A stretch of 64,000 nt of DNA, from the NCBI GenBank assembly GCA_944376845.1, contig CALWDZ010000001.1, positions 66,863 to 130,862 on the forward strand, in the 5' to 3' direction. Positions 1 to 64,000 of this stretch are shown in pieces (within the stretch, counting starts at the first letter, position 1; each line of letters begins with the position of its first letter). Both the position numbers and the translations under genes were made by a program. This stretch comes from an uncultured Clostridia bacterium. Lineage in GTDB: Bacteria; Bacillota; Clostridia; Christensenellales; UBA1242. The notes beneath the pieces were generated by a model that did no database searches, was not told where the DNA came from, and was given only the letters and a program-made list of their open reading frames with translations.

Positions 1-3000
1 TATCCCCATAACTTTCTGCGCCAGTAAGTGTTGCGCCACTATTTAATAATCCAGCAATACCACCGATACTAATTTGTGCCGCGCTACCAGATACTGTAAT
101 GTCAACAGTAGACTGAACTGCGTGTCTATCATTGCCATCACTTTCTCTTTGAAGTTTTCCTCCTGAAATTGCACCAAACACTCCACCGATATTGTTTGAA
201 TCGGTGGTTGCGGCGGTTGCTATGTTTCTTACATTGATGCCTGCACCATTATTTGAAATATCTATATCTGTAGAAGTATCAAAATTACAATTTAGAGCAT
301 AGCCAACAATACCGCCTATGTTAGAACTTTGAGCAGTTACGTTTATTAAAACACTTGTGTCTATTTGTTCAAATGTACAACTTTGAGCGTATCCTATTAG
401 ACCACCGATGCGAGAACTACTAAAGTTTACATTTTGAGCGGTTAAATTAACATCAAGGCCATTTGATGATATAACTGCATTATCTGCACGCCCAAACAAT
501 GTACCCATGTTAATGCCATAAACATTTGTTGCTTCGGTTGTATCACTAGTAGTAAAGTTAATGCTTGAACCAGAAATACCTTCTGGGTCTTCATCGCTTG
601 TAGCATTTATGTTTATTGTGGTTGAAGATGTCGAAGCCAGTCTACCACCAACAAGTCCTACATTTATTGAGTTGCCACTGATATTTGTAAGGTTTTTAAA
701 GTTGATATTACTACTATTTATAGTTACTCTATAAACTCCACCATTTGTTAAATTTGAATCACCAAAAACTAAGCCAAGATTAAGCGTACTATTGGCTTCA
801 TCCTCCAAGGTTATCTTTGAACTATCAATTTTAATATTATCAAAAGTCGTTGAACCCCTAGCGAGTCCTGTTACAAGTCCAAACCTTGATGTTGAACTAT
901 TTATTTCTGCATTAATGCTTGTAAATGTTAAGTCTGTAAATGTTGTATTTGTTGCATTCGCAACAAGCACAGCATCCTGACCAATGCCAGCACTTTCGAA
1001 TGAAGCTCCATCATACGCAATAGTGAAATTGCTAAATGTTGCACCTACAGTATTTAAGAATAGTGCTCTAGTTTGATTGACACCATCCTTAAACAAGAAT
1101 CCGTACTCAGACCTATTATCTAAACCACGAAGCATACCCGAGAATGTGGTGATAGGTGTGATTTGTGAAGTTATACCAATATATTCCACTCCATTAATGG
1201 TTTCGTTTGCATCGCTGTCGTCAGGGGCTATTACGAATATATCACCATCATTTGCTGTACGAAGAAGTTCAATGTCACCTTGGTCTCTAATGTAGTGAAT
1301 ATTGCTTGAATATCCAAAAACTATGTGTGGATAAAGTTCGTTGTCATCTCTTGACCAAGAATTTCTATCCCAATCGTTTCCAGTAAAGTAAACATCAAAC
1401 AACTCACCATCATCGCCAACACCAGAAATTGTGTCTTTAAGTGATGGTAAACTTGAAACATTTGTAATAGTAGTATTATTAATAAATCTATCATTAGGGG
1501 TAGTTTCAGATGTCCCATCTGCTTGCGATGTTACAAATTTAATTGCATCTTCTTCTAATGCCATAATATTAGAAGTCCCCGTAATTGTGACATCATCTTC
1601 AGCACAAGCGATTGAATATGCAGTGCCGTTTGTTGTGCTATCAATTAACCAATTGCCCCAGTAGTTTATTGCATTGACTTTTTCGAGTCTCATATCGCCT
1701 CTAGCAAAACCAACAATACCACTAGCAATTTTACTTGATTGAACATCTCCAGATGCATACACTTCAATCATTGTGGTCCCAACAGGTTCTGTGCTGGATG
1801 GGCTTTCGGTAAGTCCGATAATTCCGCCAGCATAAACACCATTTGTACCATTTGTATGTGTGTTAATTACATTGAGTTTTGAATAAGATTTTTCAATTTT
1901 TCCGCTAACCTGAAGTCCAACAAGTCCACCAATCGCTATTGGTGTGTAGCCTGTTGTTTGGAAAAGTGTTGTATTTCCACGGTCAACTGTATAGTCGCCG
2001 TTATAATAGTTTTTGATGTTTGCTTCAATGCTGTCATCACCCTCGTCATTAGGGTCACTATCGCCTATTTGCCATATTTTTTCGTGTTCGCTACGAACTT
2101 GACGGATATATCCGCCATTGTAACCAACTACGCCACCGGCAAAACCGTTATATGAATACAATCCCTGTTGTGAATACTGAGTGGATTCAAGATATGAAAG
2201 TTCATAAAGTGCATCTTGAAGAACAGTGAGAGCACCAACATAACCAACTACACCACCAACAGTACCACCAGAAATTATATTTGTACCAATTGTTTTTAGC
2301 ATAATTGCATTGCCATCTGCGGAAATCTCAGAATCGGCATATGTTACTATATTTATTGATGACTCCGTATAAACATCGATGACACCTACTACACCACCAG
2401 CATAGGATACATTTGTGTTTAACAAATCACTTGTACGGTTATAAGTGTTGTATGAGATATATGAAGAGCCTGAGTAGTTGGCTGGATTCATACTTGCGGT
2501 GACACTAATGTCTGTAGCACTTAGATTGAAGATATAAGAATCCCCTATTACTCTACCAATAAGTCCACCGACTACATTTCTGCCTCTTACGGTAACGCTG
2601 TTTGAATCTGAATATAAAGAGGTAAGATTTACATTTATAACTTTTGAATTTTCAACAGTTCCTGCAAGAGCACCAACATATTCAACTCCCGATGCTTCAA
2701 CTCCGAATACATCTCCGCCAGCATTGGTTGAACCAAGAACTAAGTTGACATTTTGGACAATTGCGCCATCCGTTATACTTGCAAATAGTCCAAAGTTGAC
2801 CGCTTCTCTATCTGGATCTGCAAGAGCAAGACCATTGATTGTAAGCCCATTTCCATCAAACTTACCTATTGAACCGCCGTCACCTTGATCCATATATTTT
2901 CCAGTCAAAGTCATACTTGATGATGCAAGTGTGTATGTGTTATTTGTATCTGTTACAAGTTCACTTAAATCTATATCATTTATAAGCCTGTATGAACCAA

Positions 3001-6000
3001 AAATCTCACCTGAGTTTGTGTTTACATATCTTGATGCACTCGAATTATCTGTACCACTAAATACTCTTGCAAATTCCTCAGCCGACCTTATAAGTATTGG
3101 GTTATTTTTTGAACCATATTGATATTCATCAACATATGTAAATATTGGCCTTGTGTCAGAGCTTGTTTGACTTGCATATCTTAGCGATACTGCAATTTGG
3201 TTTGCACTGACAAGTTCTGGCCCTACATTTGTCATTACCCAAATACCATCGTCAGCATTTTCTGAAGTTCTATCGGCAAAACTAAAGCCATATAAATAGT
3301 CTTCAAGTGTGATGTTGCTGATATAAGTTGCACCTTCGCCATAAGCAGATTCGATAAGTATTGATGAATCAGAAAGTGAAACTTCATCGTAATAATATGA
3401 ATTACTTATTTCGCCCAAGTTTTGATAATTACCATAGTCGTCAACACCAGCAAAATTCATTTGTGTGGTAGTTGAACCTATTATTCTTGATAACGACAAA
3501 CTGGTTTCAATGACACCAGTAGCGGTATTGCGGTATACAAAACCTGCACTATTTCTACCTGGGTTGTCATTTTGGTTTGTAAGAGTGATATTTGAGTAAC
3601 TGTTATTTATTTCTCCTGAGTTTTCATATACAAAACCCGCACTTATACCAGAAGTTTCAATTCCATAAAGTGCCGCATGAACATCGGTTTCATTTTGCTT
3701 TACACCTTTGGAGTAACTTGCACTGATAAGTCCTGCGTTGTTTATTACAAAGCCAGAAGTAATAGTTGTATAGTCGATATTACTGTTATTTATAATACGC
3801 ATATTTGATGCATATGAACTTACAATATGACCATTACCTGAGTTTTGATATACAAAACCTGCAATTTCGCCGAAAGATGAAATTACAAATGGAGAGAGTA
3901 TATGTGTTGATGGGATAACTGCGCCTGTGTTTACATATCCACCATCTATATTTACTATATCATAATTATATTCAACTACCTCTTCTCCACCAACACGGCT
4001 ATTTGTAATTATCCCGTTGTTTGTGATGACAAAGCCTGCTGTGGTTGCAGAAACTCCAATAGTTGAATCTACTGTAACATTTATACCATTTACTCTTGGA
4101 GCAATTTCGTTGCTAAGTTCTCTAAAACTTACAACTTCGCAGTTGGTTATTATACCATTATTAGTGATTGCAATTGGGGCAACATTTACAGTGGTTGTAA
4201 ATGCTGACCTTATATCAATTGTTCCAACATGGAAAACATTTACTCTCAAATTTTTAAGAGTTGTATTTGACGAAACTGTATTAAACAATGACAAGTTTAT
4301 TTGTGACTGAGTATTGTCATAATTAAAGCCCACTATTATTATTTGATAGCCGTTGCCATCAAGGCTACGTATCATAGATGTATCGGTGACAGGAGTATAG
4401 TTATACAGATATATATCTGAAGTTAATATGTAATCCTCTTCAGTTTCACCATTTATTGCATCCATAAACTCTTCTGCATTAGAAATTTGTGCTGGAGAGT
4501 CGTCACTTGTTGGGTCTGAAATTACAATGTCAAAGAAATATGAATAAGTGTACATTGTTAAATCTGGCATTTGAACTCTCATTTGTAGCATCATTCTCTG
4601 TGTGCCATTTTGCGTACCCTTAAATCTTATATCTCCATTTGAATCTACAATAAACTCAACTATTGCATCACTTGGTCTACCAGTAGAAACAGGAGTATAA
4701 GCATTCCCATTTACATAGTATAAGTTATACAATAAGTTATATTTGCCAACTAAACTTGGATATTTTTCGCTATCAAATTCTACACCTTCTGTATTTATTT
4801 CATAATCACCGTTTTGATAATGATTATTTTCTACAAAAGCGTTATATGCGTTTTCGCTATATGAAAGTGAGCCGTCTGAATTTTCTATATATCTTCCACC
4901 AAAGTTAAACTCAAGGGAGTGATAGAAATACTGGTCACCAGTAGCAATATCAGTGCCGTCCCCATTTGCTATGTGAGTGTTTGTAAAATCTAATTCAAAA
5001 TCTATAACATAAATTGTTAAATATGAGTATACAATTTCTTCAACACCGTTTATTGTTCTTGAAGTGCTTACTCTAACTCTAAAGTTGCCACTATTTTCAC
5101 CAATAGTTATATCTATACTTGCACGATAATAACTTGTAGCATATTCTTCTCTATCTGCATCACTTATGCTTGATGGTAATGTTACATCAACTGCTGGATT
5201 GGTATCTGATATAACCCCGTCAAATGCCTCAATTGCTCTAATGTTTTGTGTTTGGTCCCAAACCACGTCAGCGGTTATTGTTTCACCTCTTATTGCATAA
5301 ATTGATGACTGTCCGTCAACAGTTATACCCGCTCTTTCCTGTGGAACAATAATTAGTGAATATGGCAATGTATACATAACTTCATCACCATTGTAAACAG
5401 TTATATTTATTGTGTAGACGGTGTCTACTTCAACATTTTCTGGAACACGAACTCTAACATAGTATCTTGCAACTTCTTCACTGCCAGCAACTTTGTATAT
5501 TTCTATACCGTTTGTAATATAAGCAAAAGTATTGGCAAGGTTTACTCTATAGCCTTGACCGGCTTTTCTCATATTTAAGAAACTAAGTGCCTGTCCATTT
5601 TGTGCTTCGCTTGTAACTGTTACATGTGTGTAATTTGCATATGATGGATAAACCATTACATCCAAAAGTCCCGTTGTGCCTGGTGAGAGCACATTGTTTG
5701 GATAATAATTATAAAGAGATACGCCTTCTTGGTTGTTGTCCACACCTCTATAAGCATAGTGATTTACATCAACTCGTAAAATTTCTTGTTCTAGAACTGT
5801 CAAAGCAAGTGTTGCCCTTATATCATCATATTCACTTGGGCTATTTGTACTAAATACAACAGTGTAATTACTATCAAAACTAGATAAAGTTTTATCTAGA
5901 CTGAAAGTTAAAGTATATCTTCTAGTTGTAGTACCATTATCATTTACAACTTCAGTAAATTCTTGATCACCACTATATATAACATCAGTTGTGGTTTCGC

Positions 6001-9000
6001 CATCAGAACCAAAGAAATTGATAATAAGTTCATTTCCTTCTAGGATATCCAAATACTTGGTATCTGAAGTTACTTCAACAACAACAGTAAGTTCATCACT
6101 TGCTGAAATAGTTGCACTATTAACCGACGAAACAAGTGAAACTGGTCCATATATTTTTTGAAGTGTAATTGTTTTTTGGGTGTAATCTTTTAAAGATTGT
6201 AGGTTATTTCCGCTTAAGCCTTCAAGATACAAATAGACTTGAAGTGTTGCGCTTTCACCTTCAAAATCTGCCACAACGGTGTGTGTGCCAAGGATTGAAC
6301 CTATAACATATGTGGCATTTTCATTATTTTCATCAACAAAACGCACTGCAAAATTGTTTTGCATGAGTGGGATTTGTCTATCAACAAGAGTAACTATAGA
6401 TGTAAGAGATGATGATAATGTTTCGTTGACTCTTGTTCTAATATTTATGTTAGAAGACTCACCTAAAGTTTGTCCATTGTATGAAAGTGTCAATTCTGAG
6501 GTGTAATATATAACATTGACAGTGACTTGTCTTGTTCCTACAGAATAATCATATCTTGAACTTATTGTAAGTGTGGTTGTTCCGATATTTTTAACAACTA
6601 AGCCATTTGATGTGGTTGAAATAACATTGTTGTTTGAAGATGTTACAATTAAACCACCAAGTGAATATGTGCCAAAAAGGTCACCATATGATATGGTGTT
6701 GATAAGCGTTAAAAGTTGTTGCTCACGGCTTGTGAGATTGACTCCACTTGCACGATAAACAAACATAACTGCTTCATAGCCATTTTGTTCATCACCATTT
6801 TCTGCAAGAGATAATCTTGACTGAGTAATTCTAAGTGATGCCAAGTCTTCACTTGTTATAGCAGAAACTGGTCTTACATTATATAGATAAGGGAAACCAT
6901 AGTTTGCTTCTACATCTTGATTATACCAAATGGCGCTAGATGTGTTCATTCCAACATTTGGATAATTTTGTGTATCTGTACTTGAATAATGCCCTGAAAT
7001 GGTTCTATTTAAATTATTTGTCATGTAATATGTAAACAAAATTTGCCCATCAGTTGATTTTGTGATTGTGTAACTGTCTGAAATTATTGATGATAAACTT
7101 TCGTCTACACCTTCACCAAGTTGTGCATAAAAACCACCAAATTCACCAACATCACCAAATGATTGGTCAATTCGTGTTTGAACACCAGATATGATACCAA
7201 CTATAGCACCCACGCTATTTGAAGATGAAACGCTGTCGGCACTAAAATTGTAGGCATAACTTCTTCTGATAATACCATTGCCAGCAAGTTCTCCGGCTAT
7301 CATACCAACCACAGAACCTTCAAACTTGGTTGTTATATCATTTTGTAAGTTATAGAAAAGCACTTTACTATCTATAATTTGACCATTGTTTACTGCGGCA
7401 ATTCCGCCGACAATGCCATTTGCAGATATATTTCCAACAAATGTTACATTTTCAATAAGTCCTGTATTGGTTTGTACGATACCACCAGCATTACCTTGTG
7501 AATAAGTTACTCCAGAAGACCTTATTTCATTTTCATCCGTGAAAACATCCACTGTCACATTTCGTATTGTTCCAGTGTTGGCATCAACAAGCATTGATGT
7601 AGAATTTACATTACCTACAACTATTAAATCTTCAATTACCGCATTGGCACTAAGTGTACCAAACAAGTTGCTACTATTATTCATAGTAATGGTAGCAACA
7701 GAACTTGCATTTGTTTCAACACTACCGTATAAGCCACCTGTAAATGTACCAAATTTTTGCTCGGCGCCTGAATATGTAACATCATTTAAAAGTACATAAT
7801 GCAAGTTAGCATCTGTCATTTCACTAAAATCAGAGATTCTTAATGCAGTTTCGCGTGATCTGCCGTCAGCGACCAAAATGTCGACTTCGGCATACACATA
7901 TCCGTCACGATAATACTCATGACCATTCTCGTCAGTGAATACGCTATCTTTTGGAATTACCCTAATCTTTCCGCTTCCACCTACAGTTCCTGTGGTAGTA
8001 ATAAGCCCATCGTCACTTATAGATAATATACTACTGAGTGTACCACTATCTGGAATAAATCTATAAACAACATCCCTATTTAGTGCATTTGTAGGCAAAG
8101 CATTTACAGCAAGTTTAAACGATGTAAGCCCAATGTCATCTGTCAAATTTGGTGTCATTAAATATATTCCGTCACTGCTTACATTTCCTATTACAACTTC
8201 TTCAACAAGTTGTGGCTTTTCCATTGAAATTGTTACAGATATTGAATATTCATTTCTATCAAGATTTAAGTCACGAGAAACAAAATTTATTATAGTTGAC
8301 TCAAATTCAGTTTCTCCAATGCCGTCTGTACCGTCATCATTACGCGAAAGTGCACGAACTAAGAATTGATAATCATTAAGTTTTTCAATTTCAAAATTGA
8401 CTACTCCGCCAGGAATGAAATATTGATATAGTCCATTTCCAGCATCGGTCATACCTTCAATTTCAAGCAAATTGTATGTTGGCAATAAAGTTCCGCGATT
8501 GACTGTAAGAGTAATAACCTGTTCTGAAAGTGAAGTATCTCCTTGCCCAAGTTCATCGGCAGCATATAAACTTACTTCTTTGGCATCAATTTCTATAGAT
8601 ATTATAGGGTTATATATTTCAACTAATATATATTTACTAATTTGTATATCTGTATATATGTATTCACCATTACCTTCTGCAATAATCTGTTTACCTGTAA
8701 AGGTTGCTCTTATCCAAACTTTACCTACAGTTATTGGAGAAAGATAACTTAAAGAACGCAAATAATTTGCACTTATTACATTTGAATTGTTGTTTGTAAA
8801 GGCTTCATCTGTTGGACAATTGTTTCCAAAAGTTACATAAGCACCATTTTCGTCATAGACATCGTCATTATTTTCATCATATACATAATCTACAAAATTA
8901 AAAGCAATGCTTTCAATGTCTGTATTCCCAGTAAATGTTAATGGCAAAGATTGACCGTTTTTGAGTGCAACATATACCAAACTATAATCTTCATAGACTA

Positions 9001-10792
9001 GGTTACCAACCGCGGTTGATGTTGAGAAATTAGGGTCAATCCCTATTCTTACATCATTTAAATTATCTATAACATTTACCGTAGCCCGAACTTGTTGACC
9101 CGAAACAAAACTTATGACAAGTTCTCCCGTGCCACTATTGTTTGCTATTATTTCAACTGTGTAAATAGTTGCGCCGTTTAAAGTTTGATTTGTATTTATA
9201 ATTTGCCCAACAGAAAATGCATCGCTTGTGGAGTAAATATCAACAACATTTGCATCTGTTAAGTCAATTGATGTTGGTGCAACGGCAACCTGTACCAAAT
9301 ATGATGAATATTCATCTGTGTCAAGATAAAATTCACGAGTTGATAGCACTCCGTCACCCGCACTATTGACAAAGCCAAGCGATGTAACGCCTTCCAAAAG
9401 AGTAAAAGTTATATTTTTTTCTATATCTACATTTTCTCTTTCACTTCTTACAGTTACTTCGATGGTATCATTAAGAGTAAAACCACTTCTTGCTATAAAA
9501 TAGAAAGTTTCACCACTATCAAATAAATACTGGTTATTTGTAAATTGAATTATGTTGCCACGGCCATCTCTAACTATTACATAATTTTGATCAGCAGCAC
9601 TTATATTTAATGAAAGTTGGTCATTTGTTGCGGTGGCTGGAACTGCTGCAAATGTAAGTGCATAACCTTCAATGTTACCCGTTGAATAAGTTGTGTAAAG
9701 GTTAATTGGACTACTTATATCAACTGGAATTTGGTTATTTGTTATGCTTATATCACGAATTTCATCTATGACGTTTATAATCACTCTGCCGTTTTGACTG
9801 TTTGCAGTAGAATAAACTATATCAGGATAATTTTCGTAACTGAGCAAAAACCATATAGTGTCCTGCCCTAAACTTGAATTTTCCGCCATCAATGTGAAAT
9901 TAAACACATATTCATAATAGGAACCACTATCTACAGGGTAACTAAGTGTATCATCTAATACTATGCCTTTGTCATTGTAGGCAAACTGAGGTACAATGTT
10001 TAACTTTTGTGTAGTTACAGAATATGGCACCCTGACATAAATAGATATTATGCTGTTTGATGTGTTTGTACGCGAGATTTCAATACTATCAAGTTTTGCA
10101 CCGGACTGGTCAACAATCTCAACACTATCAACATCAATTGCATTTATAACATCTATGGTGATGTTGGTTCTAACATTATCTCTATGTGCAGAAACAACCT
10201 CGACGGTGATACTTTCAGGAATATCACTTAGTCCAGGTTGAATTGTTAAAATATTATTTTCAATTGTAACACCCTCTATGGTGTCAACAAGGTTAAATAT
10301 AAGTCCAGTTTGGCTTGTTCCTTCTGGAGATATTGTAAAGAGGTTTTGACTGAGTTCAAATGTGCCACCTAGAGCAGCATCATAGGACATTGCGTATGTA
10401 GTTTGGTTTGGAGTGATTGCAGTAACTGGCAGAGTTGCTGTTACAGTGAAGGCTGTTGATTTCGCAACACCGTTTACCACCACTTCAACATTTTGACAAG
10501 CCCTTAGTGCAGTAACTGTAATTTCACTTACACCATCGCTTGAAGGTCTGCCGACTGATACTTGAATGCTTTGAGAATCATATTGCACAGATACCGCGTT
10601 GTCAGTTGCATTTTGAACTGTTGCATAGATTGTCCCTGTGTTATCATTTTCTCCAAGTACAATTTCAAGTTGCAACGCGCTTAAAGAAATTGTCATGTTG
10701 TCATTGTTCTCTCCACATGCGGACAAAACAACAGCACCACAACCAACTATAAGCATAAGTATCGAAACAAATAAAGTCCTCAGTCTTTTCAT
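1..10792 (-). CDS. Giant surface protein, partial (>3597 aa; C-terminus lies beyond the window start). It has a lipoprotein-type signal peptide, a long Ig-like/beta-sandwich-looking region, and two blocks of ~30-aa G-G-[ILV]-[IVA]-G (GLUG-like, beta-helix-type) repeats.
   Basis: Absent from the supplied ORF track because it has no stop inside the window. The minus-strand ATG is at 10792-10790, with GAGGAG (10800-10805) 7 nt upstream. The N-terminus reads MKRLRTLFVSILMLIVGCGAVVLSACGENN (lipobox-like IVGC/LSAC). In-frame hand translations: 7438-7382 = VGNISANGIVGGIAAVNNG; 478-362 = AVISSNGLDVNLTAQNVNFSSSRIGGLIGYAQSCTFEQI; 58-2 = IAGLLNSGATLTGAESYGD. No terminated minus-strand ORF in this frame is listed anywhere in 1-10792, so the frame must remain open to position 1. 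Confidence 0.85.
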   Translation of the reverse strand, partial: MKRLRTLFVSILMLIVGCGAVVLSACGENNDNMTISLSALQLEIVLGENDNTGTIYATVQNATDNAVSVQYDSQSIQVSVGRPSSDGVSEITVTALRACQNVEVVVNGVAKSTAFTVTATLPVTAITPNQTTYAMSYDAALGGTFELSQNLFTISPEGTSQTGLIFNLVDTIEGVTIENNILTIQPGLSDIPESITVEVVSAHRDNVRTNITIDVINAIDVDSVEIVDQSGAKLDSIEISRTNTSNSIISIYVRVPYSVTTQKLNIVPQFAYNDKGIVLDDTLSYPVDSGSYYEYVFNFTLMAENSSLGQDTIWFLLSYENYPDIVYSTANSQNGRVIINVIDEIRDISITNNQIPVDISSPINLYTTYSTGNIEGYALTFAAVPATATNDQLSLNISAADQNYVIVRDGRGNIIQFTNNQYLFDSGETFYFIARSGFTLNDTIEVTVRSERENVDIEKNITFTLLEGVTSLGFVNSAGDGVLSTREFYLDTDEYSSYLVQVAVAPTSIDLTDANVVDIYSTSDAFSVGQIINTNQTLNGATIYTVEIIANNSGTGELVISFVSGQQVRATVNVIDNLNDVRIGIDPNFSTSTAVGNLVYEDYSLVYVALKNGQSLPLTFTGNTDIESIAFNFVDYVYDENNDDVYDENGAYVTFGNNCPTDEAFTNNNSNVISANYLRSLSYLSPITVGKVWIRATFTGKQIIAEGNGEYIYTDIQISKYILVEIYNPIISIEIDAKEVSLYAADELGQGDTSLSEQVITLTVNRGTLLPTYNLLEIEGMTDAGNGLYQYFIPGGVVNFEIEKLNDYQFLVRALSRNDDGTDGIGETEFESTIINFVSRDLNLDRNEYSISVTISMEKPQLVEEVVIGNVSSDGIYLMTPNLTDDIGLTSFKLAVNALPTNALNRDVVYRFIPDSGTLSSILSISDDGLITTTGTVGGSGKIRVIPKDSVFTDENGHEYYRDGYVYAEVDILVADGRSRETALRISDFSEMTDANLHYVLLNDVTYSGAEQKFGTFTGGLYGSVETNASSVATITMNNSSNLFGTLSANAVIEDLIVVGNVNSTSMLVDANTGTIRNVTVDVFTDENEIRSSGVTYSQGNAGGIVQTNTGLIENVTFVGNISANGIVGGIAAVNNGQIIDSKVLFYNLQNDITTKFEGSVVGMIAGELAGNGIIRRSYAYNFSADSVSSSNSVGAIVGIISGVQTRIDQSFGDVGEFGGFYAQLGEGVDESLSSIISDSYTITKSTDGQILFTYYMTNNLNRTISGHYSSTDTQNYPNVGMNTSSAIWYNQDVEANYGFPYLYNVRPVSAITSEDLASLRITQSRLSLAENGDEQNGYEAVMFVYRASGVNLTSREQQLLTLINTISYGDLFGTYSLGGLIVTSSNNNVISTTSNGLVVKNIGTTTLTISSRYDYSVGTRQVTVNVIYYTSELTLSYNGQTLGESSNINIRTRVNETLSSSLTSIVTLVDRQIPLMQNNFAVRFVDENNENATYVIGSILGTHTVVADFEGESATLQVYLYLEGLSGNNLQSLKDYTQKTITLQKIYGPVSLVSSVNSATISASDELTVVVEVTSDTKYLDILEGNELIINFFGSDGETTTDVIYSGDQEFTEVVNDNGTTTRRYTLTFSLDKTLSSFDSNYTVVFSTNSPSEYDDIRATLALTVLEQEILRVDVNHYAYRGVDNNQEGVSLYNYYPNNVLSPGTTGLLDVMVYPSYANYTHVTVTSEAQNGQALSFLNMRKAGQGYRVNLANTFAYITNGIEIYKVAGSEEVARYYVRVRVPENVEVDTVYTINITVYNGDEVMYTLPYSLIIVPQERAGITVDGQSSIYAIRGETITADVVWDQTQNIRAIEAFDGVISDTNPAVDVTLPSSISDADREEYATSYYRASIDITIGENSGNFRVRVSTSRTINGVEEIVYSYLTIYVIDFELDFTNTHIANGDGTDIATGDQYFYHSLEFNFGGRYIENSDGSLSYSENAYNAFVENNHYQNGDYEINTEGVEFDSEKYPSLVGKYNLLYNLYYVNGNAYTPVSTGRPSDAIVEFIVDSNGDIRFKGTQNGTQRMMLQMRVQMPDLTMYTYSYFFDIVISDPTSDDSPAQISNAEEFMDAINGETEEDYILTSDIYLYNYTPVTDTSMIRSLDGNGYQIIIVGFNYDNTQSQINLSLFNTVSSNTTLKNLRVNVFHVGTIDIRSAFTTTVNVAPIAITNNGIITNCEVVSFRELSNEIAPRVNGINVTVDSTIGVSATTAGFVITNNGIITNSRVGGEEVVEYNYDIVNIDGGYVNTGAVIPSTHILSPFVISSFGEIAGFVYQNSGNGHIVSSYASNMRIINNSNIDYTTITSGFVINNAGLISASYSKGVKQNETDVHAALYGIETSGISAGFVYENSGEINNSYSNITLTNQNDNPGRNSAGFVYRNTATGVIETSLSLSRIIGSTTTQMNFAGVDDYGNYQNLGEISNSYYYDEVSLSDSSILIESAYGEGATYISNITLEDYLYGFSFADRTSENADDGIWVMTNVGPELVSANQIAVSLRYASQTSSDTRPIFTYVDEYQYGSKNNPILIRSAEEFARVFSGTDNSSASRYVNTNSGEIFGSYRLINDIDLSELVTDTNNTYTLASSSMTLTGKYMDQGDGGSIGKFDGNGLTINGLALADPDREAVNFGLFASITDGAIVQNVNLVLGSTNAGGDVFGVEASGVEYVGALAGTVENSKVINVNLTSLYSDSNSVTVRGRNVVGGLIGRVIGDSYIFNLSATDISVTASMNPANYSGSSYISYNTYNRTSDLLNTNVSYAGGVVGVIDVYTESSINIVTYADSEISADGNAIMLKTIGTNIISGGTVGGVVGYVGALTVLQDALYELSYLESTQYSQQGLYSYNGFAGGVVGYNGGYIRQVRSEHEKIWQIGDSDPNDEGDDSIEANIKNYYNGDYTVDRGNTTLFQTTGYTPIAIGGLVGLQVSGKIEKSYSKLNVINTHTNGTNGVYAGGIIGLTESPSSTEPVGTTMIEVYASGDVQSSKIASGIVGFARGDMRLEKVNAINYWGNWLIDSTTNGTAYSIACAEDDVTITGTSNIMALEEDAIKFVTSQADGTSETTPNDRFINNTTITNVSSLPSLKDTISGVGDDGELFDVYFTGNDWDRNSWSRDDNELYPHIVFGYSSNIHYIRDQGDIELLRTANDGDIFVIAPDDSDANETINGVEYIGITSQITPITTFSGMLRGLDNRSEYGFLFKDGVNQTRALFLNTVGATFSNFTIAYDGASFESAGIGQDAVLVANATNTTFTDLTFTSINAEINSSTSRFGLVTGLARGSTTFDNIKIDSSKITLEDEANSTLNLGLVFGDSNLTNGGVYRVTINSSNINFKNLTNISGNSINVGLVGGRLASTSSTTININATSDEDPEGISGSSINFTTSDTTEATNVYGINMGTLFGRADNAVISSNGLDVNLTAQNVNFSSSRIGGLIGYAQSCTFEQIDTSVLINVTAQSSNIGGIVGYALNCNFDTSTDIDISNNGAGINVRNIATAATTDSNNIGGVFGAISGGKLQRESDGNDRHAVQSTVDITVSGSAAQISIGGIAGLLNSGATLTGAESYGD

Positions 10793-11000
10793 AAGCCAAC
10801 TCCTCTTCTATTGTTTTCCAATTTTTGGTTTTTATTATCACATAATAAACCAAATGACATAGTAAGTATAAATATATTTATAAAATGTGTCAAATTTTTT
10901 TAAGACAAAAATTTCCATTTTTTTATTTTTAAAACAAATTTCCGAAAGAAAAAAATATAAAATAATTTAATAAATTTTTTAAAAATATTTTTAAAAAAAT

Positions 11001-11038
11001 AAAATAAAAAAAACATATTTTAACTATGTTAAAATATG
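11001..11038 (-). terminator. Intrinsic terminator downstream of spoIIID
   Basis: Perfect 11-bp inverted repeat CATATTTTAAC-TAT-GTTAAAATATG (11014-11038). On the minus strand it is followed by a long T run (plus-strand A run 11001-11013). Confidence 0.7.
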
Positions 11039-11073
11039 AATTTACAAAAAAATACTAAAAATAAAAAATTATT

Positions 11074-11352
11074 TTAATTATTTTTTAAATATTTATTTCT
11101 TGTTGAAATTCCACCTCTAATGTGTTTTTCGCTAAAGTTTTTGTTTAAAACTTTTTGAACTTCATCAAAAAGACTTGAATTTATTTTTCTTAATTTTTTG
11201 TGAATATCTAAATGCACTGTTGATTTTGAATAACCAAAAAACTTTGCTGTTTGTCTTATAGTCGCGTTATTTGATACAATAAATAACGCAAAATCTAATA
11301 CTCTGTCTTTCTTGTCCACATCCATCTCCTGTAAAAAATGTATGCGGAACAT
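11074..11352 (-). CDS. spoIIID: Stage III sporulation protein D (SpoIIID), small HTH transcription factor
   Basis: ATIRQTAKFFGYSKSTVHLDIHKKL...HIRGGISTRNKY matches the SpoIIID signature (B. subtilis ...EFGVSKSTVHKDL...HLRGGEAT...). The true start is probably internal (ATG 11325 or GTG 11319 just after AGGAG). Confidence 0.85.
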   Translation of the reverse strand: MFRIHFLQEMDVDKKDRVLDFALFIVSNNATIRQTAKFFGYSKSTVHLDIHKKLRKINSSLFDEVQKVLNKNFSEKHIRGGISTRNKYLKNN

Positions 11353-11460
11353 TTACACAATATGTCACATTTTGTCCTATAATGTAACTAGCATAATAAA
11401 AATTTAAACAAGTGCTTTACAAAAAAAAAATTAGGTGTTATGATATAAACGGCAAAATTT

Positions 11461-11706
11461 ATGGAGGATAATATGACACTAGACAAAGTAAAATCTCTTA
11501 TCGCTTCTCAACTAGGTATAAGCGAAGATAAAATAACTGAGGACTCAAGGCTTATTGAAGACCTTGGTGCTGATTCTCTTGACACAGTTGAAATGCTTAT
11601 GACACTAGAAGAAGAATTTGGAATCGCGATACCAGATGAAGAAGCAATGGCACTTACAACCGTTAAGTCAATTGTTGATCTTATAGACAAACACCAAAAT
11701 GCATAA
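11461..11706 (+). CDS. acpP: Acyl carrier protein
   Basis: LGADSLDTVEMLMTLEEEFG contains the DSL phosphopantetheine-attachment motif. The size is typical at ~77 aa. GGAGG lies 6 nt before the ATG at 11473, which is the likely true start. Confidence 0.85.
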   Translation: MEDNMTLDKVKSLIASQLGISEDKITEDSRLIEDLGADSLDTVEMLMTLEEEFGIAIPDEEAMALTTVKSIVDLIDKHQNA

Positions 11707-11711
11707 TAAAA

Positions 11712-11736
11712 AAACCCTGTTTAAAGGGTTTTTTTA
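11712..11736. terminator. Bidirectional hairpin terminator between acpP and the M23 peptidase gene
   Basis: AAACCCT-GTTTAA-AGGGTTT stem-loop (11712-11731), flanked by an A run upstream and a T run downstream. Confidence 0.7.
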
Positions 11737-12336
11737 TTTGTCCTCAAGGGTAAGATAGTTTGAAGGGTCTACTTTTTGTCCATCTTTGTAAAGTTCAAAA
11801 TGAAGGTGAGCACCGCTTAATAATTCATTTGCAGATGATTCGCTCATTGTACCTATAACATCGCCAGCATTAACTGTATCTGATATGGTTACACTTGTTT
11901 CATCACTAAGTGAAGAATATTTACTTACATATCCTCCTTCGTGAGTGATTGTTATACAAGTTCCATCTTCATATGTTGTTTGCACATCTGTGACAACACC
12001 ATCTAATACAGAGTAAACATTTAAGTTTTCGCTAGTCATGTCAATTCCCTTATGGCTCTCCCATTGCTTTAATGTTTCATTGTAAAATAATTCTGAGTCA
12101 CTATACCATTTAAGTACTGTTGGTGATTCAACAGGCAAACCAAACACCACAGGTGTAGTATCTGATGGCACAGTTGGTTCTTCTGGTGATTGTGCAGTAC
12201 TTGCAAATACAACCGCAAGCGTTATACCAAGCACCAAAACAAATGCAAGTGCATAATAACCATATTTTTTTAGTACTCTTTTTACCCTTCCCTTTTTATT
12301 TGTTTCCATTTTAACCTCCGCACAAATTGTTGACAT
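11734..12336 (-). CDS. Membrane-anchored M23/LytM metallopeptidase, SpoIIQ-like by position
   Basis: TM segment YYALAFVLVLGITLAVVFA. M23 metal-binding motifs HKGIDM (HxxxD) and GAHLHFEL (HxH) are intact. GGAGG precedes the ATG at 12309 (METNKKG...), the likely start. It lies next to spoIIID, as spoIIQ does in clostridial spoIID-spoIIQ-spoIIID clusters. Confidence 0.7.
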   Translation of the reverse strand: MSTICAEVKMETNKKGRVKRVLKKYGYYALAFVLVLGITLAVVFASTAQSPEEPTVPSDTTPVVFGLPVESPTVLKWYSDSELFYNETLKQWESHKGIDMTSENLNVYSVLDGVVTDVQTTYEDGTCITITHEGGYVSKYSSLSDETSVTISDTVNAGDVIGTMSESSANELLSGAHLHFELYKDGQKVDPSNYLTLEDK

Positions 12337-12370
12337 CTTTTTTACTTGTTATACCTATAAATTTTAAAAT

Positions 12371-12859
12371 TTAATAACTGCCAAGAAGAAGTGGTGTGCC
12401 AATGAAAATTTTTTGACCGTCAAAGTAGCCTTGAACATTTACTTTTTTATCGTAAGCATGCACACCGCCATCAAAATAATTTGTATATCCTAAAAAGTCC
12501 GTGTCCCCACTTTTGACAATTTTGACATTAAGTTTATCAAGACAATCGAGATAAGTTTGTTTATCACCAGTGAATATAAAGGTAACGCCACTAACATCAT
12601 TTAAGTTTGATTCAAGCAATTTATAATCAGCATAGGTGCAAGAAATTATTTGACCCATACCATTTGCGGTAACGACAATGCTTCCACTGTTTTCAAGTTG
12701 AGGTGTACTTGTAAATATCTGTACATTCAAATTGTCATATATTGAAAAATCAAACTCACGTTTATAAAGCGACGCCGTAAATAAAAAGACACACAAAACA
12801 AAAAAGACAATAAATTTTTTCATATCAAATTTATTGCCTTTTATTTTTATTTTATACAA
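12371..12859 (-). CDS. YwmB-like (DUF1779-type) membrane-anchored protein
   Basis: N-terminal TM segment (FIVFFVLCVFLFTASL). The C-terminal ...VNVQGYFDGQKIFIGTPLLLGSY resembles the YwmB family end ...NLQIAL...VTVGTPIVTTEY as I remember it. The likely start is the ATG at 12823 (MKKFIVFF). Confidence 0.4.
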   Translation of the reverse strand: MYKIKIKGNKFDMKKFIVFFVLCVFLFTASLYKREFDFSIYDNLNVQIFTSTPQLENSGSIVVTANGMGQIISCTYADYKLLESNLNDVSGVTFIFTGDKQTYLDCLDKLNVKIVKSGDTDFLGYTNYFDGGVHAYDKKVNVQGYFDGQKIFIGTPLLLGSY

Positions 12860-12862
12860 TTT

Positions 12863-14062
12863 TTACATTACATTACATATTCCTATTCCGCCCATAAGTG
12901 ACACAACATAGTTATTATCACAAACAAATGGCAAAATTGAAAATGATGTAAACATATCTTTTATCTTTGGCAAACTAAAACTAAAGACATTTTCATATCG
13001 TTTAATTGTTTTCATCATTTCCCGCATTTCATCCAATCTTTTTTGTGTCTGATACAAAAACTCTTCCTTTAAATTGTTTAAGCGAAGCAAAATGTCTTTT
13101 TGTGACAAAATATTGTTAAAAAATGCAAAATTATGTATTTTTTTATAAAAAATCGCATATTTTTTAATATTTTTTGCTATTTTTGGAAAATTTGGTACTT
13201 CAAGTTGTTTAATTTTCTTTTGAGAAAATAAATTTTTATAAGTCAAAAATAATAGTTCTGTCGAAAGCAAAAACATCTCCCCAGTGCCAACAATTTGACC
13301 ATTTTCATTATTTATTTTATTCATTATTAAATATAAATTAAATAAAGACAAACCAAAAATATCAATATCTTTTAAATTTTCCGCAACATCAATTAAGATA
13401 TCCATAAGAATAAGTTTACTATCGCCCTCTCCTGTCATTATGCCAGCAAGTTCGTTTTTTAATTTAGAAATATCTTTTGATAACTCGTTAAATCGCATTT
13501 CTTTATCCAATAAAATATGTTCAATTTGCTCATCACACAAGAGTTCACTTAATGACATCACGAAATACACACCTTGCTTAACCAAAAATTTTGGCGTTGT
13601 TTTTATAACACTTTCTTGTATGTACACTTTTTCAGCAGCATCACACACAAAACTTCTTGTACTATCATATGGGTTAACGCAAATATTATTGAAATATGTA
13701 ATGGAACTGCATGCCGAAGGACAAACAAAATAAGGCACACAAAATATATTGGCAAAATATTTTGTGACATCACAAGTTCTTCCTGCCCCAAAACAAATGA
13801 ATAAGTCAAAACCTTCCATAGTAAGCATTTCGCTAAGCGATTTTAATTCCATAGCACTAAAATTATGCTTTGCAATAAAATATTTAAATTCGCATCCAGC
13901 CATTGAAACTGCACTCATAATCTCGGTTAAATGGCTGTTTGTCACGCTTTTTGTTGTGATTATAAATACTTTTTTATTATAATATTTGCTTTGCAAATCA
14001 AATTTCATATCATCAAATGCATTTTTTTTGTAGACTATATTATCATTCATTTTTAACCTCAA
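12863..14062 (-). CDS. Divergent iron-ADH / glycerol-(1-)phosphate dehydrogenase-like family protein
   Basis: FICFGAGRTCDVTKYFA resembles the GGGSxxDxxK nucleotide-binding motif of the Fe-ADH/GldA/AraM superfamily. The length (~395 aa) fits that family. The likely start is the ATG at 14050, behind GAGG. Confidence 0.45.
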   Translation of the reverse strand: MRLKMNDNIVYKKNAFDDMKFDLQSKYYNKKVFIITTKSVTNSHLTEIMSAVSMAGCEFKYFIAKHNFSAMELKSLSEMLTMEGFDLFICFGAGRTCDVTKYFANIFCVPYFVCPSACSSITYFNNICVNPYDSTRSFVCDAAEKVYIQESVIKTTPKFLVKQGVYFVMSLSELLCDEQIEHILLDKEMRFNELSKDISKLKNELAGIMTGEGDSKLILMDILIDVAENLKDIDIFGLSLFNLYLIMNKINNENGQIVGTGEMFLLSTELLFLTYKNLFSQKKIKQLEVPNFPKIAKNIKKYAIFYKKIHNFAFFNNILSQKDILLRLNNLKEEFLYQTQKRLDEMREMMKTIKRYENVFSFSLPKIKDMFTSFSILPFVCDNNYVVSLMGGIGICNVM

Positions 14063-14159
14063 GAAAATAGTAGCACAAGAAACATCGGGTGTTTTGGATA
14101 ATTTTGGCTAAATAATAAATTTTTTGTTTAATTTAACCATTTAGGCACAAAATATTATT

Positions 14160-15218
14160 ATGAAAAAAATATTATCAGTTTTATTTATATTAATGTTAGT
14201 TCTGCTATGTAGTATTTTTTATGGGGCAAACCAAGATTATGAGTACACAACAACAGTTGAACACTTATTCACCCATTGTTTATTGGCATACCCTTCACTT
14301 GCATTTTCAAGTGATAATCCAATGCGATTAGATTACAATCAAGACTGCATAACAAAAGACGAATTTCAAAAAATTCTTGATTCACTATACAAAAACGATT
14401 TTTGCCTTGTAAGTTTATATGATACTTTTGAAAAACAAGGCGATATAGTGGTAAAAAAACCTGTAAAAGTGCCAATTGGGAAAAAAGCACTTGTACTATC
14501 ATTTGATGATGTCAACTATGACCATAAAAAAATGGGACTAGGAATGGTTGATAAAATTATAATTGATAGTTCTGGAAATTTAGCAACATCAACCATAGTG
14601 AAAGGAAAAGAGGACATCTCTTATTCCAACGAATTTATACCTATGATTGAAAATTTTGTTAAAAAACACCCAGATTTTTCACCTTATGGAGCAAAAGGCA
14701 CAATAAACATTACGGGCTACGATGGAATTCTTGGTTATCGCACTCAAAGCAAAAACACTGAAACTCGTCAACAGGAACTAGAAAAAGCAAAGAAGGTTGT
14801 TGCAAAATTAAAAGAAAATGGCTGGAATTTTGCTTCTCATAGTTATGGACACTACCATATGAAAAATTTAACTGACCAACAATTTTTGGAGGAAGTTACG
14901 CTTTGGGAGAACGAAGTAGAGCCTCTTGTTGGAGAAACCAAAGTTTATGTATATCCGTATGGTGAATGGCAGGTTTTTGACAATTATGGAAATATATCAA
15001 AAAAGCATCAATATTTAATTGATGCTGGTTTTGAGATTTTCTGTGGCGTAGGAATGAAAACATTTTTTAGTTATTTACCAAACAAAAACAATCATAAAGT
15101 ATTATTTATGGATAGAAAAGTAATTGATGGCAACACACTAAGAAGAAAAGATGCAAATTTATATCCTTTCTTTGACCCCGCAAATGTTTATGATTATAGC
15201 GTAAGACCATCGGTATAG
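14160..15218 (+). CDS. Polysaccharide deacetylase (NodB homology domain) family protein, secreted or membrane-anchored
   Basis: N-terminal hydrophobic signal (ILSVLFILMLVLLCSIF). NodB motifs are present: LVLSFDDVNYD and FASHSYGHYHM. Confidence 0.75.
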   Translation: MKKILSVLFILMLVLLCSIFYGANQDYEYTTTVEHLFTHCLLAYPSLAFSSDNPMRLDYNQDCITKDEFQKILDSLYKNDFCLVSLYDTFEKQGDIVVKKPVKVPIGKKALVLSFDDVNYDHKKMGLGMVDKIIIDSSGNLATSTIVKGKEDISYSNEFIPMIENFVKKHPDFSPYGAKGTINITGYDGILGYRTQSKNTETRQQELEKAKKVVAKLKENGWNFASHSYGHYHMKNLTDQQFLEEVTLWENEVEPLVGETKVYVYPYGEWQVFDNYGNISKKHQYLIDAGFEIFCGVGMKTFFSYLPNKNNHKVLFMDRKVIDGNTLRRKDANLYPFFDPANVYDYSVRPSV

Positions 15219-15697
15219 ATAAATTCAACAATAAAATTTACGTAGTATACGGTATCACTTTTTAAACTTACATCTGGTAAAGTTATACTACTACAAAGCC
15301 CCACGCTTTGATTTTGATATAGACTACCTTCGTAATAATAATAATTATCCTCACCAAGTTGCCATTGTGAATAGCCCTGTAATGTTACATAATTGGTTCC
15401 AAGCATAACTTTGGCACGAAGGGTTACATTTGTAGGGTCAATATTAGGAAGTGTTATAACGACATCTTGAACTATGGTATCGTTTGGAAGACTTGTACCT
15501 TCTATTGCAAATGAAGTTACTGTTGCACCGATGCCCGTAATAGTGATTTCTGTATCTTGACCTATATAAAGAGCATAATTTTGCGGAGAATGAGGATTAA
15601 ATCCGCCTAAAAAATTATACACTAAACTAACGCACAAAAATATGCTTAAAAGTACAATCGAATAAATATAATTCCTATTTTTTTGTTTTTCTGTCAT
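15194..15697 (-). CDS. Hypothetical membrane-anchored protein
   Basis: 167-aa ORF with one N-terminal TM segment (IYSIVLLSIFLCVSLVYNF) and a beta-rich remainder. Its 3' end overlaps the convergent deacetylase gene by 25 nt. Confidence 0.5.
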   Translation of the reverse strand: MTEKQKNRNYIYSIVLLSIFLCVSLVYNFLGGFNPHSPQNYALYIGQDTEITITGIGATVTSFAIEGTSLPNDTIVQDVVITLPNIDPTNVTLRAKVMLGTNYVTLQGYSQWQLGEDNYYYYEGSLYQNQSVGLCSSITLPDVSLKSDTVYYVNFIVEFIYTDGLTL

Positions 15698-15734
15698 TTA
15701 TTAAATTTATTGACTAAAAAAACAAAATTAAACG

Positions 15735-17033
15735 CTATTTATTGAGATTTTTACGCCTACGTTGTTCTCTTTTGTATTTTTTTATTTGCTCTTCTTGAAA
15801 TGTTATACTCTCTTTTTCAAGTTGCCATTTTCTTTCTAGCCAACGATACTTTTTATTACCAACAGCATAATCATAAATTACAATACTTACACCTTGTAAA
15901 ATGTAAATATAATAAGTCATAAAGCGCCAAAACAAAAGTCCCCAGAACACTGTGCCCTCTGGGAACAATGTAGAAAAGACAACAGTAAAAGAAATTTCGT
16001 TCATACCGGTGCCACCAGGAAGCGGTATTATACTTGACCCAAGGTCAATCATAACGCAAAAGATTAGCATTGTTCCCCAAAGCGAATAGTCAGTACCGCC
16101 AAGCATTAAATAAATAAGATATGGCATTGTGTAATTGAGAACATATAGCAAAATCGAAACCAAAAGCGTGTATAAGAAAAACCATTTATTTTTTGCATAT
16201 GTTTTCATTGTCTTTTGGTAACCTTCAACGACTTTCATCACCCGTTCGTACTGCTTCTCATAGTTTTTTATGATGTGCATTTTTTGTAAAAGTCTTAGAA
16301 CTTTTACAACCAAAGTGTTACCAATCTTTTTGCTCATAGACAAAATTAGGCAAACTGATAACAAAAAAAAGTTGATAAAAAAGCCTACAAGTCCTATTAT
16401 AAGCACAACACTTAAATCCATAACCTTGGTAATTGCTATAAATATAACCGCAACTATACCAACAATTATCCATGACATTTGGGATACCACATATCTTGCC
16501 ATAGGAACGGATATTGAAGAACTTGCATCAAGTCCGCGGTGACTCATATAAAAGATTTGCGCGGGCTCACCACCTGCTGACATAGGTGTTATATTGTCAT
16601 AATATTTACCTACAGCACACATTTTATAGCATAGGTATGGCCTTGACCTACTTCCCGATTTTCTTAAAAAACAATTGGTTCTATGTGCATCAAGCACCAT
16701 TATGAATGCGAAAACTCCAAAAAGTATTGGTAAATAATAAAATTTTAGGTTGCTGAGTTCAGAAAAAGAACTTATATTTTCATGCGTAAGTTGATAAGCA
16801 AGAATGGCTGCAACGACAACCAAATTTACAACAAAAAATATAGCATTCCAAATTTTTTTCTTTTTGCTCTTTTGTTTTGAAACGCTTTGTTCTGCCTCTT
16901 CTATTTGCTCCTGCTCTGTTTTATAATATGAAGGATGAATTGTAATGTATTTTAATTTATTTGAAAAAACTGAGGGGTTTGCCCTCTTGAAATTTTGTTT
17001 TGAATTTTTTAGCAACAGTTTTTCCATATCCAA
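15735..17033 (-). CDS. Flippase-like / lysylphosphatidylglycerol-synthase TM-region family (UPF0104, YbhN-like) membrane protein
   Basis: Polytopic membrane protein. Family-like motifs are MSAGGEPAQIFYM and IIPLPGGTGMNEISF. Confidence 0.65.
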   Translation of the reverse strand: MDMEKLLLKNSKQNFKRANPSVFSNKLKYITIHPSYYKTEQEQIEEAEQSVSKQKSKKKKIWNAIFFVVNLVVVAAILAYQLTHENISSFSELSNLKFYYLPILFGVFAFIMVLDAHRTNCFLRKSGSRSRPYLCYKMCAVGKYYDNITPMSAGGEPAQIFYMSHRGLDASSSISVPMARYVVSQMSWIIVGIVAVIFIAITKVMDLSVVLIIGLVGFFINFFLLSVCLILSMSKKIGNTLVVKVLRLLQKMHIIKNYEKQYERVMKVVEGYQKTMKTYAKNKWFFLYTLLVSILLYVLNYTMPYLIYLMLGGTDYSLWGTMLIFCVMIDLGSSIIPLPGGTGMNEISFTVVFSTLFPEGTVFWGLLFWRFMTYYIYILQGVSIVIYDYAVGNKKYRWLERKWQLEKESITFQEEQIKKYKREQRRRKNLNK

Positions 17034-17109
17034 GATATATTAACAAATAAAATACAAAATGTAAAGGTGTTTAAAAAAGTTGGAATATTTTTCCAACTTC
17101 TTTCTTATG

Positions 17110-18780
17110 TTATAAATTCATATATACTGATTCATGTCGAACAATTTTACACTTGTTTTTTAAGACATTTAAATTCATATTTTCAAATATTGAATAGTTG
17201 TCTTCGCTAAGTTGTTCGAATATTTTATCAAACAATGTCTTGTTATTAAGTGGACTAAGTTTTGTTTCAGTAAGTTTTTCTATATCAGACTCAATTAAAT
17301 TAAATGTGCTTACATCACTTATTGTGAATAAATTTTCAACTTTACCAAGATAAATAATTATGTGAGCACCATATTCGGATGGAACAATGCCACTTAAAGC
17401 ACCAAACACACCATCTTTATTTAACTTGCGTGCAGCATCTGTAAATGACTCCACCATTTGACTTGTCTCCGTGCCTATAACATATGGATATTCAGCATTT
17501 ACAACACCTGTATCTTCACCATATGCGTACAAATAGTCATTAAATACTTTTGCCTTGCCTTCATTGGTGCTTTCAAGATTTAAAGCGTTTTGAAGATTGG
17601 AAAGAAGTGTTTCAACTCCAATTTCACTACCTTCAATTAAATTTCCTTCGCTATCACGCTTAGTTGCAACAACTTGATATGCAAGTTCTTTTGCCCTACG
17701 TTGATATTCACCATAAGTGATATACCCATTGTTATATTCAGTCTCAAGATTGTCATATCTTCCTTTTTGTGTAAGACCATCACTGCCAACAATTTCATCA
17801 TCAAACATTACAAGAAGATTTGAAACAAAGAAATAGTTATCATCTACAACATAGTAAACATCTTCAAAGTTTTCAAGCATTGCTGTATCATAGTTTTCAT
17901 TATTTGCTTCATAAGAAAACTTGCTTTGAAGCATAAGTGACTTATACTTATCCAAAACTTGACGAACGCTTATAGTTGAATAGCCTTCAGAAGTCTGATA
18001 ATATTCCTCAAGTTGTGTGATAATATAATTTTCTTTAGTTGTGTCGTATACATCTTCTACATATCTTTTAAGCACGCTAGCATTATCTGTTGAAAGGTTT
18101 AACCCTTCTTCATTTGATTTTAATGCTGAAATAAATCTTCTATATGCTTCTTTTCTTATACGTACACTATCTGTACCATCGTCTTCAAGTGCATAATTAT
18201 TGAACTCAGTTATTACTGCATCAATATTTTGAAAGTTTGTGGTTTGTGGGTCATCTTCTGTATCACGCAATCTAATCTTGTAATTTTCGCCGTCAAACAC
18301 AACTTCTGCTTGCTGAACATATGGGGTGTAAACAACTGCATCCTCGTTTTCCTCTGGTGAAGTTGGAGCGGTGATATCCCAATCGTCACGAACTTCGTCA
18401 ATATATGTGTCCAGGTTTGACTCAAGCGATGTATAAACATCATCAAGTATTTCTTTTTCTGCGCTGTCATCAATAGTTACCAAATTGTTTGATGTTGCAT
18501 GATGCAAAAGTACATACCTATTGACAAGTACATCAATTGTTTGGTTTGCCGCATCTTCATAAGAAGTGCCATTTTGTACCAATGTGTAGCCATAACTGTT
18601 GAACGCATTGATATACTCACGTGTAGTTATATCTTCCGTTTCGCCATTTTCATAAGTTATTGTGCACACCGACTTGTTTAAATACGCTGACATATTTTTA
18701 GGGAAAAGATCACATCCGCTTAAAACGAATGCAAATGTCATAAGCAAACAAAGTAAAATTCCCGTAAATCTCTTTTTCAC
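17110..18780 (-). CDS. PrsA/SurA-like lipoprotein with a C-terminal parvulin-type PPIase-like domain
   Basis: Lipoprotein signal MKKRFTGILLCLLMTFAFVLSGC. The C-terminal FTDAARKLNKDGVFGALSGIVPSEYGAHIIIYLGK is parvulin-like. A foldase gene next to mfd is typical for clostridia. Confidence 0.6.
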   Translation of the reverse strand: MKKRFTGILLCLLMTFAFVLSGCDLFPKNMSAYLNKSVCTITYENGETEDITTREYINAFNSYGYTLVQNGTSYEDAANQTIDVLVNRYVLLHHATSNNLVTIDDSAEKEILDDVYTSLESNLDTYIDEVRDDWDITAPTSPEENEDAVVYTPYVQQAEVVFDGENYKIRLRDTEDDPQTTNFQNIDAVITEFNNYALEDDGTDSVRIRKEAYRRFISALKSNEEGLNLSTDNASVLKRYVEDVYDTTKENYIITQLEEYYQTSEGYSTISVRQVLDKYKSLMLQSKFSYEANNENYDTAMLENFEDVYYVVDDNYFFVSNLLVMFDDEIVGSDGLTQKGRYDNLETEYNNGYITYGEYQRRAKELAYQVVATKRDSEGNLIEGSEIGVETLLSNLQNALNLESTNEGKAKVFNDYLYAYGEDTGVVNAEYPYVIGTETSQMVESFTDAARKLNKDGVFGALSGIVPSEYGAHIIIYLGKVENLFTISDVSTFNLIESDIEKLTETKLSPLNNKTLFDKIFEQLSEDNYSIFENMNLNVLKNKCKIVRHESVYMNL

Positions 18781-18845
18781 TGTTTATTCTCCAATTATCT
18801 AACCTAAGTATTATACAAGAACAATTATCTAAAATCAAACAAAAT

Positions 18846-21800
18846 TTACTGTTTTGTGGCGTCTATAGCAAAATTGATTAAAAAATCTAGTTTTTCTTCA
18901 ATACTCTTATTGCCTAAATTTATTTCAATTATTGGCACATCCTCAAATTTTAATACCATTTTATCTTTATTGTCGCTTAAAACCAATGCACATTGTTTAG
19001 ATACAATATCTTCACGTCTATAAAGATATATGAGTGTATTTTGTGCATTTAATAATAATCGTTTTGCTCCGAGTTTTACAAGTAAATTTTTTAATAGTGC
19101 AATCTTATACAAGTTCAATAATTCCTTTGGAACATTGCCATAAGTTTCCTCTGTTTGATTTTTTAAGGCATTTAATTCATCCAAACTTTCCAACTTGCTA
19201 AGACTTGTGTATTGCTTCATCCTTTCGGTTTGGTCAATAATATATTTTTCGTCTAGGTACGCAGTACATGAAACATCCATTTTACACTCACGCAAATTCT
19301 CCACTTTTTGTCCCCTTGCCTCACTAACGCTCTCTTTCAACAGTTTTACATACATATCGTAACCAACTTTCTCCATATGCCCGTGCTGCTGCTTGCCAAG
19401 AATATCTCCTGCTCCTCTTATTTCTAAGTCACGCATTGCAATTTTGTATCCACTTCCAAGTTCGGAAAATTCCAAAATGGCATCAAGACGCTTATACGCA
19501 TCATTTGTAAGCACTTTTTGTGAATTGAATGTAAAGTATGCATAAGCCACTCTATCACTTCTTCCGATCCTACCTTTTAATTGGTATAGTTGTGATAAGC
19601 CCAATTTATCGGCATCTATAACAATAAGAGTATTTGCCGTTGGAATATCTATACCATTTTCAATTAAAGTTGTTGCAACCAGAACATCATATTCACCGCT
19701 ATAAAGTTTGTAGATTGAGTCCTCCAAAATGTTTTTAGGCATTTGTCCATGTGCCATCCCGATATTGACATCTGGTAAAATATCTCTTAAATGCTGGACA
19801 AATTTTGTTATAAATTCAACCCGATTAAAAACTATAAACACCTGACCATTGCGTGACATCTCTCGCTTGACGGCATCCACAATTAAAGCATCACTTTGCT
19901 CTACTACAAAAGTTTTTACACTTAATCTATTCTTTGGTGGAGTTTCTATAACAGAAATATCTCTTATGCCACTAAGCGCCATATTTAAAGTTCTTGGAAT
20001 TGGTGTTGCAGAAAGTGATAAAACATCTATATCCTTTTTCAAGTTTTTGATTTTTTCTTTATCTTCAACACCAAATCTATGTTCTTCATCCAAAATTAAA
20101 AGCCCAAGGTCTTTAAATTTTACATCGTCACTAAGCAGCCTATGCGTGCCAATTAAAATATCTATATTGCCTTCTTTGACACCACCAAGAATTTCTTTTA
20201 TTTGTGCACCTGTTTTAAATCGGTTTATAACTTCTACACGGCAACCAAAATCTTTCATTCTTTTTTTCACTGTTGCAAAATGCTGTTCTGAAAGTATAGT
20301 CGTTGGACAAAGAAAAGCGACTTGCTTACCACCAAGTACTGCCAAATATGCTCCACGAAGAGCCACTTCGGTTTTGCCGTAGCCGACATCTCCGCATATA
20401 AGCCTGTCCATAAGTTTACCGCTAAGCATATCTTTTTTAATATCTTCAATCGCTTGTGCTTGGTCTTGTGTGAGTTCATAGGCAAAGGCATTTTCGAACT
20501 CGTCGAAAAGATAGTTGCTTTCGTATTTATAACCTTTAAGTTTTTGCCTTTGTGAATACAAATTGACAAGGTCAATTGCAAGTTGTTTTAAACTGTTTTT
20601 GACCCTTTCCTTTATCTTTGCAAATTCTTTACCACCGAGTTTATTAAGCGAAGGCTCCTTATCTGAGCCAAGGTATGCAGTAATTTGGTCAGCCTGTTCT
20701 GTTGGAACATAAAGTATGTCATTGTTTTTATATTGTAAAATAAAATAATCTTTTTCATAGCCGTTTAGATTTAATTTTTCTGTTGCAATACACTTTCCAA
20801 TGCCATGCACACTATGAACGCAGTAGTCCCCAACTTTTGGAAGATAAAGAGTGCTACTTTTTTTAGTCTTTTTATCCACCCTTTCACGTCGCACCAAATC
20901 AGATGTGGCAATTAAAACCACATTGTCACTTAAAAAACTTGCAGAGTGTTCTAGTTCGTCTTCCAGTAAAAATATTTTTGCTTTTTCATCACTTATATTA
21001 GTGCTAAAACCTATACCATTATTTATTAAAAAATTGCCAATTGAGGAAACTGCACTTTTGCTTCCACAAAACAAAAAGATTTTGTAACTTGACAAAACAT
21101 AAATATTTAAATCACGAATTAGTGCTTTAAAATCAAATACATATTTTCTAGAACCAATTGTCCTTAATTCTATTTTTTCATCATATGTTATTTTATCGCC
21201 AAAACTATCAAAACAAATATATTTTTTAGGTACATTATTTTCATAATCAAAATAAAAATTTTTATGAATTAGCGCCAGTTCACCAGCATCTATCAATTTG
21301 TTTATGCTTATAATATTTTGAGTTTTAACCAAAGTTAATTCATCAAATATTTTCTTAGGCTGGTCAAAAAAAATATTTTCATTTTTAAGTAGCGTTAAAA
21401 TATTATTATTAAAATCAAAAAAAGGTAAAATAAAACTATCTCCAGCATCTAAAATACTTGAAAATTGCATGGAATAATAAGAATTTATTTCATTTATTTT
21501 TGAATAATTATCATTATTTATTTTTATTTTTTTTATTTCGTCATAAAATTTATTTTGTATGTTATTATTTGTAAAATAAATAGAAGCAGGATATATTTTT
21601 ATTTCATTTTTTTCTTCAATTATTTTTGTAGTATCTATATCAAATGAATATATTTTTTCAATATCATCACCAAAAAAATTTAATCTTATTGGCGTTTCTC
21701 CATCAATTAAAAATATATCAACAATATCTCCGCGAATTGCGAAATCTCCACGCGTCCCCACCATGTTTTGTCTTTTATAGCCTAGTAAAGATAATTTTTC

Positions 21801-22247
21801 AGAAAGACTTTCAAGTGATATGCTATCATTTTGCTTTAAGGTTATACATTTATCTATTAAATTTTCAGGAAGTTTTTGTAAAAGAGTTTCACCTAAAACT
21901 AAAAGATAATCAACTTTTTCAAACTGAAAATCTAATATGCTTGATATAAAATCAAACATATCATCATTTGAGTGTCTTGTAGAGAAAATTGGTGAAGTCA
22001 TACCATAAGAAAGTGCTCTTACGCGTTTTCCGAGTGTTTCCAAAGCACGCCTTAATGCCGATTGTTCTACCACGTCACTACAAACACAAATAGCCCTTTT
22101 AGCAAAGTATAAACAAAGTGCTTTTTCTCCAATTTGTGCCGAGCCAATACATAGGCGAGAGTTTTTATTTATGCTCTCGCCTATTTTGTTTAGTACTTTT
22201 GTTTTTTCTAAAAGTTTATCTATTTGCAAAATTATTCTCCAACTCAT
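18846..22247 (-). CDS. mfd: Transcription-repair coupling factor Mfd
   Basis: ~1130 aa. It has a CarD-like region (VGDYCVHSVHGIGK), Walker A (CGDVGYGKTEVALR), a DEEH box (LILDEEHRFG), helicase motif VI (QLKGRIGRS) and a TRG-like region. It lies downstream of pth. An alternative TTG start at 22229, behind GGAGA, is possible. Confidence 0.95.
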   Translation of the reverse strand: MSWRIILQIDKLLEKTKVLNKIGESINKNSRLCIGSAQIGEKALCLYFAKRAICVCSDVVEQSALRRALETLGKRVRALSYGMTSPIFSTRHSNDDMFDFISSILDFQFEKVDYLLVLGETLLQKLPENLIDKCITLKQNDSISLESLSEKLSLLGYKRQNMVGTRGDFAIRGDIVDIFLIDGETPIRLNFFGDDIEKIYSFDIDTTKIIEEKNEIKIYPASIYFTNNNIQNKFYDEIKKIKINNDNYSKINEINSYYSMQFSSILDAGDSFILPFFDFNNNILTLLKNENIFFDQPKKIFDELTLVKTQNIISINKLIDAGELALIHKNFYFDYENNVPKKYICFDSFGDKITYDEKIELRTIGSRKYVFDFKALIRDLNIYVLSSYKIFLFCGSKSAVSSIGNFLINNGIGFSTNISDEKAKIFLLEDELEHSASFLSDNVVLIATSDLVRRERVDKKTKKSSTLYLPKVGDYCVHSVHGIGKCIATEKLNLNGYEKDYFILQYKNNDILYVPTEQADQITAYLGSDKEPSLNKLGGKEFAKIKERVKNSLKQLAIDLVNLYSQRQKLKGYKYESNYLFDEFENAFAYELTQDQAQAIEDIKKDMLSGKLMDRLICGDVGYGKTEVALRGAYLAVLGGKQVAFLCPTTILSEQHFATVKKRMKDFGCRVEVINRFKTGAQIKEILGGVKEGNIDILIGTHRLLSDDVKFKDLGLLILDEEHRFGVEDKEKIKNLKKDIDVLSLSATPIPRTLNMALSGIRDISVIETPPKNRLSVKTFVVEQSDALIVDAVKREMSRNGQVFIVFNRVEFITKFVQHLRDILPDVNIGMAHGQMPKNILEDSIYKLYSGEYDVLVATTLIENGIDIPTANTLIVIDADKLGLSQLYQLKGRIGRSDRVAYAYFTFNSQKVLTNDAYKRLDAILEFSELGSGYKIAMRDLEIRGAGDILGKQQHGHMEKVGYDMYVKLLKESVSEARGQKVENLRECKMDVSCTAYLDEKYIIDQTERMKQYTSLSKLESLDELNALKNQTEETYGNVPKELLNLYKIALLKNLLVKLGAKRLLLNAQNTLIYLYRREDIVSKQCALVLSDNKDKMVLKFEDVPIIEINLGNKSIEEKLDFLINFAIDATKQ

Positions 22248-22764
22248 TTATAAGTAGTTTAACTGCTTCATCACAACTATCTTCCAAAATATCTTTAGTC
22301 TGATTTGGAATTTTTGATAATACAAAATCTGCAAGATTAGAAAATTTAGGGTCACGACCTATACCTATTTTTATTCGATTAAAACCTTCTCCAATATTTT
22401 CCACAATATTTCTTAGCCCGTTGTGAGTTCCACCACTACCACTATGGCGAAAACGGACTTTCCCAACTGGCAAGTCTATGTCATCACAAAAAACATAAAT
22501 ATCTTGGTGCGATATTTTATATTTTTGAACAAGTTCACGAATAGCAACACCAGATGCATTCATATATGTCAAAGGTTTTGCCAAAATCAGTTTATTGCCA
22601 TTTAAAATGGTGTGACAAGTGATTGCCTTGCATTCTTTTTTAGTAAACATCTCTCCAAGTTCATCACACAGTTTGTCAACTGCACAAAAGCCCATATTGT
22701 GATATGTGCCATCATATTCTTTATCATAGTTTCCAAGTCCAACTACAAGAATTGTTTTCATCAA
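22216..22764 (-). CDS. pth: Peptidyl-tRNA hydrolase
   Basis: MKTILVVGLGNYDKEYDGTYHNMGF... and ...GGTHNGLRNI are classic Pth motifs. Its position upstream of mfd is conserved. Confidence 0.95.
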   Translation of the reverse strand: MMKTILVVGLGNYDKEYDGTYHNMGFCAVDKLCDELGEMFTKKECKAITCHTILNGNKLILAKPLTYMNASGVAIRELVQKYKISHQDIYVFCDDIDLPVGKVRFRHSGSGGTHNGLRNIVENIGEGFNRIKIGIGRDPKFSNLADFVLSKIPNQTKDILEDSCDEAVKLLINELENNFANR

Positions 22765-23567
22765 TTTGATTTCCCCACAATGCTTTCAAAAGGTCCTACT
22801 ATCATATTTTCTGATATTCGACTTTGGTCAATATATGAACATTTTATAACACAATTATCTGATATAACACTGTCATGAATTATGTTATTTGGCTCTATTT
22901 TACAATTTTTTCCTATGTAAGTAAGTCCAGAAATTACATTATTTTGATCAATAACTGCTCCAGATGAAATAACAACATCAGCATCAATTTGTGTACTAGT
23001 TTTATCTAAAATAGAAACTCCATTTGAAATATGGAAATCCAAAATTCTTTGTTTTATAATTTGTCTTACTTCGTAAAGTTTTTGTGGTGTATCCACCTCA
23101 AAGAAATCATGCTCATTACCAAAATTTACAACATTATCACTAAGAAGTGAAGTAATTGTTCTAAGATAATTTGTGTCAAACACAAACCCACGTGGTAGTT
23201 TGAGTGCATTCACTCCGCGAGCCCGAACATAGTTCATTATATCCATAAAAGTAACACTACTAAACAGTGGAGTATCACTATAAAGTACCATAGTGTAGCG
23301 CTTATTGTTTAAATATGGTTTTATGAGTGATAAAATATCACTTTCTTTTGTTGCGACGGTGGTTTTTATTTCACATTCGCCAACGGAAAGAGCAACCCAT
23401 TCCCACATTTTTTTGCCACAAATATCAATATCATAAGGTGTAAATGTTGTTGTAAAATTGAAATTTTTATATAGCAAAATAATAACAAGCACATCATCAT
23501 TAGCCCAAAATGTGCTTGTTTTTTGTGGCATTGGTTTGATAATTTCTTTTTCTAATAATGTTTCCAT
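22761..23567 (-). CDS. GlmU-like protein, truncated, with degenerate catalytic motifs (probable pseudoenzyme)
   Basis: It aligns by eye to GlmU: LVIILLYKNFNFTTT versus VVILAAGKGTRM, TMVLYSDTPL versus ILMLYGDVPL, and the left-handed beta-helix start ...IEPNNIIHDSVISDNCVIKCSYIDQSRISENMIVGPFESI versus ...[41 protein letters not shown]. It ends right after that point, so most of the acetyltransferase domain is missing. It occupies the usual glmU position upstream of pth. Confidence 0.6.
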   Translation of the reverse strand: METLLEKEIIKPMPQKTSTFWANDDVLVIILLYKNFNFTTTFTPYDIDICGKKMWEWVALSVGECEIKTTVATKESDILSLIKPYLNNKRYTMVLYSDTPLFSSVTFMDIMNYVRARGVNALKLPRGFVFDTNYLRTITSLLSDNVVNFGNEHDFFEVDTPQKLYEVRQIIKQRILDFHISNGVSILDKTSTQIDADVVISSGAVIDQNNVISGLTYIGKNCKIEPNNIIHDSVISDNCVIKCSYIDQSRISENMIVGPFESIVGKSN

Positions 23568-23607
23568 ATTTTTAGTTTAAAAACATTTAAGTTTATTGTC
23601 AACTTTT

Positions 23608-24156
23608 TTACGCAACAAGACAAATTATAATAATGGCAACAAGTGCTCCAAGAACTGCAAATAATAATGAATATAGTTTTATTCTTTCTCTTTTTTCTTC
23701 ATCACTAATTGTTTTGTTTTGCGATTTTGGTTGAATATCTTCTTTAATAATATTATCTTGTGTTCGCTTTGTGCTTTTGTCTTTATTTTGATTTGTATTT
23801 TTGCCTTTTGTTTTTGGCTTTTGTGGAGTATATTTTACTTCTTCTTCGCTTTTAAATGCACGCCTTAGTCTTATGAGTAAATCTGCAAAAATTCCAGGGT
23901 TGTACTCATTTTGCTCTTGCTCATTCTCTTTTACCTTTTCTTCGCCAAAAACATGAATGTTATAATCTTTTCGCTTTTGTTCATCTTTTAAAGTCTGATA
24001 TATTACATTAAGTTGTGCTGTTTTTTCCTGCGCAAAGTTTTCATCACCCCGATACACATCTGGATGATAGGTTTTTAGTTTTTCAATATACGCTTTCTTG
24101 ATTTCCTCTAGACTTGCATCTTTGCTTACACCAAGAATATTGTAGTAATTTTCCAT
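23608..24156 (-). CDS. J-domain (DnaJ-like) protein with a C-terminal transmembrane anchor
   Basis: YYNILGVSKDASLEEIKKAYIEKLKTYHPDVY carries the HPD motif. A Lys-rich linker follows, then the C-terminal TM segment LYSLLFAVLGALVAIIIICLVA. Its start codon lies directly after the uvrA stop codon. Confidence 0.8.
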   Translation of the reverse strand: MENYYNILGVSKDASLEEIKKAYIEKLKTYHPDVYRGDENFAQEKTAQLNVIYQTLKDEQKRKDYNIHVFGEEKVKENEQEQNEYNPGIFADLLIRLRRAFKSEEEVKYTPQKPKTKGKNTNQNKDKSTKRTQDNIIKEDIQPKSQNKTISDEEKRERIKLYSLLFAVLGALVAIIIICLVA

Positions 24157-27036
24157 TTATAAAACCTTTTTTAAATATAGTCCAGTGTAACTACCTTTTA
24201 TGTTGCTAACCTGTTCTGGAGTTCCTGTTGCAATAACCTTACCACCTTGGTTTCCACCCTCTGGCCCTAGGTCGATGATATAATCGGCACATTTTATGAC
24301 ATCCAAATTGTGCTCTATTACAACAACTGTATTATTATTTTGCACTAGTTTTTGCAAAATTGCAATAAGTTTTTTTACATCGTAACTACTAAGTCCCGTT
24401 GTAGGTTCATCCAAAATATATATCGTTTTGCCCGTGGAACGCTTTGCAAGTTCGGTTGCAAGTTTAACTCTTTGTGCCTCACCGCCACTAAGTTCTGTAG
24501 CTGGTTGACCAAGTTTTATATAGGAAAGTCCAACATCATAAAGTGCTTTTACTTTGGTGTAAATGCTTGGAATATTTTCAAAAAATGACAATGCTTCTTC
24601 AACCGTCATGTCAAGCACATCGGCAATACTCTTGCCCTTGTATTTGACTTCCAGTGTTTCATGGTTATATCTTTTACCCTTACAAACCTCACATGGAATA
24701 GTTATGTCTGGCAAAAAGTACATTTCAATTTCTTTTACTCCTGCGCCCTCACATGCTTCACATCTTCCGCCCTTAATATTAAAACTAAATCTTCCTGAAG
24801 TATAACCACGAGCCTTGGCATCGGGAGTTTTGGCAAAAAGGTCACGAATAGGTGTCCAGAGCCCAGTGTAAGTGGCCGGATTACTCCTTGGAGTTCTTCC
24901 TATTGGCGCTTGGTCGATGTTTATTACCTTGTCGAGTTTATCTATATTTTTTATTTCTTTAAAATCGCCAAGTATTTGACTTGCACCATTAAGGTCATTG
25001 GCAAGTTTTGGATAAAGTACGCCATTTATCAAACTACTTTTTCCGCTTCCACTGACGCCTGTAATACAAGTAAACACACCAAGTGGAATGTTAACGTCAA
25101 TATTTTTTAAATTGTTTTGTTTTGCACCTTTTACAGTAAGAAAATCTTTAGGCTGACGCCTAAGCGAAGGTACTTCAATTTTCTCTTTGCCACTTAAAAA
25201 TTTCCCTGTTATAGAACTTTCACAAGCCATTATATCCTTTGGAGTTCCTGTTGCGACAATTTGACCGCCATGAACACCAGCATATGGTCCAACATCAACT
25301 ATAAAGTCTGCGCTTTTAATTGTGTCTTCGTCATGCTCAACAACAATAAGTGTATTGCCAAGGTCTTTTAAATGTTTGAGTGTGGCAAGAAGTTTGTCAT
25401 TATCACGTTGATGAAGCCCTATACTTGGCTCATCCAAAATATACAAAACACCAACTAGTCCACTGCCTATTTGTGTCGCTAGGCGTATTCTTTGGCTTTC
25501 TCCACCACTAAGTGTTTCAGCACTGCGTGAGAGAGTTAAATAACCAAGTCCAACATCAATCAAGAAATTAAGTCTTGCTTTTATTTCTTTTAGTATTGGT
25601 TCGCTAATTTTCTTTTCAGTTTCATCAAATGTTATTTTGTCAAGATATTCACATAAATCAACTACACTCATATTGCTCATTTCAATTATGTTTTTGCCGT
25701 CAATTTTGACAGATAGTGCAGATTGGTTTAATCTTTGACCGTGGCACACCTTGCATGGCAATTCCTTCATAAGTCTGCCGATTTCGTATTTAACAAACTC
25801 GCTTGTGCTTTCTTTATATCTTCGTCTTAAATTGTTTATTATACCTTCAAATGAAACATTAAAACTTCCGCTTGATGTGGAGTTTTTATATTCCATTCTT
25901 AATTTTTCCCCGCCGTTGCCATAAAGAATAAGATCAAGTTTTTCTTTTGGCAAATCTTTTACTGGAATATCAAGGTCTAGGCCATAATGTTTATGCAAAA
26001 GGTCAAAATACATACCCGCCATAGTGCTTTTGTCACCACTCCAACCAGCAATTTTAAACGCACCTTCACGAATGGACATATGTGAATTTTTGAGTACAAG
26101 TTTTTCATCTATATCTTCGGTATAGCCAATACCTGTGCAATTTGGACAAGCACCATAAGGGTTGTTAAACGAAAACATTCTTGGGGTTATTTCTTCAAGT
26201 GTCCAACCACAATCTGGACAAGCAAAAAGCGTGCTATATAAAACCTTTTCGTCACCAGAAGATATTGTACAAAGCCCTTCACCCAGTTTAACTGCATTTT
26301 CTATACTTTCAGCAAGTCTACGCTTTGCCTCAGGTTTTATAACAAGCCTGTCCACAACAACATAAATTGTATGTTTTTTGTTTTTATCAAGTTTTATTTC
26401 TTCATCCAAAGTATAAATTATATCGTCAACTTCCACCCTGACATAGCCACTCTTTTTGAGTTTTTCAAATAACTTTTCTTGTGCACCCTTTTGGGCACGA
26501 ACAACTGGTGCCATAACCATAATTTTACTACCTTCTGGCATTACCATAACTTTGTCAACTATTTGGTCTATAGTTTGCTTTTTAATCGGTTTGTTACAAT
26601 TTGGACAATAAGGTGTACCTATCCTTGAATATAATAGTCTTAAATAGTCATATATCTCAGTTATAGTTCCAACTGTTGAACGTGGGTTATGGTTGGTGGT
26701 CTTTTGGTCAATGGAAATAGCAGGACTAAGCCCGGAAATTTGGTCAACATCGGGTTTTTGACTTTGCCCCAGAAATTGACGCGCATAAGATGACAAAGAT
26801 TCTATATATCTTCTCTGCCCTTCTGCAAAAATGGTGTCAAAAGCAAGAGTGCTTTTGCCACTGCCACTAACTCCAGTAAATACAACAAATTTGTTTCTTG
26901 GAATGTCGACATCAATATTTTTTAAATTGTTCTCACGCGCACCGCGTACTTTAATAAAATCATCCATAATTTTTATTATACCACTTTTTTTTGTAAATTT
27001 AAAGTCTTTATATACAAAAAATGCTCTATTTTGCAT
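24157..27036 (-). CDS. uvrA: Excinuclease ABC subunit A
   Basis: Two ABC modules ([25 protein letters not shown]; [24 protein letters not shown]) and zinc modules (CPNCNK..., CEACEGAG...CEVCKGKRY). The likely true start is the ATG at 26967 ([18 protein letters not shown]). Confidence 0.97.
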
Positions 27037-27134
27037 ATTATAAAATTTAGAAAATTAAATCATACAAATTTTTAGGAGGCTTAAAATTCAATATTGATTT
27101 TTTCTATAAACTATGGTAACATAAAACAAAAGAG

Positions 27135-28466
27135 GTGGCTATGAGTAAAGAGTTTGAAACAGGAAATTACGAATATGCCGTTATTGACTTACACAACCAC
27201 AGTTCTTATTCGGAAGAATATCCAAAAACAACATTTAACGAAGTAGAAATGTTAGAATATTTTGAACAAGTTGCAGAAAAAGCAAAACAAAAAGTTTGTT
27301 TTTCTGTAACAGACCATGACACCGCACTTGGTGCGTTTATGGTTTATAAAGAACTAATGAAAAATAAAGATAAATATCCCCTTGTAGATTTTGTCCCTGG
27401 CATGGAACTCAATATGTCACTTGAAAGAGTTGCTATGTATAATGATGGCGTATTAAAAGACCCAAGTTTTGTATTTAAAAAATGTCATATGCTCATTCAT
27501 GCAAAAGAAGGTAGAGAAGAAGAATTTTTTAAGCGAACATTTCTTTATTCCACACTAGCACATAAAAAAATTAGCGTAAAAAATCGTGCAAACAGTAAAA
27601 TAATAAATATTGGCAAACAAATCCTTGCTGCAAGAAATAAACTTAACGAAGTATATTCCATAAGAATTCCTCTCGGCATTTATCGTGATTGTGCATCTGA
27701 TAATAATTTTAGCAGTATTAGAGCAACATTTCTAAACAAAACTATTGAATTTTTGTTTGTGCATGAAAAAATCATCGATGAAACTTTTGCAGAAGAAGAA
27801 ATTAAAAGAATTATAGAAAGATTATTTCCAGATTATCCAACATATATTGATGATTTTGGATATTATGGAAGGTTTAGCGTATTTGATTTAAAGCCAATAT
27901 TTGATGATTGTGCAACATTTTGCTATGCTCACCCACAAACATTATCTTTTAAAAAATTTACTAAAATACCAGTTAAACTATTTAAAAATGTTGACATTTC
28001 AACATTGCCCAGAACTATCCAACAAAAAATCAAAGCCAAACTTAATGACAGATATGAATTTGAAAATGGATATTTCTCGCAACAAGACATACTTTTTTCT
28101 GGTGGAATTTATGGCGACCAATCAGGCCTTGTAAAATTGCAATTACTCCACAATCAACTTCAAAAATATGGCATCAAAATTGACGGTTATGAACTAACTC
28201 CAAAAACCGCAACTTATAAACACAAACACTATACCCTAGAAACCATAGCCGATACTGTAGTTGACAAAATGCATCTACTACTAAACTTTGGCACAGACAA
28301 ACATTATGACAATGCAGACAAAATGCTAATGCAATACAATGATACTAGATATTACGAAACAAATAAAAGGACAAAAGAAAATCCATACTTAAAATATAAC
28401 AGACTAAATAGACAACTCACAAATGATGAAAATAGTTTCACCATAGGTGTTGAATTGGAAAGATAA
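27135..28466 (+). CDS. PHP-domain (polymerase/histidinol-phosphatase family) metal-dependent phosphoesterase with a large internal insert
   Basis: PHP motifs occur in order: IDLHNHSSYS, SVTDHDT, MELNM, HMLIHAKEG, CYAHPQ, GTDKHY. The likely start is the ATG at 27141, behind AAGAGG. It is transcribed divergently from uvrA. Confidence 0.7.
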   Translation: MAMSKEFETGNYEYAVIDLHNHSSYSEEYPKTTFNEVEMLEYFEQVAEKAKQKVCFSVTDHDTALGAFMVYKELMKNKDKYPLVDFVPGMELNMSLERVAMYNDGVLKDPSFVFKKCHMLIHAKEGREEEFFKRTFLYSTLAHKKISVKNRANSKIINIGKQILAARNKLNEVYSIRIPLGIYRDCASDNNFSSIRATFLNKTIEFLFVHEKIIDETFAEEEIKRIIERLFPDYPTYIDDFGYYGRFSVFDLKPIFDDCATFCYAHPQTLSFKKFTKIPVKLFKNVDISTLPRTIQQKIKAKLNDRYEFENGYFSQQDILFSGGIYGDQSGLVKLQLLHNQLQKYGIKIDGYELTPKTATYKHKHYTLETIADTVVDKMHLLLNFGTDKHYDNADKMLMQYNDTRYYETNKRTKENPYLKYNRLNRQLTNDENSFTIGVELER

Positions 28467-28468
28467 AG

Positions 28469-29314
28469 ATGGGAAAATATAAAGATAAAAAACATTTATA
28501 TAATAGTGACATGGCTCGTATAAGCAATAGACAAAGTGCTATACTTAAATTTTACGACCAGCCTGAACTTGCAAAACAAGAAGCCCTTGAAAAACTTAAA
28601 AGTTTAGGGCTAGAAAATGTACTAGATGACTATTTCTTGCCGGATAATTATAACCTTGACAAACTTAAAAATCTTGAAATAAATACTCCAAGACTGCAAA
28701 TTGTCAAACTTCCTTTTAAAAACCAAGATATAAAAATCATGCTCGATATGCCTAAAATACAAATTTCAACGCCAAAAATTGAACACTCAATGGGAAAAAC
28801 TTATCATAGCGTTTATTTGATTGGAAAATATAAAGATAAAAAAATGGTTTACCTTTTAAGTGTTGAATACGCAAGAGAACAAAAAAGACCGCCTTGTGAT
28901 TTTCATATAAAACTTGATGCGTTAGTTGGTGGCAAAACTTGGTTTTCGCTTATGAGAATTGACTCAATGGGAAATCCACATCCAAATTATTTTGAAAACG
29001 GCGTTCCAGTAAAAAACTATAATGAAGTCAAAAAAATAAGAACCCCTCACCTTCACACCGCTAGTTATGAAGCCCAGATGTTTACAAACACAACACATTA
29101 TTCAAATGCTGAAGAATTAGATTTTTTAGACTACGAAAATATAAATTTTGAAGATGGCACACTTTTTACAAGTCTTATGCAAACATTTTTAAAAAAATGC
29201 AATGCAGAAGTAAATATAAAAGATGTAGCGGGCTCTTGGTTTGATTTTGATAATACAAATATTTTTGACACAAAAATAATAGATAATGATGAGGTAATAA
29301 ATTGGATTTTGTAA
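28469..29314 (+). CDS. Hypothetical protein with a possible His-Me/HNH-like finger in its C-terminal half
   Basis: A 2-nt gap separates it from the PHP gene. GKYKDKK occurs at residues 2-8 and again at ~119-125. The C-terminal half has RIDSMGNPHPNYFENGVPVKNYNEVKKIRTPHLHTASYE, reminiscent of HNH ...N-x-IR-x-TP-x-x-H...H. I recognise no family with confidence. Confidence 0.5.
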   Translation: MGKYKDKKHLYNSDMARISNRQSAILKFYDQPELAKQEALEKLKSLGLENVLDDYFLPDNYNLDKLKNLEINTPRLQIVKLPFKNQDIKIMLDMPKIQISTPKIEHSMGKTYHSVYLIGKYKDKKMVYLLSVEYAREQKRPPCDFHIKLDALVGGKTWFSLMRIDSMGNPHPNYFENGVPVKNYNEVKKIRTPHLHTASYEAQMFTNTTHYSNAEELDFLDYENINFEDGTLFTSLMQTFLKKCNAEVNIKDVAGSWFDFDNTNIFDTKIIDNDEVINWIL

Positions 29315-29634
29315 AATGTCTTGAAAATGTAAAAAATCAATATGAAATTTATAATGAAAATAAAGATTTTTTCTGCGTTGATTGTAATAAATTATTGACT
29401 GATTATGAATATATTTTTATTGCAATAAAAAATGTAAATGGAAATGCAGTTATTTGTGACTTTGCAAATAACTTACAAAATCTAAATATTTCAGAAGAAA
29501 AAATAAAAGAAATTTGCAAGAAATATGATGTAATTTTCAATGATTATAATTTATCAAAAATATATAATTCAAACAATGATTTAACACAATATATAAATTG
29601 CATTTTAGAATTATCAAAAAAATCATCCTATTAG
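29302..29634 (+). CDS. Hypothetical small protein (110 aa), third gene of the PHP operon
   Basis: It overlaps the preceding gene by 13 nt. It is very AT-rich and shows no recognisable motif. Its stop codon lies inside the terminator hairpin. Confidence 0.45.
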   Translation: MDFVKCLENVKNQYEIYNENKDFFCVDCNKLLTDYEYIFIAIKNVNGNAVICDFANNLQNLNISEEKIKEICKKYDVIFNDYNLSKIYNSNNDLTQYINCILELSKKSSY

Positions 29635-29647
29635 GATGATTTTTTTA
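29614..29647. terminator. Hairpin terminator closing the PHP operon, with bidirectional geometry
   Basis: AAAAAATCATCC-TATTA-GGATGATTTTTT: A run, 7-bp GC-containing core stem, then T run. Confidence 0.75.
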
Positions 29648-29669
29648 ACTTTGTTTTCTGTCGATAACG

Positions 29670-30419
29670 CTAATAGAATGACACTTTACTAAATTTGCAG
29701 AAACTTGGAATTCGGAAAGTGTTCCACTGGTCTTTGGCTATCTTTGACATATAAAAGTTATTGACTTTTCTTATTCGTGAATAAGCGGACTGTAAACTAC
29801 AAAATATAGTTCCCTTTGACTTTTTCACAAACTGTGCCTTTGAACTTGAAATAATTTTCTTTTTTAACATTGTTGATTTTACAAAATCTGCTAAAATTAT
29901 TGTAATCAAAAACAATGCTTCTATTCCATCCTCAAAAGCACTGGCATATGCCATAACCATTATGTCATAAACTACCAGAAGCGCATTTGGCAAAACATAC
30001 ACTAACCTTATTGATTTTACATCATCAATATAAAGAGCGAATGTATACCAAATATAACTTGCAAGAGGAATAATATCCCAAGCACTGTTCCATGTCATCG
30101 CACCTGCCACAATAAACATAACAATAAATACAGATGCTATGATTTTAGGCAGTTTTTTGTTTCTTTTTTCGAAATAATACACGAAAAAGAATTGCAAACA
30201 TGACAATAGTGCTATGGCTCCTGCACTCCAAGACCCTACAAACAGAAATGACATTCCATACATAATATCGCCAAACAGTCCCATTAGCAAAAAGCCCTTT
30301 TTACTTTTTACCACATAGGATAAACACAAAATCAAAGTCGCTATTCCGCCAAAAATTTGAGCAAAAATAAAATAGACATTTGACATATTAAATATGAAAA
30401 TAACCTCTGTTCGCCACAA
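29670..30419 (-). CDS. YgjV-family (Imp-YgjV) inner-membrane protein with an odd basic C-terminal extension
   Basis: FAQIFGGIATLILCLSYVVKSKKGFLLMGLFGDIMYGMSFLFVGSWSAGAIALLSCLQFF... matches the YgjV architecture. The TTG start at 30419 has GAGG 7 nt upstream. The last ~70 aa are Lys/Ser-rich and unlike the family. Confidence 0.55.
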   Translation of the reverse strand: MWRTEVIFIFNMSNVYFIFAQIFGGIATLILCLSYVVKSKKGFLLMGLFGDIMYGMSFLFVGSWSAGAIALLSCLQFFFVYYFEKRNKKLPKIIASVFIVMFIVAGAMTWNSAWDIIPLASYIWYTFALYIDDVKSIRLVYVLPNALLVVYDIMVMAYASAFEDGIEALFLITIILADFVKSTMLKKKIISSSKAQFVKKSKGTIFCSLQSAYSRIRKVNNFYMSKIAKDQWNTFRIPSFCKFSKVSFY

Positions 30420-30640
30420 ATATTAGCCTCATTCTCATAGACTGACTTGTAACACTTATTACGTCCGCCAACGACCTTTTTAATTACAAGCCCCACTTGT
30501 TAAATGAGAATTTGTGACTTAGATTTCTTGCAAAGCAAGATTGGTCAAGACAATCGTGACATTACTCTAGCCATTTTTAAGGTTAAACGGCTTTTCAAGT
30601 TAACAGTCCTTTACGAGCAACATAAATCTATGCCTGACCT
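30420..30640 (-). promoter_or_regulatory. ~220-nt untranslated leader; candidate structured RNA or riboswitch of unidentified class
   Basis: No ORF is present. Two minus-strand helices each need a G-U pair, which would be a C-A mismatch on the plus strand: GGUCAGG (30639-30633) with CUUGACC (30549-30543), and AGGACUG..ACUUG (30610-30596) with CAAGUCAGUCU (30449-30439). I could not match any riboswitch consensus I know. Confidence 0.25.
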
Positions 30641-30646
30641 ATAAAT

Positions 30647-30675
30647 ATTATATAATATAAATATTACTTTTGCAA
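30647..30675 (-). promoter_or_regulatory. Sigma-A-type promoter candidate for the ygjV-like gene leader
   Basis: Minus strand: TTGCAA (30675-30670), a 17-nt spacer, then TATAAT (30652-30647). Confidence 0.5.
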
Positions 30676-39793: not shown

Positions 39794-39845
39794 ATTTTCC
39801 CCACCTTAATGAGCATAAGCGAATATAAATAATTTCATCGGTCGA

Positions 39846-39860
39846 CACTCATTCCAACCA
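39846..39860 (+). repeat. 15-nt direct repeat of the tRNA 3' end (att-like scar)
   Basis: CACTCATTCCAACCA is identical to 39746-39760 and lies exactly 100 nt downstream. The preceding TCGGTCGA looks like a deleted T arm. Confidence 0.8.
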
Positions 39861-39865
39861 CATTG

Positions 39866-39891
39866 AAACCCTGATTTTATCGGGGTTTTTT
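39866..39891 (+). terminator. Second hairpin plus T run
   Basis: AAACCCTGAT-TTT-ATCGGGGTTT, followed by TTT. Confidence 0.55.
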
Positions 39892-39923
39892 CATTGTTTC
39901 AGATAAGTTTTTAATTTTTTAGT

Positions 39924-40080
39924 CTGTGCCTATTTTTTAAAATTTTTCTAAAAATAGGCACAGGATTTTAGAACTATTTTTTTACATAAACTCATTTTTC
40001 TCAAAAAATGCAAAATACTAACATTGACTAACATAAACTGGTATAAAACTGGCACATAGGCACAGGAATAGGCACAGGAT
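39924..40080. repeat. ATAGGCACAGGA motif cluster (one inverted pair plus 2.5 tandem copies)
   Basis: An inverted repeat pairs CTGTGCCTATTTT (39924-39936) with AAAATAGGCACAG (39951-39963). A tandem GGCACATAGGCACAGGAATAGGCACAGGAT lies at 40051-40080. Confidence 0.7.
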
Positions 40081-40221
40081 TTCATTTCGGTGGTTATAGT
40101 TCCAAACTTTCATACCATTTACACAAGTTGCAGTAGGCATTTGTGACAAAATAAGCAAATGAGGTCCTCCACCGTAGTTCTAACTTTGTTTTCTTCCATT
40201 TTTTCTCCTAATTTTTATAAA

Positions 40222-40306
40222 TAGTCTAATAATATGCATTTTATAATTTTATAAATGTCTAAAAATATGCAAAAATTACAAAGATGATAGTCTAAAAATA
40301 TGCAAA
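40222..40306 (+). repeat. Three direct repeats of (T/A)(A/T)GTCTAA(T/A)AATATGCA at ~33-nt spacing
   Basis: The copies are at 40222-40238, 40256-40273 and 40288-40306, immediately upstream of the truncated DUF4143 fragment. Confidence 0.7.
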
Positions 40307-40312
40307 TTTGAA

Positions 40313-40819
40313 AAAGGCTCAACATCTAGGAAATTTGGAGAAAGCATACAATGGCTTATTGATGCTAATTTTGTTACTCCTGTATTTAATGTATCTCTGC
40401 CAATTCTCCCACTTGAAGCATATTCAAAAGAAGATTGTTTCAAAATTTATTTGTTAGACATTGGACTCTTGGTTTCCATGTATGGATTTGATACAAAAAC
40501 CGCAATTTTAGATAATTCTCTTATTGGACCAGCAAAAGGTGGAGTTTATGAAAATCTTGTCGCAGACATGTTAACAAAGCGAGGTTGCAAGCTTTATTAT
40601 TACAAGCGAGATAACAATTCTCAGGAAATTGAGTTTTTGCTTTCTCAAAATTCCAAAATAATTCCAGTTGAAGTTAAATCGGGAAATAGTTCTACTATTT
40701 CTTTAAATAATTTTATTTCAGAATTCAATCCACCATATGCCTATAAACTCATCAATGGCAATTTGGGAATTAGCGGTACCAAAATCACCTTACCTTTGTA
40801 TATGGCAATGTTTATTTAG
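40313..40819 (+). pseudogene. 3' fragment of an AAA ATPase (DUF4143-type) gene, paralogous to 61529-62866
   Basis: The open frame ...KFGESIQWLIDANFVTPVFNVSLPILPLEAYSKEDCFKIYLLDIGLL...IPVEVKSGNSS...LPLYMAMFI aligns with the C-terminal third of the intact 445-aa gene (...YLNDVGLL...IEVKSGKDY...LPIYFVMFF). The N-terminal ATPase part is missing. Confidence 0.75.
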
Positions 40820-40891
40820 TCTAATCTGAGTGCTTTTATGGCCCTCATTTTTAATGAATTTTCACATAAAGCACAACCTCTCGGCAGGTTG

Positions 40892-41413
40892 ACAAATCGG
40901 TAATCCAACAACCTATCGTAACAAAACTCTTGTTTGGTCGCACGGCAGACAACTTGACAACTTCGCAGATATTGCAGAATATAAATATAATGCTAGTGGT
41001 ATTAGAACTAGTAAAATAACAAATGGTTTTACTACAAATTATTATCTCAATGGTAATAAAATATTAAGACAAAAAGATGCAAGTAACACTATCACCTTCT
41101 TCTATTCCGCAGATGGCATAACTGGCTTCCACCTAAAAAACAATGTTGTTGATTCAGATTACTACTACAAAAAGAACATCCTAAACGAGATTATTGGCAT
41201 TTATTCGACAAATGGAACACAAATCGCCCACTATGATTATGATGCTTGGGGAAATTGTATTGTAAAATACTTGCAAGATGATGGTTCTTATGCTAACATT
41301 GAAAGTGGTTATAGTGTTACTGACACAACCATTATTAACCGCTTTATTGCTTTTAAAAATCCATTTAGGTATAGATCATACTATTACGATTTTGAAACTA
41401 ATCTATACTCCTA
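40892..41413 (+). pseudogene. RHS/YD-repeat core fragment (no start codon, no toxin domain)
   Basis: A 174-codon open frame without ATG/GTG/TTG near its 5' end, so it is absent from the track: QIGNPTTYRNKTLVWSHGRQL...YKYNASGIRTSKI...YYYKKNILNEIIGIYSTNGTQIAHYDYDAWGN...NPFRYRSYYYDFETNLYS*. It is homologous to 44512-45459. Confidence 0.75.
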
Positions 41414-41541
41414 AACAGATGATATTTCTACCCTAGATGTTATGCCAACAATTATTTTTTGAAATAAAATTGGTATATCTCACTTTCAAAATTGACAAAT
41501 ATTTTAAAATTTAAAATAATATTACAGTTAGAGAGTGTACT

Positions 41542-41864
41542 ATGTATTCAGTCAAAGAAAATCTAGAAGAACTCATGTCAAATCATAATCTAACATTGAC
41601 TCAACTGTCTGCAGAACTTAGTATTCCCTATAAGACGATTATGGCAATTATACTGATATAGATAATTTATTTTTATCTAGATATGAAGAACTTCTGAAAA
41701 TAAATAAAGTTACTCACTATAAAGTCACCAAAACTCTTGGCGTGAATATAAATATATCTCGAAAATGGCGTGCGGGAACAACTCCATCTCTTGCCGTGTT
41801 GACAAAACTAACAAATTATTTTGGTGTTAGTATTGATTATTTGATTGCTAGAAATAAACAATAG
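41542..41864 (+). pseudogene. Two XRE-family HTH gene remnants in different frames
   Basis: 41542-41661 reads MYSVKENLEELMSNHNLTLTQLSAELSIPYKTIMAIILI*, a truncated HTH. The frame opening at 41634 reads ...RYEELLKINKVTHYKVTKTLGVNINISRKWRAGTTPSLAVLTKLTNYFGVSIDYLIARNKQ* and lacks a start codon. Confidence 0.6.
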
Positions 41865-41974
41865 GACGTAGATTTATAGTTCTTAACTATATTTTTTTGA
41901 CATATACTAATATTTTTATTAAAATAAAATTTAAAATCTCTAAATTAAAAAATTACAAATGAAAATGGCGAACA

Positions 41975-42508
41975 ATGAATATTGAGAAGAAAACAAAAGT
42001 AAATTTTTTGGTTAAAGAAATTGGCAAAGGTAATGATAAGGCTTTTGAGGAGCTTTATAATCTAATTTACAAAGAACTATTTAATTTTTTAAGAAAATAT
42101 ACCTATGATATAGAAGATATAAAAGATGTAATCGAAAACACATTTTTAATAGTAATTGAAAAATCTAAAGATTTATTATTTTATCAAAATTGCTATGCAT
42201 GGATATATAAAATTGCCAAGTATCAGATGTTTAATGTAAATAGAAAAATAAAGCCCGAAGTTAAACTGGATAATATAAACACAGCATTATTAGGAACAGT
42301 TGATACTTTCTCTAGCATTTCCCTATCCTTTATTATTGATGCATTCCCAAAAGATTTAAAATTGATATTTTATTTAAGATATAATAATAATTATACTATT
42401 AAAGAAATTGCTAAAATAACTAACTTTTCTATATCAACAATAAAACGAAGATTAGCCGAACTCAACACTTTATTAAAGGAGCATTTTAATGAAAAAGAAG
42501 ATGGTTGA
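41975..42508 (+). CDS. ECF-type sigma-70 family RNA polymerase sigma factor
   Basis: Region 2-like AFEELYNLIYKELFNFLRKY...IENTFLIV and region 4 HTH YTIKEIAKITNFSISTIKRRLAEL. Confidence 0.75.
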   Translation: MNIEKKTKVNFLVKEIGKGNDKAFEELYNLIYKELFNFLRKYTYDIEDIKDVIENTFLIVIEKSKDLLFYQNCYAWIYKIAKYQMFNVNRKIKPEVKLDNINTALLGTVDTFSSISLSFIIDAFPKDLKLIFYLRYNNNYTIKEIAKITNFSISTIKRRLAELNTLLKEHFNEKEDG

Positions 42509-43136
42509 AAATGAAAAACTTAATAGTTTGGCAAAAGAGTATTTTACTGATGATTTTTCTGAACTTGAGCCTAACAGAATAAATGAATTAAAAAACAAGG
42601 TCAATGAAAATAAACCAAATAAAAAAGGTTTTTGGTTAAAATTTGCATATGGTGCAACAGCAGTATGTTGCTTGATTGCTTTATGTATTGTTCTACCCTT
42701 TGCACTAAGACCAGAAGAGTTATACACATATACCGATTTAGTAAGGCACGATCTTACTTTAGATTATTGCCAAGAATATATAAATGAAAATTACCCTAAA
42801 TATGCTTTTATATTTGATGATTGTGACATTACAACAACTTATGGTCAATATGCAGATGACGAAATGTACATTTTGGGACTAACTGGCAATAAAAAAGATA
42901 TTCCATATACTTACATCGAATTAAATTTAATAATAAACCAAGATATTGACTACCCTGAAAGAGAATATTATATCATGGGAGCAGAAATAACACAGAATGA
43001 CAATTATGTGTTATACAAAACAATTGCAAACGATTTTGAAAATCAAGGATTATACGCTTTATTTGACTATAATAATTATGATTTATATTTAAGATTTAAT
43101 ATAAATGATGAAGAATTTTTAAATAAATTTTTATAA
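42489..43136 (+). CDS. Putative anti-sigma factor (single-pass membrane protein)
   Basis: It overlaps the sigma gene by 20 nt. It has a short cytoplasmic N-terminus, the TM segment FWLKFAYGATAVCCLIALCIVLPFAL and an extracytoplasmic domain. Confidence 0.5.
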   Translation: MKKKMVENEKLNSLAKEYFTDDFSELEPNRINELKNKVNENKPNKKGFWLKFAYGATAVCCLIALCIVLPFALRPEELYTYTDLVRHDLTLDYCQEYINENYPKYAFIFDDCDITTTYGQYADDEMYILGLTGNKKDIPYTYIELNLIINQDIDYPEREYYIMGAEITQNDNYVLYKTIANDFENQGLYALFDYNNYDLYLRFNINDEEFLNKFL

Positions 43137-43187
43137 ATTTGGACCATTTTTAGTCTCTGCTAACATAAATATAGCGGAGGTTTTTTT

Positions 43188-44006
43188 ATGATAAAGAAAT
43201 TTTTACTTTCAAGTTTTGCATTTTTAATGCTTTTTATGGGGTGTGGCTTTACATATAGCATACCGAATGCTTCGCCTAGCAAGGAAAATTATTATGGTGC
43301 ATGGTACAATGGGGCTGGTCAGACAGAAGATGTCTACCAAACAATATATTTTGATGAATATGAATATACAAGAGAACTTATAGACATCACCTGTCCTGCT
43401 TATGATACTATCACTCAAGAAAATTCTTGTGCTCCTATAGCAGCAACCATTGTGATTGCATATTACGATGTGACACTTACGAATTTAATTCCAGATTTTG
43501 AGCCTGGTCACACCTATAACGGAATATATTATTTTGCTCCTATCTCTTACACTACACTAGATTTAAAAGAACATCTATATGATTTAATGGGAACAAACCA
43601 ATCTGGAGCAGGAACAAGCGTTTCTCAATTTAAAAGTGGCATGACTGAATATGTCAATGGTCAAGGCTATTCTATACAATATCAGTCTATAGGAAGAAAT
43701 GTTTCTACAGCACGAAGTTGCTTTCAAAATGAAACGCCTGTTGTTTTATTCTTAAATTCTTTTGAATACTATCGTTCTATGGGATTAGTAATCAATGACG
43801 ATAATATACAAATGCTTGGCATGAAGTCATCCAGTATGCATGTTGTTGTGGCATATGGCTATCACGAATTTAGATTTTACAAAAATAATCAACTAACAAG
43901 AACTGATAAATATTATATTGTTGCATTTGGCAATGGAACTTATGGCTATTTGCTTATAAACGATTTAAGTACCATAAATGAAGCCTATGCAATAACAATT
44001 TACTAA
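43188..44006 (+). CDS. Lipoprotein with a papain-like/C39-like cysteine peptidase fold (putative)
   Basis: Lipobox LMLFMGCG. A candidate catalytic Cys lies in QENSCAPIAATIVIAYYD and a candidate His in SSMHVVVAYGYHEF. Confidence 0.45.
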   Translation: MIKKFLLSSFAFLMLFMGCGFTYSIPNASPSKENYYGAWYNGAGQTEDVYQTIYFDEYEYTRELIDITCPAYDTITQENSCAPIAATIVIAYYDVTLTNLIPDFEPGHTYNGIYYFAPISYTTLDLKEHLYDLMGTNQSGAGTSVSQFKSGMTEYVNGQGYSIQYQSIGRNVSTARSCFQNETPVVLFLNSFEYYRSMGLVINDDNIQMLGMKSSSMHVVVAYGYHEFRFYKNNQLTRTDKYYIVAFGNGTYGYLLINDLSTINEAYAITIY

Positions 44007-44018
44007 TAAGGGAAAGAC

Positions 44019-44432
44019 ATGAATACAAAAGAAGAATTACAAAATTGTCTACACGAAATAAAATTTCAAAAAATATTAAAAGTTGAATTAAATAACCATT
44101 TTGAAGATTTATTTAATTTACAAGACAAAAAATTATGTCATATAGATAGATACATAAAAATCAATGAACAAATTGAAATTATAGAAAAGTTAATTGAAGA
44201 AAGCGAACAAATAGTCAACAAAATCAAACTAAAAATGAACAAAATAAACCAACCGTATAAAAACATATTATTTTTGCGATATATAAACGGAAAATCTTAT
44301 GATGACATTGCGTTTATAACACATTATTCCACAGCAAGAATTTTCCAATTACATAGAGAAGCAGTTGATATATATGATAAGAAATTTTCTAATAGTAGTA
44401 ACTCAAATTACAACGATGACAAATCATTATAG
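44019..44432 (+). CDS. Sigma-70 region-4-like small protein (phage RinA/ArpU/DUF1492-like)
   Basis: YKNILFLRYINGKSYDDIAFITHYSTARIFQLHREAVDIY is a region-4-type HTH preceded by a coiled-coil-like N-terminus. Confidence 0.5.
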   Translation: MNTKEELQNCLHEIKFQKILKVELNNHFEDLFNLQDKKLCHIDRYIKINEQIEIIEKLIEESEQIVNKIKLKMNKINQPYKNILFLRYINGKSYDDIAFITHYSTARIFQLHREAVDIYDKKFSNSSNSNYNDDKSL

Positions 44433-44511
44433 TAAATTATAGTAGGTTATAGTAATCAAAAATTCTTAGGCATTTATAATTTTGTTTGTTAAATAAAGGG
44501 AGAACAAATAA

Positions 44512-45459
44512 ATGTTTAAGAAAACAGATGAAGACGAAGTTATTAAAGATAACACAAAATATATCTATGATGAAAATAATAATATCAAGGTTAAGTATAC
44601 CTATGATGAATTTTCTAGACTTGTAAGAGAAGATAATAAGGAATTAAATAAAACTTTCATCTACTCTTATGACAATGATGGCGATATTATTGAAAAGTTA
44701 GAAACTGCATACACCCTAACCAATTATGAAAACATTATTAAAGAAAATGTTACAGAAAAAGGCAATATATTTCAATATGGTTTTATTCTTAGAAAATCAT
44801 TTATTACCAAATATGGTTATACTGCCACTGGTTCGAAAAAATTACTTATATCATTTGATAATGAAAAATTTGAGTATGACAATTTGGGTTACCCAACAAT
44901 TTATAGAGGCACAGCATTTAAATGGAATCAACTAGGAAATCTTGAAAAGATAGGTAGTGTTGCAACATATAAATACAATGAAAGTGGAATTAGAATATCT
45001 AAAATAGTTGACAATCAAGAAACTAGGCTTTACCTGAGCGAAAACAAAATAATTGCTCAAGAAATAGTAAGCCTAGAAGAAAGCGAAAACTCCATAATAG
45101 ATATAATACTTTTCCACTATGGTGTTGGCGGACTTGTCGGCTTTAACTTAAATGGTACAGAGTATTTCTATAAAAAGAATATTTTTGGTGACATTATTGG
45201 CATTTATGACAATAACGGACGAGAAATAATAAAATATGCATATGATGCTTTGGGTAACCACAAAACTTTTGTTTTAAATGACGGACAATTTGTCGACATA
45301 ACAAATCAAACTACTTACACAAAAAGTGAACTTGATTTTATGACTATCGCCCTACTTAATCCTTTCCGCTATAGGTCATATTACTTTGATGAAGAAACTG
45401 GACTATATTACATAAATTCAAGATATTATGACCCAGAAACTGGAAGATTTATTTCGTAA
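44512..45459 (+). CDS. Stand-alone RHS/YD-repeat core protein ending at the conserved ...YYDPETGRFIS boundary (no toxin domain)
   Basis: It has its own RBS (AGGGAG 9 nt upstream) and an in-frame stop just upstream. YD repeats are present (YSYDNDGDII, YKYNESGIRISKI, YAYDALGN). The core end reads NPFRYRSYYFDEETGLYYINSRYYDPETGRFIS*. Confidence 0.75.
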   Translation: MFKKTDEDEVIKDNTKYIYDENNNIKVKYTYDEFSRLVREDNKELNKTFIYSYDNDGDIIEKLETAYTLTNYENIIKENVTEKGNIFQYGFILRKSFITKYGYTATGSKKLLISFDNEKFEYDNLGYPTIYRGTAFKWNQLGNLEKIGSVATYKYNESGIRISKIVDNQETRLYLSENKIIAQEIVSLEESENSIIDIILFHYGVGGLVGFNLNGTEYFYKKNIFGDIIGIYDNNGREIIKYAYDALGNHKTFVLNDGQFVDITNQTTYTKSELDFMTIALLNPFRYRSYYFDEETGLYYINSRYYDPETGRFIS

Positions 45460-45482
45460 AACATTTTGTAATTCTTTTTAAT

Positions 45483-45521
45483 AAAAACATCGGTGAGCAA
45501 AAGTGTGCGCCGATGTTTTTT
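45483..45521. terminator. Bidirectional terminator between the RHS gene and the aldehyde dehydrogenase
   Basis: AAAAACATCGG-16 nt-CCGATGTTTTTT. Confidence 0.6.
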
Positions 45522-45532
45522 ATAAATTTTAA

Positions 45533-46900
45533 TTAAAGAAATTTTTTAATCATTTTCTTTTTAAATTTTGAATGTGGTCTATATCTTAGTGGTACGTCCA
45601 TTTTTGTAGATTTGTTTATTATACTTTTATGGTGTGAAAATGTATCAAAACCACGTTTGCCGTGATATGCTCCCATTCCACTTTCTCCAACACCGCCAAA
45701 TGCTAAGCGTGGAGTTGTGAGATGCATAATTGTATCGTTTATACATCCCCCACCAAATTGAACACTATTTTCAAAAAAGTTTATGGTATTTTTGTTTTGG
45801 CTGAAAATATATGTTGCAAGTGGAGTATCATTGCGTCTTATTATTTCAAGTGCCTCTTCATATGTGCTATATGTTACCACTGGAATAATAGGTCCAAAAA
45901 TTTCCTCCGTCATGATAGGCGAATCAAGTTTTGGGTCAACCACAATGGTTGGCTCAATTTTTAGTGTTTGTCTATTAGATTTTCCGCCGTAGTAGATGTT
46001 TTGACCTTCAAGCAAACTTATAAGTTTGTCAAAATGTTTTTCTGAAATGATTTTGCCATAGTTTTCATCATCAAGTGGATTTTCTCCGTATTGGCGTTTA
46101 ATTTGTAAAACCAATTCATTTAAAAGTTTGTCTTTTACACTTTCGTGTACCAAAATATAATCTGGTGCTACACAAGTTTGTCCAACATTCATAAATTTTC
46201 CAAACACTATTCTTTTGGCTGAAAGTGGAATTTTGGCACTTTTATCTACGATGCAAGGGCTTTTTCCGCCAAGTTCTAAAGTGACCGTTGTCATATTTTT
46301 TTCTGCACTCTTTAGAACTTCATGCCCAACCGCTTTGCTTCCTGTAAAGAAGATATGGTCAAATTTTAAAGTCAAAAGGTCTTGGTTTGCCTCTCGCCCA
46401 CCTAGTATGCTTGCGATATACTTTGGTTCAAATGTTTTTGAAATTATATCAAATATAAGTTGACTTGTGGCTTTGGAATACGCCGAAGGTTTGACAATAG
46501 CGGTGTTCCCTGCGGCAATTGCGTCAACAAGTGGCTCCATTGTGAGCATAAAAGGATAGTTCCAAGGGCTCATAATGAGTACGTTGCCCTTTGGAGAAGG
46601 AAGCGTATAGGCTTTTGCTGGAAAATTTGCTATTTCTGTATGTACCCTTTTTGGCTTTGAAAAACTTTTTATGTGTTTCAACATATAATCTATTTCATTT
46701 ATTACAAGTGCAAACTCGCACATATAACTTTCTATCTCAGTTTTTCCAAGGTCGGTTTTTAATGCATTATATATATTTTGTTCATTGTCTAAAATTGCTT
46801 TTCTTAAATTTTTTAGTTGTCTTTTTCTAAACTTAATATTTTTAGTTTCCCCTGTCAAAAAATATTCTCTTTGATTTTGTAGAATCTGTGATGTTGTCAT
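45533..46900 (-). CDS. NAD(P)-dependent aldehyde dehydrogenase (class 3-like)
   Basis: VTLELGGKSPCIV (catalytic Glu motif), FMNVGQTCVAPDY (catalytic Cys), EEIFGPI, and FGGVGESGMGAYHGK typical of ALDH3-type enzymes. Confidence 0.9.
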   Translation of the reverse strand: MTTSQILQNQREYFLTGETKNIKFRKRQLKNLRKAILDNEQNIYNALKTDLGKTEIESYMCEFALVINEIDYMLKHIKSFSKPKRVHTEIANFPAKAYTLPSPKGNVLIMSPWNYPFMLTMEPLVDAIAAGNTAIVKPSAYSKATSQLIFDIISKTFEPKYIASILGGREANQDLLTLKFDHIFFTGSKAVGHEVLKSAEKNMTTVTLELGGKSPCIVDKSAKIPLSAKRIVFGKFMNVGQTCVAPDYILVHESVKDKLLNELVLQIKRQYGENPLDDENYGKIISEKHFDKLISLLEGQNIYYGGKSNRQTLKIEPTIVVDPKLDSPIMTEEIFGPIIPVVTYSTYEEALEIIRRNDTPLATYIFSQNKNTINFFENSVQFGGGCINDTIMHLTTPRLAFGGVGESGMGAYHGKRGFDTFSHHKSIINKSTKMDVPLRYRPHSKFKKKMIKKFL

Positions 46901-47045
46901 TATGTCCTCCTAATTTTTTTACAACCAAATGAAAGTATAGCATAAAATTATAAATAGAGTACTAAATTTATTGACATATTCTATGTAAATATGTGACAAA
47001 AGGTCATTAAAAGATGGTTTTAAGTTTGAATTAAAATTTAGATTA

Positions 47046-47206
47046 TAGACAAAATAAATAGACTGCCGAAAAACAAGTTAGGCAGGCTCGCAAAATGCAC
47101 AAAAGCAGGAGTTTAGTGACCTAAATGACTGTTTTTGTGCGTTTTGCAGTAAACGAAGCAAGAAAAAATTTTCAATTTTTTCGGTCACGCAGTTTTTCGA
47201 CAGTCT
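47046..47206 (+). repeat. Family-B ~161-nt structured interspersed element, copy 1
   Basis: Nearly identical to 53581-53742, with the last ~125 nt identical. It contains nested inverted repeats (see findings). Confidence 0.9.
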
Positions 47207-47243
47207 AAAAAAGGTTTGCCAAAATTTTGGCAAACCTTTTTTT
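47207..47243. terminator. Perfect palindromic bidirectional terminator
   Basis: AAAAAAGGTTTGCCAAAA/TTTTGGCAAACCTTTTTT. It overlaps the stop of the 47242-47640 gene. Confidence 0.8.
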
Positions 47244-47640
47244 AATTAAAAGTATCCATAAAATCTACATCAAAAGCAACTCCCAATTTTTCAAACATAG
47301 AAATAGTTGCTGGTGTTAAACCAATGATTGGTCGTTCATTAGTCTTTGTGAAAATCAAACTAAAAGTTGCTTTTCCGTTGTTGTTTGCAAGCACTTCTTT
47401 CAAATCGCCAAAATACTCGAAAATATGGCTAGTAAAACTTTCAATTGCTTGGTCGGTGTTGACATTTGTCGACTCCTTTGACCTATACCAAATTTTTGCT
47501 GCTTTGTGTGGACCTTTAGAATCTAAAAATGAGATTTTCTTATGTGCTTCAATGCCAAAATGCCTTTCAAGTTCATCCACATCCACATCTTTTTTAAAAC
47601 TAAGATGCAAACTTATATGATAACTATATTTTTCTTCCAT
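47242..47640 (-). CDS. DUF4279-like protein (family often seen as immunity-type partners in polymorphic-toxin loci)
   Basis: YHISLHLSFKKDVDVDELERHFGIEAHKK...ATFSLIFT...ISMFEKLGVAFDVDFMD fits the DUF4279 pattern as I remember it. Confidence 0.45.
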   Translation of the reverse strand: MEEKYSYHISLHLSFKKDVDVDELERHFGIEAHKKISFLDSKGPHKAAKIWYRSKESTNVNTDQAIESFTSHIFEYFGDLKEVLANNNGKATFSLIFTKTNERPIIGLTPATISMFEKLGVAFDVDFMDTFN

Positions 47641-47864
47641 TATCTTTCATCCTCCTTATCATAACCATATGTTTCAAAAAATTCATCCTTCGACATCCCA
47701 GTATCTATAACATCTAGTCCATCCTTACTTTCAATTGTAACAGTATCTCCATTGTAAATATCATACTTTCCGCCATCACTAACATATTCATCTTTGACTT
47801 CTTCCGCATCAATACCATTATCTTCTAGATACTTTTCACTAAATTTTTTATTGTTTGGTCCCAT
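47640..47864 (-). CDS. Small acidic hypothetical protein (74 aa); possible remnant of a polymorphic-toxin C-terminal tail
   Basis: Its stop overlaps the downstream start (ATGA). KKFSEKYLEDNGIDAEEVKDEYVSDGGKYDIYNGDTVTIESKDG resembles the K-x-x-G-I-D-A-x-x-x-K-x-E...YD-I-Y...G tail I recall at the ends of some Firmicutes toxin proteins. Confidence 0.3.
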   Translation of the reverse strand: MGPNNKKFSEKYLEDNGIDAEEVKDEYVSDGGKYDIYNGDTVTIESKDGLDVIDTGMSKDEFFETYGYDKEDER

Positions 47865-47954
47865 AATATCACCTCAAATTTATTAGAAATATAATAACAT
47901 ATTTTATTGAATTACTCAATGAATATTGAGAGCCACTATGGAAAAAACAAAAGT

Positions 47955-48899
47955 TTATAGTATTGAATCTCCAAAAAATTTTGTAATTTTGTCAAATGGT
48001 ATTCTATCAACTCTATCATAAAGGTCAATATGTTCAGCGTCTTTTACTACATATAATTGTTTCGGCATTTTTGCTTTTGCGTATGCCTCTTCACTGAAAA
48101 ACCTTGAATGTGCTCTATCTCCAACAATAAAAAGTATTGGTCTTGGCGAAATTTCGTGAATGTAGTCAAGTAATCTAAAATTCATCATAGCCATATTACT
48201 TGTAGTTGTAAACCCACCCCTAGCCGCCGGATGATGTCCACGCCTGAGTGCATAAAATCTAAACCATTCTGCGTCTGGCTCTTTTAAATCTTTGGGCACT
48301 TCATCTATAGGCTGCTCTGGAAATGATGGAATATATTCAGGATAACCATTTTCAGCATCTATCCAGCGCTGATTACTTAAGTTTTCCTTTGTTTTTTGTA
48401 TTGTGCTTTCGTCCATACCAAGTCTTGATGCAACTGACATATCATACATGCTTGCAGTAACAACTGCTTTTATTCTTGTATCAACTTGTGCGGCAGATAA
48501 TGCAAACCCGCCAGAGCCACAAATGCCAATTACACCTATCTTTTCCCTATCTACAAAATCTAAAAGTCCCAAAAAGTCTACACCTGCACTAAAATTTTCT
48601 ACAAAAATATCTGGTGAAGAAACATGCCTTGGTTCTCCAGAAGAATCACCCATAAAACTTTGGTCAAAACATAGGACAACATATCCACGCTGACTAAGTT
48701 CATTTGCGTATACACAAGGGCCTTGCTCTTTAACTCCACCATAAGGTGCTCCTACAATTATCGCTGGATATTTTTTGCTTTTATCTAAATTTTTTGCTGT
48801 GTATAGGTCCCCTGCAACAACCATACCATATCTATTTGGGTACCTTACATGTTTTCTTTCAACATCTTTGTTTAATGGTGTAATATAATTTCCTATCAT
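47955..48899 (-). CDS. Alpha/beta hydrolase (dienelactone-hydrolase-like)
   Basis: Nucleophile elbow IGVIGICGSGGFA and the typical length. It lies downstream of a MerR regulator. Confidence 0.7.
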   Translation of the reverse strand: MIGNYITPLNKDVERKHVRYPNRYGMVVAGDLYTAKNLDKSKKYPAIIVGAPYGGVKEQGPCVYANELSQRGYVVLCFDQSFMGDSSGEPRHVSSPDIFVENFSAGVDFLGLLDFVDREKIGVIGICGSGGFALSAAQVDTRIKAVVTASMYDMSVASRLGMDESTIQKTKENLSNQRWIDAENGYPEYIPSFPEQPIDEVPKDLKEPDAEWFRFYALRRGHHPAARGGFTTTSNMAMMNFRLLDYIHEISPRPILFIVGDRAHSRFFSEEAYAKAKMPKQLYVVKDAEHIDLYDRVDRIPFDKITKFFGDSIL

Positions 48900-48901
48900 T
48901 A

Positions 48902-49297
48902 TTATTCTCCTTTTAACAATTGTTTTTCTTTTTTAACAATTTCGTCATAATATACATCTATTTTATAATTTAATTTTTCAAGTGCTATATTCATATCGTT
49001 TATCTTTTGCTTTAATATTTCTCTTTGGTCAATGAGTAATTGCTTACGCATAGCCGCAGTTTCTTCACCTTTATCAAATAACTGTAGGTACTGTGCAAGC
49101 ACTTCCACCGAAAGCCCAGCACTACGCATACAAACCACAAATTCGATATTATCTAACTCCTTTTGCCCATATTGCCTTATCCCATTTTTTCTTGTGACTG
49201 GACGAATTATGCCTACCTTTTCGTAATATCTTAATGTATCCTGAGATATACCATATTTTTCACTGACTTGTTTTATAGTCATAATTTTCTCCTTCAA
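48902..49297 (-). CDS. MerR-family transcriptional regulator
   Basis: MTIKQVSEKYGISQDTLRYYEKVGIIRPV is the MerR HTH. A coiled-coil C-terminus follows. Confidence 0.9.
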   Translation of the reverse strand: MKEKIMTIKQVSEKYGISQDTLRYYEKVGIIRPVTRKNGIRQYGQKELDNIEFVVCMRSAGLSVEVLAQYLQLFDKGEETAAMRKQLLIDQREILKQKINDMNIALEKLNYKIDVYYDEIVKKEKQLLKGE

Positions 49298-49357
49298 CTT
49301 TAACTAATTTCTAGTGATAGAATGACAATTACATCACCCTTGCCTAGAATCGATTTT

Positions 49358-49774
49358 TTAACCACCCAATTTATCATAATCTTCATCACTTACTTCTTCT
49401 AACCATTCATTGCTAGCATCTTGTGCTGGAATTTCAATGGAAATATGTGTAAACCATCCATCTTTCCCCGCACCATGCCAATGCTTAACTTCTGGAGCAA
49501 TGTACACAACATCACTTGGCATAAGTTTTTGCGCAGGATTACCCCACTCTTGATACCAGCCCTGCCCGTCTGTGCAAAGTAGTATTTGTCCACCTTTGTG
49601 GTGAATGTGCCAATTATTTCTACACTTTGGCTCAAATGTTACATTTGCAACATTGACACCTTTTGTGTTTAGCATTTTAAGGAAACTTTTGCCTTTAAAA
49701 TATTTCGCAAAATTGACATTTGGTTCACTAAGTCCAAAAAGTGAGTCACTGCACATCATCATTAAGCTGGGCAA
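49358..49774 (-). CDS. Cupin-domain protein
   Basis: NVTFEPKCRNNWHIHHKGGQILLCTDGQGWYQEWGNPAQKLMPSDVVYIAPEVKHWHGA carries the two cupin motifs. Confidence 0.8.
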   Translation of the reverse strand: MPSLMMMCSDSLFGLSEPNVNFAKYFKGKSFLKMLNTKGVNVANVTFEPKCRNNWHIHHKGGQILLCTDGQGWYQEWGNPAQKLMPSDVVYIAPEVKHWHGAGKDGWFTHISIEIPAQDASNEWLEEVSDEDYDKLGG

Positions 49775-49826
49775 ACTTTGGTGCCAAAGTGCCTAAATTA
49801 TCTCTTCCCGCCGTCTGTTTTTTCAT
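49746..49826 (-). pseudogene. 26-codon remnant of a carboxymuconolactone decarboxylase (CMD)-family gene
   Basis: AGGAG is followed after 9 nt by ATG (49826). The remnant reads MKKQTAGRDNLGTLAPKFAQLNDDVQ*. The N-terminus is typical of the CMD proteins that usually precede or fuse to such cupins. The body of the gene is deleted. Confidence 0.5.
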
Positions 49827-49928
49827 AATTTTAAATCTCCTTTTTTATTGACCTATAAAAATAATAGGACTTGGAGTTAACTCCAAGTCAAGCAAATTTA
49901 TATATTTTTATAAAAAAATTAAATTATC

Positions 49929-50420
49929 TTAGATACTATCTTTTGCGTATAGGTTTATCAATTGTTTTATTTTATTAAAAGATTTTTCATCAAAAACATA
50001 TTCTTTTCTTGGCTTAACAAAGTTTTTTGAACCCCGCTCTTCATCTTTATATCTTGGAATAAGTTGCACATGATAATGGTTCATTGGTCCATCACTCATT
50101 GTGCAAAGATACACACGCTCGCAACCATAAACCTGTTTTAATATTTTCATAAACTGCTTTGCAAACCTTATTATCTTGGAATTTAATTCATCTGGTGCTT
50201 CACTCATATCGTGATAATGTGTTTGAGTGGAAATCATCATATGCCCTTTGGCACGAGGATTGGCCACAAAAAAGACTTCAATATCTTTATCTTCATAAAG
50301 TTTTAATTTTGAATCATCACCAAATACTGCACCATTATATTTTCTGTTTAGACATGTTGGACAAACACCTAAATCTGTCAATTCCTTTGCGGAAAGTTTT
50401 ATTAATTCTTTTTCTTCCAT
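49929..50420 (-). CDS. HIT-family hydrolase
   Basis: Histidine triad NHYHVQLIPR, with an N-terminal CPTC zinc-binding-like motif. Confidence 0.8.
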   Translation of the reverse strand: MEEKELIKLSAKELTDLGVCPTCLNRKYNGAVFGDDSKLKLYEDKDIEVFFVANPRAKGHMMISTQTHYHDMSEAPDELNSKIIRFAKQFMKILKQVYGCERVYLCTMSDGPMNHYHVQLIPRYKDEERGSKNFVKPRKEYVFDEKSFNKIKQLINLYAKDSI

Positions 50421-50423
50421 AAA

Positions 50424-50702
50424 TTATACCTTTGTAGTTTTTTTGTGGTCTAATTTTGCTCCACAACTTGAACATACTTTATTTTGTTTGTCATTTGGCA
50501 TATCACAATATTCACAAATTATAAATTGGTCACTATCGTCTTTTTTATTGTGCAAGGCAGTATTTTGCATATCTTGTAATTTTTTTGTATGTTTAAAACT
50601 TTTTATAATATTTTTTAAAATAAATACTGCTACCAAAATAAAAATAATCCAAAATATTATCATGGGCAACATCATTAGAAATGGCAATGCTTTTACCTCC
50701 AA
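50424..50702 (-). CDS. Small membrane protein with a C-terminal zinc ribbon
   Basis: TM segment LPFLMMLPMIIFWIIFILVAVFIL, and CEYC...CSSCG. Confidence 0.55.
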   Translation of the reverse strand: MEVKALPFLMMLPMIIFWIIFILVAVFILKNIIKSFKHTKKLQDMQNTALHNKKDDSDQFIICEYCDMPNDKQNKVCSSCGAKLDHKKTTKV

Positions 50703-50813
50703 TTAAAGTTATATTATCATAAATACTATAAAGTGTCAATTTTATGCTTTATATCAATATATTTGACTACTCTTAATTTAATTTTATATAATTAAAAAAA
50801 AGAGAGGAAAAAT

Positions 50814-51914
50814 ATGGATTATTTAATAGTTGGTGCAGGGCTTTTTGGTGCAGTATGCGCAAGAGAGTTGACTGTTGCTGGTAAAAAATGTGTGGTCATA
50901 GACAAAAGACCACATATTGCTGGCAATTGTTACACAGAACAAATAGAAGGAATAAATGTGCATAAATATGGTGCACATATATTTCATACATCGGACAAAG
51001 AAATTTGGGAATATGTTAATAACTTTGCTGAATTTAACAACTACATAAACTCACCTATTGCAAGATATAAAAATGAATTATACAATATGCCATTTAATAT
51101 GAATACTTTCACAAAACTGTGGAGTGATGTCTTTACACCAGAAGATGCAAAAAGAAAAATTGAAAGCGAGAAAAAAGCATACTTTACAGAACATCCGCAA
51201 AACCTTGAACAACAAGCAATAAATTTGGTTGGCAAAACCATATTTGAAAAACTTGTAAAAGGTTATACTGAAAAACAATGGGGTAAAAAATGTAGCGAAC
51301 TTCCTAGTTTTATAATAAAAAGATTGCCAGTTAGATTTACTTTTGATAATAATTACTTTAATGATAGATTTCAAGGTATCCCAATTGGCGGATATACAAA
51401 ATTGGTTGAAAATATGCTTAAAGGAATAGAGGTTAGACTTAATGAAGATTTTAATAAAAACAAAGATCAATATTTAAAAGATGCTAAAAAAATAATATAT
51501 ACTGGTGCAATTGATGAGTATTTTGATTATTGCTATGGTGCACTTGAGTACAGAAGTGTAAGGTTTGAAACAAAAGTTTTTGACACAGACAACTACCAAG
51601 GCAATGCTGTAATAAATTACACTGACTCCAGCATTCCATACACTCGTGTAATTGAACATAAGCATTTTGAATTTGGAAAACAAGAAAAAACAGTGGTAAG
51701 CTGGGAATACTCTTCAAAATGGCAAAAAGGCGATGAGCCCTACTACCCTATAAATGATGAAAGGAACAACGAACTATACAATAAATATAAATCTCTAGCC
51801 GACAGCCAAGACAAAGTTTTATTTGGTGGTAGACTGGGAAATTATAAATACTATGACATGCACAATGTCATACGCGAGGCACTGAATTTGGTAAACAAAG
51901 AATTACAAAAATAA
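50814..51914 (+). CDS. glf: UDP-galactopyranose mutase
   Basis: MDYLIVGAGLFGAVCA (FAD GxGxxG motif), HIAGNCYT, NVHKYGAHIFHT, and ...EPYYPINDERNNELYNKY...FGGRLGNYKYYDMH are all classic Glf signatures. Confidence 0.92.
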   Translation: MDYLIVGAGLFGAVCARELTVAGKKCVVIDKRPHIAGNCYTEQIEGINVHKYGAHIFHTSDKEIWEYVNNFAEFNNYINSPIARYKNELYNMPFNMNTFTKLWSDVFTPEDAKRKIESEKKAYFTEHPQNLEQQAINLVGKTIFEKLVKGYTEKQWGKKCSELPSFIIKRLPVRFTFDNNYFNDRFQGIPIGGYTKLVENMLKGIEVRLNEDFNKNKDQYLKDAKKIIYTGAIDEYFDYCYGALEYRSVRFETKVFDTDNYQGNAVINYTDSSIPYTRVIEHKHFEFGKQEKTVVSWEYSSKWQKGDEPYYPINDERNNELYNKYKSLADSQDKVLFGGRLGNYKYYDMHNVIREALNLVNKELQK

Positions 51915-51930
51915 TATACTTGAGGAATTT

Positions 51931-53550
51931 ATGAAAGGAACAAATATGCACTTAACACTTGGGACAGAAGTAATTTATGACGATGCTTCTTTTCAAACCG
52001 CTCCCCTTGACAAAATTGGAGTTGTTGGTGTTAACGGCGCTGGAAAGACAACACTTTTTAAAGTTATTTTGGGCGAACAGGAACTTGATAGTGGACTACT
52101 ACAAACTGGCAAGGCAAGAATTGGTTTTTTGCCACAAGAAATAAAATTTAAAAATCCAAATTTGACTGTTTGGGAATATTTATTAACATCACGACCTATT
52201 GAAGAAATAAACAAAAAACTTGAAGATATATACGCCAAACTTGCGACATCAAATGAACAAGAAACAATAGCACTTTTAAGAGAAGTTGATGATTTGCAAG
52301 AAACTTTAAATATGCTCGATTGTTATAATGCTGAAAACACGCTACTAGAAATAGTTACCGACATGCAATTTGATGATGAACTTTTAAATACAAAACTTGA
52401 GGCACTTTCTGGTGGTCAAAAGTCTAAAGTCGCTTTTGCAAGCGTTCTTTATAGTAGCCCCAACATTTTGTTATTAGATGAACCTACAAATCACTTGGAT
52501 GCAAGTACAAAACAATATGTCATAAACTATTTAAAAAATTATAAAGGTTCCATGTTAATTATAAGTCATGACACAGATTTTTTAAATATGATAGTAAATA
52601 AAATTATGTTTATAGATAAGACAAAGCATAAAATTAAAATTTACAATGGAGATTACACATACTTTAAAAAACAACTTCTTGAAGAACGAAAACTTAAAGA
52701 AGCACGAATAAAAGAACAAGAAAATGAAATAAAAAAACTAGAAGAAATAGTAAAGCGAGCAAGGCAAGCCAGCCAAACCAACCATAATTTAAAAAGGCTT
52801 GGAAAAGATAGAGAGATAAAACTTGAAAAGAAAAAGGCAGAACTTGAAACGAGAGATAAAATCTACAAAAGAGTAAAGATGAACATAGAGCCTAAAAATA
52901 CAGGAGCAAAAGTTCCCCTTTCTGTTGATAATTTGACTTTCCACTATGAAAATAAGCAACTATTGTATGAAAATTTATCTTTTTGTATTACAAGCGGCGA
53001 AAAGTTTTTAATAGTTGGTGAAAACGGCGTTGGGAAATCTACACTTTTAAAACTAATTATGGGTAAATTAAAACCAGATAGTGGCACAATTTCTTTTAAT
53101 GCAAAAACCGATGCCGCATACTACGCACAAGAACTTGAAATTTTGGACGAAGAAAAAACAATATTTGAGAATGTCCAAAATCAGCACTACACGGACTTAC
53201 AGTTACGCACGGCACTTAGTAATTTTTTGTTTTTTGGACAACAGGTATTTAAAAAAGTCAAACTTTTATCTCCTGGCGAAAAAGCACGAGTGGCGCTTTG
53301 CAAAATTTTATTAAAAAAAGCAAATTTACTTGTTTTGGACGAGCCTACTAACCACCTAGACCCAGATACACAAGCCGTTATTGGTGAAAATTTTGGTGAC
53401 TATACTGGCACAATCTTGCTTGTAAGCCACAACCCAAGTTTTGTGGAGCAAATCGGCATAACAAGAATGCTACTCTTGCCAGAAGGTAAAATAATTGATT
53501 ATTCTAGAGAAATACTGGAATATTATTATTTAGTAAATTCATTACAATAA
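51931..53550 (+). CDS. ABC-F family ATPase (two ABC cassettes, no TM domain)
   Basis: GVNGAGKTTLF / LSGGQKSKVAFA / LLLDEPTNHLD, and GENGVGKSTLLK / LSPGEKARVALC / LVLDEPTNHLD. The cassettes are joined by a ~70-aa Lys/Glu-rich linker. Confidence 0.9.
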   Translation: MKGTNMHLTLGTEVIYDDASFQTAPLDKIGVVGVNGAGKTTLFKVILGEQELDSGLLQTGKARIGFLPQEIKFKNPNLTVWEYLLTSRPIEEINKKLEDIYAKLATSNEQETIALLREVDDLQETLNMLDCYNAENTLLEIVTDMQFDDELLNTKLEALSGGQKSKVAFASVLYSSPNILLLDEPTNHLDASTKQYVINYLKNYKGSMLIISHDTDFLNMIVNKIMFIDKTKHKIKIYNGDYTYFKKQLLEERKLKEARIKEQENEIKKLEEIVKRARQASQTNHNLKRLGKDREIKLEKKKAELETRDKIYKRVKMNIEPKNTGAKVPLSVDNLTFHYENKQLLYENLSFCITSGEKFLIVGENGVGKSTLLKLIMGKLKPDSGTISFNAKTDAAYYAQELEILDEEKTIFENVQNQHYTDLQLRTALSNFLFFGQQVFKKVKLLSPGEKARVALCKILLKKANLLVLDEPTNHLDPDTQAVIGENFGDYTGTILLVSHNPSFVEQIGITRMLLLPEGKIIDYSREILEYYYLVNSLQ

Positions 53551-53580
53551 AAAAATGTCAATATTTGACATTTCAGAGTG

Positions 53581-53742
53581 TAGACAAATAAACCAGATTG
53601 CCGAAAAACAAGTGAGGCGAGGCTCGCAAAATGCACAAAAGCAGGAGTTTAGTGACCTAAATGACTGTTTTTGTGCGTTTTGCAGTAAACGAAGCAAGAA
53701 AAAATTTTCAATTTTTTCGGTCACGCAGTTTTTCGACAGTCT
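53581..53742 (+). repeat. Family-B ~161-nt structured interspersed element, copy 2
   Basis: See 47046-47206. It is flanked by two copies of an ATGTCAA-loop-TTGACAT hairpin (53555-53571 and 53746-53763). Confidence 0.9.
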
Positions 53743-53768
53743 GAAATGTCAATTTTTTGACATTTTTT

Positions 53769-55004
53769 TTACTCTATAAACTCTGTATATCCAAATTTTT
53801 TAAGCGTTTCTTTTTGGAATTTTGTATTGTTACTTTTGTTTACAACCGTTACTATTTTTCCTTCTTTTCTTTGCTGGTTTGCCTTTTTCAAAATTTCAAG
53901 TTTATCGGCATTGCTACAATTTTTTGGCACTAGATATGCTATGTTCCCATCGTTTTGTATATCTATTAGATTGTTTTCACTTATAACAGATAATATCCTT
54001 TCAAGACCGATAGAAAAACCACAAGCACAGACATTTTTTGAAATGTATTTACCTATCATATTGTCATATCTTCCACCGCCAGCAACAGAGAGATTATAGC
54101 CTTCTAGTTCTATTTCAAAAATTGGTCCTGTGTAATATGACATACCGCGAACAAGAGTTGCATCAAAAACAATTTTACATGTTTTTTCATCTACAAGTTG
54201 TCTTGTCGATGATATTATTTCATTCAAGTTATCTATGACATTTTCGCCAATAAAACCTTTTAAACTATTGGCTAATTGTTGGTCACAAAGTGTATTTTCT
54301 TTTTCGCCGTCAAAATATTTGCAATATTTTTCAACATCATAATTATTTAAGCCCAACTCCACAAGTGCATTTTTTACGCCGTCAAGTCCAATTTTATCCA
54401 TTTTGTCCAAAGTTATATAAATCATATCAAGCATTTCTTCTGGAAAATTGCAACTTTTTGCCATGGCTTTTAGAATTGCCCTATCATTTATTCTAACTTT
54501 AATATTTTTAATATTCAATACACTTAGCATATTTACAGTTGCAGAAATAAGTTCAATTTCTGCAAGGTTAGTTTCATCTGCCAAGATATCGATATCACAT
54601 TGAGTGAACTGTCTAAATCTACCCTTTTGAGGTCTATCTGCTCTAAAAGACTCTCCAATTTGAAGTGCTTTAAAAGGCACAGGAAGTGAGTCCATATTGT
54701 TTGCATAAAACCTTGCAAGAGGAAGAGTTAAGTCATATCTAAGCCCAGAGTCACACATATCATTTATATCAGTGGCTTCTTTTAATTTTTCACCACGCTT
54801 TAAGATTTTGAATATAAGTTGTTCATTCTCCCCACCCATTTTCCCGGTAAGATTTTCAATATGCTCAATAAGTGGTGTTTCAATTAACATAAAGCCAAAC
54901 GTTTTGTATGTATCTTTAATTTTTCTAATAACATACTCTCTAAGTATCATTTGGTTTGGCGACTTTTCTGGCATACCTTTAACTGGTGTTTTAATAAAAT
55001 TCAT
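53769..55004 (-). CDS. hisS: Histidine--tRNA ligase
   Basis: LRYDLTLPLARFYA, motif 2 FRADRPQKGRFRQFTQCDIDI, motif 3 AGGGRYDNM, and a C-terminal anticodon-binding-type domain. Confidence 0.9.
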   Translation of the reverse strand: MNFIKTPVKGMPEKSPNQMILREYVIRKIKDTYKTFGFMLIETPLIEHIENLTGKMGGENEQLIFKILKRGEKLKEATDINDMCDSGLRYDLTLPLARFYANNMDSLPVPFKALQIGESFRADRPQKGRFRQFTQCDIDILADETNLAEIELISATVNMLSVLNIKNIKVRINDRAILKAMAKSCNFPEEMLDMIYITLDKMDKIGLDGVKNALVELGLNNYDVEKYCKYFDGEKENTLCDQQLANSLKGFIGENVIDNLNEIISSTRQLVDEKTCKIVFDATLVRGMSYYTGPIFEIELEGYNLSVAGGGRYDNMIGKYISKNVCACGFSIGLERILSVISENNLIDIQNDGNIAYLVPKNCSNADKLEILKKANQQRKEGKIVTVVNKSNNTKFQKETLKKFGYTEFIE

Positions 55005-55045
55005 TTTTACTCCTCGTGCTTTTTAGCATAAAATTTCCAAGTGTC

Positions 55046-55074
55046 ATTCTAGCAAAATGCTTGCATATTGTCAA
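55046..55074 (-). promoter_or_regulatory. Near-consensus sigma-A promoter of hisS
   Basis: Minus strand: TTGACA (55074-55069), a 17-nt spacer, then TAGAAT (55051-55046). A GAGGAG RBS follows. Confidence 0.7.
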
Positions 55075-55077
55075 ATC

Positions 55078-55620
55078 TTATAGTGACTTAATAGTTTTAA
55101 GCATATCCTTATATGACAAGGCATTTTGCATTTTGTCACCTACTAAGTAGCATTTTATTCCTATGCTTGTTGCTGGTTGTATATCTTCTTCTTGGCTGTT
55201 GCCAAACAAAACAACCTCATCGGGTTTTAAATTATTTATTTTTAATATTTCTTCAAAATACTTTGGATTTGGCTTGGAGTAATGCGAATTTTTCATTTTT
55301 TTCTCAAAATATCTATTATTTATTATAAAAGAAATTTGCAGTCATATCCAAATAATTTAAGCCACTATAATTTGAAAATTTTTGCATAACATTTTTCTTA
55401 AAAGTGTCTGAATCTTTGCTTTGTTTATAAATTTCTTTTGATGACTTTAAATATTCAATTTTTGTTTCAACATCATTTATGTCTTCTGGAGTATAATGCG
55501 ATGTAAGTATTAAATTATATTTGTTTGCAATATACCCTTCAAGTGTAGATATAAGTATCGGTGAAAGAATGAGGCCAATAATTGATAGCCTTGCAGAGTT
55601 TGGAAAACTTTACAAGCAAA
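55078..55620 (-). pseudogene. Decayed HAD-superfamily hydrolase gene (fragments in more than one frame)
   Basis: The 3' fragment 55078-55296 reads ...SKPNPKYFEEILKINNLKPDEVVLFGNSQEEDIQPATSIGIKCYLV (HAD motifs III/IV region). The upstream frame ...LDMTANFFYNK is closed by tandem stops. No DxDxT N-terminus was found. Confidence 0.5.
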
Positions 55621-55639
55621 GTTATAAAAAAATGCCCGA

Positions 55640-56317
55640 CTAACGAGCATCTTTTATTACATTTGAATGTAAAAATATTGAAAATGCAAGCATAAATTCC
55701 GCAGGATAATATAGCACCAAACATATTATTCCAACAACTGGCAAATGTGCAAACACATTGAGTAGTAGCATAAGGTCACTTAAAAAGAAACAAATACTAC
55801 CTAAAAGAATTATCAAAGTTAACATACTTTTTTGTGCAATAAAAAGTGAAATAGATTTACCAACCATAAGCGAAATTATGAGTGCATAAACAACACATAC
55901 TATTTCCATAACAATTCCATCATACTCAAAAATTGGTGCAAGCGTCATAAATAACACTGACGGAATAAAGATTATAATGCCATACAATAAATCTTTTAAT
56001 GTAAATTTTGAAAGTGCACAATATGAAATGAAGAAAAATATATGCCCAACAGCAAATAAAATTGCACCAACAATAAAATTTATTTCAAGTAAAATATCTC
56101 CAAGCATTGCAAATATAAGACCAAAAAGCATAAGTATTGGAAATTTGATGCTTGCTTTGCATTTCAGTGCAAAAATAAAATTTATAATACCAATAATCAC
56201 AAAAATAGCACTAGCCAATGACTTTATAAGAAGTGTACCAACCACAATGTAGGCAACATCCAAAGCGATTAGTGCTAAAAGAAGTATAAAATTTAATATT
56301 AAAATTGTTTTTTTCAT
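55640..56317 (-). CDS. YhhN-family (lysoplasmalogenase-like) membrane protein
   Basis: Polytopic, with FAMLGDILL and AILFAVGHIFFFISY (the GD and GH..Y signature). Confidence 0.7.
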   Translation of the reverse strand: MKKTILILNFILLLALIALDVAYIVVGTLLIKSLASAIFVIIGIINFIFALKCKASIKFPILMLFGLIFAMLGDILLEINFIVGAILFAVGHIFFFISYCALSKFTLKDLLYGIIIFIPSVLFMTLAPIFEYDGIVMEIVCVVYALIISLMVGKSISLFIAQKSMLTLIILLGSICFFLSDLMLLLNVFAHLPVVGIICLVLYYPAEFMLAFSIFLHSNVIKDAR

Positions 56318-56356
56318 ATTTTTTATCCTTTTATGTAATTTAGTGTAGAGCGTTCT

Positions 56357-56501
56357 GTCACTCTGATTTTTATGTCACTCTGAGGAGCGGAGCGACGTGA
56401 GGGATGTCATGCTGACCTTTGCCTACCTGACGGAGAGGAAGCATCTCTTTTGTTTGAGATTCTTCGTCAGCCATCTCTGCGGGTCGAGGCTCAGAATGAC
56501 A
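56357..56501. repeat. Family-A repeat cluster (forward units at 56357-56404, reverse unit at 56456-56501)
   Basis: TGTCACTCTGA, then TGTCACTCTGAGGAGCGGAGCGACGTGAGGGA, then TGTCATGCTGACC, and finally GAGATTCTTCGTCAGCC...GGCTCAGAATGACA. Confidence 0.8.
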
Positions 56502-56517
56502 AAAGATGATACTTTAT

Positions 56518-57717
56518 CTATTCCATAACATCATAATAAATAGATTGCAACGCTTTTGCATCATAAAGAGTTGGCACTGGATAAAGTGGATTTGCTTCCT
56601 TGTCCGCAGTCCTAGCAAGTGCTGGTATATCTTCAAGTTGAATTTGAGAAATTTTTGTTCCTATATTCATATCTTTGTTAAGTTTTTCTATCTTCTCTAT
56701 AAATTGCTGTGCACACTCCTCACCTGAAAGTGTTTTATCACAAAGATTAAGTGCAAGACAAATTTTTTGTAATTTTTTGTATATACTTTTGCCATATTTT
56801 TTTAGTACAACAGGAAGGAGTATTGCATTTGCCTCACCGTGTGCAACATTGTATTTGCCACCAAGCGAGTGTGCAACAGCATGTACATATCCAACATAAC
56901 TTTGAGTGAACGCAAGCCCTGCAAGATAGGAGGCTTTTAGCATATTTTTGCGTGCGTTTAAATTTTTGCCGTCTTTGTAAACAACTAAAATATTATCAAA
57001 AATAAGTCTTATAGCATTAAGTGCATATTCTCGCGTCTTTTTTGTTGTGCTTTTGCCGATGTAAGCCTCAACAGCATGAGTGAGTGCATCCATACCCGTT
57101 GTCGCTGTAATTTTTGGTGGTAGTCCAAGAGTTAAACTTGCGTCAAGTATTGCATATGACGGAATTAGTACAAAGTCATTTATGGCATATTTATGTCTTG
57201 TTTGGCTGTCAGTAATAACGCTTGCTATCGTGGTTTCACTGCCCGTACCTGCTGTGGTTGGAATGGCAAAAATAAGTGGGGTTTTCTTTCTTACTTTTAA
57301 AATACCTTCCATTTTTCCAAGGTCTTTATTTGGCCTTGCAATTTTTGCACCTATCGCCTTTGCACAGTCCATAATAGAACCACCACCAAGTGCAATGATT
57401 GCTTGACAGACATTATTCTTATACATTTCAAGCCCTGCCAAAACATTATCAGTTGTTGGATTTGGAACAGTTTTATCATATACAAAATATTTAATATTTT
57501 CTTTGTCAAGTTGCTCAGAAAGTTCTTTTGTGAGCCCAAGTTCAATTAGCGTTTTGTCTGCCACAAGCAAAACGTTTTTTATATCATTATTTTTTAGTAC
57601 ATCACAAAGTGATGCATAGTTTGTCAAAATTTTTGGTTGCCTATATGGCAAAAATGGCATTGCCACTTTTAAAGCAAATTGGTATGTTCTACAATATATC
57701 TTTTTAAAAATGTTCAT
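56518..57717 (-). CDS. Iron-containing alcohol dehydrogenase
   Basis: ALGGGSIMDCAKAIG, TTAGTGSETT, and metal-binding His motifs ALTHAVEAY and GYVHAVAHSLGGKYNVAHG. Confidence 0.9.
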   Translation of the reverse strand: MNIFKKIYCRTYQFALKVAMPFLPYRQPKILTNYASLCDVLKNNDIKNVLLVADKTLIELGLTKELSEQLDKENIKYFVYDKTVPNPTTDNVLAGLEMYKNNVCQAIIALGGGSIMDCAKAIGAKIARPNKDLGKMEGILKVRKKTPLIFAIPTTAGTGSETTIASVITDSQTRHKYAINDFVLIPSYAILDASLTLGLPPKITATTGMDALTHAVEAYIGKSTTKKTREYALNAIRLIFDNILVVYKDGKNLNARKNMLKASYLAGLAFTQSYVGYVHAVAHSLGGKYNVAHGEANAILLPVVLKKYGKSIYKKLQKICLALNLCDKTLSGEECAQQFIEKIEKLNKDMNIGTKISQIQLEDIPALARTADKEANPLYPVPTLYDAKALQSIYYDVME

Positions 57718-57726
57718 ATTATTCTC

Positions 57727-58779
57727 CTAACAAAGTGGTACAACAGACTTTGCTGTAAGGTCAAGGTCTGCAATTTCTTTTGTGTTTATTAGTTGATAGT
57801 ACGCATAGGATCCAATCATGGCACCATTATCGGTACAAAGTTTAAGGCTTGGAAAATAAAGTTTTATGCCTTCGCTTTCACACATTTTACTAAGTTTTTC
57901 TTGAAGTTTTGAATTAGCACCAACTCCACCAGCAATTACAAGCGTATCTCGGTTTAAGTCTTTTACTGCTTTTACCGCTTTGCTTGCCAATTCGTCAGTG
58001 ACAACCTTTTGAAAACTTGCAGAAATATCGGCTTGATTTATTTCTTCACCTTTTTGCTCTTTTTTGTGCACATAATTTATAACCGCCGTCTTTATTCCGC
58101 TGAAACTAAAATTATATGAATTTTCAAGTGTATATTTGTGCCTAAATTCAATATCTTCTTTGCCCTGTTTCGCCATTTTGTCTATCTTAGGCCCACCTGG
58201 GTAACCAAGTCCAATAACTCTTGCAACTTTGTCGAATGCTTCACCTACTGCATCGTCAATGGTTGTCCCGATAAGTTTTAGATGCGTATAATCCACAACA
58301 TCCAAAATTGCAGTGTGCCCACCACTAACAAGCAAGCAAACAAAAGGTGGCTTTAAGTCACTATGTGATGCATAGTTTGCTGCAATATGTCCTTTTATGT
58401 GGCTCACTGCTATTAGTGGTTTATGCGACATATACGCAAGCCCTTTTGCAAAACTTATACCAACAAGTAATGCCCCTAAGAGCCCCGCACCATAAGTGAC
58501 TGCAATGGCATCAATATCGTCCAAAGTACAATTTGCCAAACCCAGTGCCTGCCTTGTAACATTTGAAATGGCTGTTATATGGTTTCTTGATGCAATCTCT
58601 GGCACAACCCCACCAAAGCGTGTGTGAATATCTATTTGCGATGCAATAACATTTGAAAGCACATTTCTACCATTTTCAACCACTGCAACACTTGTTTCGT
58701 CACAACTAGATTCTATGGCAAGTATCTTTACACTCTCTTTATTTTTTAATTTGTTCAATAACTCTTCTGAAATCTGCAT
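57727..58779 (-). CDS. tsaD: tRNA N6-adenosine threonylcarbamoyltransferase
   Basis: [29 protein letters not shown], and [11 protein letters not shown]...[14 protein letters not shown]. Confidence 0.93.
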
Positions 58780-58790
58780 AACCTTTTCCC

Positions 58791-59892
58791 TTAATTACTC
58801 TTTATCAAATAGTCGTTAATAAATGGTTGAATGTTGCCATTCATCACATCTTGAATATTAGATGTTTCATAACCTGTTCTATGGTCTTTTACAAGTGTGT
58901 ATGGACAAAATACATAACTTCGTATTTGACTTCCCCACTCTATCTTTTTTATCTCGCCCTTAATTTCAGACAATTTTTGCATCTCTTCTTCTTCTTGTCT
59001 TTCAATAAGTTTACTATAAAGCATTTTCATTGCTGTTTCACGATTTTGAATTTGGCTTCTTTCTGTTTGACAACTAACAACAATACCTGTTGGAATGTGC
59101 GTTATACGTATGGCACTTTCAGTTTTGTTTATATGCTGTCCACCTGCACCGCTTGACCTAAACGTGTCCACTTTTAAATCTTCTGGCTTAATTTCTATCT
59201 CTGGACTGCTATCAATTTCTGGCATAACTTCCACACTTGCAAAACTTGTATGACGCCTTGCACCTGCATCAAATGGTGAAATTCTTACAAGCCTATGCAC
59301 ACCCTTTTCGCATTTTAAATAGCCATAGGCATTTTCTCCGCTCACCAAAAAAGTAATACTTTTTATTCCTGCTTCATCTCCAGGGAGCTCATCAAGCACA
59401 TTTATGTCATAGCCACGTTTTTCTGCATACATACTGTACATTCTAAAAAGCATTTCCGTCCAATCTTGCGCTTCTGTTCCACCTGCACCGGAATGTAATG
59501 TCATAATTGCGTTGTAACTATCATATTTCCCGCTAAGCAATGTTTCAATTTTAAAGTCTTCAAGTTCACTTTTGGCAAGGGAAAGTTTGTCTTGTAAATC
59601 TTTTTCTAAACTTTCATCATCTTCAAGTTCTAAAAGTTCTATTATGGTATCAATATCTGAAAGTAAATTTTCAAGTTTTTCAACATTTTCAAGTTTTGTG
59701 GTAACATTTTTAAGTTCTTGCCCAATCTTTTTGCTTTCTTTTTGATTAGAAAAAAACTTCGGGTCTTGTTGTTTTTTTTCAAGTTCGGCTTTTTTATTAT
59801 TTAATTTTGTGAGGTCAAAGACACTCCTTTATGAGTTTAAGGTTTTGTTTGTTTTTTTCTTGCTCATCTTTAATATTTTGAATTATTAACAT
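58791..59892 (-). CDS. prfB: Peptide chain release factor 2, expressed via a programmed +1 frameshift: join(59892..59818, 59816..58791)
   Basis: Frame 0 reads [25 protein letters not shown] then UGA. After the +1 shift it reads [22 protein letters not shown]...[25 protein letters not shown]...[19 protein letters not shown] (SPF-type region and GGQ motif). GGAGAA lies 4 nt before the ATG at 59892. Confidence 0.92.
59814..59829 (-). promoter_or_regulatory. prfB +1 frameshift site
   Basis: Minus strand: AAGGAG TGT CTT TGA C. This is an internal SD-like element 3 nt before the slippery CUU and the in-frame UGA, followed by C. Confidence 0.9.
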
Positions 59893-60014
59893 ACTATTCT
59901 CCTAAAACAAATAGATTTTAGCATTTATACACTTATTCGTCAAACAATCAAAATAAAAACACAGCATATGAGAAAAACCTTGCAAAAATTGACATAATAA
60001 GATAAAATACTGAT

Positions 60015-60701
60015 ATGAAAAAATTTTTACTAACAGTTTTTCTATGTGCTATGGCAGTTTTAGGAGTTTTTAACCCAAATGTGTTAAATCTTTCATATGC
60101 CGATGATATTGCAAGTGTCACAGTTCTCACTCCAACACCACTTTATAAACAAGCAAGCATAAAAAGTGATTTGTATACATCTAATTTGCCAGTTGGCACA
60201 GTTCTTACGCTTGACAACACATCGCCACAAAATGACGAAACATTTTATAGGGTTTTGGTGTATGGAGTAGTTGATGGAGCAAGTCAAGACGATGTCGGCT
60301 ATGTATTAAGAGCACATACACTTGATAGTACAATTACATCACCTTCAAGAACACTTGACGATAACGGTAAAATTAAAAATGACAACACCCCAGTTTATGA
60401 AAGAGTGCAAGTGCCCGAAACTAATAATTATGTATACAATAAAGTTGAAAATATAATATTAAGTAAAGACACACCTATTCAAGTACTTGATGGCTATGAC
60501 AAAAATAAAGAATACACCTACATTGCCTTTTATGGTGAAAGTGGAGATATTGTAAGATACTATGTTGAAACAAGTAACTTGAGTGTGCCAGGCATAAATT
60601 GGTCAATTATTGTAGCAATTTCGACACTTATCACTTGTGTAACTATACTCGCAATAATTTTTGGAATAAAAGGTAGAAAAAAGAAAAAAGTTGACGCCTA
60701 A
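60015..60701 (+). CDS. Secreted, C-terminally membrane-anchored protein with two SH3-like repeats (putative)
   Basis: Signal peptide MKKFLLTVFLCAMAVLGVFNPNVLNLSYA. Two similar segments follow (TPLYKQASIKSD...VGTVLTLD...FYRVLVYG and TPVYERVQV...DTPIQVLDGYD...YTYIAFYG). The C-terminal TM segment is followed by KGRKKKK. Confidence 0.5.
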   Translation: MKKFLLTVFLCAMAVLGVFNPNVLNLSYADDIASVTVLTPTPLYKQASIKSDLYTSNLPVGTVLTLDNTSPQNDETFYRVLVYGVVDGASQDDVGYVLRAHTLDSTITSPSRTLDDNGKIKNDNTPVYERVQVPETNNYVYNKVENIILSKDTPIQVLDGYDKNKEYTYIAFYGESGDIVRYYVETSNLSVPGINWSIIVAISTLITCVTILAIIFGIKGRKKKKVDA

Positions 60702-60714
60702 TGTCAACTTTTTT
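60684..60714. terminator. Bidirectional terminator shared by convergent genes
   Basis: AAAAAAGTTGAC-GCCTAAT-GTCAACTTTTTT. The stem includes both stop codons. Confidence 0.7.
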
Positions 60715-61441
60715 TTGCACTTATAAATAAGAAATATGGTCTATCATTTTGATAAGCATATTTTGGCTCTTTTTTTATTGCTTCTTCATCGGCATAACTT
60801 TCCATAACTTTTGTAATGATAAAACCATGACGAATTAGTGTGTTTATAATCTCACTAAAATTTCTGTGGTATTTTATAACACCAGAAACATTCCACTTAA
60901 CCACACGTTTACCAATATTGTTATAATCACTTAAAAGATAGTATCTTTTGCCATGTATATCTATTTTATTATCTATTCTCTCGTTTTTTGGTGACTTAAA
61001 AGCTGTAGCAACTGGATGTTCTTGAGAAAATATAAGTTCTCCTCCACTAATCAATAACTTACTTATATCTCCTATAAGTTTATCAAAATCTTCAACATAA
61101 TGAAAAGCGAGCGAACTCGTTACAATATCAAATTTGTCATTCAGTTTGCCTAAATTTTCCATTGGTAAATTAAGATAAGTTATACCATCATTGCAGTTTT
61201 TTGCTACGTTAAGCATATTTTTTGAACAATCAATACCCATAACAAAACTTGCACCTTCACTTTTGGCAAGTCTACAAAACTCCCCCGTCCCGCAACCAAG
61301 GTCAAGAATGCGTTTGCCCCGCAGCATTGGCAACATAGAATTAAAAATCGGTTGTTCTATAAGTTTATTTGCATTTATATCTTTTGAACGCATTTCCTCG
61401 TATTCTTTAAAAAATACTTTGTTATCATATATATTTTGCAT
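60704..61441 (-). CDS. Class I SAM-dependent methyltransferase
   Basis: RILDLGCGTGEF (motif I), and FDIVTSSLAFHYV. Confidence 0.85.
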   Translation of the reverse strand: MQNIYDNKVFFKEYEEMRSKDINANKLIEQPIFNSMLPMLRGKRILDLGCGTGEFCRLAKSEGASFVMGIDCSKNMLNVAKNCNDGITYLNLPMENLGKLNDKFDIVTSSLAFHYVEDFDKLIGDISKLLISGGELIFSQEHPVATAFKSPKNERIDNKIDIHGKRYYLLSDYNNIGKRVVKWNVSGVIKYHRNFSEIINTLIRHGFIITKVMESYADEEAIKKEPKYAYQNDRPYFLFISAKKS

Positions 61442-61498
61442 GGCACACCTTTTTAAAAATTTAACACAATAAAGTCAAATAGTCAAATTTTACAAACA

Positions 61499-61524
61499 CA
61501 AGGTTGGCGAGCCTTGTTTTTTTT
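61499..61524 (+). terminator. Hairpin plus T8, oriented for the plus strand in a minus-strand gene context
   Basis: CAAGGTT-GGCG-AGCCTTG (includes one G-U pair), followed by TTTTTTTT. Confidence 0.35.
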
Positions 61525-61528
61525 ATGC

Positions 61529-62866
61529 TTATTTATGATTAAAAAACATTACAAAATATATTGGCAAATAAGTTATATTATTCTTTACATAAATTTCTCT
61601 CTCATTTGATAATACAAAACTAAATTTTATTCCGTAATCTTCATTTGACATAAGATTATTAAGTGCACTATGAATTGTGTAATCTTTACCAGATTTCACT
61701 TCTATTGGCATAATTGAAAGATTGGAATAATTATCGATTAAAAAGTCAACTTCACCTTTTGCCTTATTATCGTAATAATATAGGTCGTAGCCGTGTGCCT
61801 TTAATTCACTTGCCACAACACATTCGTAAACGCTACCTAAGTTTACACTTTTTTCATCACCTAAAATTGCATTTATATTTGACTTATATAAAATGTTTGT
61901 TAAAAGTCCAACATCATTCAAATACAACTTTAACAAATTTTTTGCACTTGATTGCACGAGTGGAAATGTCGGATTTGAAATAGCTCTAACTTCAAGAGCA
62001 ATACCAGAGTTTATTAGATAATCAAATTCGTCTTTATAATTTGATGCTCTTTTCCCTTTTTTATTTTCAATTTCTTGAATTCTAACTCTCTTTTTCTTGT
62101 TTTCTAAGTTAGACGGAATCATCTCATATATTCGCCTAATTTTAAGTTTATTTTCACTATCATATTTCGATGCGTCAAGTGCATAAAAACGATGAATTTC
62201 CTCTTGAATTTTTCTTATGTTGTAAATATTAAAACTATCTAAGTATGAATTTACAGCATCAGGCAAACCACCAACAATAAGATATTTTTTAAACATATCC
62301 ATTATTTTATTGTGAGTTTGAATATCCAAACTCTCTTTTTTTTCAAACTTTTGTTCAAGTGATTGAATGGCATAATCGTTTAGTCCGTTAGCAATCAAAA
62401 ACTCTTCAAAATCAAGTGGATACATATGCATAAGTTCAATACTGCCAATGGGAATAGATGTTGTATTTGCAAGTGTTACACCAAGCAATGAACCACTAGC
62501 AATATACGTAAATTTATCTTCACTTTTTAAAAATTTTAATAGTGTCAAAAGATGAGGATAAACCTGAATTTCATCTAGAAAAACAAGAGTATTTTCTTTT
62601 TGTTGCATTTTGTTTCCAGCGATAATGCTTAACTGTAAATAAAAATCTTGAGTAGTACGAGCATTTTCAAATAGTCTATCCTTTAAATAATCTTCAAGCA
62701 GGTTTATTTCAATGTAGTTTTTAAATAACTTTTGACCTACATGCCTAATTATGAAAGATTTTCCGACTTGTCTAGCACCATCAACAATCATAACTTTATT
62801 TGAATTACTTTTTAAATGTTGTTCAATTATCTTTTCAATTTTTCTATATAACATACCAAAACCCAC
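61529..62866 (-). CDS. AAA-family ATPase with a DUF4143-type C-terminal domain
   Basis: Walker A VDGARQVGKSF, Walker B LVFLDEIQ, and the C-terminal ...LYLNDVGLL...PIEVKSGKDY. Confidence 0.8.
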   Translation of the reverse strand: MGFGMLYRKIEKIIEQHLKSNSNKVMIVDGARQVGKSFIIRHVGQKLFKNYIEINLLEDYLKDRLFENARTTQDFYLQLSIIAGNKMQQKENTLVFLDEIQVYPHLLTLLKFLKSEDKFTYIASGSLLGVTLANTTSIPIGSIELMHMYPLDFEEFLIANGLNDYAIQSLEQKFEKKESLDIQTHNKIMDMFKKYLIVGGLPDAVNSYLDSFNIYNIRKIQEEIHRFYALDASKYDSENKLKIRRIYEMIPSNLENKKKRVRIQEIENKKGKRASNYKDEFDYLINSGIALEVRAISNPTFPLVQSSAKNLLKLYLNDVGLLTNILYKSNINAILGDEKSVNLGSVYECVVASELKAHGYDLYYYDNKAKGEVDFLIDNYSNLSIMPIEVKSGKDYTIHSALNNLMSNEDYGIKFSFVLSNEREIYVKNNITYLPIYFVMFFNHK

Positions 62867-63038
62867 ACTTTTCTAATGTTTTTTGAATAAAAAATATACA
62901 CTTTTCTATATAATAATTATCAAAAATTTAACATAAAGTCAATAAAATATGTAAAAATTTTTTGATTTCGATACATCTAATAAAGAATTAGATGGTCCAA
63001 AAATTGTGGCAATTTTGACATAAATTTTGTCATCATCT

Positions 63039-63175
63039 TGTCATTCTAAGGAGCGAAGCGACGAAGAATCTAACACATGAGACTCTTCGTCAGCCGTCAA
63101 GTAAGCGGTTCTCAGAGTGACTATCAGAGTGACTAAAAGGTTTTGTCATTCTGAGCGAAGCGAAGAATCTCGAAG
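63039..63175. repeat. Family-A repeat cluster (forward 63039-63071, reverse 63079-63132, forward 63144-63175)
   Basis: TGTCATTCTAAGGAGCGAAGCGACGAAGAATCT, then GAGACTCTTCGTCAGCC...GTTCTCAGAGTGAC-TATCAGAGTGAC, then TGTCATTCTGAGCGAAGCGAAGAATCTCGAAG. It generates the CHSERSEES peptide of track ORF 63117-63302. Confidence 0.85.
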
Positions 63176-63316
63176 TATAGAAATGCTTCTTATGATGACG
63201 CAATGTGTCAGGTTTTGCTCAAACAAATGGTATATCTGTTTTGTAGAAAATAATCGCCATATTTTATACAAAACATTTATATATACAAAAAAATTTTCAT
63301 AATAGGAGAGAGTAAT

Positions 63317-63973
63317 ATGAAAAGAAAATTTAAATTATTTGCAACAGTAGCATCACTTTGCCTTTCTGTTGCACTTATGGCTTTCGGTGTTTATGCGGCC
63401 GCTCAAGTAACCTATAAGGTAGATGGTAGTGTTAGTTACACAGTAAAGAATGCTCTTGTAACTGTAACAACTACAGCAGAATATATGGTTACAGAAGAAA
63501 GCGGTTCTACTGGAGTAACCCAAGGAAATGCTGGAACAAATGTAACAACCGAATTTGTAACAGGCAAATTCTATAAGGCTGCTGATACTTCCGCAGTAAC
63601 TGGTGGCGAAGCATGGAATTCTTATGAAAGCACTGGACTTCTTAAAGAAGATCCAAACGGAACAGCTAGCATAAATGTTGATTTCAACACTTCAACAGTT
63701 TGGAAAATAACAATCAATGTTAAGACTATAAACGAAAGCGGCGTATATGTTGCATTGGATGATGAAACATTCGGACTTGCAGGTACAGAAAATTATGGTG
63801 TAGTTGAAGCAAGCGACTATCATACAGCAGGAACTCAAGTAACTAAGGATGATTCTGGAAAAGATTTTGTATTCTATGTATTCCTTAAAGACGTTAAAAT
63901 AAATACTACTGTTGAAGAGGCATTTAGTATCTTGTTGAACATAGACCAAGATCAGGCAGAAGTAATTGCATAA
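63317..63973 (+). CDS. Secreted protein with a TasA/camelysin-style (SipW-type) signal peptide (putative)
   Basis: MKRKFKLFATVASLCLSVALMAFGVYAAAQ resembles the K/R-rich, long-hydrophobic, G-x-Y/W-A signal of SipW substrates. The body is Thr/Val-rich and beta-type. AGGAGAG lies 6 nt upstream. Confidence 0.4.
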   Translation: MKRKFKLFATVASLCLSVALMAFGVYAAAQVTYKVDGSVSYTVKNALVTVTTTAEYMVTEESGSTGVTQGNAGTNVTTEFVTGKFYKAADTSAVTGGEAWNSYESTGLLKEDPNGTASINVDFNTSTVWKITINVKTINESGVYVALDDETFGLAGTENYGVVEASDYHTAGTQVTKDDSGKDFVFYVFLKDVKINTTVEEAFSILLNIDQDQAEVIA

Positions 63974-64000
63974 GTTTGATTAACTAAAAAAAACAAGGTT

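Follow-up and report, generated by a model that had tools for sequence, protein, structure and literature searches.

The three tightly packed genes that separate uvrA from uvrB in the DNA analysed here (g1, g2 and g3) are probably, at a probability that we put at roughly 55%, a fixed, vertically inherited and composite chromosomal operon, rather than a mobile element, in a small clade of uncultured Clostridia from the gut that are close to Christensenellales. The whole trio was found in only one clade of approximately genus rank, always at the uvrA-uvrB locus, while deeper lineages carry g2-g3 alone and gene 1 occurs solo elsewhere; this distribution is what indicates an operon of composite origin and vertical inheritance. 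The trio is not a recognised defence system. All positions refer to the window, i.e. the whole analysed stretch of 64,000 nucleotides from a contig of an uncultured Clostridia bacterium.

Gene order and signals in the uvrA-uvrB interval

The uvrB and uvrA genes are usually neighbours, and in the window this pair is split by the trio, which lies on the plus strand and is divergent from uvrA (Table 1). An earlier sequence-only reading of this DNA had described a compact, co-transcribed operon with a 2-nt gap between g1 and g2 and a 13-nt overlap between g2 and g3. Its ORF coordinates, both spacings and the divergence from uvrA proved exact when the sequence was re-read, and the co-transcribed trio it described has a terminator and a conserved candidate promoter of its own. 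For gene 1 the ORF was correctly placed, but the length of 443 aa was counted from a GTG at 27135, while the ATG at 27141 gives 441 aa.

Table 1. Features of the interval between uvrA and uvrB (positions of the window).
Feature	Position	Strand	Description
uvrA promoter-like site	26975..27003	-	TTTAAA, 17 nt, TG-extended TATAAT; promoter scan
Candidate operon promoter	27094..27122	+	-35 TTGATT (27094-27099), 17-nt spacer, -10 TAACAT (27117-27122), TG before -10
Gene 1 (g1)	27141..28466	+	Predicted divergent PHP-superfamily phosphoesterase, RNase AM/TrpH (YciV) type, 441 aa; ATG after GAGGTGG
Gene 2 (g2)	28469..29314	+	281 aa, rare family; helical N-terminal region and DUF6978-like core
Gene 3 (g3)	29302..29634	+	110 aa, acidic, no known family; TTG start after GAGG
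Intrinsic terminator hairpin	29616..29646	+	14-bp stem, A run on one side, T run on the other
ygjV-like membrane protein gene	29670..30419	-	Pfam Imp-YgjV, E 9e-22; slot between gene 3 and uvrB

The long ORF of uvrA aligns with its homologues only from residue ~24, and its likely true start is the ATG at 26967. A TGnTATAAT box is located 6-9 nt ahead of the uvrA ATG and is kept in all six relatives compared by hand (L001, L003, L007, L021, L041 and L046). Since the promoter-like site stops 7 nt short of the ATG at 26967, a leaderless uvrA mRNA is suggested. The promoter of the operon is inferred from conservation: the motif ATATTGATTTTTGT...TGnTA(A/G)CAT is kept in L001, L003, L007, L010 and L021 at a constant distance to the start codon, and its score (8/12) is below the threshold of the promoter scanner. 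A small leader ORF starting from the TTG at 27094 was rejected, because this TTG is part of the conserved -35 box.

The hairpin that the earlier reading had placed at the end of the operon was confirmed (-14.3 kcal/mol; z = -3.96 against shuffled sequences). In the closest relative, L019, a hairpin of another sequence is found in the same place after g3. In the window the structure could act bidirectionally, serving both gene 3 and the convergent ygjV-like gene. The latter is present in the interval, as had been noted, but is not fixed there. It is missing in L019, L003 and L010, other genes are found instead in L007, L046 and L049, and its GC3 is 0.31 compared to ~0.2 in the neighbouring genes. 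The g3-uvrB slot is thus variable and the ygjV-like gene lies outside the conserved module. No Rfam families were detected within positions 26500-31000.

Composition, selection and mobility

The segment had been regarded as more A+T-rich than the flanking uvr genes. This holds only in comparison with uvrA and uvrB (GC 0.37, against 0.30 for g1 and g2; window mean 0.326). Values similar to those of g1 and g2 (0.305-0.313) were found for the DnaJ-like gene, for mfd and for the gene with hexapeptide repeats (LbH), and some unnamed ORFs nearby are lower still, at 0.25-0.26. The GC3 is host-like (0.21-0.22). All three genes are under purifying selection, with dN/dS ratios of 0.19 (g1), 0.15 (g2) and 0.22 (g3), compared to 0.04 for uvrB. 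Searches of phage and plasmid collections with g1 and g2 (tblastn), and a pattern scan of IMG/VR for g2, identified no relatives. Together with a locus that is identical in every genome carrying the trio, these results speak against mobility and against the defence module that had been proposed earlier.

Gene 1 resembles RNase AM/TrpH-type PHP phosphoesterases

Gene 1 is, judging from its predicted structure, a divergent PHP phosphoesterase of the RNase AM/TrpH type. Every PHP motif quoted in the sequence-only reading was found, and H18, H20, D58, H59, E89, H116, H120, H264, D386 and H388 are invariant among 12 homologues, down to 35% identity. These residues comprise the complete three-metal ligand set HxH, DH, E, H, H, DxH. 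The reading had also mentioned a large insert; two enlarged inserts are present, at approximately residues 121-258 and 266-383. Pfam PHP (PF02811) matched only the N-terminal half (E 2e-3; 18.8 bits, below the gathering score of 26.4), no NCBIfam family matched, and PDB searches with the single sequence and with a profile yielded no credible chain.

An AF2 model of gene 1 (pLDDT 87.7) was compared with known structures using Foldseek. The best matches, each with a probability of 1.00, were RNase AM (9etk, E 7e-9), BAD_1165 and the PHP domain of Pol III alpha; the entries matched at this probability were 9etk, 3o0f, 7ug9 and 4iqj. The TM-scores to RNase AM were modest (0.34 and 0.52) because of the large inserts. 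In view of these scores and of the sub-gathering Pfam match, the substrate specificity of gene 1 may differ from that of RNase AM.

Proteins of this type include RNase AM of E. coli and V. cholerae, C. violaceum Cv1693 and B. adolescentis BAD_1165. RNase AM has a three-metal site, binds the 5' phosphate through an insertion domain, and acts as a 5'-3' exo/diribonuclease and on pAp (PMC9410882, PMC11528712). Gene 1 shares with it all of the PHP metal ligands, a matching predicted barrel and an insertion after the fourth motif, a feature of RNase AM (PMC9410882). In contrast to RNase AM, which has ~280-290 aa and one insertion domain of ~70 aa, gene 1 has 441 aa. Its first insert (~140 aa), at the place equivalent to that of RNase AM, is around twice as long, and a second large insert (~120 aa) precedes DxH. 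Conserved Arg and Lys residues are found in the insert of gene 1, and R165 is invariant. Given the modelled fold and the conserved ligands, the most likely role of gene 1 is that of an RNase AM/TrpH-like enzyme with three metals, which would remove nucleotides from 5'-phosphorylated short oligonucleotides or dephosphorylate pAp-like nucleotides. Its family is small (12 clusters among 5.8 billion proteins in a word-indexed search) and was seen in only a few Clostridia lineages. Gene 1 would extend the range of RNase AM/TrpH-type PHP nucleases to Clostridia, as an enlarged form with two inserts, and may point to the degradation of short oligonucleotides or pAp in these uncultured gut bacteria.

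Gene 2 contains a DUF6978-like core

Gene 2 consists of a helical N-terminal region of ~80 aa, a beta-rich DUF6978-like core (residues 84-245) and a C-terminal tail. The core spans the whole DUF6978 profile (PF22398; E 1.8e-4, profile positions 2-132 of 133), with a score of 22.2 bits that is below the curated cut-off of 29.6, so that under the Pfam rule g2 counts as distantly related and not as a member. A PADLOC candidate, PDC-M24A, was also matched (E 1.3e-3). About half of the g2 relatives match likewise, 22 of 46 in the case of DUF6978 (best E 3.9e-7) and 17 of 46 in the case of PDC-M24A (best E 6.5e-6). The g2 protein differs from both in being twice as long, with the additional helical N-terminus and the C-terminal tail, and in being paired with gene 3, for which neither PADLOC nor Pfam holds a counterpart.

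The g2 family, with proteins of 260-300 aa, is rare (56 representatives among 1.8 billion proteins). A word-indexed homologue search returned only six clusters, a subsequent search with a 46-sequence profile added almost nothing, and a scan of metagenomes with the g2 profile retrieved only an already known locus. Three very long proteins matching the profile (P0060, P0069 and P0070) share only a G-K-T-W/D-S-x-G stretch and were discarded as probable Asp-box-like repeat noise.

Six residues (K96, R163, D165, H171, H194 and H196) are invariant in the 46-member family, and the GNPHPN and TPHLH motifs of g2 both contain family-invariant residues. A set of Lys, Arg, Asp and three His would most simply represent a metal-dependent hydrolytic or ligand-binding site, and a His3/Asp metal site is putatively assigned. 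A putative metal site of DUF6978 is mentioned in 10.64898/2026.05.15.725322, and the conserved histidines of g2 fit it. The literature searched contained nothing on PDC-M24 and only passing mentions of DUF6978.

The sequence-only reading had compared the C-terminal motifs of g2 with the fingers of His-Me/HNH nucleases such as colicin E9. The likeness, a His followed after ~23 residues by (I/V)R(T)TP..H..H, is superficial. No HNH or His-Me family of Pfam matched g2 at E <= 1, and H194 and H196, as an HxH pair, lie on a predicted beta-strand (residues 194-197, followed by a low-confidence loop), whereas the two histidines of an HNH finger are separated by one turn of a helix. The g2 model, built from seven sequences, is of moderate confidence (pLDDT 71.8), so that a fold relationship could be missed; in a Foldseek comparison with the PDB its best match had an E of 0.48 (cystatin, NTF2-like and Tim21-like folds) and no nuclease was found. 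The nuclease reading of gene 2 is thus not supported. PDB searches with the g2 sequence and with its profile gave nothing credible, and Foldseek against BFVD gave one borderline match, to an uncharacterised siphovirus protein of 154 aa (E 2.5e-3). The earlier statement that g2 belongs to no nameable family is upheld, as no characterised family was matched.

Gene 3 and its pairing with gene 2

Gene 3, described earlier as having no recognisable motifs, likewise matched no characterised family; family scans and PDB searches gave nothing significant, and weak matches to Pkip-1, KH_DUF2096_C and DUF1828 were scattered and judged to be noise. The protein is acidic (pI 4.8), with D53, A55, N57, Q59, C72, K74, N89, D93, Y97 and C100 invariant. 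Homologues of g3 directly follow those of g2 in L041, L046, L047 and L049 (HMM E 7e-12 to 2e-48), and of six divergent lineages compared outside the clade with the trio, five have g3 behind g2. The two genes either abut or share 11-13 nt in all five lineages that have both, L047 among them. In the window, the 13-nt overlap makes translational coupling of g2 and g3 likely.

This arrangement raises the question of whether g2 and g3 form an addiction pair of the toxin-antitoxin or toxin-immunity type, with g2 as a toxic metalloenzyme, g3 as its acidic inhibitor and gene 1 as an unrelated co-transcribed neighbour; such a pair would be kept because cells that lose it die. A two-gene cassette with conserved overlap or direct abutment, a small acidic partner, rapid evolution, a reversed position within an operon and a second locus in L047 would all suit such a pair. 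On the other hand, neither g2 nor g3 has a DNA-binding antitoxin domain or belongs to a known toxin family, and the cassette is single copy at a fixed locus where seen, with none on plasmids or phages. In addition, L042 keeps a solo g2 without g3, and a toxin lacking its antidote is unexpected. We consider the addiction pair improbable.

Distribution and synteny of the three genes

In genomes with close homologues of g1 and g2 (56-100% identity), one strand carries mfd, pth, the LbH gene, the dnaJ-like gene and uvrA; g1-g2-g3 lie on the opposite strand to uvrA, and uvrB lies beyond them. This fixed order was seen on all contigs of sufficient length and in five GTDB species representatives. The three genes do therefore occur together in other genomes, a point that the sequence-only reading had proposed to check, but they do not behave as a unit. 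In deeper lineages, g2-g3 are found between uvrA and uvrB without g1 (L041, L049 and L046, with UvrA 82%, 81% and 64% identical, respectively), and distant g1 homologues with retrieved context (35-42% identical) are solo in the sister lineages, within a conserved uppP / g1 / degV-radC locus. As only g2 and g3 travel together in the deeper lineages, gene 1 appears to be a later addition to an older g2-g3 pair. The pair diverges much faster than its neighbours, with 31% identity where UvrA has 81%. L041 carries a tandem duplication of g2, and in L047 g2-g3 are found at a locus unrelated to uvr.

The position next to uvrA, divergent from it even where UvrA is only 64% identical, could also mean that the gene products assist nucleotide excision repair or another DNA-damage response, functionally tied to UvrA and UvrB and processing, for example, excised oligonucleotides or damaged ends. 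A PHP enzyme that is a 5'-3' exonuclease or degrades oligonucleotides could, we infer, clear the excised fragments of 12-13 nt. Adjacency within one related group can, however, be simple inherited synteny, and the great majority of UvrABC-bearing bacteria lack the family. The intergenic region shared by uvrA and the operon contains no LexA (Cheo) box, the L047 pair, which lies away from uvr genes, and the solo g2 of L042 argue against such a role, and in sister lineages no repair genes lie near the homologues of gene 1. A repair role is thus doubtful, to much the same degree as the addiction pair.

Comparison with defence systems

PHP domains have a precedent in defence: Ppl, which Gao et al. 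in 2020 are said to have described, is reportedly a single-gene system of PHP plus ATPase. Gene 1 shares only the PHP domain with it. Unlike Ppl, it has no ATPase domain and its context is chromosomally fixed, not patchy, and the PADLOC Ppl models did not match it. In the comparison with PADLOC-DB v2 that had been suggested earlier, no component reached a curated threshold. Gene 1 matched only PtuB, apparently as noise (E 3e-3), g2 gave only the weak, sub-threshold PDC-M24A match, and g3 gave no match. PDC systems are themselves unpublished, untested candidates (PMC11811056).

An anti-phage or conflict module, in which g2 would be a sensor or effector checked by g3, the PHP nuclease would have been recruited in this clade as an extra effector and the uvrA-uvrB interval would be an integration hotspot between conserved core genes, is nevertheless unlikely, though slightly less so than the repair and addiction readings. 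It would account for the repeated PDC-M24A matches of the g2 family, the quick divergence of g2 and g3 in comparison with their neighbours, the g2 duplication of L041, the variable slot beside g3 and the siphovirus protein as the sole weak structural match of g2. About 2 kb from the L047 pair, moreover, there are a gene for a TIR/TPR protein of 802 aa and a NUDIX gene that resembles PDC-S07. Against the module, every carrier has the same locus across UvrA identities of 64-93%, whereas defence genes are typically gained and lost in a patchy manner. The genes of the variable slot (ygjV-like, cyclophilin-like and unknown ORFs) are not defence-like, the GC3 is that of the host, and copies in phages and plasmids (g1 and g2) and in viral contigs (g2) were not found. 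Of the hallmarks of defence genes (patchiness, variable context, mobile association), only one trace was seen, in L047, where the g2-g3 pair is located elsewhere.

Proposed origin and function of the operon

The preferred reading, a vertically inherited composite operon, can be outlined as follows. In an ancestor, the translationally coupled g2-g3 pair would have been inserted in reverse orientation between uvrB and uvrA, and it would have remained at this site despite its rapid divergence. Gene 2 would represent a lengthened version of the DUF6978-like fold. The small acidic gene 3 protein would be its partner and probably binds it at a constant stoichiometry, to judge from the conserved overlap. 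Gene 1, which in sister lineages stands alone as a gene of a housekeeping type, would have moved ahead of g2-g3 in the approximately genus-rank clade that includes this window, and one sigma-70-type promoter would now drive all three genes. As a working proposal, the g2-g3 complex may act on nucleic acid or nucleotides, with gene 1 clearing the 5'-phosphorylated products; this functional tie of gene 1 to genes 2 and 3 is proposed only from the operon fusion in one clade.

The sequence-only reading had set against its own proposal the case that all members of the lineage have the trio here, as ordinary housekeeping genes with a known annotated function. Universal presence at this position was found, and a known annotated function was not. 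The fast divergence of g2-g3, more typical of conflict than of housekeeping genes, counts against the preferred reading. Defence, toxin-antitoxin and repair-accessory roles are possible but unsupported; there is currently no evidence for a new defence mechanism, and no major question is opened or settled.

A bolder form of the conflict reading would see in g2-g3 a new system of conflict or immunity with two components, which became anchored in the uvrA-uvrB interval of gut Christensenellales-like Clostridia, with g2 as a fast-evolving, metal-dependent and DUF6978-like effector, g3 as its small acidic regulator and an RNase AM-like PHP nuclease captured in one clade as a third component. We give it little credence, about as much as the anti-phage module; if true, it would provide the first functional context for DUF6978 and PDC-M24. 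Genes 2 and 3 constitute a compact conserved pair, built on a DUF6978-like domain with an apparent His3/Asp site, and their long residence in the split uvrB-uvrA unit offers a concrete experimental handle.

Layout and transcription signals of the operon

The ORF listing confirmed the three plus-strand genes (genes 1–3) that the sequence-only reading had placed between uvrA and uvrB, together with the overlap of genes 2 and 3. The length of 443 aa first proposed for gene 1 corresponds to a GTG start at 27135; since the ATG at 27141 is preceded by a Shine-Dalgarno sequence, the protein is two residues shorter. The hairpin closing the operon was also recovered (-14.3 kcal/mol, z = -3.96 versus shuffles), and in L019, the closest related contig, a hairpin that differs in sequence occupies the equivalent position. 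An Rfam scan of 26500-31000 identified no family.

The true start of uvrA appears to be ATG 26967 (M24 of the long ORF). The TG-extended TATAAT box of this gene is kept in six related contigs (L001, L003, L007, L021, L041 and L046). Its closeness to the ATG, with no Shine-Dalgarno sequence found before this codon, suggests that the uvrA mRNA is leaderless and transcribed from a promoter of its own, uvrA no longer being joined to uvrB.

Features of the operon and its surroundings (window positions unless a related contig is named)
Feature	Position	Strand	Details
uvrA promoter box	within 26967-27003	minus	TG-n-TATAAT, conserved; ends 6-9 nt before ATG 26967
Operon promoter	27094-27122	plus	TTGATT, 17 nt, TG-n-TAACAT; conserved; in uvrA-gene 1 spacer
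Gene 1	27135/27141-28466	plus	ORF listing; ATG 27141 preceded by GAGGTGG Shine-Dalgarno sequence; 441 aa
Gene 2	28469-29314	plus	ORF listing
Gene 3	29302-29634	plus	ORF listing; TTG start six bases 3' of GAGG; 13-nt overlap with gene 2 end
Terminator hairpin	29616-29646		14 pairs and T run
Gene 3-uvrB slot	29670-30709		ygjV-like membrane gene and 290-nt spacer
Gene 3-uvrB slot, L019	2545-2597		empty
Gene 3-uvrB slot, further relatives	L007 9298-10125; L046 2173-3189; L049 9216-9734		275-aa ORF, 338-aa ORF or cyclophilin-like gene
Small ORFs downstream of uvrB	32671-34169	minus	120, 147 and 219 aa
122-aa ORF (MALYCHSERSEESL...)	34331-34699	minus	probably spurious
Regulator ORF opposite the 122-aa ORF	34341-34574	plus	probably the real gene; 77-aa XRE/HTH_3-type regulator
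Gene 2 paralogues and gene 3, L041	2185-4285		294 and 282 aa, in tandem, adjoining uvrA; gene 3 homologue after
Gene 2-gene 3 pair and neighbours, L047	7185-13246		away from uvrA

The encoded proteins

Only the N-terminal half of the gene 1 product matched Pfam PHP (E 2e-3; 18.8 bits, below the gathering score of 26.4 bits), no meaningful match was found in NCBIfam, PHROGs or PADLOC, and none among PDB chains by sequence. Its homologues form only 12 clusters among 5.8 billion proteins. The earlier PHP call was correct: the ligands (H18, H20, D58, H59, E89, H116, H120, H264, D386 and H388) do not vary even in homologues only 35% identical, and in Foldseek the confident AlphaFold model (pLDDT 87.7, pTM 0.88) matched Vibrio cholerae RNase AM (9etk; E 7e-9), BAD_1165 (3o0f), the Escherichia coli RNase AM PHP domain (7ug9) and the Pol III alpha PHP domain, each with a probability of 1.00. 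Large inserts keep the TM-scores modest (0.34 and 0.52). RNase AM, a PHP enzyme with a three-metal site, binds the 5' phosphate through its insertion domain; it acts as a 5'-3' exo/diribonuclease and also on pAp (PMC9410882, PMC11528712). The gene 1 product is a divergent, enlarged relative of this type, with a predicted activity.

Close homologues of gene 2 comprised only six clusters (56-98% identity) in a word-indexed search, and an exhaustive profile search extended the family to 56 representatives, mostly of 260-300 aa and matched over their full length. In a 46-sequence alignment K96, R163, D165, H171, H194 and H196 are invariant and P82, G155, W158, N173 and P193 nearly so; thus, the gene 2 motifs noticed originally, which like those of gene 1 are all present, form the conserved core of the family. 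This core (residues 84-245) covers the entire DUF6978 profile with a score under its cut-off, as do 22 of the 46 relatives; no tested function of DUF6978 was found in the literature. The model (pLDDT 71.8, pTM 0.75) combines helices at the N terminus with a core of antiparallel beta-sheet. The simplest reading of the invariant residues is a putative His3/Asp metal site with Lys and Arg nearby. Nothing supported the suggested His-Me/HNH nuclease finger: H194 and H196 lie on a strand, and none of the Foldseek matches to the PDB was significant (lowest E 0.48). The one borderline Foldseek match was an uncharacterised 154-aa siphovirus protein. Three proteins returned by the profile search (P0060, P0069 and P0070; 613-2068 aa), each matching a 25-75-residue stretch seven times, are probably not homologues, the similarity more likely reflecting Asp-box-like (GxTW / DSxG) repeats.

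Gene 3 gave no credible match among families or PDB entries. Its product is acidic (pI 4.8), and D53, A55, N57, Q59, C72, K74, N89, D93, Y97 and C100 are invariant across homologues from seven lineages. The acidic partner and the conserved gene overlap would fit a toxin-antitoxin-like addiction pair formed by genes 2 and 3, but no toxin or antitoxin domain was found, and gene 2 occurs solo, without gene 3, in the divergent lineage L042. The proposal of an undescribed module was borne out; it consists of an enlarged RNase AM-type PHP enzyme and a long-form DUF6978-like pair.

Distribution and evolution

Close homologues occur in a single arrangement, in which mfd, pth, a hexapeptide-repeat gene (LbH), a DnaJ-like gene and uvrA on one strand are followed by genes 1-2-3 on the opposite strand, then uvrB, two small ORFs and valS. 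The trio was found together in this order on all sufficiently long contigs; five GTDB species representatives with the label uncultured Clostridia have it too. In three deeper lineages, L041 (UvrA 82% identical), L049 (UvrA 81%, UvrB 83%) and L046 (UvrA 64%, UvrB 68%), the uvrA slot holds genes 2 and 3 only, gene 2 being tandemly duplicated in L041. The extra L041 copy sits where gene 1 sits in the window. The distant gene 1 homologues examined in their genomic context (35-42% identical) stand alone at a conserved uppP / gene 1 / degV-radC-glyS locus of Christensenellales-like MAGs. The trio is therefore composite and does not move as a unit; genes 2 and 3 are an old pair anchored by uvrA, which the PHP gene joined in a single clade ranking roughly as a genus.

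The evidence best supports an operon that is inherited vertically and restricted to its lineage. In this reading, a PHP nuclease or phosphatase resembling RNase AM shares a transcript with two translationally coupled genes, one for a DUF6978-like protein that is a putative metalloprotein and one for its small acidic partner. The pair would make or bind 5'-phosphorylated nucleic-acid fragments, which the PHP enzyme would clear. The persistent adjacency to uvrA could instead indicate an excision-repair accessory; however, no LexA/Cheo (SOS) box was found in the uvrA-gene 1 intergenic region, the pair also occurs away from uvr genes, and it is missing from nearly every bacterium that has UvrABC.

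The identity comparison used four species-level relatives whose loci are complete (L001, L003, L007 and L010; the L001 contig lacks uvrB). UvrA is 88-93% and UvrB 91-95% identical to theirs, and the products of genes 1-3 are 56-75% identical, similar to the DnaJ-like gene and mfd; L019 is nearer (UvrB 99%, genes 1-3 89-93%). The dN/dS values of genes 1, 2 and 3 (0.19, 0.15 and 0.22; uvrB 0.04) mark them as real genes, with selection that is purifying but relaxed. Across the deeper lineages the identity of genes 2 and 3 drops to 31-40%, against 81-82% for UvrA; both genes evolve fast.

This quick evolution, the tandem duplication, the variable slot beside the operon, TIR-containing surroundings in the divergent lineage L047 and weak matches of 17 of the 46 gene 2 relatives to the PADLOC model PDC-M24A (PDC systems are unpublished candidates; PMC11811056) would suit a conflict or defence system, as the sequence-only reading had proposed. 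Against this, the locus is fixed, its composition is host-like and mobile copies were lacking: tblastn found no relatives of genes 1 or 2 in 50,697 phage and 72,556 plasmid records, and a pattern scan of IMG/VR found none of gene 2. Genes 1 and 2 (GC 0.30, GC3 0.21-0.22) are A+T-rich relative to uvrA and uvrB, as had been noticed, but typical of the window (0.326 GC) and of neighbours such as mfd and the hexapeptide-repeat gene; a higher GC content is confined to uvrA, uvrB and valS. Neither the defence proposal nor mobility of the trio found support.

Neighbouring loci

Pairs of genes 2 and 3 away from uvrA were found only in L047 and L048, adjoining a GNAT-like gene, with NUDIX and TIR/TPR genes ∼2 kb away. 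In L047 the GNAT-like gene (165 aa) follows the pair, and the NUDIX gene matches the PADLOC candidate model PDC-S07 (E 1e-7). Also nearby are a PNP_UDP_1 gene, which weakly matches a model named 'Effector', and a TIR_2/TPR protein of 802 aa; this may be a defence neighbourhood.

The gene 3-uvrB slot varies among relatives, and the ygjV-like gene that it holds in the window has a GC3 of 0.31 versus ∼0.2 in its neighbours. The small ORFs downstream of uvrB match no Pfam family. Those of 120 and 147 aa are kept with uvrB in all relatives, the former at 76-100% identity, and the set is another lineage-specific one travelling with uvrB. The 122-aa minus-strand ORF probably arises as a false antisense reading of the regulator gene on the plus strand; in the related contig L007 an HTH gene is called near valS.

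Follow-up and report, generated by a model that had tools for sequence, protein, structure and literature searches.

The window analysed here is a 64,000-nucleotide stretch (C1:66863-130862) of a 1.02-Mb genome (G000; 32% G+C, 99.4% complete, 19 contigs). It contains two near-identical copies, A and B, of a short non-coding repeat that we call Family B. The copies lie 6.4 kb apart, and alignment gives ~96% identity over ~165 nt. The differences, a small number of substitutions and a single indel, all fall within the first ~45 nt, towards the 5' side where the preliminary description of this DNA had placed them. Similarity stops abruptly at both borders of the element, and the flanks are unrelated. 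Borders were defined by the termini (C/T)AGnnTGTAGAC ... CGACAGTCT(G/A) together with the flanking duplications. The element is present where it had been placed, but the extents first given (47046-47206 and 53581-53742) were slightly too narrow, the borders falling at 47039-47207 and 53574-53743. Core coordinates in the following list are matches to R1, a covariance model built from the hairpin family to which the core belongs.

47039..47207, plus strand: Family-B copy A, whole, with 5' extension, P1, core, extra hairpin and P1' (alignment with other copies); termini TAGATTATAGAC...CGACAGTCTA
47060..47074, plus strand: P1 5' strand, AGACTGCCGAAAAAC, pairing with GTTTTTCGACAGTCT at 47192-47206 (MFE fold)
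47072..47168, plus strand: core of copy A (G000:C1:113934-114030; R1, 89.1 bits, E = 3.9e-24), made up of P1a, the AGGCUCG loop, P2, the GAG/UGA loop, P3 and the CAGUAAACGAAG loop
47090..47147, plus strand: P2, 19 bp (47090-47108 paired to 47129-47147); inside it lie the GAG/UGA internal loop and, at 47111-47126, the P3 hairpin
47162..47182, plus strand: Family-B-specific A/T hairpin, GAAAAAATTTTCAATTTTTTC, followed by GGTCAC (fold, alignment)
47207..47243, unstranded: perfect palindrome A6-GGTTTGCCAAAATTTTGGCAAACC-T7 with an A run and a T run (sequence, fold, ORF list)
53553..53573, unstranded: left copy of the duplicated terminator hairpin, AAATGTCAATATTTGACATTT, direct-repeat score 17, with a 0-nt gap to copy B
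53574..53743, plus strand: Family-B copy B, whole, ends CAGAGTGTAGAC...CGACAGTCTG
53607..53704, plus strand: core of copy B (G000:C1:120469-120566; R1, 95 bits, E = 5.5e-26)
53744..53765, unstranded: right copy of the duplicated terminator hairpin, AAATGTCAATTTTTTGACATTT, abutting copy B

Both copies are intergenic and lie beside terminators. The palindrome next to copy A is a terminator-like hairpin, bidirectional in form, at which the minus-strand gene 47242-47640 ends; a simple terminator scan made no call there. At copy B, an A run and the stop codon of the gene at 51931-53550 lie immediately upstream of the left hairpin, and the T run of the right hairpin reaches 53770, where the convergent gene 53769-55004 ends. 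The earlier view that the element carries no credible open reading frame holds, as only short frames that are not conserved overlap its 169-173 nt.

The minimum free energy structure contains both helices that were first proposed from inspection, the outer one (47060-47074 paired to 47192-47206) and the inner one of 19 bp with two G.U pairs, and the P1 pairing is kept in all Family-B copies. For copy A with the downstream palindrome, the plus strand folds to -81.4 kcal/mol (z = -9.96) and the minus strand to -71.1 kcal/mol (z = -9.30), an advantage of 10 kcal/mol for the plus strand. The A/T hairpin GAAAAAATTTTCAATTTTTTC retains its stem among species while its loop varies. A proposed interaction between the GTGACC of the P3 loop and the downstream GGTCAC is unsupported: among 20 Family-B copies the loop varies (GTGACC, GTTACC, GTGTCC, GTTCCC, GATGCC and others) and GGTCAC is almost fixed, with no compensation. 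A different pairing, between 5' GTGA and 3' TCAC, shows one compensated change, GCGA/TCGC, in the copy on C10.

BLAST and nhmmer searches of the whole genome found eight copies of Family-B type on 5 contigs. The full copies are those of the window and C12:666-832. A further copy, C10:37735-37893, is 83% identical, two carry a 121-nt insert in the 3' strand of P2 (C6:3760-4041 and C5:51281-51561), and two have no P2-P3 (C5:47230-47345 and C12:9066-9180). The ends of the family are 5'-CAGnGTGTAGAC ... CGACAGTCTG-3'. At 15/16 positions the 3' end is an inverted copy of the P1 strand, which is set 20 nt in from the 5' end. The outermost 12 nt, inverted, match at about 8/12 (CAGCGTGTAGAC versus CAGACTGTCGAA), and the terminal inverted repeat is imperfect. 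Of the 20 species of the genus, 12 have Family-B matches; in ~10 of them the matches are strong and multi-copy, with up to 18 per genome. These strong matches are 88-94% identical to the window copy, above the identity of the genes that flank them to their G000 orthologues (70-83%). The closest relative, G017, carries an orthologue of copy A (L153). Family B has probably been active recently.

Most Family-B copies are bracketed by a direct repeat that is a complete intrinsic-terminator hairpin, as seen where flanks from several species were aligned. To score flanking repeats, the 40 nt to the left of each element were aligned locally with the 40 nt to its right, and the best alignment was taken. 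In 12 of 18 full copies this gave direct repeats, 17-28 nt long, that border the element immediately (gap of 0-1 nt on each side); examples include AAGACTGTGGAAACACCGCAGTCTTT, AGATAACACAAATGTTATCT and AACAACGCAATATTTGCGTTGTT, each present twice, and AAATGCTCCAAAC(T/G)GTTGGAGCATTTTT, while window copy B has AAATGTCAAT(A/T)TTTGACATTT. The repeats are direct rather than inverted, because the hairpin loops are non-palindromic and read the same way on both sides. The duplication comprises the whole terminator hairpin and 1-3 flanking A/T, the upstream A run staying with the left repeat and the downstream T run with the right one. A filled site thus has the layout [A run-hairpin-T(1-3)]-element-[A(1-3)-hairpin-T run], and its junctions are T(1-3)/CAG...CTG/A(1-3), where slashes mark the borders. 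This layout fits a terminator of the form A run-hairpin-T run that was cut at both stem bases and whose stem-loop was copied.

An orthologous pair of sites gives both states. In G009 the filled site reads gene-stop...AAGACTGTGG..CCGCAGTCTTT-[B]-AAGACTGTGG..CCGCAGTCTTTTTTTT-ATTGTACAAGCAAAATTCGACAC, and the empty site on C7 of G000 has a single hairpin, AAGATTGTGA..TCACAATCTTTTTTT, with T7 and then the same ATTGTACAAGCAAAATTCGACAC. A blind screen of 112 R1 matches in other MAGs yielded ~10 more hairpin repeats. All of them were at Family-B offsets (~32 nt before and ~41 nt after the core), and none was at the offsets expected for typical members of the wider hairpin family described below. Non-cognate flank pairs served as the null in this screen, with a 95th percentile of 13.7. 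A clear flanking repeat is absent from 6 of the 18 full copies, including window copy A and its G017 orthologue. G017 is also the only relative with the gene that flanks copy B, and its contig ends 44 nt past that gene. Among the identities proposed at the outset, that of a MITE is borne out, the element being short, non-coding, dispersed at non-orthologous sites and flanked by direct target duplications, with one empty site. The association with terminators was also correctly noted; terminators are the insertion target and have their hairpin duplicated, and a 3'-untranslated-region or terminator element is not favoured as the identity.

The core of Family B is a sub-type of a genus-wide family of ~130-nt hairpins, against which the window copies score 89-95 bits. 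The two copies first described as a family are real, but the family is far larger, ~30 further loci of this genome matching the central part. These loci have quite different helix sequences and a common architecture, consisting of P1, an internal loop, a P2 of 17-19 bp, the GAG/UGA loop and a P3 of 5-6 bp. The internal loop has an invariant AGGCUCG on its 5' side and CAGNAAAC(G/A)AAG on its 3' side. Overall, the motifs AGGCUCG, GCAGGAG, UGACUG and CAGNAAAC are invariant around the covarying helices P1a, P2 and P3. Among 20 copies of this genome, 96.4% of cells are standard pairs and 135 are double-change cells; the covariation score is 0.671, falling to 0.06-0.15 when partners are slid by 1-3 columns. 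A larger set of 118 distinct sequences, drawn from many MAGs, has 92.2% of its cells paired and 826 double-change cells; its score is 0.581 (slid controls <= 0.112). P2 and P3 covary both family-wide and within Family B.

Model R1 has 32 matches in this genome and 4-42 in each of the other 19 species of the genus, few in the rest of the family and one elsewhere in the order. A pattern scan of one genome per GTDB species placed the hosts among uncultured Clostridia and Christensenella-like MAGs from horse, rabbit, chicken and other guts, including Candidatus Caccopulliclostridium and Ca. Stercoripulliclostridium, and one Spirochaetales MAG has true members (43-70 bits). Rfam, which had been suggested as a check, gave no match in release 15 at E <= 1 for the window copies, nor any element match at that threshold for ten loci with typical copies. 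The larger covarying family is apparently uncatalogued.

The strand asymmetry first pointed out for the window copies holds across the family, since the G.U pairs, which would be A.C on the other strand, persist. Three wobble pairs are near-invariant among the 118 sequences (U.G in 90/118, G.U in 112/118 and G.U in 112/118). At variable pairs the ratio of G.U to A.C is 87:52, a count that leans this way in part from an alignment fitted on the GCAGGAG strand. Family-B P2 shows compensated changes between species (GCAC/GTGC, GCCC/GGGC, GCTC/GAGC, and C-G to T-A at the helix base), and its three pairing intermediates are all T.G on the GCAGGAG strand, with no A.C. Taken with the advantage of 10 kcal/mol for one strand, these wobble pairs and intermediates suggest that selection acts on the fold of the GCAGGAG strand.

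Typical members of the hairpin family differ from Family B in several respects. Family B has a shell that typical members do not have, consisting of the 20-nt 5' extension CAGnGTGTAGACAAATAAAT, the P1 pair CAGACTGCCGAAAAAC / GTTTTTCGACAGTCTG, and the extra A/T hairpin with its GGTCAC box; typical members are likewise without flanking duplications. They are strongly polar: the 3' end (GCAGGAG strand) meets the stop codon of an antisense gene. For 14 full and 2 partial copies of the typical kind in this genome, the core and that stop codon are 0-26 nt apart; one more copy has an antisense tRNA as its neighbour and abuts the 3' end of that tRNA. The GCAGGAG strand is therefore antisense to the neighbouring mRNA in typical members, which disfavours a simple role as an mRNA 3' hairpin and favours a single-stranded DNA form or an antisense RNA. 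Family B, in contrast, has its own ends, lies outside an intact terminator and occurs in either orientation. By a rough count, ~5 copies are co-oriented with the terminator's gene, ~5 are antisense and many lie between convergent genes, and a terminator hairpin separates the element from the stop codon. One member, C16:2114, has a Family-B-like 5' extension and a typical GC-rich P2. From a reading of its sequence, the terminator stem overlapped the gene end, an 11-12-nt part of that stem was duplicated and the junction now holds the stop codon, which suggests how stop-codon contact can arise.

Overall, we consider it probable that Family B is a non-autonomous, MITE-like mobile DNA element of ~170 bp, belonging to small-genome uncultured Christensenella-like gut Clostridia, which inserts at terminators and duplicates their hairpin. 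In the mechanism that we envisage, a trans-acting enzyme would make a staggered attack on both strands, at the foot of a terminator that is extruded as a hairpin or cruciform, and gap repair would then copy the hairpin, as for the IS30-family element IS1630. The enzyme would be encoded outside the element and could be an IS30-like transposase. That the hairpin fold is kept, along with invariant unpaired motifs, may mean that recognition or propagation of the element requires a single-stranded fold, on the GCAGGAG strand. After insertion, the element would lie between a weakened and an intact copy of the terminator, and cotranscription at the 3' ends of genes might therefore be expected. Some observations count against this reading, namely the imperfect terminal inverted repeat, the six full copies with no clear duplication, and the outcome of the search for an autonomous partner (below). 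Moreover, in a plain DNA transposon neither the invariant unpaired motifs nor the wobbles on one strand have an evident purpose, and a role as RNA or as single-stranded DNA is therefore likely.

A more far-reaching version of this interpretation seems unlikely to us. The core would act in cis, as a single strand (the GCAGGAG strand), to be recognized by a structure-guided system that inserts hairpin elements at terminator-hairpin bases or stop codons, by a terminator-specific transposition pathway apart from the known IS families. Family B would be the currently active form and the polar copies at stop codons older products. In a variant of this reading, the core may be a functional antisense RNA carried on a mobile shell.

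No cognate transposase with matching ends, which the preliminary description had proposed as a check, was found in this genome, near the rve genes of the genus or in viral contigs; all negative results for the enzyme are weakened by MAG fragmentation. There was likewise no longer element that shares Family-B ends, in a test limited by that fragmentation, as transposase genes may be missing. G000 has one rve (IS30-type) gene; it is part of a 12.2-kb element whose ends (GTAAAGT...) differ from those of Family B and whose 17-bp duplication is not a hairpin. Genes of this type occur in 8 of the 20 genomes; G005 and G017, both rich in Family-B copies, have no rve match, and no Family-B-like ends were found at the rve/IS30-type elements of the genus. 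Cas1, and with it casposon integration, was rejected as a candidate, being present only in G010 and G013, both without Family B. Y1_Tnp occurs in 8 of the 20 genomes, 7 of which have Family B, a weak co-occurrence; we rejected it as the mobilizer because these genes are of ordinary IS200 type, with their own hairpins, unrelated flanks and no sequence link to the element.

Viral contigs do not contain the Family-B pattern, and four matches in them to the general pattern are due to chance and give no R1 match. Two G009 contigs with the 5' half of Family B were considered as an autonomous element and proved to be nested hairpin repeats at a contig end. A circular element, suggested by a junction of two C12 copies in G017, was also rejected, because it would enclose the housekeeping genes for RNase R and MetRS; a misjoin, or else rearrangement across the repeat, is the likelier origin of the junction.

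Other explanations account for some of these observations. The members could be small structured RNA genes, with a discrete ~150-nt transcript of the GCAGGAG strand whose helices are kept for protein binding or antisense regulation, and with mobility as a secondary property. The covariation is very strong, the unpaired purine-rich motifs are invariant (including a tandem G.A-type GAG/UGA loop), conserved G.U pairs occur on the GCAGGAG strand only, and typical members are antisense to the adjoining gene end, all as such genes would have them. We nevertheless regard this explanation as improbable. Promoter-like matches on the 5' side of the element are no commoner than in shuffled sequence, with no conserved promoter, and there is no Rfam relative. 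Furthermore, Family-B copies lie in either orientation relative to genes, and variants with the P2-P3 deletion or the 121-nt P2 insert persist and spread.

We find it still harder to accept that the repeat is a host-serving 3'-end element similar to REP/BIME, ERIC or SPRITE, which terminates or stabilizes mRNA and spreads by recombination. Its position is what one would expect, as it is always intergenic, at gene ends and beside terminators; typical members replace the terminator right behind the stop codon, and one gene end carries an element in two species. However, the mRNA strand of typical members is the one with A.C mismatches rather than the favoured strand. Family B is added to a complete terminator and duplicates its hairpin, which is an insertion footprint and not a functional replacement, and its orientation is unbiased.

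A retro-mobile, SINE-like element, with an RNA copy that is reverse-transcribed at nicked terminators by target-primed reverse transcription, is very improbable. The long and variable target duplications, the A- and T-bearing junctions given above, and the structured, strand-specific core are features it would share, but no RVT_1 reverse transcriptase was detected in G000 or in the Family-B-rich genomes G017, G016, G009, G018 and G001. Moreover, the duplication borders follow the hairpin base exactly rather than a nick consensus, and the element is sharply bounded on both sides, free of 5' truncations and A-tails. A local segmental duplication or assembly error, the first of which had been named at the outset as the case that would leave only two copies, finds its sole support in the closeness of the window copies on one strand and is refuted by their unrelated flanks, by the spread of the eight genomic copies over 5 contigs and by dozens of copies in other species at different loci, leaving it with practically no probability.

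Among known systems, IS1630 of Mycoplasma fermentans, a member of the IS30 family, is reported to have inverted-repeat target duplications of 16-26 bp (Calcutt, Lavrrar & Wise 1999, as summarized in PMC2853133 and PMC3317919). As far as those summaries describe it, IS1630 resembles Family B in that both target and duplicate inverted repeats, with long, variable duplications whose size is set by the target hairpin and not by a fixed stagger. They present IS1630 as an autonomous IS of 1.2-1.4 kb with a transposase gene and 27-bp terminal repeats, whereas Family B is 170 bp long and has no gene. Family-B ends are also unlike those of any rve/IS30-type element of the genus, and its interior is a conserved covarying hairpin, unlike IS1630.

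The bcr1 repeat of the Bacillus cereus group is described as a mobile non-coding repeat of ~155 bp with flanking direct repeats (Okstad 2004 and Klevan 2007, in the account of PMC3184786). In that account bcr1, like Family B, belongs to a Firmicute, has a non-conserved distribution and has a predicted fold kept by compensatory changes. The same source gives bcr1 a fixed 5-bp duplication and a known transcript, whereas Family B duplicates whole terminator hairpins. As a small mobile repeat with a fold kept by compensatory changes, bcr1 is the nearest described analogue.

The other systems that we compared (REP/RAYT, ERIC, Correia, RUP/BOX/SPRITE and attC) each fail at least one defining feature. 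To our knowledge, terminator-hairpin duplication has been recorded for none of REP, ERIC, Correia, RUP, BOX and SPRITE. REP/BIME/REPIN with RAYT, ERIC, Correia/NEMIS, RUP, BOX and SPRITE are, like Family B, multi-copy intergenic palindromes at gene ends with long stem-loops (PMC3184786, PMC3733652). REPs, however, are GC-rich, 20-40 nt long and marked by GTAG/CGTC tags, without target duplication, whereas Family B is AT-rich and 170 nt long with target duplications, and Correia and RUP duplicate TA (PMC3184786, PMC3733652). The Y1 genes of REP/RAYT systems are flanked by the repeats, whereas the Y1 genes here are of IS200 type with unrelated flanks.

Integron attC sites are imperfect hairpins of 60-140 nt behind a stop codon, in which structure is kept over sequence and the fold forms on the gene-antisense strand. 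The hairpin family is like attC in its position after stop codons, in the conservation of structure over sequence, in the antisense fold and in unpaired bases that would act as recognition points. It differs in having no RYYYAAC/GTTRRRY core sites beyond AAC/GTT, and its large conserved internal loops are unlike those of attC. Hairpin copies are dispersed behind housekeeping genes, whereas attC sites occur in cassette arrays, and Family-B insertion leaves a target duplication, whereas tyrosine recombination at attC does not.

In uncultured gut Clostridia, over 20 insertions that arose independently have each left behind a duplicated terminator hairpin in complete form; they amount to a natural record of terminator-targeted insertion, a footprint tied until now mainly to one Mycoplasma IS. 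In Family B, a mobile shell carries the core of a much larger covarying family located at the gene ends of 1-Mb genomes, which links two types of repeat, and a considerable share of the intergenic DNA of these genomes appears to consist of hairpin repeats. The responsible enzyme, if found, would be a structure-specific integrase that recognizes terminators; it would bear on the tolerance of small genomes for mobile DNA and might also serve to place DNA safely, downstream of genes. Annotation of the element is possible with model R1. Many contig breaks in the MAGs of the genus are explained by the element.

At one gene end, the interior of the element appears to have been less stable than its position. 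In the genome that contains the window (G000) and in a second species of the same genus (genome G005, locus L175), a member of the hairpin family lies right at the stop codon of an orthologous gene (C6:69150-69260 in G000), and the two members belong to different sub-types. They differ in the inner part of P1 and in P2 and P3 (helices numbered from outer to inner), with TTTAG versus CGTAC in P3. Retained are AAAACGCAAAA, at the very outside, and the flank downstream. This comparison of sequences therefore suggests that the interior was replaced, or turned over rapidly, at a fixed site.

Two Family-B copies of G000 carry a third repeat family of about 120 nt nested within the 3' strand of P2. 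This repeat comprises a palindrome, GCCAAATTGGC, together with a hairpin of the form CCCCAAAAAGT...ACTTTTTGGGG. G000 contains about 10 copies, and the repeat also adjoins several core elements there (the genus-wide hairpin family of about 130 nt). The long form of Family B is found in other species too (match pattern 1-93 plus 101-173). Sites in G000 are as follows.

C6:3847-3968, third repeat inside a long Family-B copy
C5:51350-51471, third repeat inside a long Family-B copy
C5:74353-74458, C11:21106-21460, C11:24932-25047 and C16:5493-5588, further sites
C10:614-728, C17:394-481 and C6:17012-17097, further sites

At two loci of a third genome of the genus (L185 and L186, on G009 contigs C34 and C17; first 220 nt), the 5' half of Family B ends after GAGGCT, and other hairpin repeats run on from there before the contig end. 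Full copies in G000 are preceded by truncated "...ACGAGGCTC" stubs at C6:38685, C6:39114 and C4:42265. It may be that breaks recur at the AGGCTCG internal loop, or that this loop serves as an insertion point. Upstream of the 83% Family-B-like copy at C10:37690-37900, 26 nt repeat the 3' end of that copy and its adjoining flank in direct orientation, reading CGAAGTTTTAGGACAGCCT(G/A)AG(G)TACT. An antisense gene (37880-38488) ends inside this element, with its stop codon and the four codons before it in the P1 3' strand.

In the closest relative (G017), a single Family-B copy on contig C80 (L169) has on its left the sequence that flanks one G000 copy on that side, and on its right the right-hand flank of a second G000 copy. 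In G000 these two copies are 8.2 kb apart.

C12:666-832, Family-B copy whose flank meets the other at L169
C12:9066-9180, Family-B copy whose flank meets the other at L169

The G000 segment between them encodes housekeeping functions (RNase R, a Fic protein, an ArsR-type regulator and MetRS), which makes a circle less likely than either a misjoin in assembly or a rearrangement across the repeat.

G000 carries three Y1 transposase genes of the IS200 type. They are divergent, and one is broken.

C3:52389-52865, Y1 transposase gene
C3:26098-26454, Y1 transposase gene
C3:20432-20789, Y1 transposase gene

Y1_Tnp occurs in 8 of 20 genomes of the genus, seven of which also have Family B. This co-occurrence is weak, and no sequence link accompanies it.

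A MAG labelled Spirochaetales rather than Clostridia (JBFXFT01) contains several true matches to R1, the covariance model of the core family, at 43-70 bits (L046, L060, L065 and L110). These members could have spread horizontally, or the MAG could be misbinned or wrongly labelled.

On the minus strand of the window, at 47042-47069, the TAGATTATAGAC variant of the Family-B 5' extension contains TCGGCA and TATAAT separated by 16 nt, in agreement with a promoter at 10 of 12 positions. This match is directed outward from the element, toward the 5' end of the minus-strand gene 45533-46900. The variant is carried by window copy A, by the copy at C12:666 and by the G017 orthologues of both; the commoner CAGCGTGTAGAC variant lacks TATAAT.
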